Part shown: positions 1 through 64,000 of the stretch, piece by piece
Layout of the letters: the number at the start of each line of letters is the position of its first letter
Position numbering within the stretch: position 1 is the stretch's first letter
Sequence record: NC_054925.1
DNA length: 64,000 nt
Origin: Escherichia phage vB_EcoM_NBG2
Reading direction: 5' to 3' (one strand)
The notes under the pieces: generated by a model
The model's input: the letters and a program-made list of their open reading frames with translations, nothing else
Databases searched by the model: none
Told to the model about the DNA's origin: nothing
Made by a program: the position numbers and the translations under genes

Positions 1-11
1 AATTTTCCTTA

Positions 12-2189
12 TTAGGCCGCAAGGGCCTTCATAGTTTTAGCGATTTGGGAAACTTCATCATCACTTAAAGAGTTGCGATAACCGATGAAGTCGGAAACAA
101 TACGGAATTTCTTGGTAAACTCAGCAACCATTTTATCACTGTTTTTTGAAGCATTATTTGATAATACATCAAAAAGATTAGTTACTGTCCAGATGTCATG
201 ACCAATGGTATCTTTTCCACCATTAAAATATACACCGCGCAATGAACTAACTATATTAGCGAGTCGTGTATATTCTTCAGAAACTTCATCTGTACTGAAG
301 TACTTCATCATAAAATCTAACTCAGGATACTTGATAATTTTATCAATATATCGTTGAGCTGAACTTGAATAACCTACGTACTTATCATAATCTACATCAT
401 CAAAAGCATCTACATATAAATCACGCAAAGCTTCAAAAATACATTGGCACTGACCGAGTTCTTTTACCTTTTTCTGTAAAAGCGGACGAATAACATAAAA
501 TTCATTAATGCCAATAAGATTAGCCATACGAATCAAAATATTCATAGATGGATGACAAAGAGATGTAGTACCATCCATAGAGAAAATATCAGAACGATGC
601 ATATACGCTACATAACCAGTAATTTCATCTGCTTCTGATGTGAGCGTAAATAATTCCTCTTTTTCCCAGCGCCCGTCTTTAATTTCAAACTTAAATGCTG
701 TAGCAGCTTTAGGACGAGGAGCTTTACTTTTAACTACCTTTGGAATATAGCTTTTAACTAAAGCTTCAATTTCTGACAAATAATGAATGTTAACTTCATC
801 GCTTTCAAACATCGCCATAATATCAGGAAGCAAATCAATCTGCGATTCTACTTCCGGATTAATAAACAGAAGACGCTCATTATGATGAATATTCAAAGTG
901 TTATTAAATTCACTATCATCTAACGCATGTGCTAATCCACGGACAATATTAACGCGATTTTTAATATTATCAATAACAATATTAATTTTTGTTGTATTAA
1001 TACCAAACAGACGATAACTTGATGCAACGGCTGAAGTTTCATGACTTTGCTTAATGTGTTTCAGTCGAGGGTCAAGATTTACTTCATACACAACTCCTGC
1101 ATTGCATAACTTACTATCAGGTTCAAACATGCTCTGCATTTTCTTATATGACAGATTTTTAGTCGTGAATTTGACTGAATTACTAATCATATAATCTCGA
1201 GCAGAATACCCCATCTTCATCAATTCACGATATGTGTGACGAGGAGATGTAGATTCTTTAAATCGTTTTACATCTTCATTAAATGCTTTCTCACTGAGTT
1301 CTTTAACTCGTTCAATAATATTTTTACGAGTACGATCATCCAGTGAAAGAGCCTCACGAGATGGAGCAATATCAAGTGAACCCATTGGAAACTTAATGTA
1401 ATTCACTTCATTGCGAATGCTTAGCCAGTTACGGTCTCTAATAACACCGTCGATAGGATAAACAATACCGCCATAGATAGCATATAATCCACCGCGATCA
1501 GGCCAGTATCTTTCTGGATTTACGCCATAATAATCATCAAAATCCGGAAAATAATCAATTTCGCGGTCAAGGCCATTAATGATAGCCAAATCTTTGAATG
1601 GTCGCATGATATAAGAAACTTCATAAGCAAAGTTTCTAAAGTCTTTTTCTTCAACTGGAACTACGATTTCAATACCAGTTTTATCATCTGGACCCATTTC
1701 TTTTACGAATGTAGGTTTAATCTGTGGGCCATCACCATCCATGTAAGCTACATAACCACGAATTTCACCTTTATGATACGAAGTAATACTAAACGTATCA
1801 GTATAACTAAACGGAGATTTAGAACCTAAACCAAATCCGCCAATGAAATCGTTAGATTCAGCCTTAGATGAACTGAAGTATGAATTATACAGACCAGGAG
1901 AATTATCATCACCCTGAATATCAAAATCACTCATACCCGGACCAAAATCTCGACAAACAAATCGTGGATCTAAACGTCCAGGAACTTGTATGATAAATTT
2001 TTCAGGATTTCCATTGAGAGCATGAGCATCAATCATGTTAGTAATTAATTCACGGACCACTGCGCGAATCTTGTTTGTATACAAATCAGATGATAGAATT
2101 TTAAATACTTTAGGATTTGCTGCGATGCTAAATGCTTTTGATTTAGAACCATTGCCAAGAATTGTTTCTTTTTCAGTGGTGATAATCAT
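12..2189 (-). CDS. rIIA: rIIA protein (membrane-associated rapid-lysis / exclusion-sensitivity protein)
   Basis: 725 aa ORF, same length as T4 rIIA as recalled; first gene of the T4-type map; SD-like sequence upstream. Confidence 0.85.
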
Positions 2190-2199
2190 AATTTCCTCA

Positions 2200-2403
2200 T
2201 TAATTCATATTACGCTTAATAACTTCAGCAACTTCTAGTAGTTCATCTTTAGTTGCGGTATCGGATTGAATTTTATCTCTAATATCCTTAAAGCGGTTTT
2301 TAAATTCTTCGGCTTCTCCCATATCGAAAAAGCGTTGAATGATTCTATATTCTCGATGAACTGCTTTATCAAAAAGTTCTAAATTTACTTTATATGATTT
2401 CAT
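2200..2403 (-). CDS. small hypothetical protein (rIIA.1 position)
   Basis: 67 aa ORF just upstream of rIIA; GAGGA SD; early promoter module immediately upstream. Confidence 0.55.
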
Positions 2404-2427
2404 TTCAATATCCTCATTTGCCCAATT

Positions 2428-2458
2428 AATTATACCACATCCTTGTGGTAAAGTAAAC
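2428..2458 (-). promoter_or_regulatory. early promoter (GTTTAC -35, 18-nt spacer, TGGTATAAT -10) for rIIA.1-rIIA
   Basis: minus strand reads GTTTACTTTACCACAAGGATGTGGTATAAT; identical 32-bp module at 46366-46397. Confidence 0.6.
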
Positions 2459-4278
2459 TACTGGCTCATCCATTCTTTACGAAGGTCAGCATTATCTCCC
2501 ATGAGCATTTCAAAAAGCTCTTTCCAATTCTCAGGAAGTTTAACAACATCATATACTGGATTTTGAATCATCTCACGATATTCAGATTTTTCCAAAGAGC
2601 CAAGTCCTTTAATATAACGGATGCTATGTTTAGGTAGAGCATCTTTAGCACTCTCATATTCAGCGACTGTAAAAAACCATTCTTGTTTTTTACCGACCTG
2701 AGCGATGATTACAGGAGTTTTGACAAAGCGAATTCTTCCTTGCTCAAACAATTCTGGCCAATTACTAAAAAACCCGAGCAGAGAAGGATAAATGCTTCCT
2801 AGACCATCATGGTCAGCATCAGTCATAATAGCAATATTATGATAATTCAAGTTTTCAGCTTTTTCACCGAGAACTAATCCAGTGATTGCGCAAATATCAA
2901 ATAGTTCTTTGTTTTTAAGCATATCAGCATATGACATACCCCAGCTATTAAGAACTTTACCGCGCAATGGATAACCACCATGAAGTTCTTTATCACGAAC
3001 ATCAATAAGATATCCGATAGCCGAATCACCCTCAGTCAAGAAAAGAGTAGTGTCAGCATCTTTACCACAAAGATTCGCTTTGATATGTTTATGAACCTTA
3101 GCTTTAGAAGCCTTTTTAGCTGCTTTAGTTTCTGCTGCTTTTTCTGCCGCCAATTTACGAGCCAAAGCAGCTTCAATAATCGGCATTAGAATTGCTTCAT
3201 TATTTAGAATAGCGCGTGAAATCTTTTTAGCATCAAGCTGAATATGACTACGAATTTCGCCAAATGGAGAAGTCAAACGCTCTTTAGTTTGAGAATCAAA
3301 TCGCATGTTTTTCATATCACGAACAAACATAACGATAGTCAAACATTCTTTAACGCGTGCTTTAGTTACATCAATTTTGAACTTGCGTTTGATTTGTGGA
3401 ATAAGGTCTTCACAAATATCATCCATAACACAGTCAATGTGATGGCCACCATTCTTAGTGTGAATGTTATTGACGTATGTTAATTGACGAAAACCATCCG
3501 GTGAACGACCAACCGCAATAGAACAATTTTCTTGTTCTTGAACGATAGCATGCTCATCATATTGGCGTGCATATTTCTTAAAATTGCCCTGAACCTTTTT
3601 ACCATTAAAGGTAAATTGAATATCAGGATAAACTACTGCAAGTGTCTGGAGACGATCTAGTGTAATGTCAAGATAAACTTGGGACAGCTCATTAGTTTCA
3701 AATGACATAAAATCAGGAATGAAAGTAACACGAGTTCCTTTCCATTTTCCAGGAATAGTTTCCCATGATTTATTTTCCATGCCATTTGAACAACGAACTA
3801 CAATATTATTTTGACCATCACCAGTTTCACCGACAAACATCACAGAAAAAATGTTTGTCAAACTAGAACCAACACCATTCATACCGCCAGTGACGCGTTC
3901 TTTATCATCACCGAAGTTACCACCTGCTTTTGGAATAGTCCATGCAGCAACAGGACCAGGAATTTCTTCACCGGTAGGTGTTTTAACCATCGCCTGCGGA
4001 ATACCACGACCGTTATCTTCAACTGTTACTTGATTGTTTTTAATAGTAACATTAATTTTATTTGCGAATTTAAACTTAGTACGAATACCTTCATCTACTG
4101 AGTTATCGATAATTTCATCAATAAGCTTAACAAGACCAGGTACATACTGAACACTTTCCCATTTACCAAACAGAAAGCGCTCATGCATTTCATTAGCAGA
4201 AGAGCCAATATACATGCCACTACGCTTTTTGATATGCTCAATATCGCTCAGAATTTTAATTTCATTCTTAATCATCAC
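2458..4278 (-). CDS. 39: DNA topoisomerase II large subunit, uninterrupted (GHKL ATPase + TOPRIM region)
   Basis: 606 aa continuous ORF; N-terminal ATPase-like region and C-terminal MTDADHDGLGS TOPRIM-like segment in one frame; start may be 4278 or 4275 (tandem ATG). Confidence 0.85.
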   Translation of the reverse strand: MMIKNEIKILSDIEHIKKRSGMYIGSSANEMHERFLFGKWESVQYVPGLVKLIDEIIDNSVDEGIRTKFKFANKINVTIKNNQVTVEDNGRGIPQAMVKTPTGEEIPGPVAAWTIPKAGGNFGDDKERVTGGMNGVGSSLTNIFSVMFVGETGDGQNNIVVRCSNGMENKSWETIPGKWKGTRVTFIPDFMSFETNELSQVYLDITLDRLQTLAVVYPDIQFTFNGKKVQGNFKKYARQYDEHAIVQEQENCSIAVGRSPDGFRQLTYVNNIHTKNGGHHIDCVMDDICEDLIPQIKRKFKIDVTKARVKECLTIVMFVRDMKNMRFDSQTKERLTSPFGEIRSHIQLDAKKISRAILNNEAILMPIIEAALARKLAAEKAAETKAAKKASKAKVHKHIKANLCGKDADTTLFLTEGDSAIGYLIDVRDKELHGGYPLRGKVLNSWGMSYADMLKNKELFDICAITGLVLGEKAENLNYHNIAIMTDADHDGLGSIYPSLLGFFSNWPELFEQGRIRFVKTPVIIAQVGKKQEWFFTVAEYESAKDALPKHSIRYIKGLGSLEKSEYREMIQNPVYDVVKLPENWKELFEMLMGDNADLRKEWMSQ

Positions 4279-4327
4279 TTATCCTCGTTTGGTTTCGGGA
4301 ATATTATACTCCGGTAATCATAAAGCT

Positions 4328-4346
4328 AAAGGCCCGAAGGCCTTTT
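4328..4346 (-). terminator. GC-stem hairpin with UUCG tetraloop in mRNA
   Basis: plus GGCC-CGAA-GGCC flanked by A/T runs, between 39.1-like gene and gene 39. Confidence 0.5.
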
Positions 4347-4614
4347 ATTTAAAACGAATAGTTGAATCCTTAAAGAACAGCCCAGAACATACTGTTCCTT
4401 CTACTTTCTGCCCGGTAGGTCCAATAGCACGAAATCCAGTATGCTGGAAATCATTTTCAGAGCAACCGAACCAGTTATATCCAGTGATTTCAATATTAGT
4501 AAACCCACTTGAAGACAAAACTTTGGTTGCATTATCAGCATCAGTACATCCTACTAAAGATACTGCTAATACTAATGCCGCGATAGAACGATTAACATAT
4601 TTCATAATTTTCAC
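4345..4614 (-). CDS. putative lipoprotein
   Basis: 89 aa; N-terminal hydrophobic segment ending LVGC (lipobox-like). Confidence 0.5.
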   Translation of the reverse strand: MKIMKYVNRSIAALVLAVSLVGCTDADNATKVLSSSGFTNIEITGYNWFGCSENDFQHTGFRAIGPTGQKVEGTVCSGLFFKDSTIRFK

Positions 4615-4982
4615 TTAAATTTAATGGCTTGAAGAAGACTAATAACTCTCAAGCGACTTCTTTCATCTTTAACTGTAAAAGAAAGAGGGTCACCAGACTT
4701 CATAGTAATAGTGCATTCAAAATCAAAATCTTCGGAAACTTCTTTGAAGAAGTCAAATTCTTCATCATAAATTAAAACTTCACTCCGAAGACTGTGAAGA
4801 ATTTTTCCGTCATTTCCAGATGCTGTACTAATCATTGTAACATTATTACCTTTCATATCTTCAACGATAAATTCGCTTGTAGATATTACAGCATTAATAG
4901 AACCATTCCTATAAATAGCAGAAAATAGATATTTCTTTTCTTCACCTTCGCGAATGCGATATTTCTTACCGATTTTAAACAT
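4611..4982 (-). CDS. hypothetical protein
   Basis: 123 aa ORF, 4-nt overlap with downstream gene. Confidence 0.5.
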   Translation of the reverse strand: MFKIGKKYRIREGEEKKYLFSAIYRNGSINAVISTSEFIVEDMKGNNVTMISTASGNDGKILHSLRSEVLIYDEEFDFFKEVSEDFDFECTITMKSGDPLSFTVKDERSRLRVISLLQAIKFK

Positions 4983-4984
4983 AA

Positions 4985-5161
4985 TTACCCTTTAAGTAAG
5001 TCGTAAAATCCGCCATTCACATGCTTAGGGGCAGAGACTAACCGAATAGCAATCCGATGACAATCAGGACATACATCAGTATCTCTTTCAGAAATTTTCT
5101 TGATTTTTTCGTATTCTTTTGCGCAGTCTTTTGATTGACATTTATAATCATAAAGCGGCAT
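4985..5161 (-). CDS. small zinc-ribbon protein (CxxC...CxxC)
   Basis: 58 aa ORF below the track threshold, read by hand; two CxxC pairs; fills gap between flanking genes. Confidence 0.4.
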   Translation of the reverse strand: MPLYDYKCQSKDCAKEYEKIKKISERDTDVCPDCHRIAIRLVSAPKHVNGGFYDLLKG

Positions 5162-5163
5162 AA

Positions 5164-5577
5164 TTATTCCTTAAAGTGAGCTTTCAACATCTGATACAAG
5201 GACCATGCCTGTTCATCATTTTCAATAGTAACTTTCATTACAGGGAATTTAGATTGATCAGTTATCGGTGCAGATTCTTCCTGCTCTTCAGCTGCCTGGT
5301 ATGGATTTTCAACTTCATTAAAGAATTCAGCTTCATTCGATGAAAGCCAAATAAAATCTTCATCCAAAATATCTTTACCAGAAGATAGTACTAAATTTCC
5401 AGCAAATGACATAATTTTAATAGGACGCCCAAGAGCATCCACATCTAAAATTTTAAAAGGATGCATACCTAAACGGCGTGCATAGATTCCGTTATCAGTA
5501 TGGTCTTTAATAAAATTTTCTTGAGCTTGTTTATTTTTAAATTGATACCATTTATTAACTTCAAATCTAATAGCCAT
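5164..5577 (-). CDS. hypothetical early protein
   Basis: 137 aa ORF in early-gene tiling. Confidence 0.5.
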
Positions 5578-5795
5578 TAATAAATTTCCTTCCAGTAAGT
5601 TGTGCCATCTTCAGTGATTTCACGGAATACACCATAAATTGGTTGTTTATCACCGACTTTCTCATATACATAAACCGAAGTCAAGTGAGTAAACTTGATA
5701 GTGTGTTCCTTTTGAACTACTACCAAATCTGGATCGAATAATACATCTTCAAATTCATCATTAGTGCAATTCTGAACAATTTTACGTTTCATCAT
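5577..5795 (-). CDS. hypothetical protein
   Basis: 72 aa ORF, start overlaps stop of upstream gene. Confidence 0.45.
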
Positions 5796-5966
5796 AATTT
5801 CCTCATTAATTGAACATTGGAGCGATGCGTTTCAGAAGAGTATCAGCGCACCTTTAACGAATTATCCATTTTATTCTTCAAGTTGTTTTCTGTATCAGTA
5901 GTTGATATTGATATAGTACCATAATCAACTACTGATGTATATAGTTTTATGAAAAAATTTTAAACT

Positions 5967-6458
5967 TTATGCATAGCGAGCTTTGCTGTAGTGTTTAATC
6001 CAACTTTCAGGAATGACTTTGTATGTTCCTAAAAATACCGCGTTGTATAACTTAACGCCATCTTCAATCCACTGGTCAGTAATGTATGCACACATAGCGC
6101 GAGTACGCTGAGGAAGTGGTTGTCCACCTTCGGTAAATTCAAACTCATAAGGAGCAACGAACTTGATAGCTTGACCGAGTTTCCACTTAAAGTCTACACC
6201 TACATGCGAAGTATCAATCGTTTCAATTCCTTTAGCAGGAACAGCTTTCAAAAACGCAGGCTCAAGAAATTTCCATCGAACATAACCAAACTGGGGCTTA
6301 GACATTCCATCTTTAGCAATGATACGTACTTTTACTTCAGAATCTTCATCTTTAACACCGTGTTTAAGCTGAATGCTTACAACTTCGACCAATTTTCCTG
6401 CTGCTTTAGAACGGGATTTATCAGATACACGAGCAATTTCACCGATATTAATATTCAT
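5967..6458 (-). CDS. motB: MotB-like protein (named by position and size only)
   Basis: 163 aa; position between 39 region and dexA as in T4; early promoter upstream; C-terminal motif shared with next ORF. Confidence 0.45.
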   Translation of the reverse strand: MNINIGEIARVSDKSRSKAAGKLVEVVSIQLKHGVKDEDSEVKVRIIAKDGMSKPQFGYVRWKFLEPAFLKAVPAKGIETIDTSHVGVDFKWKLGQAIKFVAPYEFEFTEGGQPLPQRTRAMCAYITDQWIEDGVKLYNAVFLGTYKVIPESWIKHYSKARYA

Positions 6459-6502
6459 AATTATCTCTCACTTGTTAAAAAGATTTTATACTCCACAGGA
6501 CC

Positions 6503-6532
6503 ATTATACTCTGGTCCCAAGAGTTTGTAAAC
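6503..6532 (-). promoter_or_regulatory. early promoter upstream of motB-like gene
   Basis: GTTTAC, 18 nt, TATAAT on minus strand; spacer has GGACC/GGTCC inverted repeat. Confidence 0.5.
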
Positions 6533-7080
6533 TAGCTTACACGAACATTAATCACTGCGCTACGAGGAACTACAGAGTATTCTCCAGCATGAACTACGTT
6601 CAGAAGTTCAACGCCATCTTCAATCCACTGGTCTGTTACCCAACCACAGATAGGATTATCAAAAGGACGACGGATAGACACAGCAGCACACAACAGGTCT
6701 GTAGGGTCTTGTTCTTCAACTTCTTGGAACAGGATGAACTCATCTTCATAAACCAGGTTTTTCTTTATTTTGTTATTATCTAACCGGCGACCGTGGATGA
6801 CGTAAGATTTGTCAAACCACTCACTTTTGGCAAATTCTTCAACAATAAATTCGCCTTCGCCAAAAACATCAGTCAGAGTTTTATGACCAGAAATCAAGGC
6901 ATTAGTTTTAATTTCAGGTTCAACCAATTTGTAGGTTTTGCCGATTTCAATAGCGGTAGTCATAGTAGTTTCCTTAATTTCCAGTGGTTTAACAGGGCAT
7001 ACATAAGTGCTTACAACATCAAAATCAATCAGTTTAGTTACCGGATTTGGTATGTATTCAGGATTATAATTAAATTTCAT
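6532..7080 (-). CDS. hypothetical protein, paralog of 5967-6458
   Basis: 182 aa; C-terminal VTDQWIEDGVELLN matches ITDQWIEDGVKLYN of neighbour. Confidence 0.5.
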   Translation of the reverse strand: MKFNYNPEYIPNPVTKLIDFDVVSTYVCPVKPLEIKETTMTTAIEIGKTYKLVEPEIKTNALISGHKTLTDVFGEGEFIVEEFAKSEWFDKSYVIHGRRLDNNKIKKNLVYEDEFILFQEVEEQDPTDLLCAAVSIRRPFDNPICGWVTDQWIEDGVELLNVVHAGEYSVVPRSAVINVRVS

Positions 7081-7082
7081 AA

Positions 7083-7583
7083 TTATCTCATTTCAATAAA
7101 ATCTACAAGTTCAGCATGCGATTTGCGGAACATTACTTGGTGCCCGCCAATGATAACTTCATCTTCAGGAACTTCGTATACAGCGAGATAAAATCCTTTA
7201 GAAGATAGTTCTTCCCGCTCTTCTCGTGTGAACCATCTCATCATATCATACTCACTAGCGAAAGCAAAATGATAAAGAGCTATAAACCATCCTGGAATAT
7301 GATATTCTACTCCAACATAATCCTTCTTGAACTTAGTATTAATTACTATATTAGCGTTTTTAACTAATAATTTATCTTCGTGTGGTAAAGGAATTCTTTT
7401 ATTATTATCGCTATGATGCATAAAATTAGGTCTGTCATAACCTACGTGTAATAGCCACTCTTCGCTCCATGAATCTATTATACTCCTGTACGGCGTTATT
7501 TGAACACAAAGATTTCGACGTATTGTTATAGCATCTTCATAATCAAGAATACTAAACGATGATTCAACACGATAAATTTTCAT
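7083..7583 (-). CDS. hypothetical protein
   Basis: Track ORF 7083-7622 trimmed to internal ATG (M14) because the longer start lies inside the upstream promoter; GAGGA SD. Confidence 0.5.
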   Translation of the reverse strand: MKIYRVESSFSILDYEDAITIRRNLCVQITPYRSIIDSWSEEWLLHVGYDRPNFMHHSDNNKRIPLPHEDKLLVKNANIVINTKFKKDYVGVEYHIPGWFIALYHFAFASEYDMMRWFTREEREELSSKGFYLAVYEVPEDEVIIGGHQVMFRKSHAELVDFIEMR

Positions 7584-7610
7584 TTTATTATCCTCAGTAG
7601 CTATGGTGTT

Positions 7611-7640
7611 ATAATACCACAACTAACCGAGGAAGTAAAC
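7611..7640 (-). promoter_or_regulatory. early promoter
   Basis: GTTTAC, 18 nt, TATTAT. Confidence 0.5.
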
Positions 7641-7646
7641 AACTTT

Positions 7647-8330
7647 TTATCGTTTTGTTGGAAGAGACAGAGGATCGCACTCTTCCTCTGATGGGGCGTC
7701 TTCAAGACCCATAGCATACCGCAAAGCATACTTCATCATCAGGATGTCTTTCGCACAGTCATGAATAGAATCATGCGCAACGAATCCATCTAAAGTTCCT
7801 TTTGGAAGAGGACACGTGGTCATATCACGAACAAGGAGAAGTGCTTCAATTCTGGTACGAATATCACGCTGATTCCAGAATTTACATGGTTCTAACTTAA
7901 ATGTGTCAAGTTCATTCTCAGAAACACCATTAAGACGTTGAATATCACGAATTAGATCGACTAAAATTGGAAAATCAAACGACATTCCACGGCACCAGCC
8001 TTGAGATTTCCAAGGATCGATATTATGCGCATTGATGTAATCATTAAATTTTGCAATACCATCGATGGTGCTTACATCTTCATCTGATGGTGCAATATTT
8101 TTTCGAGCTTCAGGAGACTGATTTTTCCACCATTCGATAGTGCTTTTAGTAAAAAGACGATGTCCTTTTTGGCTTTTTAAATCAAATTTGATTTTAATGC
8201 CGCGTGAAACTAATTCATCAAATGTTTCAACTACTTCTGGGTTAGGGTCAAAAGCAATTACAGCTAAATCAATAACAGCTGCTTTTTCACCACTTCCCAT
8301 TGTTTCAAAATCTATAATAAAATCAAACAT
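7647..8330 (-). CDS. dexA: exonuclease A (DnaQ/DEDD-like 3'-5' exonuclease)
   Basis: 227 aa; N-terminal DFETMG acidic motif; size and position as T4 DexA. Confidence 0.75.
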   Translation of the reverse strand: MFDFIIDFETMGSGEKAAVIDLAVIAFDPNPEVVETFDELVSRGIKIKFDLKSQKGHRLFTKSTIEWWKNQSPEARKNIAPSDEDVSTIDGIAKFNDYINAHNIDPWKSQGWCRGMSFDFPILVDLIRDIQRLNGVSENELDTFKLEPCKFWNQRDIRTRIEALLLVRDMTTCPLPKGTLDGFVAHDSIHDCAKDILMMKYALRYAMGLEDAPSEEECDPLSLPTKR

Positions 8331-8440
8331 TAAATTTTCCTTGCTAAATCGCGAATTTGACCTACAGTATAGTCTTGAATATAAACTTTATTAATAGGTT
8401 CATCAATAAATTTTGCCATAGATTCAATATCTTTTTGCAT
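8330..8440 (-). CDS. small hypothetical ORF (36 aa)
   Basis: hand-translated; TAATG overlap with dexA start; tiles the gap. Confidence 0.3.
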   Translation of the reverse strand: MQKDIESMAKFIDEPINKVYIQDYTVGQIRDLARKI

Positions 8441-8463
8441 CTCTTCAAGACTGTATATTATCT

Positions 8464-8571
8464 TTAAAGCTTTTTCGCGAATAGTAATATTTTCAGGACC
8501 AGAATTTTCTCAATGACAGCTTTAACATTTGTCATAAGAGATTTAAACTGACACCAACTTAATTCAATCAT
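8464..8571 (-). CDS. small hypothetical ORF (35 aa)
   Basis: hand-translated; ATGATTGA overlap with upstream gene stop. Confidence 0.3.
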   Translation of the reverse strand: MIELSWCQFKSLMTNVKAVIEKILVLKILLFAKKL

Positions 8572-8824
8572 TAATAACCGCCTTATAAAGATGGCTAATT
8601 TCACCTAAAATGTAATCACTGATTGTAACAGTTTTTACTTCACCACAAAAGAATTCTAACGCAATCAAATCTCGTTCAATTTCTTCCAATTGAAGCATTA
8701 ACTTGCCTGATTCAGTTTTCACATTTTTGCGATTTTTACTATAAGCTATTTCATATATTTCGCTTACTTTATCTTGAAGAAGATAAAACTGATCTTTAGT
8801 TATTTCCACGAATAGCTTCCTCAA
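8564..8824 (-). CDS. hypothetical protein
   Basis: 86 aa ORF between dexA and dda. Confidence 0.5.
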   Translation of the reverse strand: MRKLFVEITKDQFYLLQDKVSEIYEIAYSKNRKNVKTESGKLMLQLEEIERDLIALEFFCGEVKTVTISDYILGEISHLYKAVIND

Positions 8825-8830
8825 ATTTAA

Positions 8831-10150
8831 TCATACATAAAATACATCATAACGACCACGGGTAACACCAACATAAAGAAGTTGTTGGGCCAATTCAGCA
8901 TCTGCATAATGAATACAAGGCGTATAGATGAAAGCACGGTCTACAGACATACCCTGAGCTTTATGGAATGTTGACGCAGGAAGTGCTTTCACTTTACTGA
9001 ACTGTGATTTAGCATCCCAAAAATCACTCCACGGAGCTTTTCCGCCTTTGTTCCAATTTTTATAAGTTTCTGCCGTTTTACCTAAAAATAAATTAAACTT
9101 ATATAGCTCTTCATCAGATGAAATTATTTTAATCTTTTCACGATAATATTCATCATCGCCGTAAGTTTCTACTGTTAAATCCCAATGACGAATTAGGTAT
9201 TCTCCAGAAACACCACGAGCTTTAACAAACGTCGATGTATATTCTGCTTCTATAATACGAACTAATTGTCCATTATTAAAAATAATTTCTGACACAGGCT
9301 TTCCATCAATTTTATATGTTTTAATTAATGGTTCCTGCATTACAATAATTTCACCGACAATAAAATCTTTATCAGTTTCAAAAATCTTTTTACGAATAAT
9401 GCTATTTAACTTATCAACAGATTTATTCGTAAATGCCATTACGCGATTTTCAAACAAATCATCTAGTGATTTGACGATTGAAAAATAATTTACCATAAAA
9501 TCGCGTAAAGCGGTATCACCAGTAAATCCACGTACTCCATGCCCGTCAACAACCTTATCATAAATCCACTTACCGTTACGAACATCAGTAGCTACATCAA
9601 TAATAGGAGCATTACTGCGTTTAACTTCAGTGAGTTCGCACTGATAAAAATCTTTATGCGTAAAGAATGGACTGATATAAGCAGTGTTTTCTCCTGGGTC
9701 AACAGGTCTAATTTGCTTATTATCCCCTATTCCAATTATAGTACACCAAGGTGGAATAGTTGAAAGCAGAATTTTAAATAGCTTTCTATCATACATTGAC
9801 ACTTCGTCGCAGATTAATACCCTGCATTTAGCTAAATCTGGTACTTCCTTCTGCTCAAAGAGGACATTTTCTTCATATGTTACTGGGTTAATTTTAAGAA
9901 TACTATGAATAGTACTCGCTTCTTTCCCTGATAGTTTTGAAAGAATCTTTTTAGCTGCATGAGTAGGAGCTGCTAAAATAATACCAGTTTCACCCGTAGA
10001 TATTAAAGCTTCAATGATGAACTTAGTAAGAGTAGTCTTACCAGTACCAGCAGGTCCATTAATAGTTACATGATGTTTCTTTTCTTTAATAGCCTTCATA
10101 ACAATGTTAAAGGCATTTTTCTGGCCTTCGGTCAAATCATCAAATGTCAT
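8831..10150 (-). CDS. dda: Dda DNA helicase (SF1B)
   Basis: 439 aa; Walker A GPAGTGKTT; size and position as T4 Dda. Confidence 0.9.
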   Translation of the reverse strand: MTFDDLTEGQKNAFNIVMKAIKEKKHHVTINGPAGTGKTTLTKFIIEALISTGETGIILAAPTHAAKKILSKLSGKEASTIHSILKINPVTYEENVLFEQKEVPDLAKCRVLICDEVSMYDRKLFKILLSTIPPWCTIIGIGDNKQIRPVDPGENTAYISPFFTHKDFYQCELTEVKRSNAPIIDVATDVRNGKWIYDKVVDGHGVRGFTGDTALRDFMVNYFSIVKSLDDLFENRVMAFTNKSVDKLNSIIRKKIFETDKDFIVGEIIVMQEPLIKTYKIDGKPVSEIIFNNGQLVRIIEAEYTSTFVKARGVSGEYLIRHWDLTVETYGDDEYYREKIKIISSDEELYKFNLFLGKTAETYKNWNKGGKAPWSDFWDAKSQFSKVKALPASTFHKAQGMSVDRAFIYTPCIHYADAELAQQLLYVGVTRGRYDVFYV

Positions 10151-10458
10151 CGTAAATTCCCTGCAATTGGTATACTAACAATACGCCCAGTATCTAAAAT
10201 TCGCTGATATAATCTTTGTGTGTCTACGTCAGGCTTAACATGTTTAACTTCTATTTTATTAAACCAAAACTTGCGTGGAGTCTCAACTAATCTTGGAATT
10301 CCCTTACCTAAAGCTAATCGATACTGCTCTTTAAGAGTAGTAAATACTTTATCAGCAATATTCCATTCAAAAAATACAGCAGGACGATGTTCATCAAGCG
10401 GAACTGGCGCCGTAAATCCGTCTTTGTCTCGGTAAACTATCGCATATACATAAACCAT
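10147..10458 (-). CDS. hypothetical protein (dda.1 position)
   Basis: 103 aa ORF, 4-nt overlap with dda. Confidence 0.5.
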   Translation of the reverse strand: MVYVYAIVYRDKDGFTAPVPLDEHRPAVFFEWNIADKVFTTLKEQYRLALGKGIPRLVETPRKFWFNKIEVKHVKPDVDTQRLYQRILDTGRIVSIPIAGNLR

Positions 10459-10459
10459 A

Positions 10460-11206
10460 TTATCCTCGGATAAGTTTAAAAATTGAACAATTTAGCGGAT
10501 ATCCTCTTTTCAGTTTAAGTTTATCAATAAAAGACAAATTTTGATACCGCTCTACACCTTGAATAATTTTATCACACATATCATATTGCATTTCTGCTTC
10601 TGACAGCTTTTTCACAATTTTCCAATCCGAACCTTTAAGAAGAACGTTCAGTTTAACAACTTCAGCGCCTTCTGCTATACGAGAACCATCAATACGAGCT
10701 TTAAGTGCTATAATCGTTAGCTTAACGTCAGAAGTTTGTTTTGATTTAGAAAGCTGAGAAATGTGTTCAATTCGGTTTTCACGTTTTTTCTGTATAGCTT
10801 TAATTTGATTATAGGTCTTTTTGATTTTAGCCCATTTCTTTTCATCTAAATTTAGTTTATGAACTTTTTTCGCAGATGAACGACCAATTCGCAAAGCAAA
10901 TAAATCACGCTTTTCAATCAACTCTTCTAAAGTATAATCAGAACGAAATGTATTATACTTTTTCTTTACTGCAATAACATTCCCTTTAATGTATCCAACG
11001 TTATTATCAAAACGTTCTAATGATAATTTCTCTCCTTCAATACGATTATCAAAAGGTTCTCCCGAGTAAGCACAAACTTTCTGATCTAAAATGTTCTTAA
11101 TGTAATTGAAGTCTAAGTTAAAATCTTTAGAACGTCTTTTTGCAGATGCCTGAGTATGCTCTAGACGACGTTTAATTTTACGAATTTGATTATTAGACAG
11201 CTTCAT
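10460..11206 (-). CDS. srd: Srd-like protein (named by position); contains degenerate HNH-like segment
   Basis: 248 aa, basic and K-rich; segment LSLERFDNNVGYIKGNVIAV resembles HNH-type motifs but lacks an obvious catalytic His. Confidence 0.45.
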   Translation of the reverse strand: MKLSNNQIRKIKRRLEHTQASAKRRSKDFNLDFNYIKNILDQKVCAYSGEPFDNRIEGEKLSLERFDNNVGYIKGNVIAVKKKYNTFRSDYTLEELIEKRDLFALRIGRSSAKKVHKLNLDEKKWAKIKKTYNQIKAIQKKRENRIEHISQLSKSKQTSDVKLTIIALKARIDGSRIAEGAEVVKLNVLLKGSDWKIVKKLSEAEMQYDMCDKIIQGVERYQNLSFIDKLKLKRGYPLNCSIFKLIRG

Positions 11207-11244
11207 ATTTTTCTCACATCTTACGGACGATTTAATACTTTATT

Positions 11245-11274
11245 ACTATAACATTTTTACCTTAACTTGTAAAC
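11245..11274 (-). promoter_or_regulatory. early promoter upstream of srd-like gene
   Basis: GTTTAC, 18 nt, TATAGT. Confidence 0.5.
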
Positions 11275-11331
11275 AACTTTATGTAAAAATGCTTTAAAAA
11301 TTTCATGGTATAATGAATCTAAGTCCTTCCA

Positions 11332-11934
11332 TTATAGATTAAATCCTTCAAAATCAAGAGTATAGATAGTATATGTTGAATACTTTTTATACTCATATCT
11401 ATCTGCAATTCTAAATACACTTCCAGCTGGTATCATTACTTCTTGTTCATCTGAAACTAATTCCATATTACGATAACGATGACTATCCGGAAACTTAAAG
11501 TTTGGATTGTATTCTTTACAACGTAAAGCTTTTATAGCATACTCCTGGAAATTAAACACCATAGGAGCTTTGAATTCAAAAATAACTTGTGTATTGTATT
11601 CTAATCCAGAAGCAAAATGTAGAGCTATATTTTTATCATATGAAGCTGATACGACTTTATCAAATGTAATAATATCAATTCCTTGATTTAATACTTGTTT
11701 AGTCTCAGCTGGAACACCTCTCCAAAGAGGTTTATCGTTTGGAACCAAACGAGATTTGATTATTTCATTTAACCAAGAATGATCGTCTGGTTTATTAGTA
11801 ATACAATGAATTAAAAGTTCAATTTCAGATAAATTAAACCCTTCAGAAAGTAATTCTTCACGAATAGAAGCACGCACCGATGCATCCATTGATTTTATTT
11901 TAAAATCTTTTAGTTGCATTATTGAGTATTTCAT
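11332..11934 (-). CDS. modA: ADP-ribosyltransferase ModA
   Basis: 200 aa; R (WRGV), S-x-S (VVSASYD) and E-x-E (EQEVMIP) ART motif triad. Confidence 0.7.
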   Translation of the reverse strand: MKYSIMQLKDFKIKSMDASVRASIREELLSEGFNLSEIELLIHCITNKPDDHSWLNEIIKSRLVPNDKPLWRGVPAETKQVLNQGIDIITFDKVVSASYDKNIALHFASGLEYNTQVIFEFKAPMVFNFQEYAIKALRCKEYNPNFKFPDSHRYRNMELVSDEQEVMIPAGSVFRIADRYEYKKYSTYTIYTLDFEGFNL

Positions 11935-12554
11935 TCAACTACCTCAATATCATAAACTTTAAATGTTCCAAATGAATCGTGTAATTTTTCTTTTGAAATA
12001 GAAGTTATTCTATACTTTCCAATTGGAATCATCCATTCTTGTTCACGCACAATCATCATTAAGTTATCAGTACGCTCTGAATCTAGCCCATCAGTATCTT
12101 CATACGTGTACTTAAACTCAGTATTAGGAGAAGAAAGTATAATATCGCTGATATGGTCAGAATAATTAAAAGCTTTATCAGTTTTTAAGCGAAATATTAT
12201 TTCAGTGAAATACTCAACATAAGAAAAACCACATGCTGTGTGCAAACTAGTAGTAAATGAATCTACCCTGTTCGTTGAAAACACTTCTCCAACTTGTAAA
12301 TCTTTAATAAGTTCTTCTGTTGATTTTGATATACCACGATATAACTGATAAGGTGATTTAGTTAAATGCTTTTTAATGATTTTATTCAACTGCCGATGAA
12401 GAGCTTCATTCTTTTTGGCTTCCATACATTGCCAAAGAATTGACTGCTCAAAGTCAGTAAATTTTTCACAGACTTTTTTATACATATCATATTGAAAATC
12501 AACGCTTTCAGCTTTTATAGATAACTGTTCAACATCTGCAAGATTAATAATCAT
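11931..12554 (-). CDS. modB: ADP-ribosyltransferase ModB
   Basis: 207 aa; R (LYRGI), STS-like (FSTNRVDSFTTS), EQEWMIP; 4-nt overlap with modA. Confidence 0.7.
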   Translation of the reverse strand: MIINLADVEQLSIKAESVDFQYDMYKKVCEKFTDFEQSILWQCMEAKKNEALHRQLNKIIKKHLTKSPYQLYRGISKSTEELIKDLQVGEVFSTNRVDSFTTSLHTACGFSYVEYFTEIIFRLKTDKAFNYSDHISDIILSSPNTEFKYTYEDTDGLDSERTDNLMMIVREQEWMIPIGKYRITSISKEKLHDSFGTFKVYDIEVVE

Positions 12555-12580
12555 GATAGCCTCCGTATACTTCAGAAGCT

Positions 12581-12610
12581 ATCATATCATCGTTAGAAAG
12601 GAAAGTAAAC
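12581..12610 (-). promoter_or_regulatory. early promoter upstream of modB
   Basis: GTTTAC, 18 nt, TATGAT. Confidence 0.5.
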
Positions 12611-12621
12611 AACTTTTTGAA

Positions 12622-12804
12622 TTATTTTGCCCAGGGAGCCCAAGGCGGAGGGTCAAGATGGTATGAAGCTAGTTCTTCTAGAAGAGCATCTGGGGCTTCA
12701 ATTCCATAATTCTGTAATACTATACGGTACTCTTTCTTATAATCACTAGAATCATTCTGGTTATTCGTAGAATGATTATCTTCTAACATCTCAAATAAAT
12801 CCAT
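12622..12804 (-). CDS. hypothetical protein
   Basis: 60 aa ORF. Confidence 0.45.
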   Translation of the reverse strand: MDLFEMLEDNHSTNNQNDSSDYKKEYRIVLQNYGIEAPDALLEELASYHLDPPPWAPWAK

Positions 12805-12812
12805 ATTAATTC

Positions 12813-13283
12813 CTAGCGATAAAAACCAAATTGACGATTAGCTTCAATAATCTTTCTTTCTTCTTCGGACATTCTCCAGCGTAGTCCAACGTCAAAATGA
12901 GCCCAGACCATCTTAACAAATGCATTTATATCTTTAATATCTTCAATAATGAATGTTTTACTTTTCGAAGGTTGACTCGCTAATTTAACTTTATCATCTT
13001 CAAACAGGTCAAAAAGACCATATTCATGAGCTCTTTTATAGCCTTTAATAGTTAAAGCTTCAGAAGAAGAAAACGGTGAATCAGTATTCTGCAAAATATC
13101 TTCAGTATGCTTTATAATTAGAATAATATTTTCTGGATATTTTCTTTCTTTTATATCTTTAATTAAAAAATCCGGATTTTCTGCTAAAGGAATAATTAAT
13201 GAGCATTTTTTATCAAGTGTATTTACTGATTTACCTTCTTTAGACATAAATTCTATTGAATAATGTTTTGCTACTTCAATCAT
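12813..13283 (-). CDS. hypothetical protein
   Basis: 156 aa ORF. Confidence 0.5.
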
Positions 13284-13428
13284 GTGATTTCCTTTTGCCT
13301 ACTAATGGACCATCGGGAATTTTGTTTTCCTGGATATATTTCTCATTTTCTTCCATCATTTTACTGCCAATTTTAAGAAGCAAATCCAGTGCTTCATTTG
13401 CTTTAGCTTTAGCCTCTTCCAGCGTCAT
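13276..13428 (-). CDS. small hypothetical ORF (50 aa)
   Basis: hand-translated; ATGATTGA overlap with downstream gene start. Confidence 0.35.
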
Positions 13429-13436
13429 ATCTTTGT

Positions 13437-13640
13437 TCACGATTTATCCCCATAGATGTCTCTCATCAATTTAAGCGCTGAGCGTTCTAATTTCTTTTCT
13501 TTCTCAGCACTAATCATTGATTTCATCCATTCTTCCGATTCGTTCTGCATTTCTTTATTTGCTTGTTCAACCCAGCCATCATCAATATACATTGAGTTTG
13601 GTCTATTGAACCATTCAAGAATCTTCTTGAGAGCTTTCAT
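13437..13640 (-). CDS. hypothetical protein
   Basis: 67 aa ORF. Confidence 0.45.
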
Positions 13641-14100
13641 TTATTTTACCTAAAACAATAGTAGGAGCATCGTCAAATTTATGAATTTTTAGTAAATTTG
13701 GATGTAAACTATTCCATACAGAAGAAATAAAGTATGATAAAGCATCTTCACTCGCAATTATAAATTTATTTCCTTTATCTATTTTCCAATTATATACTGA
13801 ATCGTACGAATAAAAAGATAAAGGTTTATCATTATATTGTTCTGCGCTAACATTAATGTATTCTGATTTAGTAAATGCTTCAATTGCTCTAAACGGAATA
13901 TTTGGTACAGTTTCAATAATACCAATCTTTTTAAGTTTTATTTCAGCATCTTCTGGAACTGGCATTGAAACGAAATTTTCTACGAGATACATTGGGTCAC
14001 AATAACCCTTATCAATCATTACTGCTACAGTAATTGGAACATCTTTAGCAAATGACAAACTATTACTGCTAATATACATTTCAAACAAAATCGCTTCCAT
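13615..14100 (-). CDS. hypothetical protein (possibly Mrh-like by size and position)
   Basis: Track ORF trimmed to M5 with GAGGA SD, giving 161 aa. Confidence 0.45.
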
Positions 14101-14108
14101 AATTTTCC

Positions 14109-14447
14109 TCAATCACAAGATGTAGATGAACAACTAGAATCACAAGAACTTCCACATGAATCGCCCGTCCACACATGAACAGGAACATTAGTATCATATG
14201 AATCAGAACTAGACTGTGTATTCTGCGTATTAGATGATGTAGGTGTTGACCAACGCCAAGGATTTTTATAATATTCCTGGGCTTCTTCATAAGTCATAGT
14301 AACTGCTTCTACTGTTCCATCTCCCATATAAACATATTCAACTACAGTTAAAGGAAGGTAGTCATTTGAAATAGGAACTACACCTTCTCCGGGAGTTGTA
14401 GAGAAAAAATCCGTAAAGAAACTTTTAAACCAATTAAAGATAAACAT
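14109..14447 (-). CDS. hypothetical protein with hydrophobic N-terminus and Cys/Ser-rich tail
   Basis: Trimmed to M16 (TAATG coupling with upstream stop); C-terminus [15 protein letters not shown]. Confidence 0.45.
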
Positions 14448-14659
14448 TACAAAAAGCCTCTTTGAAATTCGACTCTTTGAAATCCACCCCAATCAGTGTA
14501 TCGCATTTCAGCATTGAACTCGACTGAACCATCTGCATGCATCATGAATGAATGCGTGACGATATCACAATCCCAGCTTTTCATACCCCATTTATCAGAG
14601 ATAGCTTTATCAAGAACCTTCTGGAGGTCTTCATTTGGTTTAATCCAACGATTTAACAT
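14447..14659 (-). CDS. hypothetical protein
   Basis: 70 aa; GAGGAG SD; early promoter upstream. Confidence 0.5.
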   Translation of the reverse strand: MLNRWIKPNEDLQKVLDKAISDKWGMKSWDCDIVTHSFMMHADGSVEFNAEMRYTDWGGFQRVEFQRGFL

Positions 14660-14685
14660 AGTGTTCTCCTCTATAAGATATTTTT

Positions 14686-14715
14686 ATTATACCACACTCA
14701 TTTTGACATGTAAAC
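14686..14715 (-). promoter_or_regulatory. early promoter
   Basis: GTTTAC, 18 nt, TGGTATAAT. Confidence 0.55.
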
Positions 14716-14728
14716 CATAAAATGAAAA

Positions 14729-14750
14729 AAGGAATCCCGGAGGATTCCTT
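14729..14750 (-). terminator. intrinsic terminator downstream of soc
   Basis: 9-bp stem AAGGAATCC/GGATTCCTT, 4-nt loop, followed on minus strand by UUUUCAUUUUAU. Confidence 0.6.
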
Positions 14751-14757
14751 AAATTAT

Positions 14758-14994
14758 TTAACCATCTATTGATGTAGGCGTAAACATTGCAGCATTCTTA
14801 GTTTTCCAGTCAGCTGCATCAGAAACTACAGTAGAATATGCTGCCTTTTCAGAAGGAAAGGTCTGATAATGAGAATCTGCAATACGATGCTCGTTAGAAT
14901 AGATTTCAAACGGAACAGAAACTTCCATACCTTTAACTTCTTTGCCTTCACCTGCTGGATGAGTAAAGGTCTTTATATTAACGAAACCACCCAT
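14758..14994 (-). CDS. soc: small outer capsid protein Soc
   Basis: 78 aa; VNIKTF and HYQTFPSEKAAYSTV motifs as recalled for Soc; TATAAATA late promoter upstream, hairpin plus U-tract downstream. Confidence 0.75.
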   Translation of the reverse strand: MGGFVNIKTFTHPAGEGKEVKGMEVSVPFEIYSNEHRIADSHYQTFPSEKAAYSTVVSDAADWKTKNAAMFTPTSIDG

Positions 14995-15025
14995 AATAAA
15001 CTCCTTTATTGTTTAATTACAGGTG

Positions 15026-15033
15026 TATTTATA
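15026..15033 (-). promoter_or_regulatory. late promoter TATAAATA for soc
   Basis: exact TATAAATA on minus strand about 30 nt upstream of soc start. Confidence 0.55.
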
Positions 15034-15207
15034 TCAATCTTCAATGAAAACTTGTGCCAGGAATTCATGCTCATCTTGAATTTGTTTATATAAAGCCATT
15101 ACAGCATTTATGTTAGAGCTATCTACTTTAAGTTGATAAGCATACCACTCATGTAAATTAATTAAAGCTTTTTGACGTCTAATAAATTCTTCTTTGGATA
15201 TTTTCAT
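15034..15207 (-). CDS. small hypothetical ORF (57 aa)
   Basis: hand-translated; ATGA overlap with upstream stop. Confidence 0.35.
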   Translation of the reverse strand: MKISKEEFIRRQKALINLHEWYAYQLKVDSSNINAVMALYKQIQDEHEFLAQVFIED

Positions 15208-15413
15208 TTTGAATGCTCTATAATTAATTTTAAGGCTTCTTCACTGACAAAAATTTCGTCAGGACCTTTTTCTACAACCCAATCAACCCAATCAACCATA
15301 CGAAGCTGATTAGAAAAGAGCTCACATACGAGCTCCTTGTCATAATCTTTAAATAGCTGGTCAATACGCTTCTTGCGGGCTTTCTTGAGCTGGCGTTTAT
15401 TTAAACGAGCCAT
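15204..15413 (-). CDS. hypothetical protein
   Basis: 69 aa basic ORF. Confidence 0.45.
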   Translation of the reverse strand: MARLNKRQLKKARKKRIDQLFKDYDKELVCELFSNQLRMVDWVDWVVEKGPDEIFVSEEALKLIIEHSK

Positions 15414-15931
15414 TAATATCCTCTGTCTTGACGAGCGAAGTTTTCAGCATTTTTCAGATAATAAAGTTTAAAGATTTCCTCAGCTGACATTCCAAGAGCA
15501 ATGAATTTATTCATGAAAAAGTGAAATTGATCAATCAGTTCAAATTTAATTTCAAGCTGATCTTCGGGAGATAAATCTTGAATTTTCTTGGATTGCATTT
15601 CAGAATAACGTTTCTTCCAAGGTTTCCATACGGCAGAAGCTTCTTTTTCACCATTACTCATACCACCAAGAGAAGTATATAGCTCGCGAGTTTCATCTGC
15701 GATATAATCGTCTTGGTTTCGCAACCAAGCAAGAACTTCTCCTGCAGTTTCAAGTGAATCAGGATGACGATTTGTTTCTGGTTTATCATTAGCCAAACGA
15801 ATCTGTAAAGACCGCTGCATATCAAGCATAACCTGCAATGGGTCAATATTGTGCATAATATTCTCAGCATATGCACGAGTTGCTTTATCAACACCTTCGA
15901 TCAAATGAGCACATTCATTAAAGTGAGCCAT
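15413..15931 (-). CDS. 56: dCTP pyrophosphatase (gene 56, MazG-like)
   Basis: Track ORF trimmed to M32 (AAGGA SD), giving 172 aa, close to T4 gp56 size. Confidence 0.75.
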   Translation of the reverse strand: MAHFNECAHLIEGVDKATRAYAENIMHNIDPLQVMLDMQRSLQIRLANDKPETNRHPDSLETAGEVLAWLRNQDDYIADETRELYTSLGGMSNGEKEASAVWKPWKKRYSEMQSKKIQDLSPEDQLEIKFELIDQFHFFMNKFIALGMSAEEIFKLYYLKNAENFARQDRGY

Positions 15932-15961
15932 TATTTTTCCTTTCAATTCATGGATTAATAG

Positions 15962-15990
15962 ATTAATTATACAATAAATATATAAAGCAA
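15962..15990 (-). promoter_or_regulatory. MotA-dependent middle promoter candidate for gene 56
   Basis: TTGCTTTAT box and TATAAT-like -10 on minus strand. Confidence 0.35.
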
Positions 15991-16002
15991 TAAGGAGGAC
16001 AT

Positions 16003-16203
16003 ATGGTACAAAAATTAATGGCACTTGTTAATGCCATAAAAGGTAATAAGAAACGTATAGCTTTTACTATTTCTGCTATGATAGGAATTTTACTTTGGAA
16101 TTTTGTTCTATCACCTGTTGCAATTGCACATGGTATTAATATTCCAGTAGTTACTCTTGATACATTCGTAGATTTAGCATTTGCTTTAGTTGGGTTAATT
16201 TAA
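16003..16203 (+). CDS. small hydrophobic protein (two predicted TM segments), plus strand
   Basis: 66 aa; strong AAGGAGG SD 7 nt upstream of ATG; stop overlaps primase stop (TTAA); only credible plus-strand ORF in the window. Confidence 0.35.
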   Translation: MVQKLMALVNAIKGNKKRIAFTISAMIGILLWNFVLSPVAIAHGINIPVVTLDTFVDLAFALVGLI

Positions 16204-17228
16204 ATCTTGGCATATTTAGATAACCGCATTTTAGCCATCAACCCCTGGGCAATATTATTTTTCATATATTCCATAATTTGTTCAGGGGTTGCACCTTCCT
16301 TTCTAATCATATCATTAACATCTTTTGATTTCCAGGGAGATTTATCCCAAAACATAACCCTTTCTCCTGCATCAACTAATTTAGTCATTCGCTTAATAGT
16401 GTCAGGATGACGAGGTTCATTATCTAAAACCCACACACGTCTATCTTTAAATGGAACAACTTCTAGGTCTAATTGACCACCTGTAATAGCTATACCATTT
16501 TCAATAAAAAGTGAATCTATAGGTCCTTCTAGAACATATACATCACCATCTTTAACTCGTTCGACTCCATAGATTTTTGTTGCCTCAGGATAAGCTTTGA
16601 TGGTGATATATTTTTGAGGAGCATCTTTCTTTAATGCACGTCCTTGAAAAGACTCAGCTTTTCCATTAGCATTATAAATTGGAATAACAAGACGAGGCTC
16701 AGGTATTTCCTTTTTATATGTTCCTGGTGCTATACTATTAACTAATTTAGGCCATTCAGTTGTAAACCAAAGATATTTCCATTTATCCTTTGGAATACAA
16801 CGAGCTTTTACGTATTTTATAATTGGATGGTCTTCCGCCAATTTATCTAGTCTAATGCATGACGGAAGAGATTTAATTATTTTCTTCTCAGGTTGTTTAG
16901 GAAGTTCTTTAGGTTTTTCTACTGGACGACTTTTACCTTTTTCTTTTCTTATTTCAAAGATATACTCACGATATAAATCAGGTTCAAACTCCTTTAAATA
17001 TATTCCGATTGGTGCATGATAGTTACAGTTATAACAATGAATATTTCCTTCATTATTATCACCATAATACCATCCACGAGCTTTATTCTGGTCGGTTTTT
17101 GAATCTCCACAAACAGGGCATCTAAACCGCAATTTAAAAGTTGAACTATTATTTACTTGTGTGAATTTAGGTAAATGAGCTAATGCACGATACGCAAACT
17201 CATTATCAATCCAAGGTATTGATGACAT
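16200..17228 (-). CDS. 61: DNA primase (gene 61)
   Basis: 342 aa; zinc-ribbon CPVCGD...CYNC then TOPRIM-like core; size as T4 gp61. Confidence 0.85.
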   Translation of the reverse strand: MSSIPWIDNEFAYRALAHLPKFTQVNNSSTFKLRFRCPVCGDSKTDQNKARGWYYGDNNEGNIHCYNCNYHAPIGIYLKEFEPDLYREYIFEIRKEKGKSRPVEKPKELPKQPEKKIIKSLPSCIRLDKLAEDHPIIKYVKARCIPKDKWKYLWFTTEWPKLVNSIAPGTYKKEIPEPRLVIPIYNANGKAESFQGRALKKDAPQKYITIKAYPEATKIYGVERVKDGDVYVLEGPIDSLFIENGIAITGGQLDLEVVPFKDRRVWVLDNEPRHPDTIKRMTKLVDAGERVMFWDKSPWKSKDVNDMIRKEGATPEQIMEYMKNNIAQGLMAKMRLSKYAKI

Positions 17229-17230
17229 TT

Positions 17231-17395
17231 TTACTCTTCTTTTTCTTTAGATTCCTCTTTTTTCTTTTTAGGAATCTGCTCAGGACCTTTATTTACTACA
17301 GAGCCTGACGTTGTTCCAGTAGAGATATTTTCAGGATTACCACCTGAATCTCCAGCGACCATATCTTCTTTGATAAATTCTTTATATGTTTTCAT
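17231..17395 (-). CDS. small protein with capsid-targeting-sequence-like N-terminus
   Basis: 54 aa hand-translated ORF; starts MKTYKEFIKE, similar to the MKTYQEFI start of the internal-protein ORF at 60763-61236; coupled to flanking genes. Confidence 0.4.
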   Translation of the reverse strand: MKTYKEFIKEDMVAGDSGGNPENISTGTTSGSVVNKGPEQIPKKKKEESKEKEE

Positions 17396-17396
17396 A

Positions 17397-17753
17397 TTAA
17401 CCTCTATTCATAAAAGCATTAAAAATTTGGTCATCAATAGATGGTGCAGTAATATTTTCTGCATCATTTAGCAAATCATTAATTTCATCAGATAGCATAA
17501 CACATGTACCTTTATTTCCTGTAATTGTTACTGCGCAATTACGAACGTTTTCTTTATTAAATTTTAGGTTAATATTTTCGTAATGAAAATCCTTTAATGC
17601 TGAATATATTTTTAAAATAAAATTGTCTTTTACTACAATAAACCCAACCTCACTATTAAAACGTGGTTCATGGAAACTGTAATAAACCTTTTCATCTATA
17701 AAATCGTATGAAATTTTTTCCATTTTTAAATATGAAAATTCAGAACTATACAT
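17397..17753 (-). CDS. hypothetical protein
   Basis: 118 aa ORF. Confidence 0.5.
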   Translation of the reverse strand: MYSSEFSYLKMEKISYDFIDEKVYYSFHEPRFNSEVGFIVVKDNFILKIYSALKDFHYENINLKFNKENVRNCAVTITGNKGTCVMLSDEINDLLNDAENITAPSIDDQIFNAFMNRG

Positions 17754-17765
17754 ACTAACCTCTAA

Positions 17766-18059
17766 TTACTCACCTACCACTTCAGCGATGATATTTTTGT
17801 TATTAAAGTTTTTATCGCAATACAGAACATAATTATACTGCATTACACCACCAGACTTAAGCTGTTTTTGCACTTCGGCTTTCATTTCAGGACGATCGCG
17901 CTCAACGATATTCATAATATCTGCTTCAATTTGAGTTTCAACCTCAGTCTGATCAGCAGTCATAGACCATTCGCACAAATCTTTATCATAACCTGCCATA
18001 GCAGGCTGAGCAGCACAAGAAGATAAAGCAAAAATTGTAGCAAAGATAAATTTTTTCAT
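17766..18059 (-). CDS. sp: periplasmic protein, Spackle-like
   Basis: 97 aa; cleavable signal peptide (…AAQPAMA); size and position as T4 sp. Confidence 0.6.
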   Translation of the reverse strand: MKKFIFATIFALSSCAAQPAMAGYDKDLCEWSMTADQTEVETQIEADIMNIVERDRPEMKAEVQKQLKSGGVMQYNYVLYCDKNFNNKNIIAEVVGE

Positions 18060-18119
18060 GATAATCTCCTCAGCAGTTTATGTTTATATAGTATCTCAAT
18101 TTCCAACAAAAGTAAACAG

Positions 18120-18377
18120 TTATTTTAAAACTTCTGCGTAATCACATGTTACAAACTGTTTCTCTAGCTTAACGATCTTACGAAAATACCTTTTACACTG
18201 ACGAATCTGTCGCTTCGTAGGACGTACAGCAAACTTAATAAATTCAACTCGACCAAATGGAGGACTTTCTTCTGCTGGAATATCTAACACCAATTCCCAC
18301 GTATCTGAAATAAGTGCTTTGAATTGCGTATTTTTCCTGACGTTATACGGAGTAGGTTTAAATAAAACAATATGCAT
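18120..18377 (-). CDS. hypothetical protein
   Basis: Trimmed to M15 immediately after dmd stop; 85 aa. Confidence 0.45.
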   Translation of the reverse strand: MHIVLFKPTPYNVRKNTQFKALISDTWELVLDIPAEESPPFGRVEFIKFAVRPTKRQIRQCKRYFRKIVKLEKQFVTCDYAEVLK

Positions 18378-18378
18378 A

Positions 18379-18561
18379 TTATCCTCGGCAATCCACTTCA
18401 CACACTTTCTTGTCATCAATGAAAGCTTTAACTAATGCTTTATTAACTTCGGCATATTGAGTAGTAGCCCATTGAACGTCATCTTTCATCATTGTAGTTT
18501 CTTTAGTAAACATGCTTTCATTCTTAAACCACCCCATAAAAACTACCTTTACCAATTCCAT
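18379..18561 (-). CDS. dmd: Dmd-like small protein (anti-RnlA/LsoA antitoxin analog)
   Basis: 60 aa; position immediately downstream of gene 41 as in T4; GAGGAG SD. Confidence 0.55.
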   Translation of the reverse strand: MELVKVVFMGWFKNESMFTKETTMMKDDVQWATTQYAEVNKALVKAFIDDKKVCEVDCRG

Positions 18562-18590
18562 AACAATCTCCTCATTTAACCAACAAGACT

Positions 18591-18620
18591 ACTATACCAT
18601 AGTCTTGTCAGCTTGTAAAC
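18591..18620 (-). promoter_or_regulatory. early promoter upstream of dmd
   Basis: GTTTAC, 18 nt, TGGTATAGT. Confidence 0.55.
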
Positions 18621-20047
18621 TAAAATTTTAATTCATTTGCCAAAGCATCTAACTGAGCTCGAGTGGATTCATTTCTTTGATAGCGATTCTGCTCAGCCTG
18701 AATCTGTTGTGAACCTGCTACTTCGTTCACTTCAGTTGGAGTAGAATCTTGTTCAATTTCTACCCATTTTTGATTTCCTTTTTGAACACCCATCAAAAAC
18801 TTATTCCATTTGTTCTTATCACCATATCGTGATTTGATTTGCTTAATGAGTTGTTGTTCAGCAGCTGCTAGCTCCTCGGTTTCAATGACCGCAAGCATAA
18901 AATCGGCTGTTGCTGGAAGACCAGCAGATTCTGCAATATCGCTCATGTTAACATCAGAAGAATCCCAAGCCTGTTTACCAACCTGTGCTGCAGTCCAAAG
19001 AACAGTTTCGGTTTCAACAGCAAGAGCACGCAATTCCTCTGCAATAGCTTTAACAGTTGTGTAACTATTTTCTGAATAAACTCTAATGCGGCAAGATTTA
19101 CAAATACCTAGATAGTCGACAATAATGATTGTTGGAACAAAATTCTTCTTGAGCTTTAATTCGTTTAAAAGCGATCGAAATGTATTAGCATCTGCTCCAC
19201 CAGTAGGATACTGTTTAACGATTAAACGACCGAGAGTAGATTTCTCACGCCATTTTTCCATTTTTCCTTTATACTCAGCGTAAGAAATATGCCCATCATC
19301 AATGTCATCAAGAGAAACATCAAGCATATTAGCATCAATACGTTTAGCACAGACTTCTTCTGCCATTTCCATGGAAATGTAAAGAACATTGTGTCCGAGC
19401 TGCAAATAATCTGCTGCCAATGAACACAATCCTAATGACTTACCGACGTTAACGCCAGCCATTAAAACGTTCAGTGTTCCAGTCTCAGCTCCGCCTTTAG
19501 TAATTTTGTTTAGAATTCTGAGTTTAAATGGAACCTTACGAGCTTTATTCATATAAGATAGCCAACGTGCTTCGTAGTCATCCATCCAATCATGACCAAC
19601 GTAACTATCAAATGAAATAGATAATGCCTGGCGCATGATGTCAGGAATAGCACCAACATCTGGCATTTTCTTATTTCGTTTTTCCGGAGGAAGCTCAGCA
19701 TTAGTTTGAATTTCGATTATTTTAGACGTAGCATTAAACATCGCCCTTTGCTGAACATATTTTTCTGTTTCTTTTATTAACCAACTGTGGTCTTCCGGAG
19801 AATCAGCCAGTTTTGAAATAAGTGTTTTTACACCAGAATATTCTGTTTCAGTAAATGAACTATTTTCTAATGCAACATTTAACGCATTAATAGATGGAAC
19901 GCTATGATACTCATTAACATGAGATTTAATTAATTTGAATGTATTTTTAGCTGGACCACTTTCAAAATATTCTGAATCCATATATGGCCAAACTTTTGAA
20001 AAATAAGCTTGATCAAATATGAGATGAGAAAGAATAATTTCTACCAC
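18620..20047 (-). CDS. 41: replicative DNA helicase (gene 41, DnaB-like)
   Basis: 475 aa; Walker A GVNVGKS; size as T4 gp41. Confidence 0.9.
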   Translation of the reverse strand: MVEIILSHLIFDQAYFSKVWPYMDSEYFESGPAKNTFKLIKSHVNEYHSVPSINALNVALENSSFTETEYSGVKTLISKLADSPEDHSWLIKETEKYVQQRAMFNATSKIIEIQTNAELPPEKRNKKMPDVGAIPDIMRQALSISFDSYVGHDWMDDYEARWLSYMNKARKVPFKLRILNKITKGGAETGTLNVLMAGVNVGKSLGLCSLAADYLQLGHNVLYISMEMAEEVCAKRIDANMLDVSLDDIDDGHISYAEYKGKMEKWREKSTLGRLIVKQYPTGGADANTFRSLLNELKLKKNFVPTIIIVDYLGICKSCRIRVYSENSYTTVKAIAEELRALAVETETVLWTAAQVGKQAWDSSDVNMSDIAESAGLPATADFMLAVIETEELAAAEQQLIKQIKSRYGDKNKWNKFLMGVQKGNQKWVEIEQDSTPTEVNEVAGSQQIQAEQNRYQRNESTRAQLDALANELKF

Positions 20048-20056
20048 ACTTACTCC

Positions 20057-20401
20057 TTAAAAGAATTTAAATTTTTTCTTTGACCTTTTATTAAATGCAT
20101 CTTGCAGTTGCATTGTAATACATTTTTCTACATGAGGAGCTAACTCAGCTTTTCTTTCTTGGTCAAGAACAGCAAAGTCCATTACAACCTTTCCATCAAC
20201 CCAATCCAGTTTAGTTACATACACTATATGTGTAGAACCATCTTCTAGTTTAATGACAATCTCCTGGATAACATTTTCCATAGCGGATTTAATTATCTTA
20301 AGAGACTCATTAAAAAGACGTTCTTTTCTTTCTTCTTCCCCCTCCGAAGAGGGGGATTCATCGATAATTTCTAGATCTAAATCTAAATCATCTTTATTCA
20401 T
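20057..20401 (-). CDS. 40: gene 40-like protein (named by position)
   Basis: Track ORF starts on GTG at 20419; internal ATG at 20401 overlaps uvsX stop (ATGAATAA); start uncertain. Confidence 0.45.
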   Translation of the reverse strand: MNKDDLDLDLEIIDESPSSEGEEERKERLFNESLKIIKSAMENVIQEIVIKLEDGSTHIVYVTKLDWVDGKVVMDFAVLDQERKAELAPHVEKCITMQLQDAFNKRSKKKFKFF

Positions 20402-21575
20402 TAAATTCTTCCATATCACTTAACTGTTCGAGGTCAGTTTCTAAATCAGCAGCTGATTTACTTTTACTTTCTGGAGATTTAAATTTTTCAACCTTTGAGT
20501 TAATCAATTCATCAACTTCAGCTTCAACAATTTCATTACTATCAATAGCACCTAACTGATAAGCACGTTTAATAGCATCTCGGAATGGTTGATGCTTAAA
20601 TAAAGGGCCCCAGAATGTAGTGCAGTTAGTATCTTTTGCACGCCAAGATTTTTCTTCGCGAATCATCTCGCCGGTTTCTTCATCAAGAAATTCACGAGCA
20701 TACCAGCCATTTTTAGGTTTTACTACAAATCCTAATTCTAGAGCCATATCTAACAATCCAGAATAAGGATCGATACCACCGTCAAATTTAACATCAATAA
20801 AGAATTTACTTTTTTCTTTAACGGTACGAGATTTTTCTACATTTAGAACAAATTGATATCCCTGAAGATCAGAACCATCTTTAATCTGACGCTTACCGAT
20901 AATGAATACAGTATCAGCTGAATACATTACGCCTGTACCACCTGTCATCACGGTTTTACTAAACATTTCAATGGTTTCAATTGTATGGTTAACCGCAACA
21001 CATGGAATATTTTTAATGCTAAAATAAGGAGTAACAATACGGAATAATGACTTCAGTGATTTAGCACGAGTCATATCTGCCACAGATTTTTCATTCAAGG
21101 CATCTTCCGTTTCTTTCTTAGAAGCCATATTACCAATTGAGTCGATGAATACAATAACCTTTTCACCACGCTCAATAGCTTCAAGCTGATTCACCATATC
21201 AATTTTCAGCTGTTCAACTGACTGGATTGGTGTATGAATTACTCGTTCCGGGTCAACTCCCATGGATCGCAAATAAGCTGGAGTAATACCAAATTCGCTA
21301 TCATAGAATAGACAAACTGCATCAGGATATTTGTTCAAATACGCTGCAACCATAGTCAAAGACATATTTGATTTAAAGTGTTTAGAAGGCCCTGCGAAAA
21401 TAGTTAAACCAGACTGCATACCGCCATCAATCGCACCAGAAATAGCAATATTAAGCATTGGGATTTTTGTACGGATTACATCCTTTTCATTAAAGAATTT
21501 AGATGTAGTCAGTTCAGCAGTCATTTTAGAAGTGGAAGCTTTAATCAAACGGGATTTTAAATCTGCAATAGACAT
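20394..21575 (-). CDS. uvsX: UvsX recombinase (RecA-like)
   Basis: 393 aa; RecA-fold P-loop region (AGPSKHFKS); acidic C-terminus. Confidence 0.9.
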   Translation of the reverse strand: MSIADLKSRLIKASTSKMTAELTTSKFFNEKDVIRTKIPMLNIAISGAIDGGMQSGLTIFAGPSKHFKSNMSLTMVAAYLNKYPDAVCLFYDSEFGITPAYLRSMGVDPERVIHTPIQSVEQLKIDMVNQLEAIERGEKVIVFIDSIGNMASKKETEDALNEKSVADMTRAKSLKSLFRIVTPYFSIKNIPCVAVNHTIETIEMFSKTVMTGGTGVMYSADTVFIIGKRQIKDGSDLQGYQFVLNVEKSRTVKEKSKFFIDVKFDGGIDPYSGLLDMALELGFVVKPKNGWYAREFLDEETGEMIREEKSWRAKDTNCTTFWGPLFKHQPFRDAIKRAYQLGAIDSNEIVEAEVDELINSKVEKFKSPESKSKSAADLETDLEQLSDMEEFNE

Positions 21576-21652
21576 TCATTTTTTCCATAGGCATCATTAT
21601 ATTTTCCTCACTGGTTAAAGATAGAGTAATTATAACACAATAAATTTAGGCA

Positions 21653-22501
21653 TTAATCAACTGCTATTGGATGAATAGCATTAAACTTATGAAATGCTTC
21701 TGATTTTTCTTTACGCGAAACACACATGCGAAGAACCTTTAATGGATCGTCTTCTTCACCCAACGATTTTCGTTTTTCAATATTCGATGTTTTCCAACGA
21801 GCTTGCTCTGGAAACTCTCTATTGATTTGCTCAAGCGCTCTATTATGTTTAGAATTACTACGAATTGAACTGCACCCGCCAGGAGCTTGTGCTTTTCCAG
21901 ATACAACCAGATATTTGAACAAGGCCAAATGCGGATAACCTTGATTAATTAAATTGAGAAATGCATACATATCTTCGCATAAATCAATTTTTCCATACCC
22001 AATTTGTTCTGTCGTAAGTTTTCCAAGGTCATACCATGTATTCGTGAATCCATATGAATTTTCACGATAATTACCCCAAGATGAAGTAATTTTAAAAATT
22101 GGTAGACGAGCATGGCCATGATAATATCCGCAATCCATGGCATCCTCAACATATTGAATCAATTCATAGAACTGTTCACGAGTTAATTGATTAATTTTAT
22201 CTACGCAGCGACGATCATCTTTCTTTCGCATTGAACTCATACGAATAGTAGTATCATCATCGATCATCCAAATTCGCTGACCTGCATACATATCAGTAAT
22301 TGCTTTACGAGTTCCAGCAATTCCATTAACATCATCAGGAATAGTTATAATTTTAGCTCTAGACCCATAAGCGTCATAATAAGCTTTTTCTTCGTGTTTA
22401 CGTACTACAATATGAGGTTCATAATCAGATGGAAACATATCAAGGGCAGAAACTGCCCCTACGCGTTGATAGCTTGGAATTACGAATTGAATCATTTCCA
22501 C
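21653..22501 (-). CDS. putative GT-A fold (GT2-like) glycosyltransferase at the beta-gt locus
   Basis: 282 aa; N-terminal FVIPSYQR and DxD-like WMIDDDT; between uvsX and gene 42. Confidence 0.55.
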   Translation of the reverse strand: MEMIQFVIPSYQRVGAVSALDMFPSDYEPHIVVRKHEEKAYYDAYGSRAKIITIPDDVNGIAGTRKAITDMYAGQRIWMIDDDTTIRMSSMRKKDDRRCVDKINQLTREQFYELIQYVEDAMDCGYYHGHARLPIFKITSSWGNYRENSYGFTNTWYDLGKLTTEQIGYGKIDLCEDMYAFLNLINQGYPHLALFKYLVVSGKAQAPGGCSSIRSNSKHNRALEQINREFPEQARWKTSNIEKRKSLGEEDDPLKVLRMCVSRKEKSEAFHKFNAIHPIAVD

Positions 22502-23232
22502 TCACCGTTATAATCTTTTTTCGCAATATGAGTTTCGCCAGTTTTCCACCAATGGTCAACCAAGTAAAAATGACGGGAATACACATGAAGACTTCCGACA
22601 TTCCATATAATGGAACCCGCTTTATACTGGCGAGTTGAATCACCTGCATTCAAATCAGATACTAATTTATCTAGTACGTATTTTTGCCACGCATAATCAT
22701 TGCGGAATCCGAAGACCACGTCATTTGAGCGCATGTTAACTACTGCATTGACTTTCTTATCACGAATCAGATACTGTACTGTATTCGTACACATGAAATC
22801 TGACATACCATCTTTATTGTAGTCAAACTGCATGGATGGACGAGTATAAATCATGATACCACGTCGAGAATCAGGATTTTGACCAAGTTCAGCTAAACAC
22901 ATATCATACTGGGCATAGTTATCTTCTGACCAGATAGCCCAGCCATAATTCGAGTTAATTTCACCTTTAGAAGATGCTACCTGTTGCCAAATCTTTGGCG
23001 TTTCGCCTGGAATATCTTTAACAAACAGACTTTGAGACTTATACCATTCAAGTTCACGTTGAATGTATTCATCATTAAGAGCACCAAAAATAAAAGGTTC
23101 ATCTGCTACAAATGATGCGCCAATAATTTCAATAGTTTTAACACCAGTTTTATCAACTACGAAATCTTTTTCCTTTAATGCAATTCCCAAATGAAGACGG
23201 GTTTCTTCAACTGTCATAGAGTCATTAATCAT
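22492..23232 (-). CDS. 42: dCMP hydroxymethylase (gene 42)
   Basis: 246 aa; thymidylate-synthase-like family; size as T4 gp42. Confidence 0.9.
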   Translation of the reverse strand: MINDSMTVEETRLHLGIALKEKDFVVDKTGVKTIEIIGASFVADEPFIFGALNDEYIQRELEWYKSQSLFVKDIPGETPKIWQQVASSKGEINSNYGWAIWSEDNYAQYDMCLAELGQNPDSRRGIMIYTRPSMQFDYNKDGMSDFMCTNTVQYLIRDKKVNAVVNMRSNDVVFGFRNDYAWQKYVLDKLVSDLNAGDSTRQYKAGSIIWNVGSLHVYSRHFYLVDHWWKTGETHIAKKDYNGEWK

Positions 23233-23385
23233 TTAAACCTCAATTGATACATTCATATTTAACTTGTAACAGTAATAAGCTCCAGCCTAAAATAATAGTT
23301 GGAATCATACAAGGAACTGCTACGCTATAGTATATACTTATTATAATCATCAAGATTAAAAGCAACACTGCTAAAATTTTGCTTT

Positions 23386-23637
23386 TCATTCCTTCTCTCT
23401 GATGATAATTACTTGATTTTGCTGTACAGATTTTTTAGTTTCACCCGCAATTGACCAAATAAATGTAATAAACCAACCAATGATTGACCAGTTAAACAGT
23501 AAAGATGTGAAAAAGATTCCTACTGTCGATTTTGACCCACGCATCAAGGCGATGAACCACGGAAGCATGTATATAATAATAGCCAACACACCTGAAACTA
23601 AAACCATAAAAATTGAACCTGCTACTAAAGTTTCCAT
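23386..23637 (-). CDS. imm: immunity (superinfection exclusion) membrane protein
   Basis: 83 aa, two hydrophobic helices; position upstream of gene 42. Confidence 0.7.
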   Translation of the reverse strand: METLVAGSIFMVLVSGVLAIIIYMLPWFIALMRGSKSTVGIFFTSLLFNWSIIGWFITFIWSIAGETKKSVQQNQVIIIREKE

Positions 23638-23644
23638 GTTTTCC

Positions 23645-24025
23645 TCACTTAGTCAAATTTTTTACACATGAATTATAAGAATTTACTACATACTCCATCG
23701 GAGCATTTTTACCAGTACGCCATTGATAATTATTAGCCCAATTAGCCCAAAGTTCGGCACAGTAACTTTCAATTTTTTCTTCACGCGTAATCACATCTGA
23801 ATTACGATATGCTTGTGCAGATTCATCTGGACGAATAGCTTCGTCAAAATTCGCCTGCATTTGTTCTACTGTCTGTTTTGGAGCTTCTTTATAACACTTA
23901 ACATTAGGATTATAAAATTTGCTTGAACAGTTTACAATTTTTCCTACATCAGATTGATTTACTACCGGTCCTTGAGCTACACAACCAGTAAGACCCAATG
24001 CAATAACCAAAATAGCGATTTTCAT
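23645..24025 (-). CDS. putative lipoprotein (imm.1 position)
   Basis: Track ORF starts on TTG inside promoter; trimmed to ATG (M5) with GGAGAAT SD; signal peptide with LTGC lipobox. Confidence 0.5.
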   Translation of the reverse strand: MKIAILVIALGLTGCVAQGPVVNQSDVGKIVNCSSKFYNPNVKCYKEAPKQTVEQMQANFDEAIRPDESAQAYRNSDVITREEKIESYCAELWANWANNYQWRTGKNAPMEYVVNSYNSCVKNLTK

Positions 24026-24059
24026 TTCATTCTCCAAATCCGCATCAGTTGATAGTTGT

Positions 24060-24089
24060 ATAGTACCATGGAAGAACAGGGATGTAAAC
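24060..24089 (-). promoter_or_regulatory. early promoter upstream of imm.1-like gene
   Basis: GTTTAC, 18 nt, TGGTACTAT; part of a ~60-bp module repeated at 50748-50811. Confidence 0.55.
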
Positions 24090-24176
24090 AGTTTTGTGAA
24101 AAATTTTTAATGAATTCCAGAGGTCCAGAATCATCTATTTTTCCTAAGTATAGATTTATATTACTTGTATGAAAAA

Positions 24177-24192
24177 GGGACCCGGAGGTCCC
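24177..24192 (-). terminator. hairpin downstream of gene 43
   Basis: GGGACC-CGGA-GGTCCC. Confidence 0.5.
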
Positions 24193-24205
24193 TAGATTTA
24201 TTCTA

Positions 24206-26902
24206 TCAGCCAAACAGGAAGTCTAACGAAGCTTTTTCCTCATAGTCCATACCTGCCGATTCACACATACCCGCAAGCGGTTTAACAAACGATTTTTGGA
24301 ACAAAGTTGAGTAGTCAATCCAAGACAGTACATCAGAACGAATTTCTTTTGGAAGTTCCGTACCCGATGGCCAAGCAATGCACTTGTCACCAAATGGATT
24401 TCCCTCACGTAATGGAAGAACCATTACCTTATTTCCATCCAAAATTGGAGCTACACCTAAACCACTAACAGCTCGACGATAAGTTAGCACCCCACGAATG
24501 TGGAACGGGCATTTAAATCCTGGCCAACCTTTATCATCATATTTCGCTATATCGTTCGCAGTTTTTACTTCAGCAATAACTTTATAGTCAAGTTGACGAT
24601 ATTCTTTCTCAAAGTTCTTGTAGTATTCTTGGACAGACTCTTCGCCTTCCTGAAGAATGCGACGAATACTTTCTTCGAGAGCTTCTTGTACTGCTTTTGG
24701 TGTTGAACTCTGCTGAGTTTCCATACCCATGATTTTTAGATGCGGTTCAGCAAATCGCTTATCTTCCATATCATAAACGTTTAGAGCATAACGTTTTTTC
24801 GCTTTCCAAAATCCACCAACACCCTTTGAACCAAGCGGAGGGCAAGAAATAGCTTCACGGTCCATATGCATCAGATGCTCGCGGTTATTCATATAATCAC
24901 ATAACTCACGATATGCAACATCAATCATAGGTTCCATCTTTTTCTTACCAAACTGATTCATGAATTCAACTAAATCATTTTGTTCTTTAAAGCGGTCAAG
25001 ACCTACTTTTTCAATTACTTTATCTACACAAACATATACCGAATCAGTATCACCTGCTGCGATGAAATCTTCACCATTAGTTCCACATACTTTATTCAGA
25101 TATTCATTAATTTTGCGAGCAATCCACTGAATACCGACTTGACCGAAAATTGTGATAGCAGTAGCATTTCGCAAATCATAGTAACGGAAATGAATATTAC
25201 CAAGAGCACCATAAAGACTGTTAATAAGAATTTTACGGTTCAGCTGATTTGTGTTAGCAAGTGTAGCTGCTTTTTCACATTCTTCGATCAGACTATTAAG
25301 AACAGATTCGGTGTAATTTGATAGTTCATTTAAGAAATCATCACTGAACTTAACATATCGTTCAACTTCCGGTTTAGTTGAACAAGACCCTGCGCCTTTC
25401 ATAATAATCTTTTTAATAGCTTCGGCATTCATTTCTTCAGCGAACATTTTCTTTTTCCAATCTTTACGCTGGAAAAATACTTTAGCGATTTCCTTTGGAA
25501 TGATACCTTCTTGATGTTTATCATACATCCATCCATTCGGAGAGCAAGAATATTCATCACTTGGCTTAGGAGCTGTTCCTGCGATATATTCATGAATTGG
25601 ATGAACTTTAAACTGCCCACGAATAGTTTCAGGACTAATGTTAACCTGACGAATAATGCTAGGATACAGAGACGTCAAGTCAAAACTCATAATGTATCGA
25701 CGAGCAATCGGTTTAGGTTCAAATACAAATGCACCTGGAAAACTCTGCTTAACGTGCGAACCTTGTTGAGGAATAACCTTATGTTCACCTTTCAATGAGT
25801 TAAAAATAATAGCATCCCAAGTTTTAATAGGACTCATTACACCAGAAAAAGGCATTTTAGCGTAATAAGACATACTTAAAACTAGATCGATAAACCCACG
25901 AATTTTATCAATTGCTTGAACTGATTCTACGTCAATGATGTTATAACTAATGTATCGTTGATGATTAGTCTCACGAAGTTTATTAATAGGACCATCGTAC
26001 GGCAATTTACCTTTTTTGGTTTCGTGCTGAGCAACTGATTCCAAAGAGAATGATGGCAAATTAGTAAATGCGAATTTTTTGTACAAATCTAAATAATCAA
26101 GAATAGATACGCCATCAATCGAATAAATTTCTTTGCTACCGTACATATTTTGAATTAGTTTAGATTTTACTCGACCGATTGGAGAGAAGCGTTTCATACT
26201 ACGTTCACCAAGAACCATTTTAACACGATTCATGATATACGGAACGTCAAATCCCTCAATATTCCAACCAGTAAAAATAGCAGGTCGTTTCTGTTCCCAG
26301 AGATTAATATATTCCATGAGCATATCACGCTCATTATCAAATGGCATATAAATTACTCGGTCAAGAATTTCTTGAGGAACTTCATCACCACCTTCACAGT
26401 CAAGTTTAGCAGCTAACTTTGCATCCCATTTTGATACTGAACCGTACATTGAATTCAACAAATCAAAGACGTAAAAACGATCGTCAATTGAATCATAATG
26501 AGTGATAGCATCAATTTCATATTCCGCTTTCATTGGGTCAGGAAATTTATCGCCAGTAACCTCAATGTCACAGTTAGCTACACGAACAAATTTTCGGTCA
26601 TAAACAATTTCTGAACCATATGTATCACTGATATAAGCGAGTTTAAAATCGTTCATACCAAGAGCTTCGAGACCGATGTCTTCCATTCGTTTCATCCAAT
26701 CTCGGGCATCTTTCATTGATGGAAATTTTTGAGGAGCGCAATTTTTACCATAAATGTCTTTGTATTTTGATTCTTCCTTACAGTGTCTAAACATAGTCGG
26801 AAGATATTCTACTTCACGAGTACGTTCCTTTCCGTTTTCATCAATATAACGTTCAACGATGTTATTTCCGACTGTTTCAATAGAGATATAAAATTCTTTC
26901 AT
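24206..26902 (-). CDS. 43: DNA polymerase (gene 43, family B)
   Basis: 898 aa; exo motif CDIEV, pol motifs SLYPS, NSLYGALG, GDTDS. Confidence 0.95.
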   Translation of the reverse strand: MKEFYISIETVGNNIVERYIDENGKERTREVEYLPTMFRHCKEESKYKDIYGKNCAPQKFPSMKDARDWMKRMEDIGLEALGMNDFKLAYISDTYGSEIVYDRKFVRVANCDIEVTGDKFPDPMKAEYEIDAITHYDSIDDRFYVFDLLNSMYGSVSKWDAKLAAKLDCEGGDEVPQEILDRVIYMPFDNERDMLMEYINLWEQKRPAIFTGWNIEGFDVPYIMNRVKMVLGERSMKRFSPIGRVKSKLIQNMYGSKEIYSIDGVSILDYLDLYKKFAFTNLPSFSLESVAQHETKKGKLPYDGPINKLRETNHQRYISYNIIDVESVQAIDKIRGFIDLVLSMSYYAKMPFSGVMSPIKTWDAIIFNSLKGEHKVIPQQGSHVKQSFPGAFVFEPKPIARRYIMSFDLTSLYPSIIRQVNISPETIRGQFKVHPIHEYIAGTAPKPSDEYSCSPNGWMYDKHQEGIIPKEIAKVFFQRKDWKKKMFAEEMNAEAIKKIIMKGAGSCSTKPEVERYVKFSDDFLNELSNYTESVLNSLIEECEKAATLANTNQLNRKILINSLYGALGNIHFRYYDLRNATAITIFGQVGIQWIARKINEYLNKVCGTNGEDFIAAGDTDSVYVCVDKVIEKVGLDRFKEQNDLVEFMNQFGKKKMEPMIDVAYRELCDYMNNREHLMHMDREAISCPPLGSKGVGGFWKAKKRYALNVYDMEDKRFAEPHLKIMGMETQQSSTPKAVQEALEESIRRILQEGEESVQEYYKNFEKEYRQLDYKVIAEVKTANDIAKYDDKGWPGFKCPFHIRGVLTYRRAVSGLGVAPILDGNKVMVLPLREGNPFGDKCIAWPSGTELPKEIRSDVLSWIDYSTLFQKSFVKPLAGMCESAGMDYEEKASLDFLFG

Positions 26903-26903
26903 A

Positions 26904-26941
26904 GATATTCCTTAGTTTATAGCCCGAGTTATTAGGCTCTT
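26904..26941 (-). promoter_or_regulatory. gene 43 translational operator (hairpin 5' of the gene 43 SD)
   Basis: mRNA reads GAGCC-UAAUAACUC-GGGCU then AAGGAAUAUCUAUG; matches the gp43 operator loop as recalled. Confidence 0.6.
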
Positions 26942-26960
26942 GATATATTATACTCCAAAT

Positions 26961-26978
26961 AAGGGGCCGAAGCCCCTT
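26961..26978 (-). terminator. hairpin (UUCG loop in mRNA) between regA and gene 43
   Basis: AAGGGGC-CGAA-GCCCCTT. Confidence 0.5.
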
Positions 26979-26980
26979 GC

Positions 26981-27349
26981 TTAATTACCAATCGTATATT
27001 TGGGAACGAGTTTCCATTCATGTTTTTGTTTAAAAGAAATAACTCGGAAGTTATTAGTTAAATCTTTCATAAAAGTTCTTTGACCCGGGGCAATTTCAAT
27101 CAGTCCCCAATCTTCTAACAGCCATGCAATCGAATCACGACGAACTTCATCTTCTTCTGTCATTTCAACCTGGCGACCATCCATACGAAGCATTTCTTTA
27201 AAATGAACGATATAGTATAGTCCTTTTTTCTGGAGAATATGACAGGATTGATACAGAACTTTATCTTTATTATTAGCAATTCCCATACGAGTCAGAGTTT
27301 CTTTAACTTTCAAAAAATCTTCAGGTTTTTTAAGAGTAATTTCAATCAT
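26981..27349 (-). CDS. regA: translational repressor RegA
   Basis: 122 aa; size and position between 62 and 43. Confidence 0.8.
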   Translation of the reverse strand: MIEITLKKPEDFLKVKETLTRMGIANNKDKVLYQSCHILQKKGLYYIVHFKEMLRMDGRQVEMTEEDEVRRDSIAWLLEDWGLIEIAPGQRTFMKDLTNNFRVISFKQKHEWKLVPKYTIGN

Positions 27350-27350
27350 T

Positions 27351-27914
27351 TTACCATTCCAATGCTAGTTTTTTGAGTTGTTTCTGTTCTTTTACATTCT
27401 TAGTCACTTCTTTCAAAAAATCATCCGTGACTAAACCTTTTAGTTCTTTTAATACTAAAGGAAGTTTTCCATTTTTAGTAAGAATTGATTTATAGTTAAT
27501 TGCATCATTTGTATTAACTTGATACCGCTTAGCAAGTAACTTAATAATCAATACTTCGGTAGAATCTTCAACCAGTTTTGCCCATTTACCATATCTTTTA
27601 CCCCGAGGAACAGCAGCCATTAGATAATTAAAATGGGCTTCATCGCTTAAACCTGATCCAATTAAATTCATAGCATATACAGCTGGCATGCATTCAGGAA
27701 ATTGTGATAATGCATTCTCAACCATGTATTTTGAATAATCTTTTTGAGCAATAGAGCATTTAGTTTTATTATTGATAGCTCCAATTATTTCAAAAAATTC
27801 ATTTTCAGCTTTTTCCTTGAAAGAATCAGCAGCAGATTGGACAGCTGTCCAATCTTTTGAATACCAAGCAACTTGATGCTCGTTTAATTGAATATCATCT
27901 TCAAATAAGCTCAT
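27351..27914 (-). CDS. 62: clamp loader small subunit (gene 62)
   Basis: 187 aa; directly downstream of gene 44. Confidence 0.8.
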
Positions 27915-27915
27915 A

Positions 27916-28875
27916 TCACTTCCACTGCATTTCGCATGCCAATTGAATGAAAAGATATGCTAAATGTAATTCCGTATTAGCCGCAATTCCGTGATACTGG
28001 TTATTTTCACCAACAATTTCATACATACGAATAATACTTTGCGGAGTTACGCGTGTATAGATTTCTTCGGCAAGTTTACCTACGAACCACGAATAATCAG
28101 CTGCATATTTTGGTGCTAAAGCTCTGAGCTGTTTAACATCTTTATTTTTGAGAGACTCAAGAACATCATCAATAGCACCACGATCGTTAGTAACCAGTGA
28201 TAAAATACCAGCATCCAAAACACCTTTAGATGAATAACTATCGAGCTCGCCAATAGTTTTACGAAAATCAGGAAAATTCTTTTTAACCAAAGCTGCTACA
28301 ACTTTCATATCAGCTATAGCAATTCCTTCATGCTTACAGATTTCAGTCAATCGACGAATCATCTGCTTCATCATTTCAATTTTATCTTCATCGGTCGGTT
28401 GACCGAATGTAATAACTCGACAGCGTGACTGAAGTGGTTTAATAATACCATCAATATTGTTAGCAGTAATAATAATACTACAGTTTGAACTATAAGCTTC
28501 CATAAAGGAACGAAGATGTCGCTGAGACTCTGCTAATCCTGAACGGTCAAATTCATCAATGACGATTACTTTTTGACGACCATCAAATGAAGCTGCACTA
28601 GCAAAATTAGTCAAAGGACCACGAACGAAATCAATTTTACAATCTGACCCATTCACAAACATCATATCAGCATTTACGTCATGACACAATGCTTTTGCTA
28701 CGGTTGTTTTACCTGTTCCTGGAGAAGGAGAATGAAGAATAATATGTGGAATCTTACCTTTACTTGTAATAGATTTAAAGGTTTCTTTATCAAAGGCGGG
28801 AAGAATACATTCATCGATAGTAGATGGACGATATTTCTGTTCAAGAATGTGTTCTTTTTCATTTACAGTAATCAT
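27916..28875 (-). CDS. 44: clamp loader large subunit (gene 44, AAA+)
   Basis: Track ORF starts on TTG; trimmed to ATG (M6), 319 aa; Walker A GTGKTT, Walker B VIVIDEFD. Confidence 0.9.
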
Positions 28876-28905
28876 AATTTCCTCATTCAAGTTTTAATGT
28901 AAATT

Positions 28906-28927
28906 ATAGAGGGCCGAAGCCCTCTAT
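28906..28927 (-). terminator. hairpin (UUCG loop) between genes 45 and 44
   Basis: 9-bp stem ATAGAGGGC-CGAA-GCCCTCTAT. Confidence 0.5.
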
Positions 28928-29613
28928 TAAAAGTCGTGGGTAGAATCAGCTTCAAGAGCTACTACATAATTCGCGTGTTCACCTTCAAATTTAGCAGCAC
29001 CTTGTTTACCTTTTGCCCAGAGCAGAAGTTTATAATTTCCTGGTTGCATTTTCATATTTGCCATATTGATAATGAAATTAAATGTATTTTCACCATCATA
29101 ATCACCAAGAGTCAAAGAATATTTAACACGGGTCAAAGCAGAATCTTCTACTTTATTAAAACCGTTAATTACGATTTTACCTTCTTTTACTGTGATAGCG
29201 ATTGTATCAATCTGCAGACCACGAGATACACGCAACAGTTGTTGAAGGTCTTCAGCTTTAATTTCAGTAACAACAGATGCTACCGGGAATGGAATTGGTT
29301 TATTAGGAGCAACTACTGTACTCGGATCGGCTGCTGGCCAAAAAATTGTTGAGCGTGCATCAGCAATTTTAATATTTCCATCTTCTGACTGGGAAATTTC
29401 TGCATCATCATTAACTAGAGACAGAATACCGAGAAAACCGTTCAAATCGTAAATTGCTACATCAAAATCAATAGTGTCAGAAATATTTGCTTCCGCATAA
29501 GTGGTACCATTAACCGCGCGAGTCATAATAAATTGACCGGATTTAAGCATAATACCGGAGTTAATAGTAGCGAAATTTTTAAGCAGAGCAGTAGTATCTT
29601 TAGACAGTTTCAT
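28927..29613 (-). CDS. 45: sliding clamp (gene 45)
   Basis: 228 aa; size and position as T4 gp45; MotA-type middle promoter upstream. Confidence 0.85.
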   Translation of the reverse strand: MKLSKDTTALLKNFATINSGIMLKSGQFIMTRAVNGTTYAEANISDTIDFDVAIYDLNGFLGILSLVNDDAEISQSEDGNIKIADARSTIFWPAADPSTVVAPNKPIPFPVASVVTEIKAEDLQQLLRVSRGLQIDTIAITVKEGKIVINGFNKVEDSALTRVKYSLTLGDYDGENTFNFIINMANMKMQPGNYKLLLWAKGKQGAAKFEGEHANYVVALEADSTHDF

Positions 29614-29639
29614 GTAATTTCCTTCAATTCAAATGAGAT

Positions 29640-29670
29640 TTAATTTTATAACTAATTTAATAAAGCAATT
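29640..29670 (-). promoter_or_regulatory. MotA-dependent middle promoter candidate for gene 45
   Basis: minus strand has TTGCTTTA MotA-box-like element about 12 nt upstream of TATAAA. Confidence 0.4.
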
Positions 29671-30058
29671 AACGATTAAAATCAGCAGCAATTGTTTCCG
29701 CAACAATTTGAGCAGCAACAATTAGACGTTCATCTGCATTACCACAATAATCATCTTCAAGGCGTTCACCACATGAAGTCATAATAAATTTGGCGCCAGC
29801 GTTTAGAGATTCTGCCGTATGTTTGCGCATCAGTTCAATCCATTTATCACTCACTTCACGATCGATAGCTTCATAATACGCATGACGAGCAGGTGCAGAT
29901 TTAATTTTGTTCTGAATAACTTCCATTGCGTTATCAGAAAGAGACAAAACCCATGCTCGACGAATTTTATTTTGGTTTTGCGGATTTGATTCAGAACGCA
30001 CGTGTTTTGGCTGAATATCTTTTACATCAACAGTATAATTCACAGTAATTTTAGTCAT
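29669..30058 (-). CDS. rpbA: RNA polymerase-binding protein RpbA
   Basis: 129 aa; position upstream of gene 45. Confidence 0.6.
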
Positions 30059-30067
30059 AATACACCT

Positions 30068-30256
30068 TTAGTCATAATAATCAGTAACAGTCCAAGCTTC
30101 ATTTCTATTGGACATTATTTTCGTATATTCTGCTTTAAATGCATTTTTGAGCATAGATTCAGTAACTATATGCTCTTCATTAGAAAAATTATTTCTCAGA
30201 ATATATCGTTTTATTTCAGGAATAGTTAATAGATGCTGTCCAGTTGAATATTCCAT
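30068..30256 (-). CDS. hypothetical protein
   Basis: 62 aa ORF. Confidence 0.45.
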   Translation of the reverse strand: MEYSTGQHLLTIPEIKRYILRNNFSNEEHIVTESMLKNAFKAEYTKIMSNRNEAWTVTDYYD

Positions 30257-30311
30257 GTTTTTCCTCCATAGAGATTATACTCTAATAAATTAAAGCATAA
30301 TCTCTTATAAA

Positions 30312-31994
30312 TTAAACCATTACAGTAAATCGACCAACTTTCTTCATTTGAAGATGCTGACCATATTCTTGTGGGTCATGGTCTTTATGCGAAATTATAA
30401 AAACATTAGTGTTTTTCATTGAATTTATAATATTAGCTACACCTTTAATACCTTCGGCATCAAATGACCCATCAAACACTTCATCAAGAATTAATGTACT
30501 AATACTAACACCAGATACAATAGAAGCAATATCACGCCAAGTAAATAAAAGAGCAATATCGATTCGTGCCTTTTCGCCTTCACTAAATGAAGCATAACTA
30601 AAATCTTCACGACCACGGGATTTAATTGTCTCATTAAATTCTTCATCTAATGTAAACACATAATCCGCTTCCATTATTTTAAGATAATGGTTAATCTGCT
30701 TATTAAATAATGGAATGTACTTTTTAATAATAGCACCTTTAATACCAGAATCTTTGAGCATATCAGTCAAAATTCCTCTGTGGTATTTTTCCATTACTAA
30801 ATTAGTTTTTGTCTTAACAATTTTATCAAGTTCTTCTTGAAGCAGTGCTATTTCATCAGCATGGTCAATAAACTCAGATGATGCTTTTTCTATAGCCGCT
30901 TTAACTTTTTTAGCTTTATCTACCGTCGTGATTAAGGATTGCTTTTTATTGCGAATATCATTTGCCAGCGTCTGCTGGGTTTTAATATTATCTCGGTATT
31001 CATCAACAAGAACTTTTAAATTATCACGATGTGTTGAAAGCTGTTCAAAAGAATGCGTGCATTCAGAAATTTTATCTTTAATTTTAGAAACAACTTTATC
31101 ACCGGAACTTAATTGTGACAAACAGGTTGGACATAATCCACCTTCGTGATACATATTAATGACTTTATTATACGAGTCAATTTTTGATTTAATTAAAAAT
31201 GCTTCTTGACCGATTTTATTAAATGCATCAGTCGGGTCTTCATCCAAAACAATATTAACTAATCTTTCATTAGCTTCTTCTATTTCCGATTTTAGCGTTC
31301 TAGCTTCTTTTGCCAAATCATCGTACATATTCTGCAGACGAGTAAGGTTGTCACCAGACAATTTTTTCTGGCGTTCAACATTATCATTATATATTTTAAT
31401 TTGCTGGATAATACTATCTTTTTTAACATCAAGCACTTGGTTTTGTGAATTTAATTCACGTATTAGTGCTTTATTAAGCTTATCCATTTCAGCTAATGTT
31501 CCTACCTCGAGCAGGTCTTCGACGAGTTTTCTTCTTGCAGGAGTGGATAGGCCCATGAAAGGGGTATATCCAGCCGTGCCGAGTACGACGATCTGTTTGA
31601 AACTGGCGTATGACATTCCGATAAGCTGTTCAAATTCTGCTTGGAAATCTTTACTGCTGGCAGATTCATTAAGACGTGTACCGTTAACGGTGATTTCGAA
31701 AACATTTGGTTTTTGTCCTCTTTTGATATAGTACTTTTTCTCATCATATTCCATCCACAGTTCAACTAAAAGCTCTTTCTTATTTGTGCTGTTTATTAAT
31801 TGGCCTTTCTTTACATCACGAAATGGCTTGCCAAAAAGCCCAAATGTGATGGCTTCTAACATAGTAGACTTACCACCGCCATTTCGTCCAGTAATAAGAG
31901 TTTTTTGAACCTTATCTAATTGAATGTCAATAGGGTTTCCACCTACTGACATTATATTTTGATACCTAACTCGGTTTAGTTTAAAATTCTTCAC
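30312..31994 (-). CDS. 46: recombination nuclease ATPase subunit (gene 46, Rad50/SbcC-like)
   Basis: 560 aa; Walker A GRNGGGKST, central coiled coil with CPTC hook-like motif, C-terminal DEVFDGSFD. Confidence 0.85.
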   Translation of the reverse strand: MKNFKLNRVRYQNIMSVGGNPIDIQLDKVQKTLITGRNGGGKSTMLEAITFGLFGKPFRDVKKGQLINSTNKKELLVELWMEYDEKKYYIKRGQKPNVFEITVNGTRLNESASSKDFQAEFEQLIGMSYASFKQIVVLGTAGYTPFMGLSTPARRKLVEDLLEVGTLAEMDKLNKALIRELNSQNQVLDVKKDSIIQQIKIYNDNVERQKKLSGDNLTRLQNMYDDLAKEARTLKSEIEEANERLVNIVLDEDPTDAFNKIGQEAFLIKSKIDSYNKVINMYHEGGLCPTCLSQLSSGDKVVSKIKDKISECTHSFEQLSTHRDNLKVLVDEYRDNIKTQQTLANDIRNKKQSLITTVDKAKKVKAAIEKASSEFIDHADEIALLQEELDKIVKTKTNLVMEKYHRGILTDMLKDSGIKGAIIKKYIPLFNKQINHYLKIMEADYVFTLDEEFNETIKSRGREDFSYASFSEGEKARIDIALLFTWRDIASIVSGVSISTLILDEVFDGSFDAEGIKGVANIINSMKNTNVFIISHKDHDPQEYGQHLQMKKVGRFTVMV

Positions 31995-32254
31995 AAAAGA
32001 TTCCTTTTAATGTATCTTTTAGACCATTCTATCATATCATCATAATCTAAAAAGTATTCATCAAATTCAGCCATGCAAACAACGCCTTGTGCTGCTTTTG
32101 ATGTGATATAAATTATTCCAACATATCTAGAATCTTCTTCGGTGTAATCAATATTTGCTATGAATTCATCGTTAATGTCAAATGTCGAAAACTTCACAGT
32201 ATGCATCCTTAATACAAGATACAGCCATATCTTGTAATGATTTAGGTGTGTCAT
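31991..32254 (-). CDS. hypothetical protein
   Basis: 87 aa ORF; start uncertain (overlaps upstream ORF). Confidence 0.4.
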   Translation of the reverse strand: MTHLNHYKIWLYLVLRMHTVKFSTFDINDEFIANIDYTEEDSRYVGIIYITSKAAQGVVCMAEFDEYFLDYDDMIEWSKRYIKRNLL

Positions 32255-32441
32255 TATCTAAAATGTTGAAGTTAAAAGATACAGCCCAATCTGTACAGAC
32301 CGTAACCTTTTTAATACAATTATCTTCAACCTCTAGCGGTTCAAACCAGTATTCAATAGTTTCTTTATGCCCAATATCATCTTTTACTTCGCATTCAAAA
32401 TGCTGACTCATCATAACATTTTTAAATTCATCAAAAGTCAT
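32178..32441 (-). CDS. hypothetical protein
   Basis: 87 aa ORF, 4-nt overlap with gene 47. Confidence 0.45.
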   Translation of the reverse strand: MTFDEFKNVMMSQHFECEVKDDIGHKETIEYWFEPLEVEDNCIKKVTVCTDWAVSFNFNILDNDTPKSLQDMAVSCIKDAYCEVFDI

Positions 32442-33457
32442 TGTGTTGCCTCTACATATAACTGATTTGCATATTGAATAAGTGCTTCACGGTCAGAATC
32501 AGTGATGTCTGGAATTGCATTAATGTATTCTTCCATCAATGTCTGAAGCGATTGAACTTCAACTTCTTCACTGTCATCTGACTCGACAGAGTTATCAATC
32601 TTTGACACAACTCGTAATGAATGCACAACTTTTTCTAGTTCAGATTCGAACTTCGTTAGATTTTTGTCTACTTCAGTTACTATAACACGTACTGATAGAT
32701 TTGTAAAATCTTTATAGTCAATTTTTCCTTTAAATGGATAATGAATTCTACGATGCCAGGTAGTATTGTTTGGAATAAATTCCATTCGTTCTGTTTCTGT
32801 ATCAAACATCCAGAACCCACGAGGGTCATTCTCGTCACCTGCAGTTAGTGTCCATGGTGTCCCAATATATCTGACGTTTGCAGCCTCAGAAATAGTATGG
32901 AAGTGACCAGACCACACTTCTTTATAAGTCTTAAGGAAATCGGGTTCAAGACCGTGAGATTTCATTCCTTTATAAAAATAAAATCCATTCAGTTCCCAGT
33001 GACCAACACAAAAAGAAGCAGATGAAGTTTTGATGTGTTCAAGAATTTCACCAGTGTTTTCTTCACACATCCAAGGAATCAAATCAATCAAACACCCGTC
33101 AAACTCTACTGTAGTAGGCTTATCATATACTTTAACATTAGGATATTTAGCCAAAAGCTCAGTAGAGGCATTTGGATGCATTACATTTTTATAGTGGAGA
33201 TCGTGATTTCCTACAATAGTGTGTAATGTAATTCCAGCATCATCAAGCGTTTGAACTATTTCACGGGCAAACTCCATAGTTTTATGTGTGATCGCTTTTC
33301 TCACATCAAAAATATCACCATATTGAATCCAGGTAGTAATTCCATTTTTCTTAGAATATTCTATTGCTTGTTTAATTCCATCAATTTGAATACCGCGAAT
33401 CCACTCATCATCAGCTTTAACGCCTAAATGCCAATCACCCAAGTTTAGTATTTTCAT
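32438..33457 (-). CDS. 47: recombination nuclease subunit (gene 47, Mre11/SbcD-like)
   Basis: 339 aa; phosphoesterase motifs GDWHLG, GNHD, GHWE. Confidence 0.85.
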   Translation of the reverse strand: MKILNLGDWHLGVKADDEWIRGIQIDGIKQAIEYSKKNGITTWIQYGDIFDVRKAITHKTMEFAREIVQTLDDAGITLHTIVGNHDLHYKNVMHPNASTELLAKYPNVKVYDKPTTVEFDGCLIDLIPWMCEENTGEILEHIKTSSASFCVGHWELNGFYFYKGMKSHGLEPDFLKTYKEVWSGHFHTISEAANVRYIGTPWTLTAGDENDPRGFWMFDTETERMEFIPNNTTWHRRIHYPFKGKIDYKDFTNLSVRVIVTEVDKNLTKFESELEKVVHSLRVVSKIDNSVESDDSEEVEVQSLQTLMEEYINAIPDITDSDREALIQYANQLYVEATQ

Positions 33458-34058
33458 GGTGTCTTTTCCATCCTAATTTAGCTGCTTTTGAAACTAGTTC
33501 TTTAATTTTTCCTTTTGTCCATTCAGGACCAGGAGGTTCATGACATAACATTTGCTTAACTCCGTTATTATACCATTTTTTACCTTTATTATGTGATGAA
33601 GCTTTAAATTTATTTGACCTTCCTTTTACATAACCTTCTGGAATATAAGGCAAAAAGGCAGATTTTCCTGTTAATGGATCATGTGAATGTATATTTCCTT
33701 TACAATTATGAGAACCATATAATGGATGATTTTGTCCTTTATTATCTCTTCCAAATGAACCTTTTGGAGCAGCATATGACATATTAAAGAATAATGGATT
33801 TTTAACTGCATCATGCAATCGTTGATAATATAACTCGCATTTAATAGCTTCTTCACGCGTATCAAATTTAGCTAAAATGCATGAATCAAATAAGTGAGGA
33901 TTATCTGAAAGCTCTTTATTATAAATTTTCTTATACTTTTTAGATAAAACTGAACCATGATATCCAGCTAAATGCCTATCTAAAGACGTAGATCCAATAT
34001 AAAAAGGAGGAAGTTTATCTCCACTATATATTGTTAAATAAGTTATATATTTTTTCAT
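33435..34058 (-). CDS. GIY-YIG-like protein, possible homing-endonuclease relative
   Basis: 207 aa; N-terminal YITYLTIYSG...FYIGSTS...R motif and basic K/N-rich C-terminus; overlaps gene 47 start by 23 nt. Confidence 0.4.
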   Translation of the reverse strand: MKKYITYLTIYSGDKLPPFYIGSTSLDRHLAGYHGSVLSKKYKKIYNKELSDNPHLFDSCILAKFDTREEAIKCELYYQRLHDAVKNPLFFNMSYAAPKGSFGRDNKGQNHPLYGSHNCKGNIHSHDPLTGKSAFLPYIPEGYVKGRSNKFKASSHNKGKKWYNNGVKQMLCHEPPGPEWTKGKIKELVSKAAKLGWKRHHENTKLG

Positions 34059-34218
34059 ATATCAAGAACCGTCATTGAAATGCAAAATAAAATTATTGAA
34101 ATAAACCCATCTGGTGTGCTAAAGAACCCAATCCAACATGCTCTAGTGAATAGATAAAATGCAAGAAAAAGTATCACATATCCAAGAAATATCATTATAT
34201 CAAACTCCGCATAAAGCT

Positions 34219-34236
34219 AAAGGGCCGAAGCCCTTT
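34219..34236 (-). terminator. hairpin (UUCG loop) downstream of alpha-gt
   Basis: AAAGGGC-CGAA-GCCCTTT. Confidence 0.5.
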
Positions 34237-35437
34237 ATTTTGTAATAATGTCAAACTGTTCTTTAAAACAGAAGCTTGAATCTTGGTGCTGATACAAAAA
34301 TTCATATGCTTTTTCTCGCTCACGGTCATAAAGAGCTCGGTCAGATGACAGTTCTTTAATACGTTCAAACGTTGATTCCATATCATTTTCATCAAACCAA
34401 ATGATACCGCTATCATGCGAGGTCAAAGGAGTATTATCAACACGGAATTTTAAATTTTCGCCAGTAGATTTCCAAAATACCGGAATTGTTCCACATGCAC
34501 CAAGCTCGAGATGAGTATATTCTAAAGAACGTTGTAGATATTTTTTGTCCAACTTACTCAGCTGATAACCAAATCCGGATTTACTCATGCGTTCAAGCAT
34601 TTCGCTATTTACATAACGATCAAGAATTTGCGTTGGCAAATTAGGAGCAATTTTAATTTGGTCTACTTGATGAAGACGATAATACTCGTATGGAATTCCT
34701 TTTTCTTTAATAGGAATGAACGCTGGAGAACGTTCCAGACCTTCCATAATAGTACTTAGTCCTGCAGGTTTAAGATGTTTTTCATGAAAATCAAACATCT
34801 GATAAAAACCTTTCCATGTAGTCGTACGACCAATCCAACGGTTAACATTCATGTTAATTTCAGAAACATCTTTCCAGTAGGTTGACCGAACCTTCGCAAT
34901 ATCCATAGGAGGCTGAAAGTTATATACTGTCGGTGCTTCTTCAATATCATCAAACAGAGAAACAGTTTCTGGATACCATTCTTTCATCAGAACTTTATTA
35001 AAATCACCATTATCAGAATGACTAAAAATAACATCAGCTCGACGAACAGTTTCTTCTAATCCCAAATTTCGACGCAAAGAAAGAGAAGAATGGTCATGTT
35101 GATAAACTACAACACGAACAGAAGGTTTAATGTTATCAATAATTTTTTTATAGTTATTAATAGTGTCTTCTTCAACCGAAGTAGCAGGAACTGAATTGAT
35201 AATTAGAATATCACAATCATTTACCAGCTTAAGTGTTTTATCATATTCTTTTGCCAATAAAACCGGAATTGAAAATGATTTATAATCATGCGCGCAATTA
35301 CGAGTAAATGATTTATCTTTAGCATAAACCAAAGTTACTTCATGACCATTCTTAATAAACCAATCACGTTGCTCAAGAGAAAATTTAGTTACACCACAAC
35401 CTTCAAGACCTCGAGCCATAAAAATACATACTTTCAT
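34235..35437 (-). CDS. agt: DNA alpha-glucosyltransferase
   Basis: 400 aa; size and position as T4 alpha-gt; N-terminal glycine-rich GLEGCGVTKF. Confidence 0.8.
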   Translation of the reverse strand: MKVCIFMARGLEGCGVTKFSLEQRDWFIKNGHEVTLVYAKDKSFTRNCAHDYKSFSIPVLLAKEYDKTLKLVNDCDILIINSVPATSVEEDTINNYKKIIDNIKPSVRVVVYQHDHSSLSLRRNLGLEETVRRADVIFSHSDNGDFNKVLMKEWYPETVSLFDDIEEAPTVYNFQPPMDIAKVRSTYWKDVSEINMNVNRWIGRTTTWKGFYQMFDFHEKHLKPAGLSTIMEGLERSPAFIPIKEKGIPYEYYRLHQVDQIKIAPNLPTQILDRYVNSEMLERMSKSGFGYQLSKLDKKYLQRSLEYTHLELGACGTIPVFWKSTGENLKFRVDNTPLTSHDSGIIWFDENDMESTFERIKELSSDRALYDREREKAYEFLYQHQDSSFCFKEQFDIITK

Positions 35438-35464
35438 TTAATATCCTCTTTGTTTTGGTTTATT

Positions 35465-35490
35465 TTACCAAAAATTTATAAAGCAATATA
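35465..35490 (-). promoter_or_regulatory. MotA-dependent middle promoter candidate for alpha-gt
   Basis: TTGCTTTAT box followed by TATAAAT on minus strand. Confidence 0.4.
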
Positions 35491-35506
35491 GGAGCCGAAG
35501 CTCCTA
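35487..35506 (-). terminator. hairpin (UUCG loop) upstream of alpha-gt
   Basis: ATAGGAGC-CGAA-GCTCCTAT. Confidence 0.45.
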
Positions 35507-35680
35507 TCCACATAATACGCCATACAGAGGCTCGTTAGAACTTTTAAATTTTATGCGCTTATATTTTATAGTTCCTTCTGCTTTAGCTTTATCATGAGAC
35601 GCTTTAAAGAGTCTCATCATTTCCTCTTTAGAGGAACGAATTTTATTATAATCTATTTCAGAAGTCTGGGTGTTCATCTT

Positions 35681-35887
35681 TCATAACTGCCACCATTTTT
35701 TGACTTGATAAGAATCAACCCACACTTTCATATTAGGGTCTGCTCTTACAATAGGAGGATTAACTTCTTTAATTGAACTATCATGGTATTCTTTTTCAGA
35801 AATTTTCACACAAAGATGACCATTCAAAGATTCAGTAAATCCTGCATTAATTTTAAGACGCTTGAATTTTACGTGTGTAAGCATCAA
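35681..35887 (-). CDS. hypothetical protein
   Basis: 68 aa ORF. Confidence 0.4.
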   Translation of the reverse strand: MMLTHVKFKRLKINAGFTESLNGHLCVKISEKEYHDSSIKEVNPPIVRADPNMKVWVDSYQVKKWWQL

Positions 35888-36170
35888 TCATATCCTCAAT
35901 TTGCGATCTAGTAGTCTTCCAAAGAATACTGATGAGTTCATCGTTATATGGCTGTTTTAGAATATCCCGACTTTTCTTGATAGCATATTCGTATTGAGCA
36001 AAATTATTGTTTTCAGCTGCAATCTGAGCGTGCTTATAAAGACGATTCAGTTCGCGTTTGTTTTTAGACAATAACTTATTTGCTTTTCTTTCTGCTTCAA
36101 GACGGTTCTTTTCTTCAATAGAAGAAATAAGCTTTTCCACTTCATCATTAATTTCGGGTTTATCAGTCAT
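35853..36170 (-). CDS. hypothetical protein
   Basis: 105 aa ORF, coiled-coil-like. Confidence 0.45.
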   Translation of the reverse strand: MTDKPEINDEVEKLISSIEEKNRLEAERKANKLLSKNKRELNRLYKHAQIAAENNNFAQYEYAIKKSRDILKQPYNDELISILWKTTRSQIEDMIDAYTRKIQAS

Positions 36171-36171
36171 A

Positions 36172-36390
36172 TTATTTCTCTAATATAAAATAAAAATCAT
36201 CATCTGTTAAATGATACCTGTAATTTAATTCTACACCATTAGATTTAAAAGCGGTATCATACGGATTTTCTGGATCAATATCAATGTCAAGAGCTAAAAC
36301 TTCCCTGAGATACATTTTAAGTAAATAGGGAATAGCTTCAACTTCAGGTATTTCTTCCAAGAATCCGGAGAGGTTAATCGTTAGCCTCAT
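36172..36390 (-). CDS. hypothetical protein
   Basis: 72 aa ORF. Confidence 0.45.
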
Positions 36391-36931
36391 ATAAAAAATC
36401 CAAACTAGGAGAATCGTCTACAACACTTTTCTTTTCAGCCCCCGGTGTTCTATAGGTTGATTCTTCGTAATGCGTCATTTTATCGTAGATGTCTTGAATA
36501 AAAGTTTCATCTACTAACGCAACCATATCGTCGTCACGGCTGTCATAGACATTGTGAACGAAGTAACTGTATTTCTTTGCAACTTCCTTACGTTCTTTTT
36601 TAATACGTTGGACGAATGCATTAAAACAAGCTTGAGTTATATATGCATGCGGGTTTTTATATTTCGTTTCATCAAAATTGTGAAGCCCCTTAATAGAAGC
36701 TTCTATACCATCTGCAATCATTTCTTGTTTCCAAGACTGGGTGTATCCTGAAAAGTTGAAACGTTTAGATAAGCCTTCTGCAATAAGCATAATGGCTAAT
36801 CCGATAGTATCATTCTGACGAACTACTTTATTTGGGTCTTTATTATTTGCTAATTCTGTTTTCCAATCAATAATAGCTTGTAAAAGCTCTTTATTGTTTA
36901 CGTAATTATATTTAGGCTTAGTTTCTGACAT
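36374..36931 (-). CDS. 55: late-transcription sigma factor gp55
   Basis: Trimmed to M3, 185 aa; size and position as T4 gp55. Confidence 0.8.
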
Positions 36932-37009
36932 TTTCACCTCTTAGCTCAATTCATAGATCTATTATATCATAATATTTGAAGATCTATCTTAAAGCATAGA
37001 GGATATCAG

Positions 37010-37279
37010 TTATCTAAGTAAACAGTATGCTTGGAATACTTTCTCCATCATCTTTTTAAATTCATGAATATCTATGTAATGACTAGTTAAATCAGCATGA
37101 TATAAAAAGTCTAAAAACTTTTCATGTGTGCTAACATATTCGCTTTCATTTAATTCAGAAACATGGCTTTCCCAATATCCAACACCAGTCTTATTTGGGA
37201 AAAATGAAATTTTCATATATTGGTCAACATAGAAAATTCCATAATTTTCAATAGTAATAGAAATATTAATAAATTTCAT
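37010..37279 (-). CDS. hypothetical protein
   Basis: 89 aa ORF. Confidence 0.45.
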   Translation of the reverse strand: MKFINISITIENYGIFYVDQYMKISFFPNKTGVGYWESHVSELNESEYVSTHEKFLDFLYHADLTSHYIDIHEFKKMMEKVFQAYCLLR

Positions 37280-37491
37280 ACATTCATCAACTTAGCCGCT
37301 TCGAGAGCTGCATCTAGTGAATCAAATTGATCGACATATTCAATTAATTCGCCATAATTAGCATATAACCACCATTGGCTAAATTCATACTCAAGGATAA
37401 ATCCATTTCCTTCAATTTGAGTTAAACCAATACCGTTTGTATTTACTTCATATCCGGCAAGACGTAAATCGTTAATAAGAGCTTCATTCAT
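37276..37491 (-). CDS. hypothetical protein
   Basis: 71 aa ORF. Confidence 0.45.
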   Translation of the reverse strand: MNEALINDLRLAGYEVNTNGIGLTQIEGNGFILEYEFSQWWLYANYGELIEYVDQFDSLDAALEAAKLMNV

Positions 37492-37493
37492 AA

Positions 37494-37820
37494 TTATACC
37501 TTAGTAATTTTCAGGTCAGCAAATTTTTTCTTGCGTTGATTTTTCATACGACGAATAGTTTTATCAGAAATTTCATGCTTCTGATAAGCTTTAGATTCTA
37601 CACCAAAAGCTTTAACATCAAATTCTGACAAGATATATTGAACCAACAATTCACGGACAGTATTTCGTCCAATTTTCTGATCATTCTGTTTCATCATCTG
37701 ATGAAGCTCTTTTTCCCATTTATCCAAAATTTGAGGAGTTACAATATCGCCTTTTTCTAGCAAAGAAACTACTTTATCATATGCGTAAGAATTGATGGCG
37801 TTTTTAATTTGAATAGTCAT
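37494..37820 (-). CDS. hypothetical protein
   Basis: 108 aa ORF. Confidence 0.5.
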   Translation of the reverse strand: MTIQIKNAINSYAYDKVVSLLEKGDIVTPQILDKWEKELHQMMKQNDQKIGRNTVRELLVQYILSEFDVKAFGVESKAYQKHEISDKTIRRMKNQRKKKFADLKITKV

Positions 37821-37858
37821 ACATTATCCTCAATTACATTAAAATTTTATTATCCAAA

Positions 37859-37874
37859 AAGGGCCGAAGCCCTT
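37859..37874 (-). terminator. hairpin (UUCG loop)
   Basis: AAGGGC-CGAA-GCCCTT. Confidence 0.45.
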
Positions 37875-38073
37875 AGCTAAACTGTTTGGCACCCTTCCAG
37901 CCTTCGTACATCATTGCAGCTGATATTAATATTGCTCCTGCGCATTTTGAGTATTTGTGATTCCAAAACCAGTTCAGAAAAACTTCGTCATCAATACCTT
38001 GGGCTATCATATTTTCAAAGAACTGACGACGAGCTTCGGCAATTCGTTGCGATAATTTAGATTCAGGATTCAT
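37873..38073 (-). CDS. hypothetical protein
   Basis: 66 aa ORF. Confidence 0.45.
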   Translation of the reverse strand: MNPESKLSQRIAEARRQFFENMIAQGIDDEVFLNWFWNHKYSKCAGAILISAAMMYEGWKGAKQFS

Positions 38074-38205
38074 TTAAATTTTCCAGTTACCGTTTTCATC
38101 AATAAATTTAATCCAGTCATTTACTGACCACTTGGTCGTATCGCCTTTTGGAGCAACATTTAAAGTGTATAATCCTTGTTTAAAAAGCATGCGTTTGATA
38201 TTCAT
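38074..38205 (-). CDS. small hypothetical ORF
   Basis: Track ORF 38074-38289 trimmed to M29 with GAGGAAAAT SD; 43 aa. Confidence 0.3.
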   Translation of the reverse strand: MNIKRMLFKQGLYTLNVAPKGDTTKWSVNDWIKFIDENGNWKI

Positions 38206-38212
38206 ATTTTCC

Positions 38213-38506
38213 TCAGCTATAACGATAACACTCGTTTGATTTGCGCTTAGCAACTCGTTGAGAAGTATTGTAATCAAAATCATCGTCAATGTAAACTGAT
38301 TTTTTCAACTTTCTTACTTCACTACGTAATTGACGATTTAGCTCATCTTTAACTTCTGAATCAATGCCTTTCATTCTACGCCATTTATCAGAGCGAAAAA
38401 TGTTTTCAACCATATCTTTATGACTTACACCATCAGGAGCTTTACGCTTTCCGAAATAGTCATAATCACGTACTTTTAAATCTTTACGACGATACGTTTT
38501 ACCCAT
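38213..38506 (-). CDS. hypothetical basic protein
   Basis: Trimmed to M16 directly after upstream stop; 97 aa. Confidence 0.4.
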   Translation of the reverse strand: MGKTYRRKDLKVRDYDYFGKRKAPDGVSHKDMVENIFRSDKWRRMKGIDSEVKDELNRQLRSEVRKLKKSVYIDDDFDYNTSQRVAKRKSNECYRYS

Positions 38507-38681
38507 GGAGTTTAATTTCCTTAGCAACTGAACTAAATACAGCACGATCACAAATCATCTGTTTATGTAACTTGAGTATAAGATAATAAACTTCAAAACC
38601 GTTTACATAAGTAACACGAACAACATTACCATTAATAAAATAATATTGTCCCTTTTTAATCTCTTTATCAACCACAACCAT
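38499..38681 (-). CDS. hypothetical protein
   Basis: 60 aa; early promoter upstream. Confidence 0.45.
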   Translation of the reverse strand: MVVVDKEIKKGQYYFINGNVVRVTYVNGFEVYYLILKLHKQMICDRAVFSSVAKEIKLHG

Positions 38682-38711
38682 ATCAAATCCTCAAAGGCAA
38701 TTCATATGTTA

Positions 38712-38741
38712 ATAATACCACAGTTTGAACTTGTTGTAAAC
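38712..38741 (-). promoter_or_regulatory. early promoter
   Basis: GTTTAC, 18 nt, TGGTATTAT. Confidence 0.5.
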
Positions 38742-38821
38742 AACTTTGTGAAATTATTTTAGGGAATGATAAGAAGGGAACGATAGCTTAGAATGGTAAT
38801 ATACAGAATGTGAGAAAGAAA

Positions 38822-38834
38822 GGCCCAGAGGGCC
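38822..38834 (-). terminator. GC hairpin downstream of nrdH
   Basis: GGCCC-AGA-GGGCC. Confidence 0.4.
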
Positions 38835-38838
38835 CGTC

Positions 38839-39147
38839 TTAGTCTTCTATGATATCTCTATCATATCCAAGTGAAATGAGAGTTTCTTTGAAGTGTTTAA
38901 TGTTCTTTTGTCTAGAATCATTAATGAAAATGACTGGATAACGAATGTTAAGAGATGTGAATCCAGCGCGTTTAGCAAGAGATACAATCAGTGGACGATC
39001 ATACTCAATCTTACCATTATTTGTAAGAACTTTATAGAAAGTAAAAGGAGCATTGAGCTCCTTTAGAAGTTTTGTAACTGATTGACATCCAGGACAACGA
39101 CCTACTTCATCTGGAATTCCATAGACTTCAATCTTGTTTTGTTTCAC
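38839..39147 (-). CDS. nrdH: glutaredoxin-like protein NrdH
   Basis: 102 aa; CPGC redox motif near N-terminus. Confidence 0.7.
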   Translation of the reverse strand: MKQNKIEVYGIPDEVGRCPGCQSVTKLLKELNAPFTFYKVLTNNGKIEYDRPLIVSLAKRAGFTSLNIRYPVIFINDSRQKNIKHFKETLISLGYDRDIIED

Positions 39148-39149
39148 AA

Positions 39150-39362
39150 CTATTCCTTACTAAGAGCAGCATTCAGCTTGTTAGTAATTTTATCCAGACG
39201 CTCATTGAATTCGCTAGAAGATAAGCCTTTTTCTGGAGAAATCAAACTAATCACGAAAAATATAGCAATAAAAGGAATAAGGAAAATAGCTCCAACTGCC
39301 ATAAACAGAAAGAATGTTACAGTTGTAAGAAAATCAGCTAAACCTTTACGAAATTTATACAT
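39150..39362 (-). CDS. small membrane protein
   Basis: 70 aa; long hydrophobic segment. Confidence 0.45.
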   Translation of the reverse strand: MYKFRKGLADFLTTVTFFLFMAVGAIFLIPFIAIFFVISLISPEKGLSSSEFNERLDKITNKLNAALSKE

Positions 39363-39477
39363 ATTTTACCCTTAATTGATTAACCAAGCATTGATAAGCA
39401 CTAAACTATACTGCGAATAAAATTCTGGACCAAAATGAAAAATCATATCATTTATAGTATCCATAATGTAATTCAAT

Positions 39478-39948
39478 TTAATCATGTGTCCACACCCCAT
39501 CGGTATTTGACCAAAGTCGCTGATTATCTGATCCTCGCCACAGCTTTTTGGTCGGAAGATTTTTCTCATACTTCCCATCAATAATAACATCAACATATTT
39601 AAGCATTTCTAGTTGTTTAATATCTTCAAACTTATATCCTGTCCACAACCAAATGCTTTTATTCGGATAAAGATTTTTTACTGTTTGAACAATGCAATGA
39701 ACAACATCTCGGTTATCAGGATAAAGAGGGTCTCCTCCAGTTATAGTTAATCCTTCTATATAATCATTATTCAAACATTCAATTAATTGTTCTAGCGTTT
39801 CACCAGTGAATGGAACGCCATTTCTAGCATTCCATGTTGATTTATTATAACACCCTTCACATTTATGCAAACAACCTGTAACGAAAAGAACGACCCTGCA
39901 TCCAGGGCCATTCACAAAATCGCAGGGATAAAATCTATCGTAATTCAT
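39478..39948 (-). CDS. nrdG: anaerobic ribonucleotide reductase activating protein NrdG (radical SAM)
   Basis: 156 aa; CLHKCEGC cluster motif. Confidence 0.85.
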   Translation of the reverse strand: MNYDRFYPCDFVNGPGCRVVLFVTGCLHKCEGCYNKSTWNARNGVPFTGETLEQLIECLNNDYIEGLTITGGDPLYPDNRDVVHCIVQTVKNLYPNKSIWLWTGYKFEDIKQLEMLKYVDVIIDGKYEKNLPTKKLWRGSDNQRLWSNTDGVWTHD

Positions 39949-41762
39949 TGGTGTTTAACCCTATGCATGATTTCTTTATTTTTTCCAAGATTAAATCCGC
40001 GTTCATTCGGATTTCCCAAATAACCACAAGTTCTTCTTATGGTGTTCATCTTTTTAGGATCAGTTTCTCCACAAATAGAACAAACAAATCCGTTTTCAGT
40101 AGGAGTCATTTCATGGGTACTTCCGCATGTAAAACATTTATCTACTGGCATATTAACACCAAAATAATCTAAATGTTGTGCAGCATAATCCCATACAGCC
40201 TCAAGACCTTTTAGGTTATTTTTCATATCAGGAAGTTCAACATAAGAAATGTGACCACCTGTCGCAATGAAATGATACGGTGCTTCGCGAGAAATCTTTT
40301 CAAACGGAGTAATATTTTCTTCTACTGAAACGTGGAAACTGTTAGTGTACCAGCCTTTATCGGTAACATCTTTTACACTTCCATATTTTTCGGTATCAAG
40401 TTTACAGAAGCGATAGCACAGATTTTCAGCAGGAGTAGAATACAAACTAAAAGCAAAACCAGTTCTTTCAGTCCACTGCTTAAGATGAGTATTCATTTTA
40501 GTTAAAATTTCCTGTCCAATATCACGACCGACAAGAATATTCAATTCGTGAATACCAATGTATCCTAGGGATACTGAACTTCTACCGTTTTTAAATAACT
40601 CAATTATATCGTCATCAGGTTTAAGACGGACCCCGAATGCACCTTCTTGGTAAAGAATAGGAGCAACAGTAGCTTTAACTCCTTTTAAGGAACTAATTCT
40701 ACACAGCAAAGCTTCAAAACATAAATCCATTCGTTCATTGAACAATTCGGCAAATTTCTGTTCATTGAACTGTGTTCCAATATAAGAATCTAATGCAATA
40801 CGAGGAAGATTCAGTGTTACAACGCCAAGATTATTACGTCCATCAAGAATTTCACTACCAGTCGAATCTTTCCATACACCCAAGAAACTACGGCAACCCA
40901 TTGGAGAAACAGGAATAGATGAACCTGTGATAGCTTTATTGTTCTTAGCCGAAATGATGTCAGGATACATTCTTTTGCTTGCACACTCTAGAGCAAGCTG
41001 CTTAATATCATAGTTCGGGTCGTCTTTATAAAGATTAACACCTTCTTCAACGAACATAACAAGCTTAGGGAAAATAGGAGTTATCCCATCACGACCGAGA
41101 CCTTTAATACGATTTTTCAGAATTGCTTTCTGAATCATTCGTTCAGTCCAGTCAGTTCCCGTGCCAAATGTAATTGTTACAAAAGGCGTTTGTCCGTTTG
41201 AACTAAAGAGAGTATTTACTTCATATTCATAAGCTTGGAATGCATCGTATACATCTTTTTCTGTTTTAGATTGAGCATAATTTAACGCATCAGCGATTTG
41301 CCATTTTTCTGCATCCTCAATATGTTTTGCATAGGTGCGTTTAACATAAGGAGAAAGTACTTTATCTACATTAGCAAAAGTCGTTCCGCCATATTGATGG
41401 GAAGCAACTTGCGCAGTAATTTGTGCCATAATTGCAGTAGCAACGCCAATTGATTTAGGAGTTTCAATCTGCGCATTACCAAGCTTAAATCCGTTCTCAA
41501 GCATTCCTTTTAAATCTACTAAACAGCAATTAGTAAATGGAAGAGCAGGGGAATAATCAATATCATGAAAATGAATAATTCCGCTTTCATGCGCTTTCAT
41601 AATAAAAGACGGGACCATATTTTTGGCAATGTGTTTAGACACAATACCAGCCATAAGGTCCCGTTGAGTTGGAAAAACACGAGAATCTTTATTAGCATTC
41701 TCGTTTAAAAGGTCTTTATTAGTTTTATGAATCAATCCTTCAATTTCTTTTTCAATTGTCAT
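39945..41762 (-). CDS. nrdD: anaerobic ribonucleoside-triphosphate reductase NrdD, intronless
   Basis: 605 aa continuous ORF; glycyl-radical motif RRTCGYLG; C-terminal Zn ribbon. Confidence 0.9.
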   Translation of the reverse strand: MTIEKEIEGLIHKTNKDLLNENANKDSRVFPTQRDLMAGIVSKHIAKNMVPSFIMKAHESGIIHFHDIDYSPALPFTNCCLVDLKGMLENGFKLGNAQIETPKSIGVATAIMAQITAQVASHQYGGTTFANVDKVLSPYVKRTYAKHIEDAEKWQIADALNYAQSKTEKDVYDAFQAYEYEVNTLFSSNGQTPFVTITFGTGTDWTERMIQKAILKNRIKGLGRDGITPIFPKLVMFVEEGVNLYKDDPNYDIKQLALECASKRMYPDIISAKNNKAITGSSIPVSPMGCRSFLGVWKDSTGSEILDGRNNLGVVTLNLPRIALDSYIGTQFNEQKFAELFNERMDLCFEALLCRISSLKGVKATVAPILYQEGAFGVRLKPDDDIIELFKNGRSSVSLGYIGIHELNILVGRDIGQEILTKMNTHLKQWTERTGFAFSLYSTPAENLCYRFCKLDTEKYGSVKDVTDKGWYTNSFHVSVEENITPFEKISREAPYHFIATGGHISYVELPDMKNNLKGLEAVWDYAAQHLDYFGVNMPVDKCFTCGSTHEMTPTENGFVCSICGETDPKKMNTIRRTCGYLGNPNERGFNLGKNKEIMHRVKHQ

Positions 41763-42232
41763 TTTAAACTCTTTCTAAGCTGCTTCTTAAATGAAGCTAT
41801 TAATTGTGTTTTAGTGTCAGATTCATTATATTCAAATCCTCTTTGAAGCATCTCGGCCATCATTTCCTCTTTTCCTAAACGAGAAAATTCCTTTGATTTA
41901 TCTCCAACAAAGTTAGGGTGAATATTATTTTGGGTGTAATCGGATTTTAAATAAGTAAGTAAATTTTCTAACCATTCAAGATAATCAACACCTTGTCCCT
42001 TTAAGCCAGAACGATTAAATTTATGTTTCATTTGACCTTCTGCCGCATTACAGAGATTACAGAGCAATCCACGTACCTTTCCAGCTTTCGGTCCATTTAA
42101 TTCATGGTCATGGTCAAGATGATTAGCTTGAACATCAGGATTTAATTCTCGTTGGCAAATTAAGCATTTACCATTTTGTGCATTATAAAATTTTTGTTTT
42201 TCTTCTTTGTATAATTTGCCAGTCAATAACAT
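41759..42232 (-). CDS. 49: endonuclease VII (gene 49, Holliday junction resolvase)
   Basis: 157 aa; N-terminal CxxC...H-rich zinc site; size as T4 gp49. Confidence 0.85.
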   Translation of the reverse strand: MLLTGKLYKEEKQKFYNAQNGKCLICQRELNPDVQANHLDHDHELNGPKAGKVRGLLCNLCNAAEGQMKHKFNRSGLKGQGVDYLEWLENLLTYLKSDYTQNNIHPNFVGDKSKEFSRLGKEEMMAEMLQRGFEYNESDTKTQLIASFKKQLRKSLK

Positions 42233-42274
42233 AATAAAACCCTTACCTTAAATAGATAAGGGTATTTATTATTT

Positions 42275-42451
42275 TCAAGTATTGTAAAACATTCGATGCA
42301 ATCGCTTATATTGCCGAATCATCTTTTTAGTAGGACGAGAATAAGTTCCTACACAAGTGGTCATATTAGGGTCTGTAGAATTTCCTTTAATAAAAAGTTT
42401 CCAAACCTTACCACCATTTAACTTTTCAGTATAAATCAATTCAGTTTTCAT
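42275..42451 (-). CDS. small hypothetical ORF (58 aa)
   Basis: hand-translated; TAATG overlap with upstream stop. Confidence 0.35.
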   Translation of the reverse strand: MKTELIYTEKLNGGKVWKLFIKGNSTDPNMTTCVGTYSRPTKKMIRQYKRLHRMFYNT

Positions 42452-42915
42452 TAAAATGCTCGGTCAGAAAAAGAAATTTGAGTTTCAAGCCATTCAATAT
42501 ATTCTGCCGCAGCTTGCATCAAATTTCCTTCATAACCATCGTTATTTTCTTGCGCAGCCAATTTAGCTAATGCATATGAAATGCGTTCACCTTGAAAAGC
42601 GGCTTTAGGTTTATGAATAGCTTGATCAACTCGTTCTACAACTTCTTCAATTTCGCCATTTTCTACTGATTCAGTATTCCACAAGCACCAATACGTAATT
42701 GGCTTATCATAGATGTTAATAATCTTTCCGTCATAAAGTTCAATTTCAATAATTCCAGTATCAGGTTCTATATCATCTTCGCATTCTTTTGCAAGTTCAC
42801 GAACTTTAAAGACAGTACCTGCACTAAGTTCCGGCCAGTAATTACACAGCCCTTTATCAGCACGATTAATTCTAAACCACTTATCTACTGTAATCATGTC
42901 CCATCTCCATATCAA
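42451..42915 (-). CDS. hypothetical protein
   Basis: 154 aa ORF. Confidence 0.5.
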   Translation of the reverse strand: MIWRWDMITVDKWFRINRADKGLCNYWPELSAGTVFKVRELAKECEDDIEPDTGIIEIELYDGKIINIYDKPITYWCLWNTESVENGEIEEVVERVDQAIHKPKAAFQGERISYALAKLAAQENNDGYEGNLMQAAAEYIEWLETQISFSDRAF

Positions 42916-43020
42916 TTATGTCATTTATTGTAGGTTCATTATATACTGTTTCTTCATCAGTGTAAACCGGTTCTTCCGGCTCTGGCTCTACAGTTTCCCA
43001 TCTAGCCGCCCACCAGGGTT

Positions 43021-43329
43021 TTATAGCGTAATCCATTCTCGTATTGTCTGAGTTACTACACGTTCACGGGGTTCGACTAATTCAACAGTCGGAACTGCAT
43101 AATACCAGTCAGAATGATAAGAACCTGAACGGCATTCATTTACGGAAACATGTACATTATGTTTTGGGCTAAAATAAACACATTGCCGATATTGGCATTT
43201 GCCATCTTGTACCCAGTCTTCTATTTCGATAGGTTTAAGATAATCCGAAAAATCGAAATCATAATTTTCTGAAAATGCATCATGGTCTTCGATTATTTCG
43301 CTCAAAACTGCATCAACATCGTAAATCAT
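43021..43329 (-). CDS. hypothetical protein
   Basis: 102 aa ORF. Confidence 0.5.
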   Translation of the reverse strand: MIYDVDAVLSEIIEDHDAFSENYDFDFSDYLKPIEIEDWVQDGKCQYRQCVYFSPKHNVHVSVNECRSGSYHSDWYYAVPTVELVEPRERVVTQTIREWITL

Positions 43330-43331
43330 AT

Positions 43332-43547
43332 TTACCCCAATTTAACCATGCAATCGCCATATTTCCATTTAGAAATAGACTTTTCACCGTTAGAATAATA
43401 AACTTCGAGTTTAGCGCGGCCATTTTTAATTTGAATAACCTTTGCTGTCATCAAAGTTCCATACCCATAGTAAACTGCAACCTCATCACCCACATATACC
43501 GCGCTTCCGCGGTAGTCATGGATATAATCAGTTCCTTCAAGCATCAT
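43332..43547 (-). CDS. hypothetical protein
   Basis: 71 aa ORF. Confidence 0.5.
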   Translation of the reverse strand: MMLEGTDYIHDYRGSAVYVGDEVAVYYGYGTLMTAKVIQIKNGRAKLEVYYSNGEKSISKWKYGDCMVKLG

Positions 43548-43807
43548 TTAAAGTATTCCCGCAATTGGTCAAATCCACCAATATGACTTCCATCAGGAGC
43601 AAATACCTGAGGCATCGTCAATCCGATTTGAGTATCACGACCCAGTTTAGTCAGAAGCTCAGCGATTTTCTCATCATCAAAAACACCTTTTTCCGGCATA
43701 ATATTGATAAATTCAAACGGCTGTTTCTTCACAGTCAAGAGACGTTTTGCATTATCGCAATACACACATTTGTGGATGTTGCTATCATAACCATATACTT
43801 TAAACAT
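43544..43807 (-). CDS. nrdC: thioredoxin/glutaredoxin NrdC
   Basis: 87 aa; CVYC active-site motif. Confidence 0.8.
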   Translation of the reverse strand: MFKVYGYDSNIHKCVYCDNAKRLLTVKKQPFEFINIMPEKGVFDDEKIAELLTKLGRDTQIGLTMPQVFAPDGSHIGGFDQLREYFK

Positions 43808-43808
43808 A

Positions 43809-44099
43809 TTATTCCTTAATTCCTAGTACTTGTTTAAAAATCTCGTCATAATCAAGACTTTGGCCCGTTTGTTCTTTATGTTTGTATATAATATCACTTA
43901 CTTCTGATAGCATATTTTTATATGAACGAGTTAAAGCAGATTTAAGAACGCTATATCTATCAGGAAATTTACCATGTTCATTATAATAAGCTATTGCTAA
44001 TTCACGGACTGCTTTTTCAGCAATCTCCATATATTCTTTACGCTTGGTCATTTTCTTCTCTCTCAAATCGGTGTTTGCAATGACGACATTTATATTCAA
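43809..44099 (-). CDS. hypothetical protein
   Basis: 96 aa ORF. Confidence 0.5.
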
Positions 44100-44355
44100 G
44101 CTCTGGTTTACGCCAGTTAATCAATTGTACCTGTTCAGTACCACATTTTGGACAGTTCGGAACATTCTTAGAAGCTCTTTCGCGGCGTTCAACCATAACC
44201 ATAATGGCATCCCAAGCAGGAGGTTTAAAGTCTAGATCGTCACAGCCATGAATCTTTCCACGCATTTCCAGATCGTCTTCTTCGCCAGCCATAATAATTT
44301 TAATTAGACTAGAATTACTTGAAGCTGCAATATCTTCTAATAAGCGCTTTTTCAT
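44038..44355 (-). CDS. zinc-ribbon protein
   Basis: 105 aa (start probably internal); C-terminal CPKCG...CRHC. Confidence 0.45.
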
Positions 44356-45281
44356 TTCAATACCTCAATAGCATTACGTAAACCATTTGCTTTTGCATTA
44401 AGAGCTTTTAACAATTTAGTGTGTTCGGCAATCTGGGCTTCAACTTCAATCAAACGAGCATTGAGATATTCGCGTTCTTCGCTCAGGTTATCAACCTTTT
44501 CTACTTTAGGTTCTTTTACAACTGGCTTATATGTATTAGGGTTCTTCAGTTTAATTAGAATGCGTGAACTGTACAGCATTGAACCATTATCTTCGGTTTC
44601 GTCATACATTTCCACTACGTCCATCATCTCCACCATCGTGCAGAGTTTATAAGACAACGAACGAATAATTTTGTTGTGCTTATTAATTTCTCTAGCTGTC
44701 ATGGTGCCGAGATTACGTGAGTAATAATAAGGAACCTGGATATTAATTAATACTGATGAACCACCTGGCTTGTGTGTTACTTCATCAGCAATAACCCAAT
44801 CCTTAACATGAACTGTATTTGTACGGTCATCGCCCGCGGTAAATAGTTTACGAGCATGCTTAAAAAGCATATTCACTTGGTCATTGAATTGACAAGCGAA
44901 TTTATCAGCAAATTTAGTTTCGGGAATGGTAGATAACCAATCAGCCAAATGGGTCTTTTTAACATCGTTAACAATAGTAAATTCAACCAAATCGGTTATA
45001 GATGTCTCAGATTTAATGAAGCTCGGCTTCATAAAGTTTTTAATGTTATCACTAGCTACAGTAGAAGATAACAGACGAGAACGTTTAAACCATTGAAGCA
45101 AATTGCCTAACGAATGAGAATAAGCGTTTTGAGTATCTTTACAGATATGATTTTCCTGGCCAACATATTGAAGGAAATCACGAAGAATATTATTGATTAC
45201 TGCTCTGTGTCCGATCTGATAATTACGGTGTTTAGTAATAAGACTGTCAAAATAATCAATATAATGTTTACGAGTTTTCAT
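44352..45281 (-). CDS. hypothetical protein, member of tandem paralog array (coiled-coil C-terminus)
   Basis: 309 aa; central motif FNDQVNMLFKHARKLFTAGDD and C-terminal heptad region shared with the next three genes. Confidence 0.55.
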   Translation of the reverse strand: MKTRKHYIDYFDSLITKHRNYQIGHRAVINNILRDFLQYVGQENHICKDTQNAYSHSLGNLLQWFKRSRLLSSTVASDNIKNFMKPSFIKSETSITDLVEFTIVNDVKKTHLADWLSTIPETKFADKFACQFNDQVNMLFKHARKLFTAGDDRTNTVHVKDWVIADEVTHKPGGSSVLINIQVPYYYSRNLGTMTAREINKHNKIIRSLSYKLCTMVEMMDVVEMYDETEDNGSMLYSSRILIKLKNPNTYKPVVKEPKVEKVDNLSEEREYLNARLIEVEAQIAEHTKLLKALNAKANGLRNAIEVLK

Positions 45282-45335
45282 GTTCTTCTCACTTGGTTAA
45301 TGGTTTATACTCCGAGCCATCCTTGGCTTTAAATT

Positions 45336-46337
45336 TTACTTAATTAACTGTAAAGCTTGTTCAAGACGATCCAGGCGATTAACAGATTCTTCCCAAATCC
45401 TTTTAGCCTGCTCATATTCTTTCTGTGCTTTATTAGAAATTTCTAGAACTTCTTTATAAGCTTTTTCTAATGCAATAACTTCTGGACGAATTTCTATCGG
45501 TTCAGGTGAATCGTCAAGACATTCCATTAGTTCCTCAAGGGTAGTTTCTTCTTTAGGAGTATTCACAATTTCATCACATTTTTGCTGGTAAATTTCTTTA
45601 TCAGTCGGTGAGTACGCACACTTTACTTCACGAAGACTAACTACAATTTTATATCCTTCCCAGCCGCATATATTCTTAAAAGGATATGTATGAATATTTT
45701 CTACTGTTTCCATACAAAGTAATGCGGTCTCTAATTGACGAGTTATAGTACTAGCAATTGAGAAAAATTTATTAATGTTCTTTTGGTTAGCTTCTGGTGT
45801 AAAAAATCTGTAATTAATAAAAATAGCTACTTTGTTTTTATCAAGCTCATATTCTTCTGCTATAATCATATCATCAGCTAAGGGATGAATTGTACGATAA
45901 TCACCATAACATAATTTAGAAGCTGATTTTAGAATCTGTCCTTTGAAAAGTCTGAAATTACTAATCCAACGACGAGTAAAAATATTCTCGGTGTCTTCTT
46001 TGACATTAAGATGATAAGAATTAACATCACCGAACCAATTATATCCTACTACATCTTTGGTTCGTTTAATTTCTTTCCCAAAATTACCAAGAATATCCCG
46101 ATTAACCAAATATGAAAGAAGACGAGACTCTTTAAAGGCTTTCTTGATAACATCTTTATCTACACGGCTAGAAATTTTACGAATTTCATGAATAAATTTA
46201 ACAGAAGAAACAATACTTGCGTCAACACTATTGAGCCATTGATTGATAATGGAAATAACGCTATTTTGGCCAAACAACGGTATAGCTTTATCATCAATAA
46301 CGCTATTGAATGATTTGATATATTCGTTACGAGTCAT
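45336..46337 (-). CDS. hypothetical protein, member of tandem paralog array
   Basis: Trimmed to M11 (GAGGAG SD); 333 aa; motif FKGQILKSASKLCYGDY; coiled-coil tail. Confidence 0.55.
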   Translation of the reverse strand: MTRNEYIKSFNSVIDDKAIPLFGQNSVISIINQWLNSVDASIVSSVKFIHEIRKISSRVDKDVIKKAFKESRLLSYLVNRDILGNFGKEIKRTKDVVGYNWFGDVNSYHLNVKEDTENIFTRRWISNFRLFKGQILKSASKLCYGDYRTIHPLADDMIIAEEYELDKNKVAIFINYRFFTPEANQKNINKFFSIASTITRQLETALLCMETVENIHTYPFKNICGWEGYKIVVSLREVKCAYSPTDKEIYQQKCDEIVNTPKEETTLEELMECLDDSPEPIEIRPEVIALEKAYKEVLEISNKAQKEYEQAKRIWEESVNRLDRLEQALQLIK

Positions 46338-46365
46338 ATTAATCTCCTCAGTAGAAAGTAAGAAC

Positions 46366-46395
46366 ATTATACCACATCCTTGTGGTAAAGTAAAC
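46366..46395 (-). promoter_or_regulatory. early promoter (copy of 2428-2458 module)
   Basis: identical 32-bp sequence. Confidence 0.6.
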
Positions 46396-47423
46396 TAGTT
46401 CAGTGCATTTAGTGCATTGTTCAGTTTAGAACGTTGCTTCGTGAGATTTTTGACTTTTTCTTGAGCTTTTTCTAACATCTTTTCAGCTTCTAACACTTCA
46501 TTAGTTGCTTTAACGAGTTCATCATCTACTGCCTTGATAGACTTCTCAATCGCATCAGCATGCCATTTTTCAACAGGTTTAAGACTCGGATTTTCAACAG
46601 GAAGAAAATTCACTTTATTGAATTTCCATGCATCCTTATTACCTGAACTATACATCCAAAATTTAGGATCGTTTGATGAGTAATTGGATAAATTTAAATT
46701 TAAGTTATCTTGCACTTCCTGCTTTTTCTCTTGCGTGACTTCATCCTTTCTCAAAAAATCGTATTTAAATGAAACGATCATATCAAGTTCATATGTTGTT
46801 GTGTCTAATTTAAATCGTTCGAAATGCTTTGAAATCTTAGACTGAACAGCGGCAACAACATCCATATACTTAAATGCTTCTGTCAACTGCGATTTAAGGC
46901 ATTCACAAATTGAAAGAGAATTTTTTGTATTAGGTTTAAAGCTAATTCGTGCAGTTCTATTATTTTCTTTTAATGGTCTTACTTCCATCTGAAGAGTATA
47001 ACCATCAAATTTCAGATTCTTTAAGTTAATATCAGAACCTTTTAATCGACTCGCAGTTGATAAAATTTGCTTTAATTGTCTACGGAACAGAGCAATAAAT
47101 CTCCATTCAATACGATAATGATTTGGATTGAAAAATCCAGATGATAAATCAACCTTACTCTGACCAACGCCTTGAACAAATAGAGGATTTTTATAATCAA
47201 TAGTTTTACAGAAATCGGTGAGCTGCTCACGAGCAGTCATTTGCGTAATATACCCTGCTTTACTAAAATTACGCACCCATTCACTGCTATTCTTATACTT
47301 AAAGTGATGAATAGTACGATTAACTTTATCAAGGTCTAAATTATTTTCACACAAAAATGTCATAACATCACGAGTATCGCTGGCATTACGAACCATATCT
47401 TCAATTTGAGAACGAGTTTTCAT
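46395..47423 (-). CDS. hypothetical protein, member of tandem paralog array
   Basis: 342 aa; motif FRRQLKQILSTASRLKGSD; coiled-coil tail. Confidence 0.55.
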   Translation of the reverse strand: MKTRSQIEDMVRNASDTRDVMTFLCENNLDLDKVNRTIHHFKYKNSSEWVRNFSKAGYITQMTAREQLTDFCKTIDYKNPLFVQGVGQSKVDLSSGFFNPNHYRIEWRFIALFRRQLKQILSTASRLKGSDINLKNLKFDGYTLQMEVRPLKENNRTARISFKPNTKNSLSICECLKSQLTEAFKYMDVVAAVQSKISKHFERFKLDTTTYELDMIVSFKYDFLRKDEVTQEKKQEVQDNLNLNLSNYSSNDPKFWMYSSGNKDAWKFNKVNFLPVENPSLKPVEKWHADAIEKSIKAVDDELVKATNEVLEAEKMLEKAQEKVKNLTKQRSKLNNALNALN

Positions 47424-47431
47424 AGTGTTCC

Positions 47432-48337
47432 TTAAGATTTAAGTAAATCAACAATTTTAATTAACTTTTCACGCTCAGATTTAGCTTTACTACTCAATCC
47501 AGATAGTCTGAAAATTTCATCGTCATACTGTTGAATAGAAATATTCAGCTCTTCAATCTGTTTATTAAAATAATCAATTTGTTCAGAGTGTTTTTCGTTA
47601 CTACGAACTGGTACAGGTTTCGTAGGCAATTTAGTTGAACTGGATTCATCCGGGCGATAAATCAAAATGCAATTTGAACCAATCGGGCATTTAGCACCAG
47701 ACGTATATTCTAATGTTCCAGCTTCTTTTAAAACTTCAAAAGCTAAACAGAGATGATGCCCCATATTAGCATAATCTGTAGAGTAAGCTCTGATGTAATA
47801 ATCATCTCCACGAATACTAAATTTAAAGCATTTAAGGTCTTCTGTATTATTGGTCTTAAAAATCATTTGTTTATCTAGACCTTTAGCTAATCGAGCGCCT
47901 AATGCTAATAATCGTCTTTGATTTTCCCACAAATCCGCAATCATTTGATCGAATGATAATTTTGGCATTAGTCGACCATAAAGGTCATATCCTTTATTAT
48001 AATTACGAAGGATTTCACTCGCATTAATGCGAGACAACGCTCCAATTTTATTAAGGGCTTTCATAATACGATTAGATAAACTCATTCCAGACCCATTTGT
48101 TCGCTGTAGATGTTTTTCTAATCCAAATCCAATATCAACTTTAAACTTATCTAAAATTTCGGCATGAACATCTCTATCAATAACATTCAAATCCAAAGTT
48201 GGGTTAAATCTATGAAAAAATTTATCTGGCTCTCCACGACGAAATACAGTCCATTCATTCATCATTTTTTTATTAACTAAAGATTTAATTACTGCATTGA
48301 CATTATTAATTACTACTGACATATTTTCCTCACTCAA
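47432..48337 (-). CDS. hypothetical protein, member of tandem paralog array
   Basis: 301 aa; motif NQRRLLALGARLAKGLD; coiled-coil tail. Confidence 0.55.
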   Translation of the reverse strand: MSEENMSVVINNVNAVIKSLVNKKMMNEWTVFRRGEPDKFFHRFNPTLDLNVIDRDVHAEILDKFKVDIGFGLEKHLQRTNGSGMSLSNRIMKALNKIGALSRINASEILRNYNKGYDLYGRLMPKLSFDQMIADLWENQRRLLALGARLAKGLDKQMIFKTNNTEDLKCFKFSIRGDDYYIRAYSTDYANMGHHLCLAFEVLKEAGTLEYTSGAKCPIGSNCILIYRPDESSSTKLPTKPVPVRSNEKHSEQIDYFNKQIEELNISIQQYDDEIFRLSGLSSKAKSEREKLIKIVDLLKS

Positions 48338-48731
48338 TTTTACTAATTACGCGAAATAAGATTGAACAGACTACATAAGCACCGCACACAGATTGAACTA
48401 ATACCATTCCAAAGAACCAAATAATATTATCAAACCATGTCTGTTTTACGTCGAAAGGACGTAAACTTACAGTAATATTATCGCCTTTTTCTATTGAAGA
48501 ATACATCTCTGGTGAAATATATTCACTAAATCTATAACCGTCATTTAGTTCATATACAGCAATAAACGATAAACTAGACCCCTTTCCTTGAGTTCCTGTA
48601 AGGGTATTAACTACAGTAACATCATAATCTTTATAATGCATATAATCATTAATAGCATAATAACCATATGCAATTACTATACATAAACAACATATCAATA
48701 AATTCAATCTTTTAATTATCAACTGTTTCAT
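48330..48731 (-). CDS. membrane protein
   Basis: 133 aa; N- and C-terminal hydrophobic segments. Confidence 0.5.
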   Translation of the reverse strand: MKQLIIKRLNLLICCLCIVIAYGYYAINDYMHYKDYDVTVVNTLTGTQGKGSSLSFIAVYELNDGYRFSEYISPEMYSSIEKGDNITVSLRPFDVKQTWFDNIIWFFGMVLVQSVCGAYVVCSILFRVISKIE

Positions 48732-48786
48732 AATAATCTCAATTAAAAGGGCTTAGAACCATTATACCATCCTTGGTATAAAGCAG

Positions 48787-49314
48787 TTATGCGAGTACCG
48801 TCTTTAACCGTTCTTCAAACTTCCGAAGAGTATTTTGGCGTTCAGCTCTTTGCTTTTTGTAAGTTTCAATACGCTCTGAAATGAGAGTGTATCGTTCATT
48901 TACTGATTCTTTCATAAAATCAGGAATTTCACGAGAAGCTTTAATCTCATCAAATTTATCAATAACAGCTTGCTCTTCAGCAATTAAGTTATCATACATT
49001 AAAATATCTTTCTTGATGAACTCAATATCTTCTTGAGTTACACGAGATAATTTAGATACTTTATCCTTTTTGTACTGTTCGTTAGTATCACGAGACCAGT
49101 GCAATGTACGATTTTTATTCGTATTCTTGTAAATTTCTACAATACCAATCTCATCGATAATAACGATCCAATTCCAACGGGATTTGTAAATTTGTCCTCC
49201 ATCAACAGTGATTTCACCTCCGATTGAGATGTCATTAAAGAACTTACTTTGTGCTTCAGATTTAAATTTACCATCGTTGTAATTTACCAAGTTGAAAATA
49301 TCTTTAGCGTTCAT
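48787..49314 (-). CDS. hypothetical protein with coiled-coil C-terminus
   Basis: 175 aa; GGAGGAA SD; early promoter upstream. Confidence 0.5.
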   Translation of the reverse strand: MNAKDIFNLVNYNDGKFKSEAQSKFFNDISIGGEITVDGGQIYKSRWNWIVIIDEIGIVEIYKNTNKNRTLHWSRDTNEQYKKDKVSKLSRVTQEDIEFIKKDILMYDNLIAEEQAVIDKFDEIKASREIPDFMKESVNERYTLISERIETYKKQRAERQNTLRKFEERLKTVLA

Positions 49315-49342
49315 TTTGTGTTCCTCCGTAGTTGATAGTTGT

Positions 49343-49372
49343 ATAGTACCACAGAGGAACAGTCTTGTAAAC
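49343..49372 (-). promoter_or_regulatory. early promoter
   Basis: GTTTAC, 18 nt, TGGTACTAT. Confidence 0.5.
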
Positions 49373-49374
49373 CA

Positions 49375-49689
49375 CTAAAAGAAACTTCTTTCACAATTTT
49401 TTCCACTGAACCATGCGCTTACCGCTTTCTTAGTCTCAGGAGCAGTGTTATCCATAAACCATTCAAAGGCAGCCTTTTTATGATTCTGGAGGGCTTCTCG
49501 GGCTTTAATCTGCTCACGGTCTATTAACACTAACATATGAGCCTTTCTTGTCACCATGGGCTTCTTATGATTTTTTGAATACTCCCAGTCATTTGTCCAT
49601 CGCATTGTCGTTGCAAATTGAAATACAGCTTCTTTAATCTTAGTTTCGTAAATTTCACGAGCCTTTGAGTATAACATCACTACCTCCAT
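49375..49689 (-). CDS. hypothetical protein
   Basis: 104 aa ORF. Confidence 0.5.
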   Translation of the reverse strand: MEVVMLYSKAREIYETKIKEAVFQFATTMRWTNDWEYSKNHKKPMVTRKAHMLVLIDREQIKAREALQNHKKAAFEWFMDNTAPETKKAVSAWFSGKNCERSFF

Positions 49690-49778
49690 TTACCAGTTTA
49701 ATTCTAGTCATCTTTTTAATGGCAGTCCATATAATCTATTTCTGAACTGCCTTTTTGTCATAGAAGTCCTCTTATGAA

Positions 49779-50747
49779 TTATTTCAGAAGAGTAACCTCA
49801 GCAATTTCTTCCCAACCGTTTTTGTCGGTCATAATAAAGTCAGCAAGATAAAGAGCAGTACGCAGTGAAACATTGCGTAAACGATTAACATTGACTTTCA
49901 TCCATGATAATGCTTTATAAGTTTCTTCATCAGAAAGACCGCGCTTTTGCATCATGTCAGTTGAAAGAATAACATCTTCAACCCTGACCATAATTTCTTC
50001 ATTAGTGTGAACACCCAAATCTAAATAAACCGAGCGGGACACTAATGCTTGTAAATGTGGAGCAAGTTTAGTACCGCGGTCTAATTCGCGGTCAATGTCA
50101 ACGTTTGTGATAAAAACAATCGTTCCTTTAAATTCAAACTCACGGTCAATGCCTTTTTCTTCTAAGTAAGAAGATGCAGTGCTCCAGCAGACTTTACGGG
50201 TCTCTCCAGTGTCCAGAGCAGCTTTTAGAAGATTAAGAATGTCCATATCAGAGAAAACATCCACATCATCAATCAAAAGGACAGAGTTCTCTTCACGATT
50301 ATACCAAAGCTGCTCATAAAGACCAATACCAGAGATTTTACCATTAATGCTTTTATATTCAATGTATCCAATATCGTTTGCTTTATTTAAAGCTTTATCT
50401 AAAGAATACGTTTTACCAATACCTGCTGCGCCAGAGATAATTAATGAACGAATATTTCCATTAATAATACCATTCGTCATCATTCCCATAACATTAAATC
50501 TTTTATTAATGCGGGTTTTCATATCTTCATATGATTCTTTAACTTCTTCAACTTTTACACCATCATATGAAATATCTGATTTGTAAACCCAAACACCACG
50601 ACGTTTACCGTCAATTTCAACAAAAACTTTACCATCTCCTTGTGCATCTACCGGAGCATTATCTGGGAACCATTCGCCTAAGAGCTCAAAAGTTCCAGAG
50701 ATTTCTTTACCGAAGTAGATACCCTTATTGATAGTTACAGTTTTCAT
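49779..50747 (-). CDS. P-loop ATPase (AAA-like)
   Basis: Track ORF trimmed to M57 (longer start runs through promoter and hairpin); 322 aa; Walker A GAAGIGKT, Walker B LLIDDVD. Confidence 0.6.
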   Translation of the reverse strand: MKTVTINKGIYFGKEISGTFELLGEWFPDNAPVDAQGDGKVFVEIDGKRRGVWVYKSDISYDGVKVEEVKESYEDMKTRINKRFNVMGMMTNGIINGNIRSLIISGAAGIGKTYSLDKALNKANDIGYIEYKSINGKISGIGLYEQLWYNREENSVLLIDDVDVFSDMDILNLLKAALDTGETRKVCWSTASSYLEEKGIDREFEFKGTIVFITNVDIDRELDRGTKLAPHLQALVSRSVYLDLGVHTNEEIMVRVEDVILSTDMMQKRGLSDEETYKALSWMKVNVNRLRNVSLRTALYLADFIMTDKNGWEEIAEVTLLK

Positions 50748-50781
50748 TTTATTCTCCAAATCCGTATCAGTTGATAGTTGT

Positions 50782-50811
50782 ATAGTACCATAAAGCTTTA
50801 TGCTTGTAAAC
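50782..50811 (-). promoter_or_regulatory. early promoter upstream of P-loop ATPase gene
   Basis: GTTTAC, 18 nt, TGGTACTAT. Confidence 0.55.
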
Positions 50812-50841
50812 AGTTTTGTGAAAAATTTTTGAAATAAAAAA

Positions 50842-50859
50842 GGGAGCCCGAAGGCTCCC
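50842..50859 (-). terminator. hairpin (UUCG loop) preceding early promoter
   Basis: GGGAGCC-CGAA-GGCTCCC. Confidence 0.5.
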
Positions 50860-50862
50860 TTA

Positions 50863-51876
50863 TCATTTATAATAACTTCGGTGGTTTTCAAGATAAACCC
50901 TCTCAAGGAAGTCATCCCAGAAACCCATGTCTACTTTTTGCTGCATACCGTTCTTAGAAGCTTCAATGGATGCTGCTTCTACTTGATCGACCACATCTTC
51001 CAAAAACTCTTGGACAGTTTTAAATGGATGTTTACCCAACTTCACGTCGAGAATAAATGGAGCATCTTGGAGTGGATAAACCAAATCACCAGTTTTGTAA
51101 ATTTCCAATAGTTGGAGTCCACCACGGCAAGCATGACTAAGAGCTTTCCAGTCAATGCCCTCATTCGCTTCAGCCTTACGAGCACGTTCGCCGTATTCAG
51201 CATCTAATTTGTTCAGTGACTGCTTAAGCTCAATAAGAGAAAGCGTTGTCTGATATTTACGACCCAACACAGTATAGAACGTTTGCGGGCCTGTTTTCTC
51301 GTGATTATGGAACACCCATTCACAGAACTCGTTCTCTGGAAGACGATGCTTAATATCTTCAACTTTAGTGCGACGCTGCTTAATGGAACCGTCTTCTTGA
51401 TAATCAACCCACTGATCGGGGATTTGATTAACTACTTTCAATACATCACGCAATGCGGCCAAACGAGAACCCTTAACACCATATTTAGAAGCTTGCTTGC
51501 GAACATATCCTAAATAGGATTTCATGTTAGTTGTATAAAACCGTGAACGATTGTCTTGAATAAACTTCCATACATCAGGCAAATCTGATTTAACTACTAG
51601 TTCAGGTGGAGTGTGGAGCATATCCAATGCTACAGTTTCACCATCTGCTGCTAATTTAAAGAAATACTTAAGACTGTATAGTTCATGGTCAATATCATCT
51701 TTAGTGTTTTTAGATGATGTGTTGTTAGTGTTTTTACTCATATGCTCTTTAACATTTCCGATAAGAATATCGCGAGCAGGAGGAACAAAGATTTCTTTAA
51801 AATCTACATCAGATTCTGGAGTAGAAGTTCCATAAAGATGACTACCAAAATAGCTTTTCATTACTGTTTTCATCAT
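50863..51876 (-). CDS. putative nucleotidyltransferase (Pol-beta-like fold)
   Basis: 337 aa; N-terminal GSHLYGTSTPESDVDF and downstream DMLH acidic residue. Confidence 0.5.
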   Translation of the reverse strand: MMKTVMKSYFGSHLYGTSTPESDVDFKEIFVPPARDILIGNVKEHMSKNTNNTSSKNTKDDIDHELYSLKYFFKLAADGETVALDMLHTPPELVVKSDLPDVWKFIQDNRSRFYTTNMKSYLGYVRKQASKYGVKGSRLAALRDVLKVVNQIPDQWVDYQEDGSIKQRRTKVEDIKHRLPENEFCEWVFHNHEKTGPQTFYTVLGRKYQTTLSLIELKQSLNKLDAEYGERARKAEANEGIDWKALSHACRGGLQLLEIYKTGDLVYPLQDAPFILDVKLGKHPFKTVQEFLEDVVDQVEAASIEASKNGMQQKVDMGFWDDFLERVYLENHRSYYK

Positions 51877-52334
51877 TCAGCCTTATATTCAATAACAGGA
51901 CATACTTTAGCTTTACGAGCTTTTAAAAATTCGACGATAATAGATTTCTTGGGTTGAATAGGAGGTAAACCTTTATACGCCCTATCAATATTTTCTACAT
52001 GTAAAGCATAATCCTTTTTCCATTTATAATCTTTATATTTTTCATGCAGTTGTGCAGGAATAACACATGAACCGATAATAAGTAAAACAAGCAAAATAGC
52101 AAGTATAAATGCTGATGGAATAAGAGTCCATAAACTACCAAAAATAAGCCATTTCTGTATGATTTCTGCACAGATGATAGTTAGACCTGCGAGTATAGTA
52201 CATCCGAAAAAAGAAACGAAAAATGTAGGAATAACAATAGACCAAAAATACGCGCACAGTGTCTTAGGTCGTTTCCATTCATCATTAAACATTTTGAATA
52301 ATTTATAATGCCAAGAGTTTTCATTAATAATCAT
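51873..52334 (-). CDS. membrane protein
   Basis: 153 aa; 3-4 hydrophobic helices. Confidence 0.5.
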   Translation of the reverse strand: MIINENSWHYKLFKMFNDEWKRPKTLCAYFWSIVIPTFFVSFFGCTILAGLTIICAEIIQKWLIFGSLWTLIPSAFILAILLVLLIIGSCVIPAQLHEKYKDYKWKKDYALHVENIDRAYKGLPPIQPKKSIIVEFLKARKAKVCPVIEYKAE

Positions 52335-52336
52335 AA

Positions 52337-52858
52337 TTATCCTTTCATTGAAGGTGTAACAGTTGTTAAATACTTAATCATAGCTTCAGCTTCTGATTTT
52401 GATAATGAAATTTCTCCATTGTTTTGACGAATAGAAATAAAATCCGGATGACGGTCACCACCAGCTTTTAAAACACACATATAAGTATCAGTTTCATCTT
52501 CAATATTTGAAATGATTGAAGCAGTTCCACATGAATGTGGTTTTTGATAAATCAATACAGCTTTTCTTCCACCGTTTGACTGTTCATAAACTTTTAACAC
52601 ATCAAACAAATCACTTCTTTTATCAATAGCTAAGATGTTGTTTTCATCTTCAATGTTAAATCCTTCGGATACTTCATAAAGCGTTACCCATAAATCACCT
52701 ATATCGATAGTAGCATTTTCCTTTCCATGACTTTCAAGAGCATGACAAATTTTCTTGATTTCATCATAACTCATTTTAATAATATCATCTCCTTGAATAA
52801 GGAAGATGTCATTTTTAAATTCAACACGAATTAAACCGCTTCCACTTGAAATAAACAT
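52337..52858 (-). CDS. hypothetical protein, paralog of 52865-53431
   Basis: 173 aa; C-terminal SKSEAEAMIKYLTTVTPSM resembles TKDEAIALKTYLDSVIPTM of neighbour. Confidence 0.5.
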   Translation of the reverse strand: MFISSGSGLIRVEFKNDIFLIQGDDIIKMSYDEIKKICHALESHGKENATIDIGDLWVTLYEVSEGFNIEDENNILAIDKRSDLFDVLKVYEQSNGGRKAVLIYQKPHSCGTASIISNIEDETDTYMCVLKAGGDRHPDFISIRQNNGEISLSKSEAEAMIKYLTTVTPSMKG

Positions 52859-52864
52859 ATTTCC

Positions 52865-53431
52865 TCACTTTGAAATCATAGTTGGAATGACAGAATCAAG
52901 ATAAGTCTTTAGCGCAATAGCTTCGTCTTTTGTAAATGTAACAATATGTGCTCGAAAATCGTCAATTTGGCGAATAGTTAAGACATCTCCTTCTTCATAA
53001 CATTTTGATACATTTAAAACAGTTTCATCATTCTGATCGCACTGATCGCAAGCGTTAGTAATAATAGCATTGCAATTTTTGAGCCATTTTAAACTATGTT
53101 TTCTTTCATTAGAATAATAAAAATATTTAATCTTAGCTATAAAACTATCCCAATGGATAACTGATAAACACATTGACTCACTTTTAATATTAAATCCTGG
53201 GCATGAAGAATAAAAATGAATTTTGTGCTCATCATTGATGCTTACTATTTTATCAGTATAAGGATATTCAATTTGGATTAAATGAACGATTTCACTAGGC
53301 GTAAAATATAGCATATCGTCTTCTTGCGTCAAACGATACATGTTATTTACTTTTTCTATAGCCAATTCACCAAAAAGCGGACTAACTTCTAATACTAATC
53401 GTTTCATATTGATTCTCTTCGACTCACTCAC
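52865..53431 (-). CDS. hypothetical protein, paralog of 52337-52858
   Basis: 188 aa; shared C-terminal motif. Confidence 0.5.
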   Translation of the reverse strand: MSESKRINMKRLVLEVSPLFGELAIEKVNNMYRLTQEDDMLYFTPSEIVHLIQIEYPYTDKIVSINDEHKIHFYSSCPGFNIKSESMCLSVIHWDSFIAKIKYFYYSNERKHSLKWLKNCNAIITNACDQCDQNDETVLNVSKCYEEGDVLTIRQIDDFRAHIVTFTKDEAIALKTYLDSVIPTMISK

Positions 53432-53566
53432 AATTACATACTCCTTTGAATAATATCAATAATGTTGTTCACCAGATTATAAGTAAACATTGGGTAATTA
53501 TATTGAATCATCACATACACAACAAACAAAACTTTCATTCTCTTCTCCTTGACCGTTGACAAGATT

Positions 53567-53596
53567 ACTATACCATAACCTTGTCAACTTGTAAAC
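53567..53596 (-). promoter_or_regulatory. early promoter
   Basis: GTTTAC, 18 nt, TGGTATAGT. Confidence 0.5.
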
Positions 53597-53761
53597 CATT
53601 AAATGACGTTTTCAATAAAATTCTGAAGCTTTGTGTGAGCATCAACCATAATTTTCATTTCTTCCTTTGCGAAAGCTGTACCTCTTTCCCGAGCAGAATA
53701 CTCATAGTCAGAAACTGCATTAGCATATTCTTCAATTAGCTTCATTAAAAACATTTGCTTT

Positions 53762-53956
53762 TCAGTTTTCATTATTCCACCTAATCATTTCAAGATATTG
53801 AACTAACTTAGCTTTGGATTTATCCAAATCCTTTTTAGCTGCTTCTATACCGTCGTATGAATATCCTTCACAGTGCTCAACTGCCAATTGATATGAATCT
53901 ATTTCAATATCACGTGCTAATTTAATGATTTTTTCAAACTGTTCACGTGTTAGCAT
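53762..53956 (-). CDS. hypothetical protein
   Basis: 64 aa ORF. Confidence 0.4.
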   Translation of the reverse strand: MLTREQFEKIIKLARDIEIDSYQLAVEHCEGYSYDGIEAAKKDLDKSKAKLVQYLEMIRWNNEN

Positions 53957-53958
53957 AA

Positions 53959-54198
53959 TTAAACTCTCGTATTATGATCGATAATTTCATCAAGAAACAT
54001 ATCTAACGCTTCTAAAGCATTATCAACTTTAGCTTCAAATTTTTCAATACCTTTATTTGCAATGCCTGCCGAAAACCAAGCAAAGTCACTAAGTTCCTCA
54101 TCTGCTTTGCGAATTAAAGCTACCAATTCTTTAATTTTATCTGCTTGTTCAATTCTAGTCATTATTCCACCACATATGAAAGAGAGAATATTGCACAC
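53959..54198 (-). CDS. hypothetical protein
   Basis: 79 aa ORF. Confidence 0.4.
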
Positions 54199-54350
54199 GC
54201 CATATGAGTTGCAGCTTCATCACACATATCATAACGTTTCTTAAGAAGTTCTACAAGTTCTTCACTAGTAACTTCATCCATGTCGACGAAAAAATCACCA
54301 TTAATGATGACGTAGATATTTCCTTCTTGATTAAGTGCTTCAATTTTCAT
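54162..54350 (-). CDS. hypothetical protein
   Basis: Trimmed to M16 with GAGGAG SD; 62 aa. Confidence 0.4.
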
Positions 54351-54378
54351 GATGTTCTCCTCTTTATCCGATAGTTGT

Positions 54379-54408
54379 ATAGTATCACAGCTCAAATGGA
54401 AAGTAAAC
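54379..54408 (-). promoter_or_regulatory. early promoter
   Basis: GTTTAC, 18 nt, TGATACTAT. Confidence 0.5.
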
Positions 54409-54423
54409 CGGTAAAATGAAAAA

Positions 54424-54441
54424 AGTCTCCCGAAGGAGACT
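54424..54441 (-). terminator. hairpin (UUCG loop) preceding early promoter
   Basis: AGTCTCC-CGAA-GGAGACT. Confidence 0.5.
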
Positions 54442-54445
54442 AATG

Positions 54446-54832
54446 TTATTCGAGGGAAAGAAGATATTTACTCTGGTAAAACATCCCAGTAATATCATCT
54501 ATCGTGCTTTGAATGGCTGGAGGCATTTCTTTATAAATGCTGTTAGATTGGTCTAGTATGCGATCAATCATTTTAATTGTGTCAGTAGGAAGTTTACTGG
54601 CATCTGGAATAGAAGGCGTGTATTTTCTACCAGAATACCCCAAATATTGCTCACCAAATTTATCAATCAAATCTGGCAACTCAGAGAAAATAAAATCGTA
54701 TGCTTTGTGTCTAGCATAACTTTTAGTTTCAAAATGCGCAGAATGAAAATAAGCTTGTGTAGCCATTAATAAACCTAAGTATTCATCTGCCTTTGAAGGT
54801 TTTCCACTTTGTGAAAAGTCGCTGAATTTCAT
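54446..54832 (-). CDS. hypothetical protein
   Basis: 128 aa ORF upstream of rI. Confidence 0.5.
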
Positions 54833-55122
54833 TCAGTCTCCAATTTAATGTTCATAATTCTAGCGTATGATTGTGCCATCTCCGCGCCTCGCTCTATACA
54901 TTCAAAATCGGAAGAGCACGGGTCATTTTTATAAGTCGTTCGCATAAAACTATAGAACTGTTCAGATGATTCTACGCTTTTGTTTTCAAAAAGCATATAA
55001 ACGTGTCTAATACCAGATTCCATAAATTTATCAAAATGAGGATCGACATTCGCTTCAATTGGTGGAGATAAAGCAAACGCTAATCCTAGCATGGCAAATA
55101 GTGCCGTTGCTTTTAAGGCCAT
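54829..55122 (-). CDS. rI: lysis-inhibition regulator rI (periplasmic)
   Basis: 97 aa; N-terminal signal-anchor MALKATALFAMLGLAFALSPPIEA; size and position next to tk. Confidence 0.7.
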   Translation of the reverse strand: MALKATALFAMLGLAFALSPPIEANVDPHFDKFMESGIRHVYMLFENKSVESSEQFYSFMRTTYKNDPCSSDFECIERGAEMAQSYARIMNIKLETE

Positions 55123-55134
55123 AAAGGCCTCCTA

Positions 55135-55347
55135 TCATTTTTGTCCTGTATTTACTTTATGCCGATGCACGGCCTTAACTTTATCAAGGTATTTTTCAAA
55201 ATTTCGCAATCTAGTATAGTCTGCCGGAGATTGGTTGAGTGATACTTCTCGACGCAAAGCTGAAATGATATTTCCAACTTCCCTACGAATTTCATCTAAT
55301 TGAAGCACAGTAAGATTGCGAAGTTGCTTTTCAGTTAATTGTAGCAT
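55135..55347 (-). CDS. hypothetical protein
   Basis: 70 aa; TATAAATA-like late promoter upstream. Confidence 0.45.
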
Positions 55348-55372
55348 ATATACCCCTTTAGTTAGATAAACC

Positions 55373-55380
55373 TATTTATA
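55373..55380 (-). promoter_or_regulatory. late promoter TATAAATA upstream of rI-region genes
   Basis: exact TATAAATA on minus strand. Confidence 0.4.
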
Positions 55381-55389
55381 ACTTTTGCA

Positions 55390-55971
55390 CTAACCGAGCT
55401 TTTTAGTTAATTCATTCCAATGTTTTCTACACAAAGAAACATAAATTTCATCACCAATACAGATTTGATTACCTTCTTTAACTGGTGTTCCATCTTCCGT
55501 TAATCGAGCTGTCATAATCGCTTTTTTACCGCAATGACAAACCGCCTTTAGTTCAATAAGTTTATCTGCAATCGCTAAAAGTTCTTTAGAACCTTCAAAC
55601 AATTTTCCAGCGAAATCAGTCCTTAATCCATAAGCCATAACAGGAACATTATATGTATCAACAATTCGACTTAATTGATGCACCTGTTCAGTTTTTAAAA
55701 ACTGAGCTTCATCTACAAATACGCAATGAATATCTTTTTGTGCTTCAGCCCATTTATAGAACTCGAAAATATCCATATCATCTGTAATAATATTTGCTTC
55801 CTGCCTAATTCCAATGCGAGAAACGACTTCACAGACAGAATCGCGAGTATCAATAGCAGGCTTAAGAACTAATACACTCATTCCACGTTCTTTATAATTA
55901 TGTGCAGCAGTCAAAAGAGAAGCAGATTTTCCAGCATTCATTGCTGCATAAGTAAAAATTAAACTCGCCAT
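55390..55971 (-). CDS. tk: thymidine kinase
   Basis: 193 aa; P-loop AAMNAGKS; C-terminal Zn-binding Cys pairs. Confidence 0.85.
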   Translation of the reverse strand: MASLIFTYAAMNAGKSASLLTAAHNYKERGMSVLVLKPAIDTRDSVCEVVSRIGIRQEANIITDDMDIFEFYKWAEAQKDIHCVFVDEAQFLKTEQVHQLSRIVDTYNVPVMAYGLRTDFAGKLFEGSKELLAIADKLIELKAVCHCGKKAIMTARLTEDGTPVKEGNQICIGDEIYVSLCRKHWNELTKKLG

Positions 55972-55980
55972 ATCACCTTC

Positions 55981-56166
55981 TTAAAGCGTATTCACATAAG
56001 CTATTAATTCATTTTCTTTCTTATCAAACCGATCAGCAAATTCTTCCTGCTGTTCGGGAGATAACGGGCCGTATTCATCATAAAAGGTGTTTGCTTCTGT
56101 ATGCTCATCTAGAAGTTCATGGATAAGCTCAAATAATTTATCTTTTTGTTCTTTACTCAGACTCAT
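55981..56166 (-). CDS. hypothetical acidic protein
   Basis: 61 aa ORF. Confidence 0.45.
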   Translation of the reverse strand: MSLSKEQKDKLFELIHELLDEHTEANTFYDEYGPLSPEQQEEFADRFDKKENELIAYVNTL

Positions 56167-56336
56167 ATATTAATTTCCAAAAGTTTTAAAATAATTCGCT
56201 TTTGCTTAAATATTTCCACAGTTAAATGATCAGTATCTTTTTGACCGATTCCAATGGCAAAACCTTTATTAACAGCGAGTTCAATTAAATTATCAAGCTC
56301 ACGTAACACTTCGTATTGTAACTCAGAACTATTCAT
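56163..56336 (-). CDS. small hypothetical ORF (57 aa)
   Basis: hand-translated; ATGA overlaps at both ends; coordinates anchored to flanking track ORFs. Confidence 0.35.
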   Translation of the reverse strand: MNSSELQYEVLRELDNLIELAVNKGFAIGIGQKDTDHLTVEIFKQKRIILKLLEINI

Positions 56337-56539
56337 TTCGGTTTACCTTCTTTAACGAAATCTGAATAAGGATAAAATCCCGAATAAAATCCTTCACCTT
56401 TATGATTGATGCATCCTTTATTAGAACAATAGCACCAATAATCGAAATCACAAACCATTTCATCGTTGCATAAAGCAAAAACAACCGGCCACTTACACTT
56501 TTCACAATGGGCATTTTTAAGAATACTAGTTTGGCTCAT
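56333..56539 (-). CDS. Cys-rich small protein
   Basis: Trimmed to M8 (ATGA overlap with upstream stop); many Cys (CEKC, CNDEMVCDFDYWCYC). Confidence 0.4.
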   Translation of the reverse strand: MSQTSILKNAHCEKCKWPVVFALCNDEMVCDFDYWCYCSNKGCINHKGEGFYSGFYPYSDFVKEGKPK

Positions 56540-56763
56540 AACCATGTCACCTTCAAGCAATATTCTTCTACGTGCTGTTTGCGACCTTTCTTATCAATAA
56601 AGGTATATTCAACGAATGTTCCAATGTAGTCTTTATCTACATCATGTAGGCTATTAATTGGGCATTTAGTACGGCAAATGCGTTCCCATTGACGAATAAT
56701 TACTGCCTTATTCTTTGGGTCATATGGATGTGGATAATGTATATTCATAATAACGGTTCCCAA
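56536..56763 (-). CDS. hypothetical protein
   Basis: 75 aa ORF (TTG start in track). Confidence 0.4.
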   Translation of the reverse strand: MGTVIMNIHYPHPYDPKNKAVIIRQWERICRTKCPINSLHDVDKDYIGTFVEYTFIDKKGRKQHVEEYCLKVTWL

Positions 56764-57212
56764 TCAACAATCACAATTTCTAATTTAGAGGAATATGTAT
56801 CTAAAATCCCCTCAATAATATCCCAGTTCCCTTTACCTATGCCTGCACCAATCCTAGGCATATAGATTGTAGGTTTAATCAGTTTATTTTCACCAAACTC
56901 ATTTAATTCTAACATACAATTCATTAAAGCGGAATACTCAAAATTTGGCCCTGGTTGAAATTGAGTATAAAGATTAAAGCAGTAAGCTTTATGAGTCCTA
57001 AAGTATTTTTCATAAACTGAGTAAGAACCAAGTTTAGTTACATCACCCCATTCAGTCTGTAATTTATCAGCTTCCAAAATTTTAGGGAAAGCTTTAGTTA
57101 ATTGACCCGCTACGCCTGAACCCATAGTATGAAAACAATTGCATCCATGCGCAATATTTTTACCTTCAGCGAAAAGGGCGACAATATCGCCCTTGATATA
57201 TTTTACAATCAT
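56745..57212 (-). CDS. macro-domain protein (ADP-ribose binding/processing)
   Basis: 155 aa; N-terminal IKGDIV...AHGCNCFHTMGSGVAGQL resembles macro-domain glycine-rich site. Confidence 0.55.
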   Translation of the reverse strand: MIVKYIKGDIVALFAEGKNIAHGCNCFHTMGSGVAGQLTKAFPKILEADKLQTEWGDVTKLGSYSVYEKYFRTHKAYCFNLYTQFQPGPNFEYSALMNCMLELNEFGENKLIKPTIYMPRIGAGIGKGNWDIIEGILDTYSSKLEIVIVDWEPLL

Positions 57213-57550
57213 CTAGTACTCAATCCTCGATTATAAGAATCTACCAAACGGTCAACCATTGAATGACAAGCGGCTTTATCTTTCTCCTCCGCAACTGAAC
57301 ATTCTAAGGTATTCCACTTTTTAGCATATCGTTTTAATAATGTATCGTTTTTGTATCTGCTTGATTTATCTCTTTCTCCGTCTTTATATGCATATATTAA
57401 TTTCTGTGCAAATTCAGCTTGGCATGCTTTATTTTTCCCACAATAATCTGCCGCAGTGCGGTTTACATATTCTCTAATTTCAGTATATGATGTATCTGCT
57501 GACGCAGAAAATGAAATTAATCCTATACATAAAACCAAAATTTTAGTCAT
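57209..57550 (-). CDS. secreted hypothetical protein
   Basis: 113 aa; signal peptide MTKILVLCIGLISFSASA. Confidence 0.5.
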   Translation of the reverse strand: MTKILVLCIGLISFSASADTSYTEIREYVNRTAADYCGKNKACQAEFAQKLIYAYKDGERDKSSRYKNDTLLKRYAKKWNTLECSVAEEKDKAACHSMVDRLVDSYNRGLSTR

Positions 57551-58088
57551 TTACTATTTCCAAAAGTTTATTATTTTTAAGGTAATTAGCCTTTTCTAGG
57601 ACTTCAGAAGCATATTTAGAACCTGCTTTAACATTCCATCCCGAATTATAAGAGGATATTGCTTTTCTTATATCGCCCTTATGTATATTTAACCAATAAG
57701 AAAGTTCAATGTACGCCCAGGAAGCTGAATTGGACCGTTTATTCAACATTCTTTTTATTTCAGCATCGGTCATATTATAACCAAGTTCCTTAACTCTTGC
57801 TCGCATAGTAGGCAAATAATTTTGGAACATTCCATAAGCGTGATGCTTTGGTTTAGATTTTAAATTAACTCCGCCAGAGCTTTCTTGCCATAAAATAGCA
57901 GCCATTATATGACCTAATCCGCTCTTGTGGATATTTTTGTGTGTTTTATATTTTCCATCCTTAGAAAATTGTTCCCCGAATTGATACGCGTAACGCATGT
58001 TATCGAGTTGGACATTACTGAAAGTATGCTCGGAGCTATGTGCCATCATTGAAATGGCCAATAGACCAGCGAGTAGTGCTTTTCTCAT
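57543..58088 (-). CDS. SLT-domain lytic transglycosylase-like protein, secreted
   Basis: 181 aa; signal peptide; QESSGG...AYGMFQ resembles the ES-GLMQ motif. Confidence 0.55.
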   Translation of the reverse strand: MRKALLAGLLAISMMAHSSEHTFSNVQLDNMRYAYQFGEQFSKDGKYKTHKNIHKSGLGHIMAAILWQESSGGVNLKSKPKHHAYGMFQNYLPTMRARVKELGYNMTDAEIKRMLNKRSNSASWAYIELSYWLNIHKGDIRKAISSYNSGWNVKAGSKYASEVLEKANYLKNNKLLEIVND

Positions 58089-58095
58089 GCTTACC

Positions 58096-58557
58096 TCATT
58101 GAGTTTTAATTACTGCTTTAGAAGCCTTTCCTGGTAAACGACGACTATTGATAATTGCCATCCTGCATTGAAGCGACGGGTCTTTGAACTTCGCATTAGG
58201 TTTACAAACTGTAAATCCAAGCCAAAGATTTCCATCTGTGATTTCTAAACGTCCAGGACGGTATTCAACCCCATCAATAAAATCCTCATCAATGTCAGGA
58301 CGCGGAGGCATACTCAGGAATTCATTAACTTCTAAAACATGGTCTTTTATTTTGTGGAATAATTCAAAAACATATGTCTCATCAATCTCCCGTTGAATTG
58401 CACGATCAAGAAGATGCTGAGAATATTTTAGATGAAACGATGAGACCCCTGCTGCTTTTGATGCCTCACGAATCTCATTGTTAATTTGACGAAACTCCGA
58501 CTCAAAATGACGACGAAGCTTATTTCGACGGATAAAAACTTCTGTATTGATAGTCAT
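58096..58557 (-). CDS. regB: endoribonuclease RegB
   Basis: 153 aa; size and position as T4 RegB; early promoter upstream. Confidence 0.75.
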   Translation of the reverse strand: MTINTEVFIRRNKLRRHFESEFRQINNEIREASKAAGVSSFHLKYSQHLLDRAIQREIDETYVFELFHKIKDHVLEVNEFLSMPPRPDIDEDFIDGVEYRPGRLEITDGNLWLGFTVCKPNAKFKDPSLQCRMAIINSRRLPGKASKAVIKTQ

Positions 58558-58584
58558 GTTGTTCTCCTCTTAACTGATAGAAAA

Positions 58585-58614
58585 ATTATACCACAGTCAA
58601 GAGGAAAAGTAAAC
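58585..58614 (-). promoter_or_regulatory. early promoter upstream of regB
   Basis: GTTTAC, 18 nt, TGGTATAAT. Confidence 0.55.
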
Positions 58615-58616
58615 AG

Positions 58617-58895
58617 TTATTCTTTAAATCTAATCAATTTATTCATAGACTTTGAAACTTCTGCACGAACCTCATGTAGATTTTTGAGCTGTTCAAGACG
58701 CTGCGTATAGTAAGCAATTTCATCTTCTTCGAGACAGTCCTGTGAATCTTCTTTAAGATACCGTGCATAGTCCTGGAAAGCGTTACGGACTACTTCCTGG
58801 AAGTCATCAAGACTTTGAATTTTCTTAGGAGCAGCAGACACACGACGAGGGGCAGTATAATACTCATAACCAAACCCTGCGCTTAATTGAGCCAT
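58617..58895 (-). CDS. hypothetical protein
   Basis: Trimmed to M15 (TAATG coupling); 92 aa. Confidence 0.45.
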
Positions 58896-59161
58896 TAGTA
58901 TTTTTCCTCTGGTTGGAACACAGCACGACAAGCCCACATACTGGCTTCTTTGAGTTTCGTTTTAGCAATAGCTAACTGATCGAGGCTTTCAGCATAATTC
59001 TTCGCGAGTTCAAAGTCTTCGCAATTATCTAGTGCTTCCCAGAATTCATCATATAAAGCATCAAAGATAAGTCCTAAACGAACTTCAGCGTCTTTAATAG
59101 CATTTACTTTACCGATTTTTTCGTCGGTATGTGGCTTATAACCTTTAATATCTTCAATCAT
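58895..59161 (-). CDS. hypothetical protein
   Basis: Trimmed to M13; 88 aa. Confidence 0.4.
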
Positions 59162-59375
59162 ATTTGACTTCCTCACCAGTACATAAATCGTATTCAACTA
59201 AACGAATAGGTTCATGAATGCCATATCCTTGAACAGAAATTTCTGTCGTAGGATAAATTCCATTAATATCACCCATGTTCCATGCTTCGTTAAATTGCTG
59301 TTCGCCTGAATTACTAAACCACTCGGCGAAAGCATTTAGCACATCTTCAGAACCTTCAATAATTATCTTTGCCAT
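59154..59375 (-). CDS. hypothetical acidic protein
   Basis: 73 aa ORF. Confidence 0.45.
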   Translation of the reverse strand: MAKIIIEGSEDVLNAFAEWFSNSGEQQFNEAWNMGDINGIYPTTEISVQGYGIHEPIRLVEYDLCTGEEVKYD

Positions 59376-59737
59376 TACAAACTCTCGGTGAAGGTACGAG
59401 CGATAACGTCGCGCTGCTGTTCCGGAGTCAGAGAGTTAAAGCGAACTGCATAACCGGATACACGGATGGTCAGCTGCGGATATTTTTCCGGATGCTTAAC
59501 TGCATCTTCCAGAGTTTCACGACGCAGAACGTTAACGTTCAGGTGTTGACCACCTTCAATTTTAACTGTAGGCTGTTGCTCAATTTCAATTTCACGGGCA
59601 TGCAAACCATAGAAAATTTCTGGGTCTACAAAAGAGTCCTCTTTAAAGGTTTTAGAGACAATAATTCGTGCTTGAATACCATCTTCAAAATAAATAGTAC
59701 CTTTATGTGTGCCTTCAAGAATTTGATATGCTTTCAT
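59375..59737 (-). CDS. autonomous glycyl-radical cofactor (GrcA/YfiD-like)
   Basis: 120 aa; C-terminal [28 protein letters not shown] glycyl-radical motif; coding DNA visibly more GC-rich than neighbours. Confidence 0.7.
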
Positions 59738-59743
59738 ATAACC

Positions 59744-60073
59744 TCAATTAGAAAATAAATTTATCCAAGATTGTTCTTTAATTAAAAATGGCTCAGAATC
59801 ATATGCCATTAAACTCTGTGTGATTAGTCCTTTAAAAGGCCCATCAATAAATTCCATGGTAAAATATGGAATTTTATTCATTAGCCGTGCATTAGGAGCC
59901 GTGCACAAAACTCTGCATCCTTTGAATACGCCTTTTTGTAATTTGTATTGCTTGGGATAAAATTCGCTCAAAATGTTATTTTTTGCCAAAATTTCAAAAT
60001 GATTCACCAATTTATTTTTAATAGTTTTTGGCGAAAAATAAAGATATTCGAAAAGCTGAGTGTCTGTCATCAT
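59744..60073 (-). CDS. hypothetical protein
   Basis: Trimmed to M18 (ATGA coupling); 109 aa. Confidence 0.4.
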   Translation of the reverse strand: MMTDTQLFEYLYFSPKTIKNKLVNHFEILAKNNILSEFYPKQYKLQKGVFKGCRVLCTAPNARLMNKIPYFTMEFIDGPFKGLITQSLMAYDSEPFLIKEQSWINLFSN

Positions 60074-60657
60074 TGCATTCCGATTACGAAAAACTGTGGA
60101 CGAGTAATACCACCAATGCAACATTTAATATTACAGCAGCAGTGTACAGTGTCAATATGGACACTATAAATCTTATCCATATCAGGAGATTTGACAGGCT
60201 CATCAATTATATACAAAATTCGCGAAAGCGATAAACCTCTGAACTTACTTCCTTTATTACCGATAAAACTGCGCACAGAATCAGTAAATAAACGAAAACG
60301 TATATCATCATTAGAATAACGCGAAAATTCCTTTTTGATGTTATTTGCAGAAATTTTAGCGTAAGCTGAAGTATTAGAAAGAACAATAACTGTTCCACCG
60401 TCATACAACCAATTAGCGGCAAAATTAGTTACTGCAGTTGATTTACCAGATTGACGCCCACCATCTAGTCGAAGTGTACAATACTGCTTAAGTAAGTCTT
60501 CAAATGGTGGGATATAATCGTTTTTACAAATTTCTTCTACTCTAGCATCAGAATGGTGTGTAAAAGCATTCATCAGGGATAGATAAGGACCAGTTAAAAA
60601 TGTTCTCATTTTATTCTCTCTAAATTTGGGCCATTCCATGGCGCATGAATTGTCCAT
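60070..60657 (-). CDS. hypothetical protein with P-loop-like motif
   Basis: 195 aa; GGRQSGKST Walker-A-like and ILYIIDEP; start uncertain. Confidence 0.45.
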   Translation of the reverse strand: MDNSCAMEWPKFRENKMRTFLTGPYLSLMNAFTHHSDARVEEICKNDYIPPFEDLLKQYCTLRLDGGRQSGKSTAVTNFAANWLYDGGTVIVLSNTSAYAKISANNIKKEFSRYSNDDIRFRLFTDSVRSFIGNKGSKFRGLSLSRILYIIDEPVKSPDMDKIYSVHIDTVHCCCNIKCCIGGITRPQFFVIGMQ

Positions 60658-60762
60658 TTCTGTATTTACCCATTACCGCACTCAGGCTCGACCTTATTAC
60701 AGGTTGGCGGGAATCCCTCATAGAATCATGAGGTCCAGTTTGTTCCCATATTTCTTATTTGC

Positions 60763-61236
60763 TTATTTGAACGATTTAACGTACTGAATAGAACCTTTAC
60801 TATTTACAAAGGCAATTTTACCATTTTTATTATACATTGTAGCAGTACGTTGATAGCCATAAGTTTGTTTACCAGATTGATAACCAACTAATGCAAAATT
60901 ATCTTCACCCATTTTATTCTGTTTAGCGCGAATGCGTTCATGACCATGTGCCATAAGAACCTTAGCATCACCAGTTGCAATGGATCGACGAGTTTTTTCA
61001 TCTTCAACTGTATTAACAAAGTCGTCAAATGAATCAAATTTAGCATGAGATTTATTATACAGTTTTCCATCTACTGCATAATTATATCCCTGTACATCCA
61101 TCTCAACTTCTGTACCATCATCCAATACAGCAGTAATTTTTTGACCTTTTTTAAATTTCAAAAGATCAGTAAAAGATTCAGCGATAATTTGAGAATTAAT
61201 AGCTGCTTCAGTGATAAATTCTTGATATGTTTTCAT
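60763..61236 (-). CDS. internal protein with capsid targeting sequence
   Basis: 157 aa; N-terminal MKTYQEFITEA matches the T4 IP targeting sequence as recalled; immediately upstream of gene e. Confidence 0.65.
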   Translation of the reverse strand: MKTYQEFITEAAINSQIIAESFTDLLKFKKGQKITAVLDDGTEVEMDVQGYNYAVDGKLYNKSHAKFDSFDDFVNTVEDEKTRRSIATGDAKVLMAHGHERIRAKQNKMGEDNFALVGYQSGKQTYGYQRTATMYNKNGKIAFVNSKGSIQYVKSFK

Positions 61237-61290
61237 ATGTTTCCTTTAAATATTTTAATTAGTAATTTGTCTCTTCAAGCAACTGTGAAT

Positions 61291-61320
61291 ATACTATCAC
61301 AATTCTAGGAGAAAGTAAAC
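61291..61320 (-). promoter_or_regulatory. early promoter upstream of internal-protein gene
   Basis: GTTTAC, 18 nt, TGATAGTAT. Confidence 0.5.
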
Positions 61321-61324
61321 AACT

Positions 61325-62293
<969 letters not shown>

Positions 62294-62312
<19 letters not shown>

Positions 62313-62782
62313 TCAGTGATAAAGTTATTTAAATTTTGAGTATATTTCTTTTCATCAAAAATCTTTTGTTGTCTGCGTAAACGCCATGGCATTTCAATGA
62401 ACATACGCCATATTCCTGATAATACTGCTGCTGTAAAAATATTAACAAGTATAGTTAAAAGAACCCAATCTCCTATTCTGTCCATTGGATTTTTTATAAA
62501 AAAGTAAAATACGAACGATGATATAGGAAGACTAATGATATACCACAGAAGAACCTTCTTATCTGTGAACCAATCAGCATTCGTTAACTTAGCGCGACCG
62601 TTTTGAATACATACGAACTTATCATCTGTTACAGTAAATGGCTTAGCTGCTTGATATCCCATTCTAAACTCCCTAATTAATCGTTTCTTTGTATCTTCAG
62701 AACAACCATTCCAGTCAACTCTATCAACTGGAATGCCATCATCCCCATCATCTAAATCATACCAGCGAGTTTTTAAAATCAT
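62294..62782 (-). CDS. small membrane protein, paralog family (C-terminal CRK motif)
   Basis: 162 aa; TM helices; C-terminus FITECRKLK. Confidence 0.5.
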
Positions 62783-63141
62783 TTAATTTTCCTACAATCA
62801 CTCACAAACTCTTTCATTGACTCATTTTCAATATAAGACATGTAGCTATTATATTCCTTTAATTGTATTTTGTAATCCTTTTTTCTTTGCCAATTTATTT
62901 TAAAATTATCATAATGAAAATATAAAATGATACCAAAGAATGAAAACAATGAAATAATTTTAGTATAACAAAGCTCATTCCAAACTTCTGTTATATTTAC
63001 TGTGCCGTCGATGTTTAAAATAAGACAGTCAATTAACAATCCAAAAAGACTACCCGCAAGAGCTGCAGCCAACGCCACAGCAAAAATTAAAAATGACTCA
63101 GAAAACGAATATTTGACTTTATTTAGTTTTGGCTTTTGCAT
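62779..63141 (-). CDS. small membrane protein, paralog family
   Basis: 120 aa; C-terminus FVSDCRKIK. Confidence 0.5.
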   Translation of the reverse strand: MQKPKLNKVKYSFSESFLIFAVALAAALAGSLFGLLIDCLILNIDGTVNITEVWNELCYTKIISLFSFFGIILYFHYDNFKINWQRKKDYKIQLKEYNSYMSYIENESMKEFVSDCRKIK

Positions 63142-63536
63142 CGTGATTCCTTAACAAATTTCATAATTTCATTAAATTCATACTCAGCAAGTTTAAGCTG
63201 GTGTTCCTTTTTAATCTTTTTACACTGAGCTTTCCAATCGTGTACACGTTTACGATAATGTCTTCCTTGATACCAGTATCCTACCCAATTTACGGGTACT
63301 AATAAAAGTGGAACTACCAATGGAAGAATTAGCATTAACACAAGTATTTCGCCAGAATCAATATCAGTCATAACATCTAAAACACCTCCAATAATCAATA
63401 GAATTACAAATGATATAAGTATAACAGGACCTATTAATACATCAGTAGAAATTATCTGGTGCTTTGATTCATACTTCAAAGGTTTACTTGGAAGGTATAG
63501 TGATGGTTTTGACATATTCTCTACATTCCTTAACAA
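63123..63536 (-). CDS. small membrane protein, paralog family
   Basis: 137 aa; C-terminus FVKESRCKSQN. Confidence 0.5.
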   Translation of the reverse strand: MLRNVENMSKPSLYLPSKPLKYESKHQIISTDVLIGPVILISFVILLIIGGVLDVMTDIDSGEILVLMLILPLVVPLLLVPVNWVGYWYQGRHYRKRVHDWKAQCKKIKKEHQLKLAEYEFNEIMKFVKESRCKSQN

Positions 63537-63867
63537 ATTTTTCTAATAATAAATCGCTTTCAAAATTGGGATTTTCCACGAATTTATCAAAAAGATCATC
63601 AACAATAGTTAAGATATTCTTTTTACTAAGAATACGCTTATTTTCATGCTTCGTTTCAGAATCAACTATAAGAGTAAAGAAATATTTCTTGCCCTGAAAT
63701 TTTACAGTAGTATCAATATAGAATAAATTTGACTTTTGTAAATTACGTTTAAACCATGCGTCACTTAAACTATAAACACCGAGATAATCATAATCGTCGT
63801 TTAAATAACATACTGTCCATTCAGGAGAAATGAAATCAGTAAATTCAACATCAAAATCACGCGTCAA
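63484..63867 (-). CDS. hypothetical protein
   Basis: 127 aa; C-terminal KFVKECREYVK; start probably internal. Confidence 0.4.
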   Translation of the reverse strand: MTRDFDVEFTDFISPEWTVCYLNDDYDYLGVYSLSDAWFKRNLQKSNLFYIDTTVKFQGKKYFFTLIVDSETKHENKRILSKKNILTIVDDLFDKFVENPNFESDLLLEKFVKECREYVKTITIPSK

Positions 63868-64000
63868 TGAATGAATTGATTCAATACTGTTAATAAGTAT
63901 TCCAGGACGTATTAAAGACTTTTTACCTCTGGAAAATCTTCCAGAAAGACTTTCATCAGTTTCATATGAAGAACCCCAATAATAATTACGTCCTTCTGCC
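63867..64000 (-). CDS. partial ORF running off the window end (C-terminal part only)
   Basis: open minus-strand frame to the window edge; no track entry. Confidence 0.3.

Follow-up and report, generated by a model that had tools for sequence, protein, structure and literature searches.

The DNA considered here, a 64-kb window (64,000 nucleotides) of Escherichia phage vB_EcoM_NBG2 (NC_054925.1), is that of a Tequatrovirus (T4-like), is 96-98.5% identical to Tequatrovirus genomes, begins at rIIA, and has all its genes on the minus strand, as are all features of the two loci described next. At the first locus, the fused genes 39 and 60 for the topoisomerase II large subunit (2458-4278, about 605 aa) are followed by rIIA.1 (2200-2403; 67 aa, phrog_1683) and then by rIIA (12-2189); at the second, nrdC.5 (46395-47423; 342 aa, phrog_2351) lies upstream of nrdC.4 (45336-46337; 333 aa, phrog_1435). 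Each junction carries the same 32-bp module, ATTATACCACATCCTTGTGGTAAAGTAAACTA, in the same orientation, which we read as the core of an early promoter serving rIIA.1 in one case (2429-2460, on the grounds of sequence match, T4 orthology and public annotation) and nrdC.4 in the other (46366-46397). In the first copy, the -35 GTTTAC spans 2453-2458, the TG of the extended -10 is at 2436-2437 and the -10 TATAAT at 2429-2434; the rIIA.1 leader (2401-2428), with a start predicted near 2422 from the spacing to the -10, contains the Shine-Dalgarno (SD) sequence GAGGA (2411-2415) and ends in the ATG (2401-2403). The corresponding elements of the second copy are a -35 at 46390-46395, a -10 at 46366-46371 and the nrdC.4 leader (46335-46365) with its SD GAGGAG (46344-46349) and ATG (46335-46337), so that in both the SD lies 13-16 nt past the -10 and the ATG another 6-7 nt on. 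Both modules also include the end of the preceding gene: gene 39/60 ends in a TAG stop (2458-2460) that takes in the G of the first -35, and the TAG of nrdC.5 (46395-46397) likewise overlaps the second -35.

Read along the minus strand, the repeat is TAG-TTTAC-TTTACCACAAGGATGTGG-TATAAT, and it is on this strand, not the one read in a preliminary description of the sequence, that the promoter lies. That description had rightly reported an identical module twice, 44 kb apart, with GAGGA/GGAG ribosome-binding sites downstream, although its first copy starts at 2429 rather than at 2428. The two exact copies are alone in the 64-kb window, where no further copy occurs at up to three mismatches; the self-comparison proposed earlier as a check identifies the 32-mer as the longest exact direct repeat of the window, and 100 shuffles yield no match to it. 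Shared identity ends exactly at the promoter edges, the 30 nt on each side agreeing at just 4/30 and 6/30 positions, and segmental duplication was rejected as the origin of the two copies because these flanks are unrelated. Since all T4 early promoters have a long common consensus, which accounts for 16 of the 30 positions of the promoter core (GTTTAC, GTGG and TATAAT), the copies might be supposed identical by mere coincidence, but this has practically no chance of being right and is refuted by the shuffles together with a comparison of spacers. Across the 19 strict GTTTAC-N18-TAnnnT sites (171 pairs, 14 non-consensus spacer positions), the 32-mer pair agrees at 14/14 positions, the runner-up pair at 11/14 and a typical pair at 3-5, and the spacer of the 32-mer is found again in hundreds of genomes.

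The identification as T4-type early promoters, already made in the preliminary description, is borne out by consensus match, by orientation towards the downstream genes, by orthologues in T4 and by annotation in a public relative. Both copies have the form GTTTAC-N14-GTGG-TATAAT and match the T4 early pattern perfectly, TG and TATAAT included (consensus of Liebig and Ruger, 1989, and Miller et al., 2003, quoted in OL960581.1; review PMC2988021). The minus strand of the window has 19 occurrences of the strict pattern and the plus strand none, against a shuffle mean of 0.8, while a generic sigma-70 scan is uninformative in this AT-rich genome (88 and 99 sites versus about 87 in shuffles). No A/T-rich UP region is present in the 25-60 nt upstream of the -35 at either copy because coding sequence extends right up to it, the upstream sequences being gene ends (…GGATGAGCCAGTA and …GCACTGAACTA). 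An A/T tract, AAAAATTTTT, is present at other promoters of the window, for example those at 24089/50811; the UP element is typical of the T4 early promoter family, not obligatory. Both sites are annotated as T4 early promoters in OL960581.1 (SA20RB), which also labels 2423-2450 as a rho-independent terminator overlapping the promoter. The original T4 rIIA record has no promoter feature, a literature search returned no published start sites for rIIA.1 or nrdC.4, and a search with the motif string returned nothing relevant.

The same two promoters occupy the same gene junctions in T4, with the rIIA.1 copy identical and the nrdC.4 copy matching at 31/32 positions; the two T4 copies thus differ from each other at one base (A/G), a difference absent in vB_EcoM_NBG2. 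Site 1 is a perfect 32-mer in most Tequatrovirus records; one perfect place or more is present in 572 records. At site 2, which is polymorphic, about 158 records have the A form of this phage and about 354, T4 included, differ by one or two bases. This asymmetry would suit ongoing gene conversion, a concerted evolution in which recent homogenisation rather than shared selection keeps the copies identical, as would the ability of T4 to recombine at very short homologies (PMC9391042) and the scatter of the A form, which is found in phages whose nrdC.4 is closer to that of the window than T4's is, and in others whose nrdC.4 is further from it. Against it, there is no homology past 32 bp to seed conversion, the sole difference is a single transition that point mutation explains equally well, and both site variants coexist within Slopekvirus genomes. 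Mosaicism is rampant among T4-like phages, and the scattered distribution of the A form is therefore uninformative. All told, we consider homogenisation by conversion unlikely.

Beyond these two junctions, the core recurs downstream of alt, of gene 43 and of gene 41 (there ahead of sp), upstream of cef, and elsewhere. Its non-orthologous positions lie in Dhaka-, Slopek-, Karam- and Winklervirus-like genomes, the downstream protein families are unrelated, and across Tevenvirinae genera it fronts at least eight unrelated genes. The rIIA.1 locus of eight other genera has another ORF in place and no such promoter; the extra ORF lies between gene 39/60 and rIIA.1, and the related loci retrieved with the rIIA.1 protein were just five near-identical Tequatrovirus contigs. 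As a side observation, the unrelated 52-kb phage Rosemountvirus yarpen has a 29/31 match, for which convergence or chance is possible given the many phage promoters.

The suggestion that such repeats mediate recombination and gene shuffling recalls the promoter-early stem-loop cassettes (PeSLs), early promoters combined with a stem-loop that lies mostly between the boxes or overlaps the -10 (Arbiol et al., 2010, PMC2839356); in RB49/phi1, mini-circles bounded by PeSLs have been demonstrated (PMC2839356). If the two repeats were active cassettes of this kind, serving mainly for shuffling between their two positions, the recurrence of the core at non-orthologous junctions in other genera and the plasticity of the variable nrdC.1-11 block, in which site 2 sits, would be accommodated: nrdC.4-6 are collapsed into one ORF in phage Manna, and Dhaka- and Gapriverviruses lack nrdC.3. 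The direct repeats, however, enclose 44 kb with genes 41, 43, 44, 45, uvsX and others, and a crossover between them would be lethal because these replication genes would be deleted. Besides, they have only 32 bp in common, and in Manna the deletion has fused paralogous coding sequences rather than promoters. Indel or mini-circle evidence was found at neither 32-mer site, and no breakpoint of a Tequatrovirus rearrangement was seen to fall within the two copies. The comparison with relatives upholds the sharing of the core across loci and genera, whereas nothing found shows recombination between the two copies, and an active cassette role is improbable. The core's presence at non-orthologous loci would be compatible with exchange of promoter modules, without amounting to proof of it.

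Each repeat contains a dyad in its spacer, TACCACA-AGGA-TGTGGTA, with 7-bp arms and a 4-nt loop (minus strand; 2433-2450 and, identical in sequence and flagged as terminator-like, 46370-46387). The corresponding RNA, UACCACA-AGGA-UGUGGUA, folds with -8.2 kcal/mol (z about -2), and shuffling of the spacer only gives P=0.006 for the hairpin. As a terminator it is weak, with three G-C pairs and a poor U-tract, and no Rfam 15 family matches anywhere in the window at gathering score. The hairpin is maintained in evolution: the T4 variant of the spacer preserves the stem through a G.U pair, and the nrdC.4 promoter orthologues of Dhakavirus (CATCCA-AGGA-TGGATG) and Gaprivervirus keep a spacer hairpin (P=0.0075 and 0.0125) with other arm sequences and in another register. 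The AGGA loop is more conserved across enterobacterial genera than a pure hairpin requirement predicts.

What sets the hairpin-bearing promoters apart is their distance from the preceding gene. Pooled, the hairpin z-scores of all 19 promoters do not differ from those of random windows (p=0.21); the excess is significant only once they are split by distance to the upstream stop, a division chosen after the data were seen, whereupon the ten promoters within 6 nt of that stop average -10.2 in MFE and the nine with a gap of at least 11 nt average -2.6 (p=0.0016). The contrast is replicated at loci of other genera (25 versus 8 promoters, p=1e-4; 10 versus 6, p=0.004, when the 32-mer promoter type is left out), with p-values that are optimistic because these promoters are partly related to one another. 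In this window and in other genera alike, then, early promoters embed hairpins when they adjoin an upstream stop and not when they have intergenic room. The preliminary description had placed many promoters directly downstream of a GC hairpin, which overstates the case: a canonical hairpin with a T-run occurs within 75 nt upstream of 3 of the 19 (54408, 50811 and 14715), and neither 32-mer copy is among them. At both copies an upstream GC-hairpin terminator is absent because the stop of the upstream gene overlaps the -35, and the stem-loop present is the modest 7-bp hairpin between -35 and -10.

The dyad could also be viewed on DNA, as an operator (ACCACA-N4-TGTGGT) through which a dimeric phage or host protein switches some of the early promoters. 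Its half-sites are about one helical turn apart and overlap the polymerase binding site, and its arms stay the same in T4-like phages all the way from enterobacterial to marine ones, with differing loops (ATAG, GATA, GTAA), although in this cross-genus comparison the arms were fixed by the search patterns and the orthologous hairpins differ in register. An operator could, moreover, contribute to the shut-off of early promoters, which persists without ModA or AsiA by a mechanism that is unknown (review PMC2988021). The right arm, however, is already set by the extended -10 and TA, and a hairpin requirement alone therefore forces the left arm. Several further observations likewise weigh against a protein site: the nrdC.4 orthologue promoters of the two other genera keep the hairpin with changed arms and register, G.U pairing accommodates the two observed arm variants on the sense strand alone, other abutting promoters have unrelated dyads, and the correlation of the dyad with an abutting stop codon follows a transcript-level logic. 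We know of no cognate repressor for such a dyad in T4-type phages. Resemblances to the DnaA box, CRP, CpxR and MotA-box sites were dropped as poor matches. The comparative data speak for a hairpin rather than a protein site, and the operator reading appears very improbable.

Elsewhere in the window, stem-loops and early promoters are combined in other ways. The repeat of about 60 bp reported earlier at 24026-24089/50748-50811 is real (52/64 identical), but properly delimited it is a 90-nt early promoter cassette on the minus strand, at 24019-24108 and, upstream of nrdC.10 by position, at 50741-50830. The former copy consists, in order, of an A/T tract, the -35, a divergent 13-nt spacer island (24070-24082), the -10, the leader, the SD and the ATG; the two copies are identical at 78/90 positions and at 75/77 outside the island, and a terminator with a UUCG loop (50840-50861) lies immediately upstream of the latter. 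This pair, unlike the 32-mer pair, displays the conservation over about 100 bp that is a feature of PeSLs. At the early promoters of 7611-7640 and 49343-49372, the 5' arm of a dyad is the promoter spacer and its 3' arm the SD.

We therefore interpret the repeat, with a probability of about 0.8, as the core (-36 to -7) of two sigma-70-dependent T4-type early promoters that share a spacer hairpin and represent one allele. The first copy would drive rIIA.1 and rIIA, and the second nrdC.4, with host RNA polymerase recognising GTTTAC, the TG of the extended -10 and TATAAT and starting about 7 nt downstream; start sites and promoter strength are predictions from this anatomy. The resulting leaders would be short, about 20 nt, with a strong SD. 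Being flush with the upstream gene, to the point that its TAG stop and the -35 have a G in common, the promoters leave no room for a separate terminator. In read-through RNA the spacer dyad would fold into a 7-bp hairpin directly after the upstream stop codon, where its most likely job is that of a 3' element of the upstream unit, be it a weak attenuator, a pause site or a 3'-end stabiliser, while on DNA the same bases would act as the promoter of the next gene, a composite arrangement of promoter and stem-loop (PeSL) that is already known for T4-type phages. The two copies would be identical because both belong to the single allele GTTTAC-N3-ACCACA-AGGA-TGTGGTA, which recurs before unrelated genes across Tevenvirinae, probably owes its spread to recombination at short homologies, or to conversion, among early promoters, and was presumably retained by selection on boxes and hairpin.

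A more ambitious proposal would make ACCACA-AGGA-TGTGGT a distinct, laterally spreading Tevenvirinae promoter allele that is truly bifunctional (a strong promoter on DNA and an insulating 3' hairpin on the read-through RNA of packed genes), and would make an embedded hairpin of this kind obligatory for T4-type early promoters abutting an upstream gene; as a whole we regard it as distinctly doubtful. In a still bolder version, the dyad may be the operator of a factor that shuts off early transcription.

The 32-bp repeat is known phage biology and not a new element, and its finding is ordinary, amounting to the re-identification of two T4 early promoters whose combination with stem-loops has been described since 2010. 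For phage biologists there are nevertheless two useful by-products, the embedded-hairpin rule for early promoters tight against an upstream stop, and the reuse of one promoter core before at least eight unrelated genes. Both offer concrete mutable targets with which to ask if PeSL stem-loops act as insulators of transcription units and if loci exchange promoter modules.

Hairpins overlapping promoters are familiar from the T4 genes e, soc, 49 and I-TevI, where they mask the ribosome-binding site in read-through transcripts and not in those that start within the hairpin. The early promoters at 7611-7640 and 49343-49372 follow this scheme exactly. As at the 32-mer, the promoter lies within a dyad and RNAs initiated upstream or locally fold differently; the 32-mer hairpin, however, lies wholly upstream of the predicted start and does not touch the SD, and therefore could not act by masking translation. 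Lambda PL/OL1 (TACCACTGGCGGTGATA) is a promoter overlapped by an operator and, like the 32-mer, has a dyad beginning with TACCAC between -35 and -10 and overlapping the -10, but the spacing is unequal (18 vs 17 bp) and the right half-site is unlike. With T4 early promoters at large, the 32-mer shares GTTTAC at -36 to -31, the gTGG extended -10, TATAAT, the spacing, the early-gene strand and a position about 20 nt before SD and ATG; these usually have an A/T-rich UP region, which the 32-mer copies lack, and most have a variable spacer whereas that of the 32-mer is specific and widely reused. Finally, PeSLs are preferentially located in hyperplastic regions, beside indels that separate close relatives; measurements in RB49/phi1 (PMC2839356) cover both promoter and terminator activity, the latter, like mini-circle formation, demonstrated for RB49/phi1 elements alone. 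They are conserved over about 100 bp and have a stem of a G-run and a C-run, while the 32-mer pair is alike over 32 bp only and has a mixed AT/GC stem; those of PST/T4 have their stem-loops placed by the authors just upstream of the promoter, and not inside the spacer as here (Comeau et al., 2014, PMC4122927). The match to PeSLs proposed at the outset accordingly fails in length and holds in the union of an early promoter with a stem-loop: like PeSLs, the 32-mer sites are composites of upstream stop codon, early promoter, stem-loop, SD and ATG, and their promoters match the PST/T4 PeSL consensus TTTACW-N17-TAYWAT (Comeau et al., 2014).

Many Tequatrovirus (T4-like) genomes match the first 8 kb of the window and its 44-50 kb stretch at 96-98.5% identity, and rIIA lies at the window start, as on the T4 map. 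The preliminary description placed an identical early-promoter module of 32 bp at two sites 44 kb apart, and this stands except that the first copy begins at 2429, not 2428: the exact 32-mer occurs in two places, 2429-2460 (site 1) and 46366-46397 (site 2), with no additional copy at up to three mismatches in the window and none in 100 shuffles. Self-comparison, which had been proposed as a check, makes it the longest exact direct repeat of the 64 kb, beyond chance, and the flanks of its two copies are unrelated (identity 4/30 and 6/30 over the 30 nt on each side). An exact 24-nt repeat (6054-6077 and 6610-6633), within motB and a neighbouring motB-like paralogue, is the window's only long exact repeat in coding, not regulatory, sequence.

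Around both sites, all long ORFs run on the minus strand, and for this reason the plus-strand string originally reported has to be reverse-complemented, giving TAG TTTAC TTTACCACAAGGATGTGG TATAAT. The TAG terminates the upstream gene, which at site 1 is that of the fused gene 39/60 topoisomerase subunit and at site 2 is nrdC.5; the G of this stop codon supplies the first base of the T4 early -35 box, GTTTAC; the TG of an extended -10 lies within GTGG, the -10 is a perfect TATAAT in both copies, and its last base ends the repeat. Further downstream on the minus strand, GAGGA follows after 13 nt at site 1 and GAGGAG after 16 nt at site 2, each succeeded by an ATG (of rIIA.1 and nrdC.4, respectively), in keeping with the GAGGA/GGAG ribosome binding sites already described. 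Given this anatomy and a repeat that ends at the -10, the shared unit is therefore precisely the promoter core, and nothing more. A single uninterrupted ORF (2458-4278, minus strand; about 605 aa) encodes the topoisomerase large subunit and, like its counterparts in many relatives of T4, lacks T4's mobA/60.1 insertion, 39/60 split and gene 60 translational-bypass region.

The minus strand has 19 matches to the strict T4 early pattern, GTTTAC-N18-TAnnnT, and the plus strand has none; shuffles give a mean of 0.8. At the 14 non-consensus spacer positions, the 171 pairs formed by these 19 sites are usually identical at 3-5, the 32-mer pair at 14/14 and the runner-up, 18620/53596, at 11/14; judged by sequence, the sharing between the two 32-mer copies exceeds the early-promoter consensus. 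How initiation would proceed from them leans on established knowledge of sigma-70 and T4 promoters.

In T4, the sequence before rIIA.1 is identical to the 32-mer, and that before nrdC.4 differs from it by a single base, TTTGCC for TTTACC (the G form, NBG2 having the A form). The 32-mer or a close variant is found at 1346 places in 710 phage-database records, typically two per Tequatrovirus genome, and at the nrdC.4 site the NBG2 form is exact in about 158 records and 1-2 bases different in about 354. Both positions are annotated as 'similar to phage T4 early promoter' in OL960581.1, as is a rho-independent terminator (2423-2450) overlapping the site-1 early promoter. In the literature collection searched, no paper deals with either promoter or with the motif string. 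The finding is real, though the biology is already known, here in a close T4 relative.

A GC hairpin had been described directly upstream of many promoters; at the 32-mer promoters the stem-loop is found in the spacer instead, as the dyad TACCACA-AGGA-TGTGGTA, whose right arm comprises the extended -10 and the first two -10 bases. As RNA this dyad has -8.2 kcal/mol (z about -2; P=0.006 by spacer-only shuffling), with no Rfam match here, and the T4 A-to-G variant preserves the stem via a G.U pair. The orthologous nrdC.4 promoter carries CATCCA-AGGA-TGGATG in Dhakavirus (IME08, CUA3; P=0.0075) and a 7-bp stem with one U.G pair in Gaprivervirus (SP18, MN01, CJ20; P=0.0125); arms and register are other than in NBG2 and stability is similar, a pattern that would be expected if the fold matters, not a fixed protein-binding sequence. 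We infer a role for the hairpin.

The 19 window promoters were split into those with the -35 at most 6 nt from the upstream ORF stop (n=10) and those with at least 11 nt of intergenic room (n=9). Over -36..+9, the former have embedded hairpins with a mean minimum free energy of -10.2 kcal/mol (-8.2 kcal/mol or lower in 4/4 promoters with an overlapping TAG), and the latter have none (mean -2.6), three of the nine being preceded, at 16-31 nt, by a UUCG-loop terminator of their own. The Mann-Whitney p value is 0.0016, or 0.005 with related promoters collapsed, for a split picked after the data were seen and for promoters that are non-independent. The same split at loci fetched from other genera (L014-L203) gave p=1e-4 (25 vs 8), and p=0.004 (10 vs 6) without the focal promoter type, which had served to fetch them. 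Taken unsplit, the promoters show no difference in hairpin z-scores from random windows (p=0.21). The link between an abutting stop codon and an embedded hairpin is supportive, not conclusive.

Other minus-strand structures were seen. Early promoters at 7578-7640 and 49308-49372 are each enclosed in a very strong hairpin (-23.7 and -22.5 kcal/mol; z about -6.5 for both) whose 5' arm, located upstream of the start site, is the promoter spacer and whose 3' arm includes the gene's own Shine-Dalgarno (SD) sequence; the ribosome binding site would be hidden in read-through transcripts and free in locally started ones. T4 late promoters (e, soc, 49) are known to follow such a logic, whereas here it would act at early ones. 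The promoters at 18583-18620 and 53559-53596 (spacer identity 11/14) each contain a dyad of 14-15 bp that has TGGTA at its centre and overlaps the -10 (folding energies -18.9 and -18.3 kcal/mol; z about -5.5 for both), and the copy at 18620 abuts the gene 41 TAG. A family of GC-rich UUCG-loop hairpins, AAGGGCTTCGGCCCTT, occurs at 4328-4351, 26961-26984, 28908-28931, 34219-34242 and 37858-37881, with no strict early-pattern promoter after any of these five; beside a terminator at 4319-4344, OL960581.1 annotates a T4 middle-promoter-like site (4303-4326).

Viral contigs and a phage collection were scanned for GTTTAC-N3-ACCACA-(A/T/C)GGA(T/C/A)-GTGGTA. The core lies directly after alt (JS98-like and other genomes), after the DNA polymerase gene 43 (Slopekvirus KPV15, Karamvirus RZH and others), after gene 41 and before spackle (Winklervirus X20), before cef, and at no fewer than three additional junctions, the downstream proteins belonging to unrelated PHROG families; marine T4-like contigs have the same arms with loops ATAG, GATA and GTAA, for example between genes 59 and 32. 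At rIIA.1, eight other genera have a different preceding ORF and lack the core promoter, and NBG2 promoters at junctions that bear the core in other genera have different spacers; the ACCACA dyad is absent from the window's sp promoter (18088-18117) and from the promoter at 24060-24089. Found at non-matching junctions across genera, the core is therefore not inherited with a locus and, judged by this distribution, is a reusable promoter allele. The arms can be explained by convergence under the constraint of the fixed right arm, the AGGA loop conserved within enterobacterial genera cannot; exchange between promoters, with selection on boxes and hairpin, would account most simply for the distribution, and it is by this route that we infer the allele to have spread.

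Klebsiella phage KPV15 has two module promoters (loci L016 and L190), one of the A and one of the G form, which also have AAAAAGTT upstream and a leader of about 30 nt (TATCTTATCAACTACTGAGGAGAATAA) in common, as cassettes of about 70 nt ahead of unrelated genes, one of them cef. In Salmonella phage yarpen, an unrelated 52-kb Rosemountvirus (L019, 2501-2531, and L084), the intergenic GTATACTTTACCACAAGGAAGTGGTATAAT stands in a promoter-like position before a helicase gene; it matches the module at 29/31 bases and still forms a dyad, which could reflect convergence, transfer or chance.

A crossover between the two 32-mer copies would delete the intervening 44 kb with genes 41, 43, 44, 45 and uvsX, and they therefore cannot be a productive shuffling pair. 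In the one nearby rearrangement examined, that of Salmonella phage Manna, the junction lies in paralogous coding sequences, not promoters: a single 345-aa ORF (L209, 1715-2752), whose final 83 residues match nrdC.4, replaces nrdC.4, nrdC.5 and nrdC.6, apparently a deletion through recombination between paralogous genes, and the site-2 promoter is lost with them.

The near-identical block of about 60 bp reported at 24026-24089 and 50748-50811 does recur, with just 52/64 positions identical and as part of a 90-nt cassette (24019-24108 and 50741-50830; identity 78/90, or 75/77 outside a 13-nt spacer island) that extends from a AAAAATTTTT tract through -35, -10, leader and SD up to ATGAAAA. In a sub-family of early promoters, TGGTACTATACAACTATCAACT recurs across the -10 and the initial transcribed region (24047-24068, 49330-49351 and 50769-50790, and 54346-54416; three of the copies are exact over 22 nt), so reuse covers leaders as well as promoter cores. 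The translation-initiation region AATTAATGAGGAAATTATGAT, with SD and ATG, is identical on the minus strand at 2185-2205 (rIIA) and 5791-5811 (a gene near 5.8 kb), and over 19 nt at 28869-28887 (a gene near 28.9 kb).

Promoter-early stem-loop cassettes (PeSLs) are defined by an upstream stop codon, an A/T-rich region, a sigma-70-like early promoter, a stem-loop, an SD and an ATG (Arbiol et al., PMC2839356); their stem-loop is most often between the boxes or overlaps the -10, their promoter and terminator activities have been measured, and mini-circles arise from their recombination (PMC2839356). The module shares their promoter consensus and composite logic, which upholds its description as early promoters of this kind. 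Its stem-loop sits in the spacer, not upstream. Unlike PeSLs, it has neither the A/T-rich region nor conservation over about 100 bp; such extended conservation, absent in the 32-mer pair, is present in the 90-nt cassette pair.

Follow-up and report, generated by a model that had tools for sequence, protein, structure and literature searches.

Gene 39 of Escherichia phage vB_EcoM_NBG2 (NC_054925.1) is carried in one piece. In the 64,000-nucleotide stretch of this genome that was analysed (the window), the unsplit gene, annotated elsewhere as '60plus39', occupies 2458..4275 on the minus strand, runs without interruption and is colinear with the genes of its unsplit relatives; the MobA homing-endonuclease element, whose boundaries in T4 are established by direct comparison, is absent from the window. 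It is very nearly certain, as judged from the sequence comparisons set out below, that this is an intact Tequatrovirus gene 39 for the GyrB-like large subunit of a type IIA topoisomerase, free of the MobA element, and the sequence offers no evidence to the contrary. Ordinary colinear translation would give one GyrB-like subunit of ~68 kDa with GHKL ATPase, transducer and complete TOPRIM regions, and pairing with gp52, whose gene lies beyond the window, would give an A2B2 type IIA topoisomerase by homology with T6, for which such an enzyme has been demonstrated by structure and enzymology (Nat Commun 2024, PMC11461880). In the proposed explanation, gene 39 of the window phage either never received the MobA element or carries it no longer, while in T4 and about 40 sequenced relatives the element has replaced 64 nt, cut the gene into genes 39 and 60 and added tails to both halves; the same element has brought in the T4-type 50-nt coding gap that ribosomes must bypass.

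The gene 39 frame and its protein

The window opens with rIIA (12-2189) and rIIA.1 (2200-2403), at coordinates equal to those of the T4 reference genome. Beyond them, the list of open reading frames holds one long minus-strand frame, 2458..4278, with 606 aa when counted from a GTG codon (4276-4278). The stretch 2458-4275 translates as 605 sense codons and a lone stop at the end, and the ATG at 4275 is almost certainly the true start, with the GTG one codon farther out. This ATG is preferred because the T2, T6 and RB14 genes are all annotated as 1,818 nt (605 aa) starting with MIKNEIK, and because a GAGGA Shine-Dalgarno sequence (4282-4286, minus strand), a putative signal read from the sequence, lies 6 nt ahead of the ATG and only 3 nt ahead of the GTG. 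We infer that the chance origin of an open frame of ~605 codons in DNA of roughly 35% G+C is impossible.

Other putative signals, likewise read from the minus strand, lie farther upstream: a TATAAT (4303-4308), a MotA-box-like TAGCTTTA (4321-4328) placed 12 nt upstream of it, and a hairpin GGCC-UUCG-GGCC (4328-4345) immediately past the stop codon of 39.1. The combination of TAGCTTTA and TATAAT, a putative T4-type middle promoter by its likeness to the MotA-box consensus, is absent from the site list of a sigma-70 scan, as is expected because a middle-type promoter has no -35 hexamer. In the region 2150-4700, the scans for sigma-70 promoters and terminators returned no more sites than in shuffled sequence.

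The domain composition of the encoded protein is that of a topoisomerase II large subunit, and the PHROG family phrog_543, named 'DNA topoisomerase II large subunit', is matched at E = 1.4e-294. Among the Pfam models, HATPase_c covers aa 47-149 (E = 1.9e-9, 38.4 bits against a cut-off of 26.4) and is accompanied by the GHKL ATPase motifs EIIDNSVDE (54), DNGRGIP (87) and GGMNGVG (130); DNA_gyraseB, the transducer or second domain of GyrB, covers aa 250-384 (E = 1.5e-13, 51.1 bits against a cut-off of 27); and TOPRIM_C covers aa 519-604 (30.3 bits against a cut-off of 29). For the Toprim model proper, Pfam gives a weak match over aa 410-492, a range that covers DADHD, with 17.5 bits and under its cut-off of 23.1, and the TOPRIM assignment therefore leans on motifs and on the near identity of the protein to T6 gp39, whose structure is solved. 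These motifs are EGDSA (aa 415-419; 3019..3033, minus strand) and the acidic cluster DADHD (aa 486-490; 2806..2820, minus strand), so placed that the EGDSA glutamate and the DxDxD cluster of a complete TOPRIM fold stand on one chain. An earlier reading made from the sequence alone (the sequence-only reading) had put the ATPase and TOPRIM-containing regions in a single 606-aa frame, naming no strand. The single frame is borne out by HATPase_c, DNA_gyraseB, TOPRIM_C, EGDSA and DADHD, all on one polypeptide; the length of 606 aa describes the mechanical frame from the GTG, but the likely protein has 605 residues, and the gene lies on the minus strand.

The domain order, GHKL ATPase followed by transducer and TOPRIM, is common to cellular GyrB and ParE and to the N-terminal half of eukaryotic topoisomerase II. 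In sequence these cellular enzymes are distant from the window protein, with PDB matches to human topoisomerase II alpha and beta and to ParE and GyrB at E = 1e-59 to 1e-36. By analogy with its relatives we infer the enzymatic function of the window gp39. The phage enzyme relaxes DNA without supercoiling it and has neither a GyrA-box nor a C-terminal beta-pinwheel domain (Nat Commun 2024, PMC11461880).

Unsplit relatives and the boundaries of the T4 element

In the records of T2 and T6, the location of window gene 39 is likewise occupied by one gene of 1,818 nt, and the RB14 record labels its unsplit gene '60plus39'. The window protein is colinear with gp39 of T2, T6 and RB14 over 605/605 residues, without interruption, and differs from them by 3, 2 and 2 residues, respectively, at a nucleotide identity of 96.7-98.3%. 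Length, start, stop and the place between rIIA.1 and 39.1 are the same in all of these phages, and what distinguishes their genes from that of the window is scattered substitutions only, mostly synonymous. In a PDB search, the solved T6 gp39 chain 8ylu_C is matched over residues 1-605 with 1386 bits, while the window protein aligns with an engineered T4 gp39-gp60 fusion as two stretches, the first of which stops at residue 473.

The T4 reference annotation has gene 39 (3778-5328), a remnant of mobA, 60.1 and gene 60. The last of these is joined from two pieces, and a 50-nt 'non-coding translational bypass region' is marked in it (2803-2852); translation places the gap precisely between ...MTDADHDG and LGSIYPS... 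in the gene 60 product. The boundaries between T4 and the window were taken from blastn and from ungapped comparisons anchored at either end, global alignment with MAFFT having misplaced the 1.1-kb insertion. In this comparison, nt 1-1418 of the window gene (aa 1-473; 2858..4275, minus strand) are homologous to the body of T4 gene 39 with an ungapped identity of 96.5%, and the homology stops cleanly after GGTGAAAAAGC, the left edge of the MobA element. At the other end, beyond the element, nt 1483-1818 (2458..2793, minus strand) are homologous to the last 336 nt of T4 gene 60, with 329/336 nt identical (97.9%). Between them lies a 64-nt segment, gene nt 1419-1482 (2794..2857, minus strand), which encodes E474 to S494, includes the equivalent of the region with the reported MobA nick and homing site, and gives way to the MobA element in T4-type phages.

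These 64 nt of window gene 39 are exchanged in T4 for 1,117 nt, and in T4T, in which mobA is intact, for 1,106 nt. The T4 insert holds, in order, a new gp39 tail of 44 residues, mobA, the new N-terminus of gp60, HomR, the 50-nt gap and 9 diverged nt. HomR is a diverged copy of the coding sequence that was replaced, with 31/43 nt as in the window, and when HomR and its flanks are compared with the 64-nt segment, the 50-nt gap taken out, 39/64 positions match. T4 therefore differs from the window at two points, the split between genes 39 and 60 (window 2857/2858, A473|E474) and the bypass (2802/2803, G491|L492); as the sequences align, one mobile element accounts for both, and at neither is the window interrupted. 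The boundaries and lengths measured here agree with the published figures for the MobA element, which give it a length of 1097-1106 nt and a '64 nt deleted region', place the insertion at Topo2L nt 1399-1419 and, for clade 1, put the 3' end just past D490/G491 plus 9 nt (Manning and Atkins 2022). Since EGDSA is encoded by gene 39 and DADHD by gene 60 of T4, the metal site of the TOPRIM fold is there divided over two polypeptides, which is not so in the window phage; that the insertion splits a metal-binding site has been described before (Manning and Atkins 2022).

T4 and the window phage have the same enzyme, flanking DNA that is 96.5% and 97.9% identical, and the neighbours rIIA, rIIA.1 and 39.1 in common. 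The window is without the 1,106-1,117-nt element and its mobA, without the tails that extend gp39 at its C-terminus (FEEKEDGEW...RKNL) and gp60 at its N-terminus (MKFVKIDSS...), and without the GGA-UAG take-off, 50-nt gap and landing GGA of T4.

At the bypass point itself, the window reads straight through. The sequence GATGGTCTAGGAAGC occurs once in the window (2794-2808, minus strand; shuffled sequence expectation 0) and is read in frame as GAT GGT CTA GGA AGC, that is, D490 G491 L492 G493 S494, with no stop and no gap, in the protein context ...IMTDADHDGLGSIYP... (also given as ...NIAIMTDADHDGLGSIYPSLL...). The codons GGT CTA of G491 and L492 (2800..2805, minus strand) are continuous here, at the point where GGA-UAG stands in T4 gene 60 together with the 50-nt gap and its landing GGA. 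The sequence-only reading had claimed that no 50-nt gap or in-frame stop interrupts GATGGTCTAGGAAGC, and had described T4 as split into genes 39 and 60 with a bypass element. The former agrees with this single uninterrupted occurrence and the latter with the T4 record, and in the alignment with T4 genes 39 and 60 and with T2 and T6 gene 39 it is T4 that is not continuous, at the two places given above.

Absence of the cassette and frequency of the unsplit form

Searches for the cassette and for its bypass signals agree with an empty site. With the intact HNH homing endonuclease MobA of T4T (272 aa) as the tblastn query, the best match in the whole 64-kb window reached only E = 0.88, and with the T4 cassette DNA as the blastn query the window gave only the HomR-like stretch of its own gene 39 (46 nt, 76% identity). 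The Topo2L reading frame is one ORF rather than a split pair with element-encoded C- and N-terminal extensions, and the T4 tails are missing from it. The junction (GAT GGT CTA GGA AGC) has no GGA take-off codon with a stop behind it, no coding gap of ~50 nt and no matched landing GGA, nor is there the nascent-peptide signal of T4 gp60, KYKLQNNVRRSIKSSS, in whose place the window has ...GLVLGEKAENLNYHNIAIMTDADHDG.

Synteny with T4 1-72,000 and tblastn found in the window none of the homing-endonuclease genes that T4 has in this region, namely mobA, segF, segA, mobB, mobC, mobD and I-TevII with the nrdD intron, and no homologue of dam or denV was found by the same means in the 64 kb; the window is also free of group I introns, other Rfam families and tRNAs. 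A Seg-like endonuclease candidate lies at 33435-34058, the corresponding site of T4 being empty, and a beta-glucosyl-HMC alpha-glucosyltransferase of the T2/T6 type lies at 21653-22501, where T4 has segA and beta-gt.

Megablast of 2200-4700 against the phage collection matched 675 phage records, nearly all of them Tequatrovirus from Escherichia, Shigella and Yersinia, with no record identical over the gene 39 region; the closest is 98.8% identical over 2.5 kb, and the first 25 kb are matched at ~97% identity by the best records. A first figure of 506 of these 675 records is not a clean count of unsplit genes, as pieces may be joined across 1.1 kb, and the records were therefore recounted with a 164-nt junction probe (window 2744-2907, at least 80% covered in a single place). 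By this measure, 453 phage records hold the uninterrupted junction, and the T4 cassette is found in 43 records of the phage collection. The unsplit form is the majority form, present in about 91% of close relatives, and is no peculiarity of T2 and T6; it is presumably the parental state. The T2/T6-like arrangement assigned to this phage by the sequence-only reading is apt as far as the single 1,818-nt genes and the 2-3 residue differences go, but as a label it understates how common the form is (453 against 43 records).

Since ORF calling alone cannot reveal a bypass, it may be asked whether the continuity is an artefact of assembly or annotation, the true phage having the cassette or being recoded at some other point of gene 39. 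Nothing was found in support of this, and we give it practically no credence: the frame is open throughout, its product lines up at every residue with gp39 of three phages that were sequenced independently and with a solved structure, 453 independent records show the same uninterrupted junction, and the take-off GGA-UAG, the 50-nt gap and the T4 gp60 signal KYKLQNNVRRSIKSSS are all missing.

A second alternative accepts the continuous gene and makes its state secondary, in that an ancestor would have lost the MobA element cleanly, for instance by recombination with an unsplit phage during co-infection, leaving a revertant allele. In other clades the element is reported to have been lost progressively, and 'hit and run' cases are described there as well (Manning and Atkins 2022); T-even genomes are mosaic, and across 25 kb even the best match to the window has only ~97% identity. 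The traces that such a loss might leave are missing, however, for there is neither a CTE nor an NTE tail nor any HomR-type polymorphism (the 64 nt equal those of T2, and T4 HomR matches at 31/43), and the identity to T4 is ordinary on either side (96.5% and 97.9%), with no obvious co-conversion tract. A clean replacement would look like the parental state, and the same gene results either way. On this evidence a secondary origin is very improbable, and an intact gene 39 without the element remains by far the preferred reading of the locus.

Predicted sensitivity to MobA homing, and significance

The 64-nt segment also bears on how this phage would behave towards the element. MobA is reported to nick the unsplit gene 39 of T2 inside the region equivalent to HomR, recombinational repair then copying in the entire element, and the 50-nt insert, ~20 nt downstream of the nick site, is reported to shield cassette-bearing DNA from being cut again (Bonocora et al. 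2011, as cited by Manning and Atkins 2022); T2 is the recipient in the reported homing of MobA (Manning and Atkins 2022). Gene nt 1408-1502 of the window, all 64 replaced nt included, are identical to T2, and the window thus has the T2-like sequence round the nick site and no 50-nt insert about 20 nt downstream, as in a naive target. Because the 64-nt segment and its immediate flanks are identical to T2, the window phage is predicted to be a sensitive recipient of MobA homing in a mixed infection. There is only a slight chance that the element was instead lost cleanly and secondarily, or that some feature outside the T2-identical 64 nt confers resistance to MobA; if true, either would inform the gain and loss of bypass cassettes in natural T-even populations.

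The difference between T4 and T2/T6, the bypass and the MobA cassette are already published, and nothing in them is new here; they were described by Huang et al. (1988) and Bonocora et al. (2011), both as cited in the later literature, and in Edgell et al. 2010 (PMC2988022), Manning and Atkins 2022, and the structure paper (Nat Commun 2024, PMC11461880). For annotation, the value of the result is that one topoisomerase II large subunit of 605 aa should be called, with no recoding, and it has little importance beyond that. The contrast with T4 is a textbook case of translational bypassing and of a homing endonuclease that splits an essential gene, in which unsplit alleles such as that of the window are the known parental and recipient state. 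In practical terms, with a target segment identical to that of T2, this phage could be a natural recipient for MobA homing crosses.

Homing endonuclease genes

The window lacks all seven T4 homing endonuclease genes of this stretch, namely mobA, segF, segA, mobB, mobC and mobD, as well as I-TevII along with its group I intron in nrdD, as shown by breaks in synteny with T4, tblastn searches giving no match at E <= 1e-3, and an Rfam search returning no intron. By synteny with T4, the corresponding sites lie, in order of position, at 2794-2857, 15033-15413, 21563-22510, 35428-35453, 39928-39948, 41224-41227 and 51877-52840. The position of T4 mobD is occupied by two ORFs, one for a membrane protein (51873-52334) and one y05I-like (52337-52858).

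Conversely, a segment of about 600 nt between gene 47 and a-gt in the window has no counterpart at this site in T4. It carries a 207-aa ORF on the minus strand (33435-34058) that matches the PHROG homing-endonuclease families phrog_10820 (E = 2e-94) and phrog_314 (E = 4e-17), and weakly the Pfam GIY-YIG domain, at 20.6 bits, below the cut-off of 22.6. The ORF probably encodes a free-standing homing endonuclease of the Seg type, and its locus is empty in T4.

The gene 56 (dCTPase; 15413-15971, minus strand) adjoins the empty segF site and shares only 74% nucleotide and 70% amino acid identity with that of T4, compared with 92-98% for the neighbouring genes. Gene 56 diverges between T-even phages that bear segF and those that lack it, and the low identity observed here is consistent with this known segF-linked divergence. 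On the other side, the homology blocks of gene 56 and gene 61 are separated by about 20 nt in the window (15971-15992), whereas in T4 they are about 900 nt apart, including dam; a tblastn search of the whole 64 kb gave no match to a Dam homologue.

Gene 39 surroundings and the T4 reference record

Upstream of gene 39, on the minus strand (4303-4345), a GGCC-UUCG-GGCC hairpin directly follows the 39.1 stop codon, and after it comes a MotA-box-like TAGCTTTA located 12 nt upstream of a TATAAT. Judged from the sequence itself, these signals look like a T4-type middle promoter; a sigma-70 scan did not list the candidate. Between 39.1 and 39.2, a 123-aa ORF (4611-4982, minus strand) has no counterpart in T4 and is annotated in RB14 as RB32ORF005c; it matches phrog_622, of unknown function, and its similarity to the goF family is weak.

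In gp39 itself, residues 326-328 are LIR in the T4 reference record NC_000866 (3654-5328) but FDS in both T4T and the window, and at residue 355 the reference record also departs from both. The mobA region of NC_000866 is 11 nt longer than that of T4T, and these extra nucleotides break mobA into a pseudogene and 60.1, whereas a 1,010-nt form with intact mobA is found in most of the other records bearing the mobA cassette. The gp39 differences and the longer mobA region are probably peculiarities of the reference record.

Internal-protein, possible anti-defence and glucosyltransferase genes

Where T4 has denV, ipII and ipIII (about 1.4 kb), the window has, at 60751-61236, a single 157-aa ORF (60763-61236), which matches Pfam DUF7412 as well as phrog_3155, an 'internal virion protein' family; the internal-protein region is known to be hypervariable. 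The 64-kb window has no DenV homologue, which recalls the classical difference in UV sensitivity between T2 and T4. The site that holds gene 61.2 in T4 has a shorter ORF of 118 aa (17397-17753, minus strand) with a PHROG of its own, phrog_4122. Its match to Pfam AdfA ('Anti-DarT factor A'; E = 9e-8) is confined to the C-terminal half of the family, positions 113-211 of 211; the ORF may represent a variant anti-defence gene.

In place of T4 segA and beta-gt, a 282-aa ORF (21653-22501, minus strand) matches the PHROG 'beta-glucosyl-HMC-alpha-glucosyltransferase' (E = 1e-88) and Pfam TAGT, and no beta-gt homologue was found in the 64-kb window. Taken together, these matches and the missing beta-gt suggest that hydroxymethylcytosine glucosylation in this phage would be of the T2/T6 type rather than the T4 type.

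Follow-up and report, generated by a model that had tools for sequence, protein, structure and literature searches.

A conserved plus-strand gene convergent with the T-even primase gene encodes a predicted two-helix membrane protein of likely holin ancestry

The interval between gene 56 and the DNA primase gene (gene 61) of Escherichia phage vB_EcoM_NBG2 holds an already annotated hypothetical gene, the equivalent of dam.1, in a common dam-less T-even layout. The new and testable element is the relationship of the dam.1 family to holins: judged from profile comparisons, its 66-amino-acid (aa) product is likely homologous to PF11351-type holins.

Results

Gene arrangement at the 56-61 interval

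The analysed stretch of 64,000 nucleotides (hereafter the window) contains genes 56 and 61 on the minus strand, separated by 268 bp, and a plus-strand ORF that converges on the primase gene (Table 1). A first-pass annotation had put the gap at about 270 bp and had described a 66-aa ORF with two hydrophobic segments, an AAGGAGG element and a TTAA stop overlap, all of which we found in the sequence. The overlap comprises 4 nt, with the TAA of the ORF at 16201-16203 (+) and the primase stop at 16200-16202 (-). On the Kyte-Doolittle scale the two hydrophobic peaks cover residues 19-42 and 49-66.

From 15400 to 17300 the window matches Escherichia phage VEc20 (Tequatrovirus) at 100% identity, and the rest is 93-98% identical to VEc20, in blocks; the first 25 kb reach at best about 97% identity to any deposited phage record compared. 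Such block-wise identity is typical of T-even mosaicism, and the window reads as that of a mosaic Tequatrovirus. The VEc20 counterpart of the ORF, vec20_032, was deposited as a hypothetical protein and is the sole plus-strand CDS among the approximately 126 VEc20 genes that span the window in the deposited annotation, in agreement with the earlier view that this is the window's only credible plus-strand ORF. A second indel relative to T4 lies in the same neighbourhood: the interval between soc and gene 56 (window 15034-15413, minus strand) is occupied by small ORFs, one of 57 and one of 69 aa, as it is in VEc20, and T4 has the homing endonuclease gene segF there.

Table 1. Positions of genes and predicted signals around the 56-61 interval of the window
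Feature	Position	Strand	Basis or remark
Gene 56 (dCTPase/dUTPase) CDS	15413-15931	-	ORF listing and VEc20 vec20_031 (dCTP pyrophosphatase)
Predicted MotA-dependent middle promoter of gene 56	15966-15990	-	Read from sequence
Predicted gp55-type late promoter box AATAAATA	15973-15980	+	A(-13) variant of TATAAATA
Shine-Dalgarno element AAGGAGG	15992-15998	+	4 nt upstream of the ATG of the 66-aa ORF
66-aa ORF (dam.1 equivalent)	16003-16203	+	Basic N-terminal helix, then two hydrophobic helices
Terminator-like hairpin with T-run	16018-16037	-	Primase strand, inside ORF codons 6-12
Gene 61 (DNA primase) CDS	16200-17228	-	Convergent with the 66-aa ORF; ORF listing and VEc20 annotation

The dam gene and the oriA region

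In the T4 annotation, genes 56 and 61 are separated by dam (780 bp), and oriA is located 22 nt within gene 56. The 5' end of gene 56 in the window corresponds to the annotated T4 oriA position, and from sequence similarity oriA function may be retained. The first-pass annotation had likewise assigned dam and the oriA region of T4 to this interval, and had proposed a search for dam beyond this locus. By tblastn, T4 Dam found no homolog either in the window, where the best match had E = 0.3, or in the whole genome of VEc20, the closest full genome (best E = 1, with a T4-locus control at E = 2e-177). The first-pass annotation implied that the short interval was unusual, and that view has to be given up: in T6, RB14, RB18, slur07, DalCa and many other phages the whole 56-ORF-61 stretch aligns unbroken at 97-98% identity, the very finding that had been named beforehand as speaking against it. 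T4-type dam DNA occurs in about 184 records, compared with about 500 records that carry the ORF at an amino-acid identity of 90% or more, and the dam-less short interval is therefore the majority state in Tequatrovirus. Comparison thus places the 56-61 interval as an ordinary dam-less T-even arrangement; the window has either lost dam or never had it, and has kept a predicted oriA-type middle promoter.

Additional variation was seen in vB_EcoM_112, PE37, PhiZZ30 and ESh17, in which the T4 dam-61 gap (L002 3627-3935) aligns as two pieces over approximately 850 bp; in some Tequatrovirus genomes, therefore, an extra hypothetical gene separates dam from dam.1.

The predicted middle promoter of gene 56 consists of a MotA box, TTGCTTTA (the reverse complement of 15983-15990), an 11-nt spacer and a -10 element, TATAAT (the reverse complement of 15966-15971); it precedes the ATG of gene 56 by 35-59 nt. 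Its geometry is the same as that of T4 P(M)16.53, for which the mot-box and -10 element are annotated in the record of Macdonald and Mosig (X01416), and the sequences match. RB69 and VR26 have MotA-like boxes as well, and JD18 has one that matches less well. According to the T4 annotation, the transcript from the P(M)16.53-type promoter is the oriA primer.

Evidence that the ORF is a gene

The ORF matched the phrog_2024 HMM over its full length (E = 3.3e-31, ORF residues 2-66 aligned with positions 1-65 of the 65-position profile). This is a family without assigned function, and all database entries of dam.1 read 'hypothetical protein'. By tblastn, homologs are present in about 700 phage records (E ≤ 0.01), and the annotations of hundreds of Tequatrovirus genomes include the ORF, that of T6 among them; it is called dam.1 in T4T (HM137666), RB32ORF030w in RB14 and RB32, and RB69ORF029w in RB69. 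In T4 the dam-61 gap of 310 bp is empty in the annotations NC_000866, AF158101 and MT984581, yet holds a 66-aa ORF.

The gene order 56(-)/ORF(+)/61(-) is kept in Tequatrovirus, Mosigvirus (RB69), Gaprivervirus (VR26), Kanagawavirus (Q7622) and Jiaodavirus (JD18) and also in several metagenomic T4-like contigs. Some T4-like loci have extra genes between gene 56 and the ORF, and there too the ORF abuts the 3' end of the primase gene. The 4-nt stop overlap recurs in T4, RB69 and three further loci (L023, L026 and L031), and a GGAGG-like Shine-Dalgarno element is found in orthologs as well. The first-pass annotation had called the antisense placement unusual; T4 and other T-even phages share the convergent ORF, which makes the placement a conserved T-even feature. 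In VR26 (L004) tandem paralogs of the ORF (2495-2692 and 2701-2901) lie between gene 56 and the primase gene, one being of the dam.1 subtype and the other of the subtype that Kanagawavirus and T4-like phages of Klebsiella carry.

Frame and motifs are kept across the genera of T4-like phages, with ORF lengths of 57-70 aa. Across 31 diverse family members W32, N33, P38 and G44 are invariant, although overall identity falls to about 20-25%. Among six Tequatrovirus alleles, pN/pS was 0.16 in the ORF's own frame, the lowest value of the six frames. Synonymous divergence of the ORF (0.127) was similar to that of the primase gene (0.107) and therefore gives no sign of an extra nucleotide-level constraint that would suggest an RNA element. 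An Rfam scan of 15000-17500 returned nothing but a chance miRNA match (E = 0.66). A HMMER scan of 1.84 billion representatives retrieved only 19 clusters at E ≤ 0.001, which form a coherent family, and the ORF family is therefore small. Taken together, the comparative data indicate that the 66-aa ORF is almost certainly a real protein-coding gene, and the family match, the pN/pS value and the hydropathy peaks bear out the earlier description of it as a credible membrane-protein gene. A literature search covering RB32ORF030w/dam.1, T4 Ribo-seq, antisense transcription, late promoters and start sites found no expression or phenotype data.

A predicted late promoter on the plus strand

The predicted late box, at 15973, begins 30 nt upstream of the ORF's ATG, with a predicted transcript start near 15986, and sits on the opposite strand, between the MotA box and the -10 element of the middle promoter of gene 56. 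It matches the T4 late promoter TATAAATA. In all ten T4-like orthologous loci an ATAAATA heptamer starts 19-29 nt upstream of the ATG; the base at -13 varies among the ten (A, G, C or T), and the variant in T4 itself, GATAAATA, is one of the rarer ones. A very short leader would result from the box closest to the ATG in JD18 and L024. No ATAAATA box lies upstream of the ORF homologs in non-T4 contexts. Of 50 listed T4 late promoters, 9 have A(-13), and -13 is the least conserved position (PMC2988020); the T at -13 is "poorly conserved" in T4 relatives (PMC1524935). The published prediction of RB69 late promoters lists no site at the ORF (PMC1524935 supplement).

ATAAATA is five-fold depleted in the window, with 8 copies on both strands against 41 ± 6.7 expected from dinucleotide-preserving shuffles. 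Each of the four minus-strand copies precedes an ATG by 33-39 nt, namely that of soc, of lysozyme e, of endonuclease VII (gene 49) or of the ORF just ahead of rI, and the spacing at the 66-aa ORF matches theirs. The genes soc and 49 are late-transcribed in T4. Lysozyme e is late-transcribed as well (PMC3014915). Three further late-like boxes on the plus strand, TATAAATA at 4910-4917, AATAAATA at 59689-59696 and CATAAATA at 62241-62248, are antisense to early genes, and no ORF of at least 30 aa starts within about 80 nt downstream of them; because the heptamer is so depleted, they may be late antisense promoters.

The strand of the ORF points in the same direction. All early and middle transcripts of T4 have the polarity opposite to that of the ORF, and late transcripts may have either polarity (PMC2988020), a rule that the convergent plus-strand ORF fits; as only late T4 transcripts use its strand, a plus-strand gene here should be late. 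A search of the plus strand around 15930-16003 for a sigma-70 promoter that could serve the ORF was negative. The ORF is thus probably transcribed late, from a predicted gp55-dependent promoter.

Hairpins near the convergent stops

The terminator-like hairpin on the primase strand has a predicted stability of about -9 kcal/mol and is identical in T4 but not conserved in other genera. We rejected it as a primase terminator, because the one site found compares with 1.0 expected by chance and it is absent outside Tequatrovirus; it is probably not significant. On the plus strand no terminator-like site follows the ORF within 15300-17400. A different arrangement was observed in JD18 (L006 2663-2679) and L024 (4205-4211 region), where the stops do not overlap and a GC-rich hairpin lies between the convergent genes. 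The JD18 hairpin, AGGGGCttcgGCCCCT, looks like a bidirectional terminator and has no equivalent in Tequatrovirus.

Protein architecture and relationship to holins

An AlphaFold model of the ORF product, built from a 31-sequence alignment, contains helices at residues 2-12, 16-42 and 52-63 (mean pLDDT 78). Basic residues are concentrated toward the N-terminus (K4, K13, K16, K17 and R18), and D53 and D57 lie in the C-terminal segment; by the positive-inside rule, the basic N-terminal region is therefore predicted to be cytoplasmic. With high confidence, the product of dam.1 is predicted to be an inner-membrane protein with two membrane helices. A Foldseek search of the model against BFVD retrieved only family members, the hairpin being too small for an informative fold search. 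The ORF itself had no match in Pfam (even at E ≤ 10), NCBIfam or PADLOC.

Divergent members of the family, by contrast with the ORF, repeatedly gave matches, all of them sub-threshold, to PF11351 (GTA_holin_3TM) in the same region and likewise to phrog_3427 (holin). The PF11351 scores of these relatives, 13.6-17.3 bits, are below the gathering cut-off of 24.8 bits. We compared alignments with a holin profile of 72 PF11351-type holins, taken from 80 IMG/VR loci and the holins of ParKuw1 (a Paracoccus phage) and CRP-810 (a Roseobacter phage). The latter two pass the Pfam cut-off (E ~1e-20) and adjoin endolysins. With hhalign, the broad family alignment matched this profile over 53 columns with a probability of 94% (P = 1.5e-7), and the T4-like members alone matched it with a probability of 84.5% (P = 7e-6). 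Control comparisons with the reversed holin profile gave P = 0.4-0.6, and 150 column shuffles scored 11 ± 2.2 (maximum 19.4), against 34.9 and 42.7 for the real alignments.

The matched region consists of the two hydrophobic helices of the ORF and their loop, aligned with the last two membrane segments of PF11351 holins, and both groups share the pattern (W/S)N(F/Y)xx(I/V)PxA ... (I/V/L)Pxhx(L/I)(D/E) ... G(L). The N-terminal parts show no significant similarity (P = 0.03 over one column), and homology is therefore claimed for the C-terminal core alone; for the same reason we rejected the idea that the ORF is a holin with its central region deleted. We regard the hairpin, with good confidence, as a putative truncated relative of the last two PF11351 membrane segments. 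PF11351 is named for the holin of the Rhodobacter capsulatus gene-transfer agent, in which the endolysin-holin locus rcc00555-rcc00556 is needed for lysis and particle release (PMC5026251).

A dual-start (holin/antiholin) motif at Met1/Met6 was also considered and rejected, because Met6 is specific to Tequatrovirus and has no Shine-Dalgarno element.

Genomic contexts of relatives outside T4-like phages

Relatives in non-T4 contexts have varied neighbours. The gene for P0127 (82 aa) is the first in a same-strand cluster of four genes that ends with a T4-type lysozyme gene, and is located two genes upstream of the lysozyme. The genes for P0124, P0126 and P0144 come after those for tail-tip proteins and endonuclease VII on siphovirus-like contigs, with no endolysin nearby. 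Searches of the phage collection with P0127 and P0144 (tblastn) found no match.

The gene for P0132, an enterobacterial member of 97 aa, immediately precedes a RelA/SpoT-like gene with a match to the PADLOC defence candidate PDC-S33; P0132 itself has no match in PADLOC. The pair of 97-aa member and RelA/SpoT-like gene was seen on a Raoultella terrigena chromosome (L028 6001-7368), where it is flanked by transposase genes, on a phage-like contig (L029 2125-2860), where its neighbours are a SegE-type endonuclease and a lysozyme, and in L022. The pair possibly forms a mobile module of two genes in which the membrane partner is holin-like.

Discussion

What the dam.1 product might do

The account that we favour, though tentative and somewhat doubtful when the functional guess is included, is that dam.1 encodes a late, holin-like accessory protein of the inner membrane. 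We infer that the late promoter would drive dam.1 only after DNA replication; the product would then insert into the inner membrane and might self-associate like a small class-II-type holin. As an accessory it might alter membrane permeability or the timing of lysis beside holin T, without replacing it. The holin t is annotated elsewhere in the VEc20 genome. T4 t mutants fail to lyse, so the ORF product is insufficient for lysis and could be an accessory at most. Taken by itself, a lysis-related role of the dam.1 product is a possibility to which we give a little over one chance in three, and it is still less likely that T-even phages, T4 included, encode in Dam.1 an overlooked late protein of holin ancestry that takes part in lysis control. 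Were it so, Dam.1 might, for instance, be a depolariser, a modulator of timing or a partner of the T/RI/RIII system.

About equally plausible as a lysis accessory is a late membrane protein with another role, as an anchor, sensor or exclusion factor, for instance in superinfection exclusion, interaction with a host envelope protein, or defence and counter-defence. Such a role would suit the relatives P0124, P0126 and P0144, which sit outside lysis cassettes, and the 97-aa member upstream of the PDC-S33-like gene, as well as the T4-like copies, which never adjoin an endolysin and whose product is missing the charged C-terminal tail typical of holins. Yet every relative that has a named function is a holin beside an endolysin, and neither the ORF nor P0132 matched anything in PADLOC. 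Exclusion in particular fits poorly with the T4 exclusion genes imm and sp, which are early and on the other strand from the ORF.

It is also conceivable, but improbable, that the product that matters is the RNA, or transcription itself. A late plus-strand transcript might extend antisense into the 3' end of the primase mRNA, with transcription also crossing the middle promoter of gene 56, and might in this way shut down these early genes, the peptide being secondary. The position of the late box inside the spacer of that promoter would suit such a model, and, given that no plus-strand terminator-like site follows the ORF in Tequatrovirus, read-through antisense to gene 61 is expected; T4 is indeed transcribed from both strands at several sites, at different times (PMC2988020). 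Selection, however, acts at the level of amino acids, with invariant motifs in otherwise divergent sequences, whereas synonymous sites are as free as those of the primase gene and a strong Shine-Dalgarno element is kept. Moreover, the GC-rich hairpin between the stops in JD18 and L024 would end the transcript ahead of the primase gene, and some homologs have no convergent primase gene at all. Least probable of all is a chance ORF in AT-rich intergenic DNA that annotation pipelines have spread. The short length of the ORF, its absence from the T4 reference annotations and a literature that yielded no experimental data on it would fit such an origin, but a frame, length and motifs conserved across genera, purifying selection specific to the annotated frame and the coherent family recovered by HMMER effectively refute it.

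Significance

As a genome feature the 56-ORF-61 arrangement is ordinary, and the value of describing it is modest and practical. Although dam.1 is conserved in at least five genera and subject to purifying selection, it is missing from the reference records of T4 (NC_000866, AF158101), and screens that rest on the T4 reference annotation miss dam.1. The remote link to PF11351, together with the conserved late box, provides a concrete hypothesis for a family without assigned function. If Dam.1 does act in lysis control, the T4 lysis pathway has an uncharacterised component that is absent from the reference annotation.

Comparison with known systems

PF11351 holins, at about 125-150 aa, combine three hydrophobic segments with a domain at the N-terminus and a basic tail at the C-terminus. 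The ORF product is half as long, has neither the N-terminal domain nor a basic or charged tail, and ends at its last hydrophobic segment. These holins belong mostly to alphaproteobacterial phages and gene-transfer agents, whereas the ORF belongs to enterobacterial T4-like myoviruses, in which it adjoins gene 56 and the primase gene and not an endolysin, unlike the holins of ParKuw1 and CRP-810.

Class II holins or pinholins such as S21 of phage 21 have about 65-70 aa and two transmembrane helices and are expressed late. In size, number of helices and predicted late expression the ORF product resembles S21-type holins, the likeness being one of description, and it differs from them in having no conserved dual-start motif, charged C-terminal tail or adjacent endolysin. 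The T4 lysis proteins, T (holin) and RI and RIII (antiholins), are envelope-associated, and T consists of a single transmembrane helix with a large domain in the periplasm. They come from the same phages but are unrelated to the ORF product in sequence and architecture.

The counterparts in T4 and RB69 are much closer. RB69ORF029w is 55% identical to the window ORF and has the same position, length and motifs. The T4 copy of dam.1 is 94% identical, encodes 66 aa on the plus strand and shows the TTAA stop overlap too; its upstream neighbour in T4 and T4T is dam, whereas that of the window ORF is gene 56, and otherwise there is no essential difference between them.

Follow-up and report, generated by a model that had tools for sequence, protein, structure and literature searches.

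Gene 61.1 of a T4-type phage: a small gene beside the primase gene, homologous to the maturation segment of gp23, starting like a capsid-targeting sequence and possibly acting in the prohead

The window examined here, a 64,000-nucleotide stretch of Escherichia phage vB_EcoM_NBG2 (NC_054925.1) taken as a whole, contains an ATG-started open reading frame (ORF) of 54 amino acids plus stop at 17231-17395 on the minus strand, identified from the ORF listing and encoding MKTYKEFIKEDMVAGDSGGNPENISTGTTSGSVVNKGPEQIPKKKKEESKEKEE. One intergenic base separates it from the stop of the upstream gene and two bases from the ATG of the DNA primase gene 61, which lies directly downstream (16200-17228, minus strand), bearing out the tight tiling that the initial annotation had described. 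A GAGG Shine-Dalgarno sequence, read from the sequence, lies 5 nt upstream of the ATG (17401-17404, minus strand), inside the end of gene 61.2, and the purine-rich region for ribosome binding at gene 61 lies within the last codons of the ORF, the junction reading AAAGAAAAAGAAGAGTAAAAATG. A 901-base query around the ORF shows 100% identity to the Tequatrovirus VEc20 (MN022785.1), an Escherichia phage of the T2/T4 group, and 95-99% identity to about 500 further T-even genomes. The gene order in VEc20 is 41 (helicase), dmd, 61.4, sp, 61.2, the present ORF and 61 (primase), and T4 shows the same order.

The ORF had been described as missing from the annotation, which does not hold for the public records: the VEc20 record lists it as vec20_034, "hypothetical protein", and the T4 counterpart is gene 61.1 (NP_049649, 54 aa). 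The window protein is 96% identical (52/54) to T4 gp61.1, MKTFKEFIKEDMVAGDSGGNPENISIGTTSGAVVNKGPEQIPKKKKEESKEKEE, with Tyr at position 4 where T4 has Phe. Profile matches are obtained to phrog_1823, the short form of the family (E 1.8e-33 across residues 1-54), and to phrog_2086, the long form (E 3.5e-16 across residues 8-53). The full-length profile match and the kept position upstream of gene 61 place the protein in the gp61.1 family. The gene is therefore the already known and annotated, uncharacterised T4-family 61.1, called "hypothetical" in more than 500 phage genomes; in the searchable literature gp61.1 appears in gene tables only, and no functional study was found there.

Gene 61.2 (17397-17753, minus strand; 118 aa) encodes a short form of the anti-DarT factor AdfA, Pfam PF23813. 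Residues 22-118 match positions 113-211 of the 211-position profile, which is its C-terminal half, and T4 61.2 has 208 aa; judged from this alignment, AdfA may be truncated or differently started in the window phage. On the far side of the primase gene, T4 (15606-18963) carries dam and segF between 61 and 56, whereas the window (15413-17228) has neither there; between its primase and dCTPase genes it holds only a 66-aa opposite-strand ORF at 16003-16203 (vec20_032). Across 17 sampled lineages 61.1 lies between the helicase gene 41 and gene 61, usually directly upstream of 61, and the primase gene is its neighbour in nearly all relatives. A 61.1-type gene is also found beside the primase gene in an Otagovirus and in a phiM7-type phage, and in some phages other ORFs stand between 61.1 and gene 61.

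Comparison with orthologues from three other genera (JS10, Mineola and F48) gives pN/pS values of 0.12-0.26, and within the core pS is 0.76-0.94, with synonymous sites near saturation and non-synonymous divergence of only 0.10-0.20. Such values identify the ORF as a real coding gene. A tblastn search finds the protein in 1462 phage records, ranging from Escherichia to Klebsiella, Aeromonas, Acinetobacter and Vibrio phages, and this spread together with the low pN/pS indicates selection on the peptide sequence. The sequence comparisons thus show 61.1 to be real, conserved and under purifying selection. No RNA family is found by Rfam in 16900-17800 at E up to 1, and a search of all six-frame segments of the window with the family HMM reveals no further paralogue. 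The conservation weighs against the notion that 61.1 is a leader ORF by which the poorly expressed primase gene is regulated or translationally coupled, with a peptide of no importance. The spacing suits that notion, with 2 nt between the 61.1 stop and the ATG of gene 61 and purine-rich tail codons doubling as the ribosome-binding region; the core amino acids, however, are conserved across genera despite saturated synonymous change, conservation reaches the Vibrio and Acinetobacter phages, and the intervening ORFs of some phages separate 61.1 from gene 61. We consider a mere leader function very improbable.

Codons 1-10 (17366-17395, minus strand) specify MKTYKEFIKE, a decapeptide resembling the capsid-targeting sequence (CTS) of the internal proteins, with a predicted site for the prohead protease gp21, I-K-E, at residues 8-10. 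Eight of its ten residues are identical to MKTYQEFITE, the start of the ORF at 60763-61236 (minus strand), an internal virion protein gene (phrog_3155, E 6e-102; Pfam DUF7412) in which the CTS is followed by A. The same number is shared with MKTYQEFIAE, the start of T4 IPII and IPIII. Each of the 1132 window frames that start with ATG and encode at least 20 aa was scored over its first 10 residues against MKTYQEFIAE: the ORF at 60763-61236 reaches 47, 61.1 reaches 42 and the next best frame 20; 61.1 is so clear an outlier that the likeness is not a matter of chance. Both the resemblance to the internal-protein ORF, noticed at the outset, and the I-x-E site claimed with it, present as I8-K9-E10, stand up to this comparison.

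The first ten residues of the IPIII CTS are reported to be sufficient to package foreign proteins, its mutagenesis assigns targeting mainly to residues 4 and 7 and processing to residues 8 and 10, and gp21 cleaves after L/I-x-E (PMC9026906, a review of Black's work). The window protein is identical to IPII and IPIII at all four mapped positions, namely at Y4 and F7, the targeting residues, and at I8 and E10, and it has an L/I-x-E motif, I8-K9-E10, where the targeting peptide would end. The P1' residue is Asp in the window protein and Ala in gp23, IPII and IPIII.

At the DNA level, the 30 nt coding for the decapeptide are identical at 27 positions to 61207-61236 (minus strand), with the same codon for all eight shared residues, and at 25 of 30 positions to both ipII and ipIII of T4. 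The 27/30 agreement and the shared codons hint at a DNA-level exchange of a CTS cassette. Such an exchange would also fit the leader-ORF proposal weighed above, under which the CTS-like start would be a by-product of recombination with internal-protein genes.

The segment that follows the decapeptide (codons 11-42; 17270-17365, minus strand) resembles the N-terminus of mature gp23*, corresponding to gp23 66 to about 97, that is, the N-fist and the start of the N-arm. BLASTP against T4 gp23 aligns residues 2-38 on 57-93 with 41% identity (pairwise E 2e-8), placing E10 of gp61.1 on gp23 E65, after which gp21 cuts gp23 (LTE, then AEIGGD). A family HMM of 71 sequences, drawn from the 17 phage lineages and from a profile search of a 1.84-billion-protein set, scores 50.2 bits against T4 gp23 (residues 61-101). 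Of 12 diverse gp23 N-terminal fragments tested, the 9 that include the segment are matched as well, and gp24 is left unmatched. An hhalign comparison of the 61.1 family with gp23 N-termini returns a probability of 97.5% and E 6e-12, with residues 8-47 on gp23 63-102. In a blind profile search of 177,635 distinct PDB sequences, T4 gp23 entries are the only ones below E 0.01 (E 3.8e-10, residues 59-101). A narrow 7-sequence profile run against 1.84 billion representatives retrieves, at E up to 0.001, 49 members of the family but no gp23, which only the broader family profile reaches. An artefact of the Gly/Ser/Thr-rich composition is rejected, since the HMMER bias terms are small, 0.1-1.2 bits against scores of 40-56 bits, and the pattern GD...IA.G..SG...GP fixes the register.

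Taken together, these alignments show residues 8-47 to be homologous, in register, to gp23 about 59-102, including the gp21 site and the N-fist. The HK97-fold capsid body (A, P and I domains; PF07068) has no counterpart in the protein, which has 54 aa and no Pfam match. Pfam assigns no family to window gp61.1 at E up to 0.1, and at E up to 10 it gives no match for T4 gp61.1, the GEC-3S short form or three long forms. Earlier annotators left hints, with "gp23-like" in phage Moon and "major capsid domain-containing protein" in some records, the latter name not being reproduced by Pfam. As far as the searchable literature shows, the CTS-like start and the homology to the gp23 segment are undescribed, apart from these stray annotation notes. 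As a separate observation, Y4, F7, I8 and E10 of the CTS line up with F59, F62, L63 and E65 of T4 gp23, ahead of the gp23 cleavage site, and the capsid-targeting sequence itself may be derived from the end of the gp23 propeptide.

Two structural papers (PMC9546572; PMC9958956) describe gp23* 66-105 in the unexpanded T4 head as disordered, inward-pointing and probably touching the scaffolding core, and place the head-length mutations A66D, A94V and G97S within it. After cleavage and expansion, according to the same papers, the segment moves to the outside as an extended N-arm and an N-fist of roughly 25 residues, which is bound to four adjacent subunits and makes up part of the Soc site. The gp23 segment thus faces both core and protease, and it is exactly this core- and protease-presented segment that gp61.1 copies.

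The family has a modular anatomy. Short forms, of about 50-62 aa (about 55), consist of a short N-peptide, often starting MK(T/S)(F/Y)xE(F/V), the core and a Lys-rich tail, and they occur in Tequatro-, Dhaka-, Jiaoda-, Marfa-, Krisch-, Biquarta- and Tulanevirus. Long forms, of about 123-184 aa (about 155), place an N-domain of about 105 aa ahead of the same core and tail and have no N-terminal CTS; their carriers are Mosig-/RB69-type, Moon-, Teguna-, Slopek-, Pseudoteven- and Schizotequatrovirus (KVP40), Acinetobacter phages and Muldoon. In the window the tail is the Lys/Glu-rich KKKKEESKEKEE (codons 43-54; 17234-17269, minus strand), delimited from the family alignment, and in other genera it is strongly basic (K/R). 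Directly ahead of the core, nearly all of about 70 diverse members carry [LIVMF]-x-E, for example I-K-E, L-F-E, L-S-E, V-N-E, M-L-E or F-V-E, although short and long forms otherwise have no related sequence upstream of it. In gp23 homologues the same hydrophobic-x-Glu motif occupies the same place. Because the motif is kept while its flanks vary, it is most simply explained as a conserved protease site. A cleavage-type motif, an N-fist-like core and a charged tail are common to all Straboviridae members and make up the sole content of the protein here.

In AlphaFold models the N-domain of the long form is helical, at moderate confidence (pLDDT 75-89, residues about 10-70), and the gp23-like core is predicted to be disordered by itself (pLDDT below 50). 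Foldseek of the N-domain against the PDB returns nothing, and a BFVD search returns uncharacterised phage proteins only, some of them much longer, so that neither search supplies a function for it; the N-domain is seen at 19-40% identity inside A0A411BBR2 (672 aa), A0A1B1IT15 (913 aa), A0A7S5R3P1 (387 aa) and A0A6J7WVK5 (396 aa). It also occurs in Otagovirus, phiM7 and Melnitz, mostly beside the primase gene, with a C-terminus that holds no recognisable gp23-like core. A split gene, with the N-domain as a separate upstream ORF in short-form phages, was considered and ruled out, the N-domain being absent from the window; it was likewise not found at the T4, JS10, Mineola, F48, GEC-3S, Asfd_1 and Aes012 loci. 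In RB69 (NC_004928, 17458-17783) the long-form gene is split into ORF032c and gp61.1, which match as two pieces, and this may reflect a frameshift or a sequencing error. Some metagenomic relatives (P0030, P0044, P0051, P0038, P0039 and P0053) show a CTS-like K-x-F-x-E-F after the basic tail, and in some of them an additional domain of about 100 aa, beginning with a motif of this kind (e.g. KKKVKRKMNEVSNFKQFVEGLE), follows as a fusion. They look as though a gene of the 61.1 type had been joined to one for a CTS-bearing protein.

This anatomy bears on the possibility that gp61.1 is a replication-linked accessory whose ancestral role, for primase and helicase or for DNA, would reside in the long-form N-domain and the basic tail, the gp23-like stretch serving as a capsid-derived linker without a capsid role and the T4-type short forms being reduced versions. 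Its placement between 41 and 61 in the 17 sampled lineages, and beside the primase gene in Otagovirus and the phiM7-type phage, would agree with this, as would an N-domain older than the gp23-like core, since it occurs without a clear core in Otagovirus, phiM7 and Melnitz; the K/R-rich tail could, to judge from its composition, bind nucleic acid. Adjacency is weak evidence, however, because gene order is generally conserved in the T4 replication module. The short forms, in the window and at seven further loci, have lost the N-domain wholly and yet retain the gp23-like core under purifying selection, marking the core as the indispensable part. Knock-downs of 61.1 and 61, both neutral in the same screen, add no support, and a replication role appears unlikely.

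In a T4 dual-omics time course the 61.1 mRNA is classed "early" and the protein is not quantified, while ipI, ipII, ipIII, e and the head gene 40 combine "early RNA" with "late protein" (PMC9697503 supplements). The timing of 61.1 is therefore compatible with incorporation into heads, since ipI-III and 40 share its early RNA class and yet accumulate late. Late-promoter matches to TATAAATA number four in the window and none lies near 61.1; upstream of 61.1 on its own strand, none occurs for about 38 kb. One of them, at 61846-61853 (minus strand), is upstream of e and of the internal-protein gene at 60763-61236. A pattern search finds a candidate middle promoter at 17394-17420 (minus strand), made up of a MotA-box-like AATGCTTTTA (17420-17411), a 12-nt spacer and TAATAT (17399-17394), judged by the T4 middle-promoter consensus. 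This candidate overlaps the start of 61.1, so transcripts from it would begin inside 61.1 and serve gene 61 only.

When T4 61.1 is knocked down by CRISPRi-ART, fitness is not affected (score -0.84, p 0.93, "Not Fit"), and knock-down of gene 61 is likewise neutral in the same screen (PMC11879866 supplement). The 13 gp21 sites mapped in nine T4 head proteins do not include gp61.1 (PMC5694885), and the portions of T4-head mass-spectrometry text searched do not mention it; a product of about 4.6 kDa could easily be missed in gel-slice proteomics. In the text passages retrieved from the capsid cryo-EM reports, the terms "unidentified" and "extra density" were not found.

The early RNA class and the missing late promoter would also suit a cytoplasmic mimic or decoy, in which an early, unpackaged gp61.1 competes with nascent gp23 for a partner that recognises this segment. 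Such a partner might be the scaffold protein gp22, the protease gp21, EF-Tu, the folding route through gp31 and GroEL, or an immune sensor with which the host detects capsid protein, and the outcome would be a tuning of head assembly or a blunting of capsid-triggered defence. The cluster is rich in counter-defence genes, with dmd and with 61.2 as the anti-DarT factor AdfA, and dispensability on a laboratory host is usual for accessory counter-defence genes. Major capsid proteins are known to trigger immunity, as in the Gol/Lit system, which acts via EF-Tu on the first quarter of gp23 (PMC3014915), and in the further case of Avs7 (PMC13581612). A copied activating epitope, however, would be expected to trigger a sensor rather than silence it, and a decoy leaves both the conserved hydrophobic-x-Glu motif and the full T-even CTS unexplained. 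The 29-residue Gol determinant, moreover, is another stretch of gp23, presumably lying just downstream of the region copied in 61.1, and the link to Gol/Lit is down-weighted because that determinant is in a different part of gp23. A decoy role is on balance rather unlikely.

Our preferred reading, held tentatively and drawn from sequence comparison, is that gp61.1 may be a peptide targeted to the prohead core and processed by gp21. It is ranked first because two independent sequence features point to it, namely the match to the CTS and the in-register homology to gp23. The copied gp23 segment would comprise the end of the propeptide, the gp21 site, the N-fist and the start of the N-arm, opening in T-even-type phages with a decapeptide that corresponds to the CTS of the internal proteins. 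The protein would first join the gp22 scaffolding core of the assembling prohead through its CTS-like N-terminus and its gp23-like segment, which is core-facing in gp23 itself. Cleavage by gp21 would follow after Glu10 (I-K-E, then D), setting free a 44-residue peptide (DMVAGD...KEKEE) that would remain in the head or dock on the shell in the manner of the gp23 N-fist. The predicted disorder of the core, resembling that of the gp23* N-terminus before expansion, agrees with processing in the prohead. Counting against it are the lack of a late promoter, absence from proteomics, the P1' Asp, the neutral knock-down, a candidate middle promoter that bypasses the 61.1 ATG, the location in the replication cluster and the long forms without a CTS.

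The initial annotation had proposed a small packaged protein injected with the DNA, as the anti-restriction internal proteins are. Its packaging part gains from the identity at the CTS-critical positions and from the homology to the gp23 cleavage segment; its anti-restriction or injected-effector part does not. No evidence for an anti-restriction role was found, and the mature part is conserved across T4-like phages and structural in origin. Injected effectors are expected to be variable and lineage-specific, so the conservation of gp61.1 leaves that role unsupported: in place of a variable, lineage-specific mature domain, the protein has one conserved from T4 to KVP40 and the Acinetobacter phages. 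By phrog match and PDB-wide profile search, this mature part is homologous to gp23 and to no internal protein. An improbable further reading is that the peptide, once it has entered by way of its CTS and been cleaved by gp21, acts in trans as a piece of the capsid lattice, either as a free N-fist peptide filling donor-less N-fist sites, which could lie beside gp24 pentamers or the portal, or as a competitor of gp23 N-termini on the scaffold, which would tune head length or stability.

If correct, processing of gp61.1 in the prohead would have several implications. It would supply a tenth candidate beyond the supposedly closed list of nine gp21 substrates in textbook T4 maturation, a CTS-bearing protein cut by gp21 that in its mature part consists of a piece of the capsid protein, and a function for a small gene conserved across the sampled T4-like phages. 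It would furnish a natural tool for studying how the N-terminus of gp23 makes contact with the scaffold and determines the length of the head, and it would point to the origin of the capsid-targeting sequence, which is widely used for loading foreign proteins into T4 heads. Should a decoy role prove correct instead, this would exemplify a phage that carries a gene for part of its own capsid protein and uses the product early, as a regulator or against host defence.

Among known systems, gp61.1 resembles T4 IPI, IPII, IPIII and Alt in its N-terminal decapeptide, MKT(Y/F)xEFIxE, with I-x-E at the same position. In T4 it shares the early RNA class of ipI-III, and its first 30 nt are nearly identical to those of the internal-protein gene of the window. 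Unlike the internal proteins, which are hypervariable basic effectors, it has as its mature part a conserved 44-residue copy of an element of the capsid shell. It differs from them further in its P1' Asp, in lacking a late promoter, in its replication-cluster locus and in having long-form relatives that carry no N-terminal CTS. With gp23 about 57-102 it is homologous in register (E10 = E65), sharing the hydrophobic-x-Glu motif and being predicted to be disordered by itself, as that gp23 segment is in unexpanded heads. Unlike gp23 it has no HK97-fold body, a Lys/Glu or Lys/Arg tail replacing the capsid domains, and it is encoded and transcribed among early replication genes. Like gp24, the vertex protein and full-length gp23 paralogue that gp21 cuts near the N-terminus, it is a product of gene 23 duplication; gp24, unlike gp61.1, is a complete capsid subunit without an N-fist. 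The long-form gp61.1 proteins (phrog_2086; RB69/Mosigvirus, Moonvirus, KVP40, RB16 and Acinetobacter phages) share motif, core, basic tail and position upstream of the primase gene and differ in carrying a helical, conserved N-domain of about 105 aa that neither the window nor T4 has.

Follow-up and report, generated by a model that had tools for sequence, protein, structure and literature searches.

The DNA of phages T2 and T6 contains beta-1,6-glucosyl-alpha-glucosyl (gentiobiosyl) hmC, made by homologous ba-gt enzymes and reaching 5% in T2 and 72% in T6 (PMC6024577). Deletion of ba-gt from T6 leaves only alpha-glucosyl-hmC, and the DNA becomes a substrate of Brig1 in vitro (PMC11078745); BapA treatment frees glucose from T6 delta-g-gt DNA, unlike that of the wild type (bioRxiv 10.64898/2026.02.25.707755). 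Gentiobiosyl-hmC masks alpha-glucosyl-hmC from both of these glycosylases in vitro (PMC11078745, bioRxiv 10.64898/2026.02.25.707755), and GmrSD/BrxU-type enzymes still cut gentiobiosyl-hmC DNA (PMC13216743, PMC13390438). The second glucose decides which host defences can act on phage DNA.

The enzyme has been equated with the PF20691 family (TET-associated glycosyltransferase, TAGT; PMC13216743). An AlphaFold3 model of T6 TAGT shows a GT-A fold, sister to GT2, with a-GT and b-GT both GT-B (PMC13216743). The usual set is a-GT or b-GT plus TAGT, and a-GT is paired with b-GT in only 6 of 753 genomes, T4 included (PMC13216743). T6-like Tequatroviruses hold a-GT and TAGT, the latter "at the position syntenic with" T4 b-GT; in seven isolates, TB37 among them, about one-third 5-hmdC and two-thirds alpha-gentiobiosyl-mdC were measured, and modification ratios among the Durham phages are 1:2:2 or 1:0:2, with the Geo, EL and BGP group at an intermediate 1:2:2 (PMC13390438). 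Possession of a-gt with ba-gt is the standard, long-known state of most Tequatroviruses and T4 is the exception (PMC13216743), a point that an earlier note on the DNA analysed here had missed.

The locus between gene 42 and uvsX

We analysed a 64-kb window (the whole stretch of DNA under study) from Escherichia phage vB_EcoM_NBG2 (NC_054925.1). Its ORF map contains a minus-strand frame of 282 codons, from a GTG at 22501 to the stop at 21653, flanked by uvsX and gene 42 (Table 1). The earlier note had described a 282-aa protein in this position; the ORF and its placement stand, and the GTG start is probably two codons overlong. The TGA of gene 42 (22494-22492) shares an ATGA with an ATG at 22495-22493, gene 42 ends in AAC GGT GAG TGG AAA TGA, which places a GGTGA 6 nt upstream of that ATG, and the resulting 280-aa start is the one annotated in T2, TB37 and many other records. 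Because of this overlap, spacing and agreement, the gene likely begins at the ATG and is two codons shorter, a minor correction; GTG 22501 was dropped as a start on the same three grounds, the GGTGA being taken as the Shine-Dalgarno sequence.

Table 1. Positions of the genes, motifs and other features discussed, in window coordinates
Feature	Coordinates	Strand	Basis or remark
uvsX	20394..21575		PF21134 and PF00154
946-bp segment without DNA similarity to T4	21564..22509	(-)	blastn against T4
ba-gt (= g-gt / TAGT gene), beta-1,6-glucosyl-HMC-alpha-glucose glucosyltransferase	21653..22495	(-)	280 aa; ATG 22495, stop codon 21653-21655
E174-D175 (CED), candidate catalytic-base motif	21971..21976	(-)	start of helix 174-184
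DDD (residues 79-81), DxD-type metal/UDP-binding motif	22253..22261	(-)	end of strand E74-78 (model)
Terminator-like hairpin GGGGCAG-UUU-CUGCCC	22441..22461	(-)	inside ba-gt codons 12-18; terminator scan
IPSYQ-R (residues 6-11), N-terminal GT-A nucleotide-sugar-binding motif	22465..22479	(-)	directly after strand beta-1
gene 42, dCMP hydroxymethylase, hmC supplier	22492..23232	(-)	PF00303; translationally coupled to ba-gt
Homing-endonuclease-like ORF, GIY-YIG/seg-like	33435..34058	(-)	207 aa; between gene 47 and a-gt
alpha-glucosyltransferase (a-gt), makes the alpha-glucosyl-hmC acceptor for ba-gt	34235..35437	(-)	PF11440, E = 4e-237, 786 bits

Comparison of the window with T4 by blastn gives a match that ends at 21563, six bases inside the T4 uvsX start, and restarts at 22510, within the final codons of gene 42, which from there onward has 94% DNA identity to its T4 counterpart. 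The gene order in T4 is uvsX - segA - b-gt - 42, and the breakpoints therefore show that 946 bp in NBG2 replaces a 1.94-kb segA and b-gt segment of T4 (4557-6497 of the compared T4 stretch). T4 annotation and breakpoints thus agree with the earlier claim that the slot of T4 b-gt is taken by ba-gt. Within the window, tblastn returns no homologue of T4 b-gt (best E = 1.4) or of segA, and the T4 b-gt and NBG2 ba-gt proteins have no detectable similarity by blastp (best E = 3.4). The same note had described T4 b-gt as a larger, GT-B enzyme, which agrees with its 351 aa and its published fold (PMC13216743). T2, T6 and TB37 share the order 43 ... imm - 42 - ba-gt - uvsX - 40 - 41, with ba-gt positioned as in NBG2.

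The a-gt gene that had been proposed further along the window is borne out by its Pfam match and by 91% identity to T4 a-gt. Between gene 47 and a-gt, the homing-endonuclease-like ORF matches PHROG 10820 (E = 2e-94) and, weakly and below cutoff, Pfam GIY-YIG; it begins before the gene 47 ORF has ended, and the two share 23 nt. The annotation of T4 shows just the small gene 47.1 at this place, and that of T6 shows no gene.

Family identity, predicted fold and motifs

The ba-gt protein matches PHROG 842 "beta-glucosyl-HMC-alpha-glucosyltransferase" (E = 1.3e-88, residues 2-277 of 282), and with hundreds of phage records alongside, the ORF is a real gene and a chance ORF is excluded. In Pfam it matches PF20691 over profile positions 2-205 of 205 (38.3 bits, gathering score 27.5), with no match reported for Pfam GT2 (PF00535). 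Megablast places the gene at 90-99% DNA identity in 477 phage records, with at least 80% of the ORF covered in 473 records, and tblastn finds a homologue in 689, among them a group from Klebsiella, Enterobacter and Citrobacter phages at 60-65% identity and, at 47%, a protein of Serratia phage Muldoon. The closest protein is that of Shigella phage SF2-1 (99.6% identity). Homology to the T2/T6 enzyme, the check suggested in the earlier note, is evident: NBG2 is 97.5% identical to T2 (7 of 280 residues differ), synteny is shared, and 9 or 10 of 280 residues differ from T6. The TB37 enzyme (98.2% identity) differs only at S23T, K33E, K92R, I101V and D250E, and none of the 32 invariant columns of an 11-sequence alignment is altered in NBG2. 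The assignment is based on this identity and on synteny, the fold, the conserved motifs and a window that has a-gt but not b-gt; the gene is very probably an intact copy of the T2/T6-type beta-glucosyl-HMC-alpha-glucosyltransferase, making alpha-gentiobiosyl-hmC after alpha-gt has acted.

An AlphaFold2 model built from the same alignment (mean pLDDT 77, pTM 0.81; low-confidence loops at residues 131-148 and 202-210) predicts that the fold is GT-A with a DxD motif. Foldseek searches of the PDB return WrtF, RmlT, TarP, TarS, K4CP and GT-A-like nucleotidyltransferases, with no GT-B enzyme among the structural neighbours. The model hence upholds the earlier GT-A proposal, for which a GT-B prediction had been named as the contrary outcome. 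A PDB sequence search for a solved relative gave chance matches only (E at least 0.77); the fold rests on prediction because the family is without a solved structure.

Both motifs picked out earlier, FVIPSYQR and WMIDDDT, are found in the ORF. I6, P7, S8, Y9 and R11 of the former are invariant across the alignment, and the model has a strand at E3-7. D79, D80 and D81 of the latter are likewise invariant and are placed where GT-A enzymes put their DxD. Further along, D175 never varies and E174 is at least 90% conserved; by analogy with the GT2 xED motif, this pair is the putative catalytic base of an inverting GT2-like enzyme, an assignment that fits a beta linkage formed from UDP-alpha-glucose.

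Predicted DNA chemistry and alternative readings

In the proposed pathway, Gp42 would make hm-dCMP for incorporation into DNA, alpha-gt would move glucose from UDP-glucose to hmC in alpha linkage, and ba-gt (GT-A, DxD-type, presumably inverting) would add a second glucose from UDP-glucose by a beta-1,6 linkage to give alpha-gentiobiosyl-hmC. We predict that NBG2 virion DNA carries about two-thirds gentiobiosyl-hmC and one-third bare hmC, with mono-alpha-glucosyl-hmC scarce and beta-glucosyl-hmC absent. This T6/TB37-like pattern is predicted because the invariant positions are intact, the TB37 enzyme is nearly identical and a dam methylase homologue is absent from the window, a feature that the TB37 group shares but T2 and the Geo, EL and BGP group do not. 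The ratio is uncertain, since gentiobiosylation differs widely among phages with near-identical enzymes. The chemistry and deletion phenotype are those of the literature, and for NBG2 itself we infer the activity level and the modification ratio. The earlier note had proposed, alongside alpha-gt, a second-sugar pattern like that of T2/T6 or something different; synteny, identity and an a-gt without b-gt support the former, and the latter is not needed.

The hairpin inside ba-gt lies 34 nt downstream of the gene 42 stop, with an RNA folding energy of -14.1 kcal/mol (z = -2.15) and a T-rich tail after it. Its sequence is identical in T2 and T6, and in Yersinia phage fPS-65 a terminator is annotated under the ba-gt match. 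Its role may be to limit read-through beyond gene 42, or to make the 3' end of gene 42 mRNA more stable. A promoter scan of the ba-gt region gave 8 sites against 6.4 ± 2.5 in shuffled sequence, revealing no excess.

Laboratory stocks differ from NBG2 in the same gene. All T2 records (PV648364, 3001-3843 of the compared stretch; AP018813, 7283-8125) and the T2-identical SV76 have His at ba-gt residue 11 (NBG2 22463-22465), where every other homologue, NBG2 included, has Arg; of 682 phage records, only 8 contain the T2 N-terminal peptide in its exact form. A hypomorphic R11H could, judging from these sequences, underlie the low (~5%) gentiobiosylation of T2 relative to the 72% of T6, a cause for which we found no published statement. 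In T6 record MH550421 (7138-7980 of the compared stretch) codon 10 is TAG, and the annotated ggt starts at Met20 (261 aa) and lacks the IPSY motif; T6 record AP018814 (4135-4974 of the compared stretch) is missing one repeat of GAT-GAT-GAT, an in-frame deletion that changes DDD to DD. Both sequenced T6 stocks thus probably carry damaging ba-gt changes, different in each. A tentative and rather doubtful extension is that ba-gt is tuned, wild Tequatroviruses being fully active (about two-thirds gentiobiosyl-hmC) and laboratory strains attenuated or inactivated by lesions (R11H in T2; amber and GAT slippage in T6). If true, the independent T6 lesions would suggest that the second glucose is subject to recurrent selection or contingency-like switching. 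The phage contingency-locus preprint concerns agt, not ba-gt, and we found no mention of TAGT in the phage TET paper.

The example of T2, which has the gene yet only ~5% gentiobiosyl-hmC, raises the prospect that NBG2 possesses the enzyme with low activity or low expression, leaving DNA that is mostly mono-alpha-glucosylated. The intermediate ratios of the Geo, EL and BGP phages and the position of the hairpin within codons 12-18 speak for this. T6, however, shares the hairpin and has high gentiobiosylation, and NBG2 is free of the private R11H of T2, with Q10, R11 and DDD intact; the lack of dam also sets it with the TB37 group, apart from T2 and Geo, EL and BGP. We regard weak activity as unlikely.

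A member of the TAGT family could also have another specificity (in sugar, linkage or direct action on hmC) and so give a new hmC glycosylation pattern. TAGT homologues pair with a-GT or b-GT, or stand alone (NAR 2026; PMC13216743), and these varied partners mean that the wider family may be diverse in specificity; NBG2 itself has private substitutions relative to T2, T6 and TB37 (S23, K33, K92, I101 and D250). Yet these are all conservative and outside the invariant columns, the a-gt partner and synteny are unchanged, and the enzymes of phages with measured gentiobiosyl-hmC (T2, T6, TB37) are 96-99.6% identical, making a changed specificity very improbable. Less probable still, to the point of being barely credible, is a non-DNA glycosyltransferase with a host envelope or protein target that occupies the slot by chance. 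Its structural neighbours are indeed GT2 enzymes of polysaccharide, teichoic-acid and glycan synthesis, but deletion of the orthologous T6 gene alters DNA modification (PMC11078745; bioRxiv 10.64898/2026.02.25.707755), ba-gt is translationally coupled to the dCMP hydroxymethylase gene, and PF20691 was defined via association with DNA-modification genes.

Relation to known systems

We therefore return to an ordinary T2/T6-type enzyme, every element of which is already published, as PMC6024577, PMC11078745, PMC13216743, PMC13390438 and bioRxiv 10.64898/2026.02.25.707755 between them cover the observation. Intact a-gt and ba-gt without b-gt allow predictions of the DNA chemistry of NBG2 and of how sensitive it is likely to be to restriction, glycosylases and CRISPR. 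The assignment is useful for annotation and for the choice of therapy phages, and adds no new biology.

The T2/T6 genes resemble that of NBG2 in length (280 aa), identity (96-97.5%), location between gene 42 and uvsX, a-gt partner, ATGA coupling to gene 42, conserved motifs and hairpin. They differ by a handful of conservative substitutions; NBG2 keeps Arg11, unlike the T2 records, and is without the codon-10 amber and the DDD-to-DD deletion of the two T6 records examined. T4 b-gt (PF09198; PDB 1JG7, PMC13216743) shares with ba-gt the slot by gene 42, the use of UDP-glucose and a beta linkage in hmC DNA. It differs in having no sequence similarity, a GT-B fold, 351 rather than 280 aa, segA in its segment and bare hmC as acceptor, whereas ba-gt acts on alpha-glucosyl-hmC. 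Cellular GT2 enzymes of GT-A fold (WrtF, RmlT, TarP/TarS, K4CP, BcsA, SpsA) are only 7-17% identical to ba-gt, and their acceptors are polysaccharide, lipid or teichoic acid, in place of a sugar on DNA. The DNA arabinosyltransferases of RB69 and Mosigvirus (ORF003c type) are, like ba-gt, phage enzymes that put one or two sugars on modified cytosine; they are not homologous to it, being predicted GT-B enzymes that use arabinose and 5-hydroxycytosine and occupy another slot (PMC6024577, PMC13390438).
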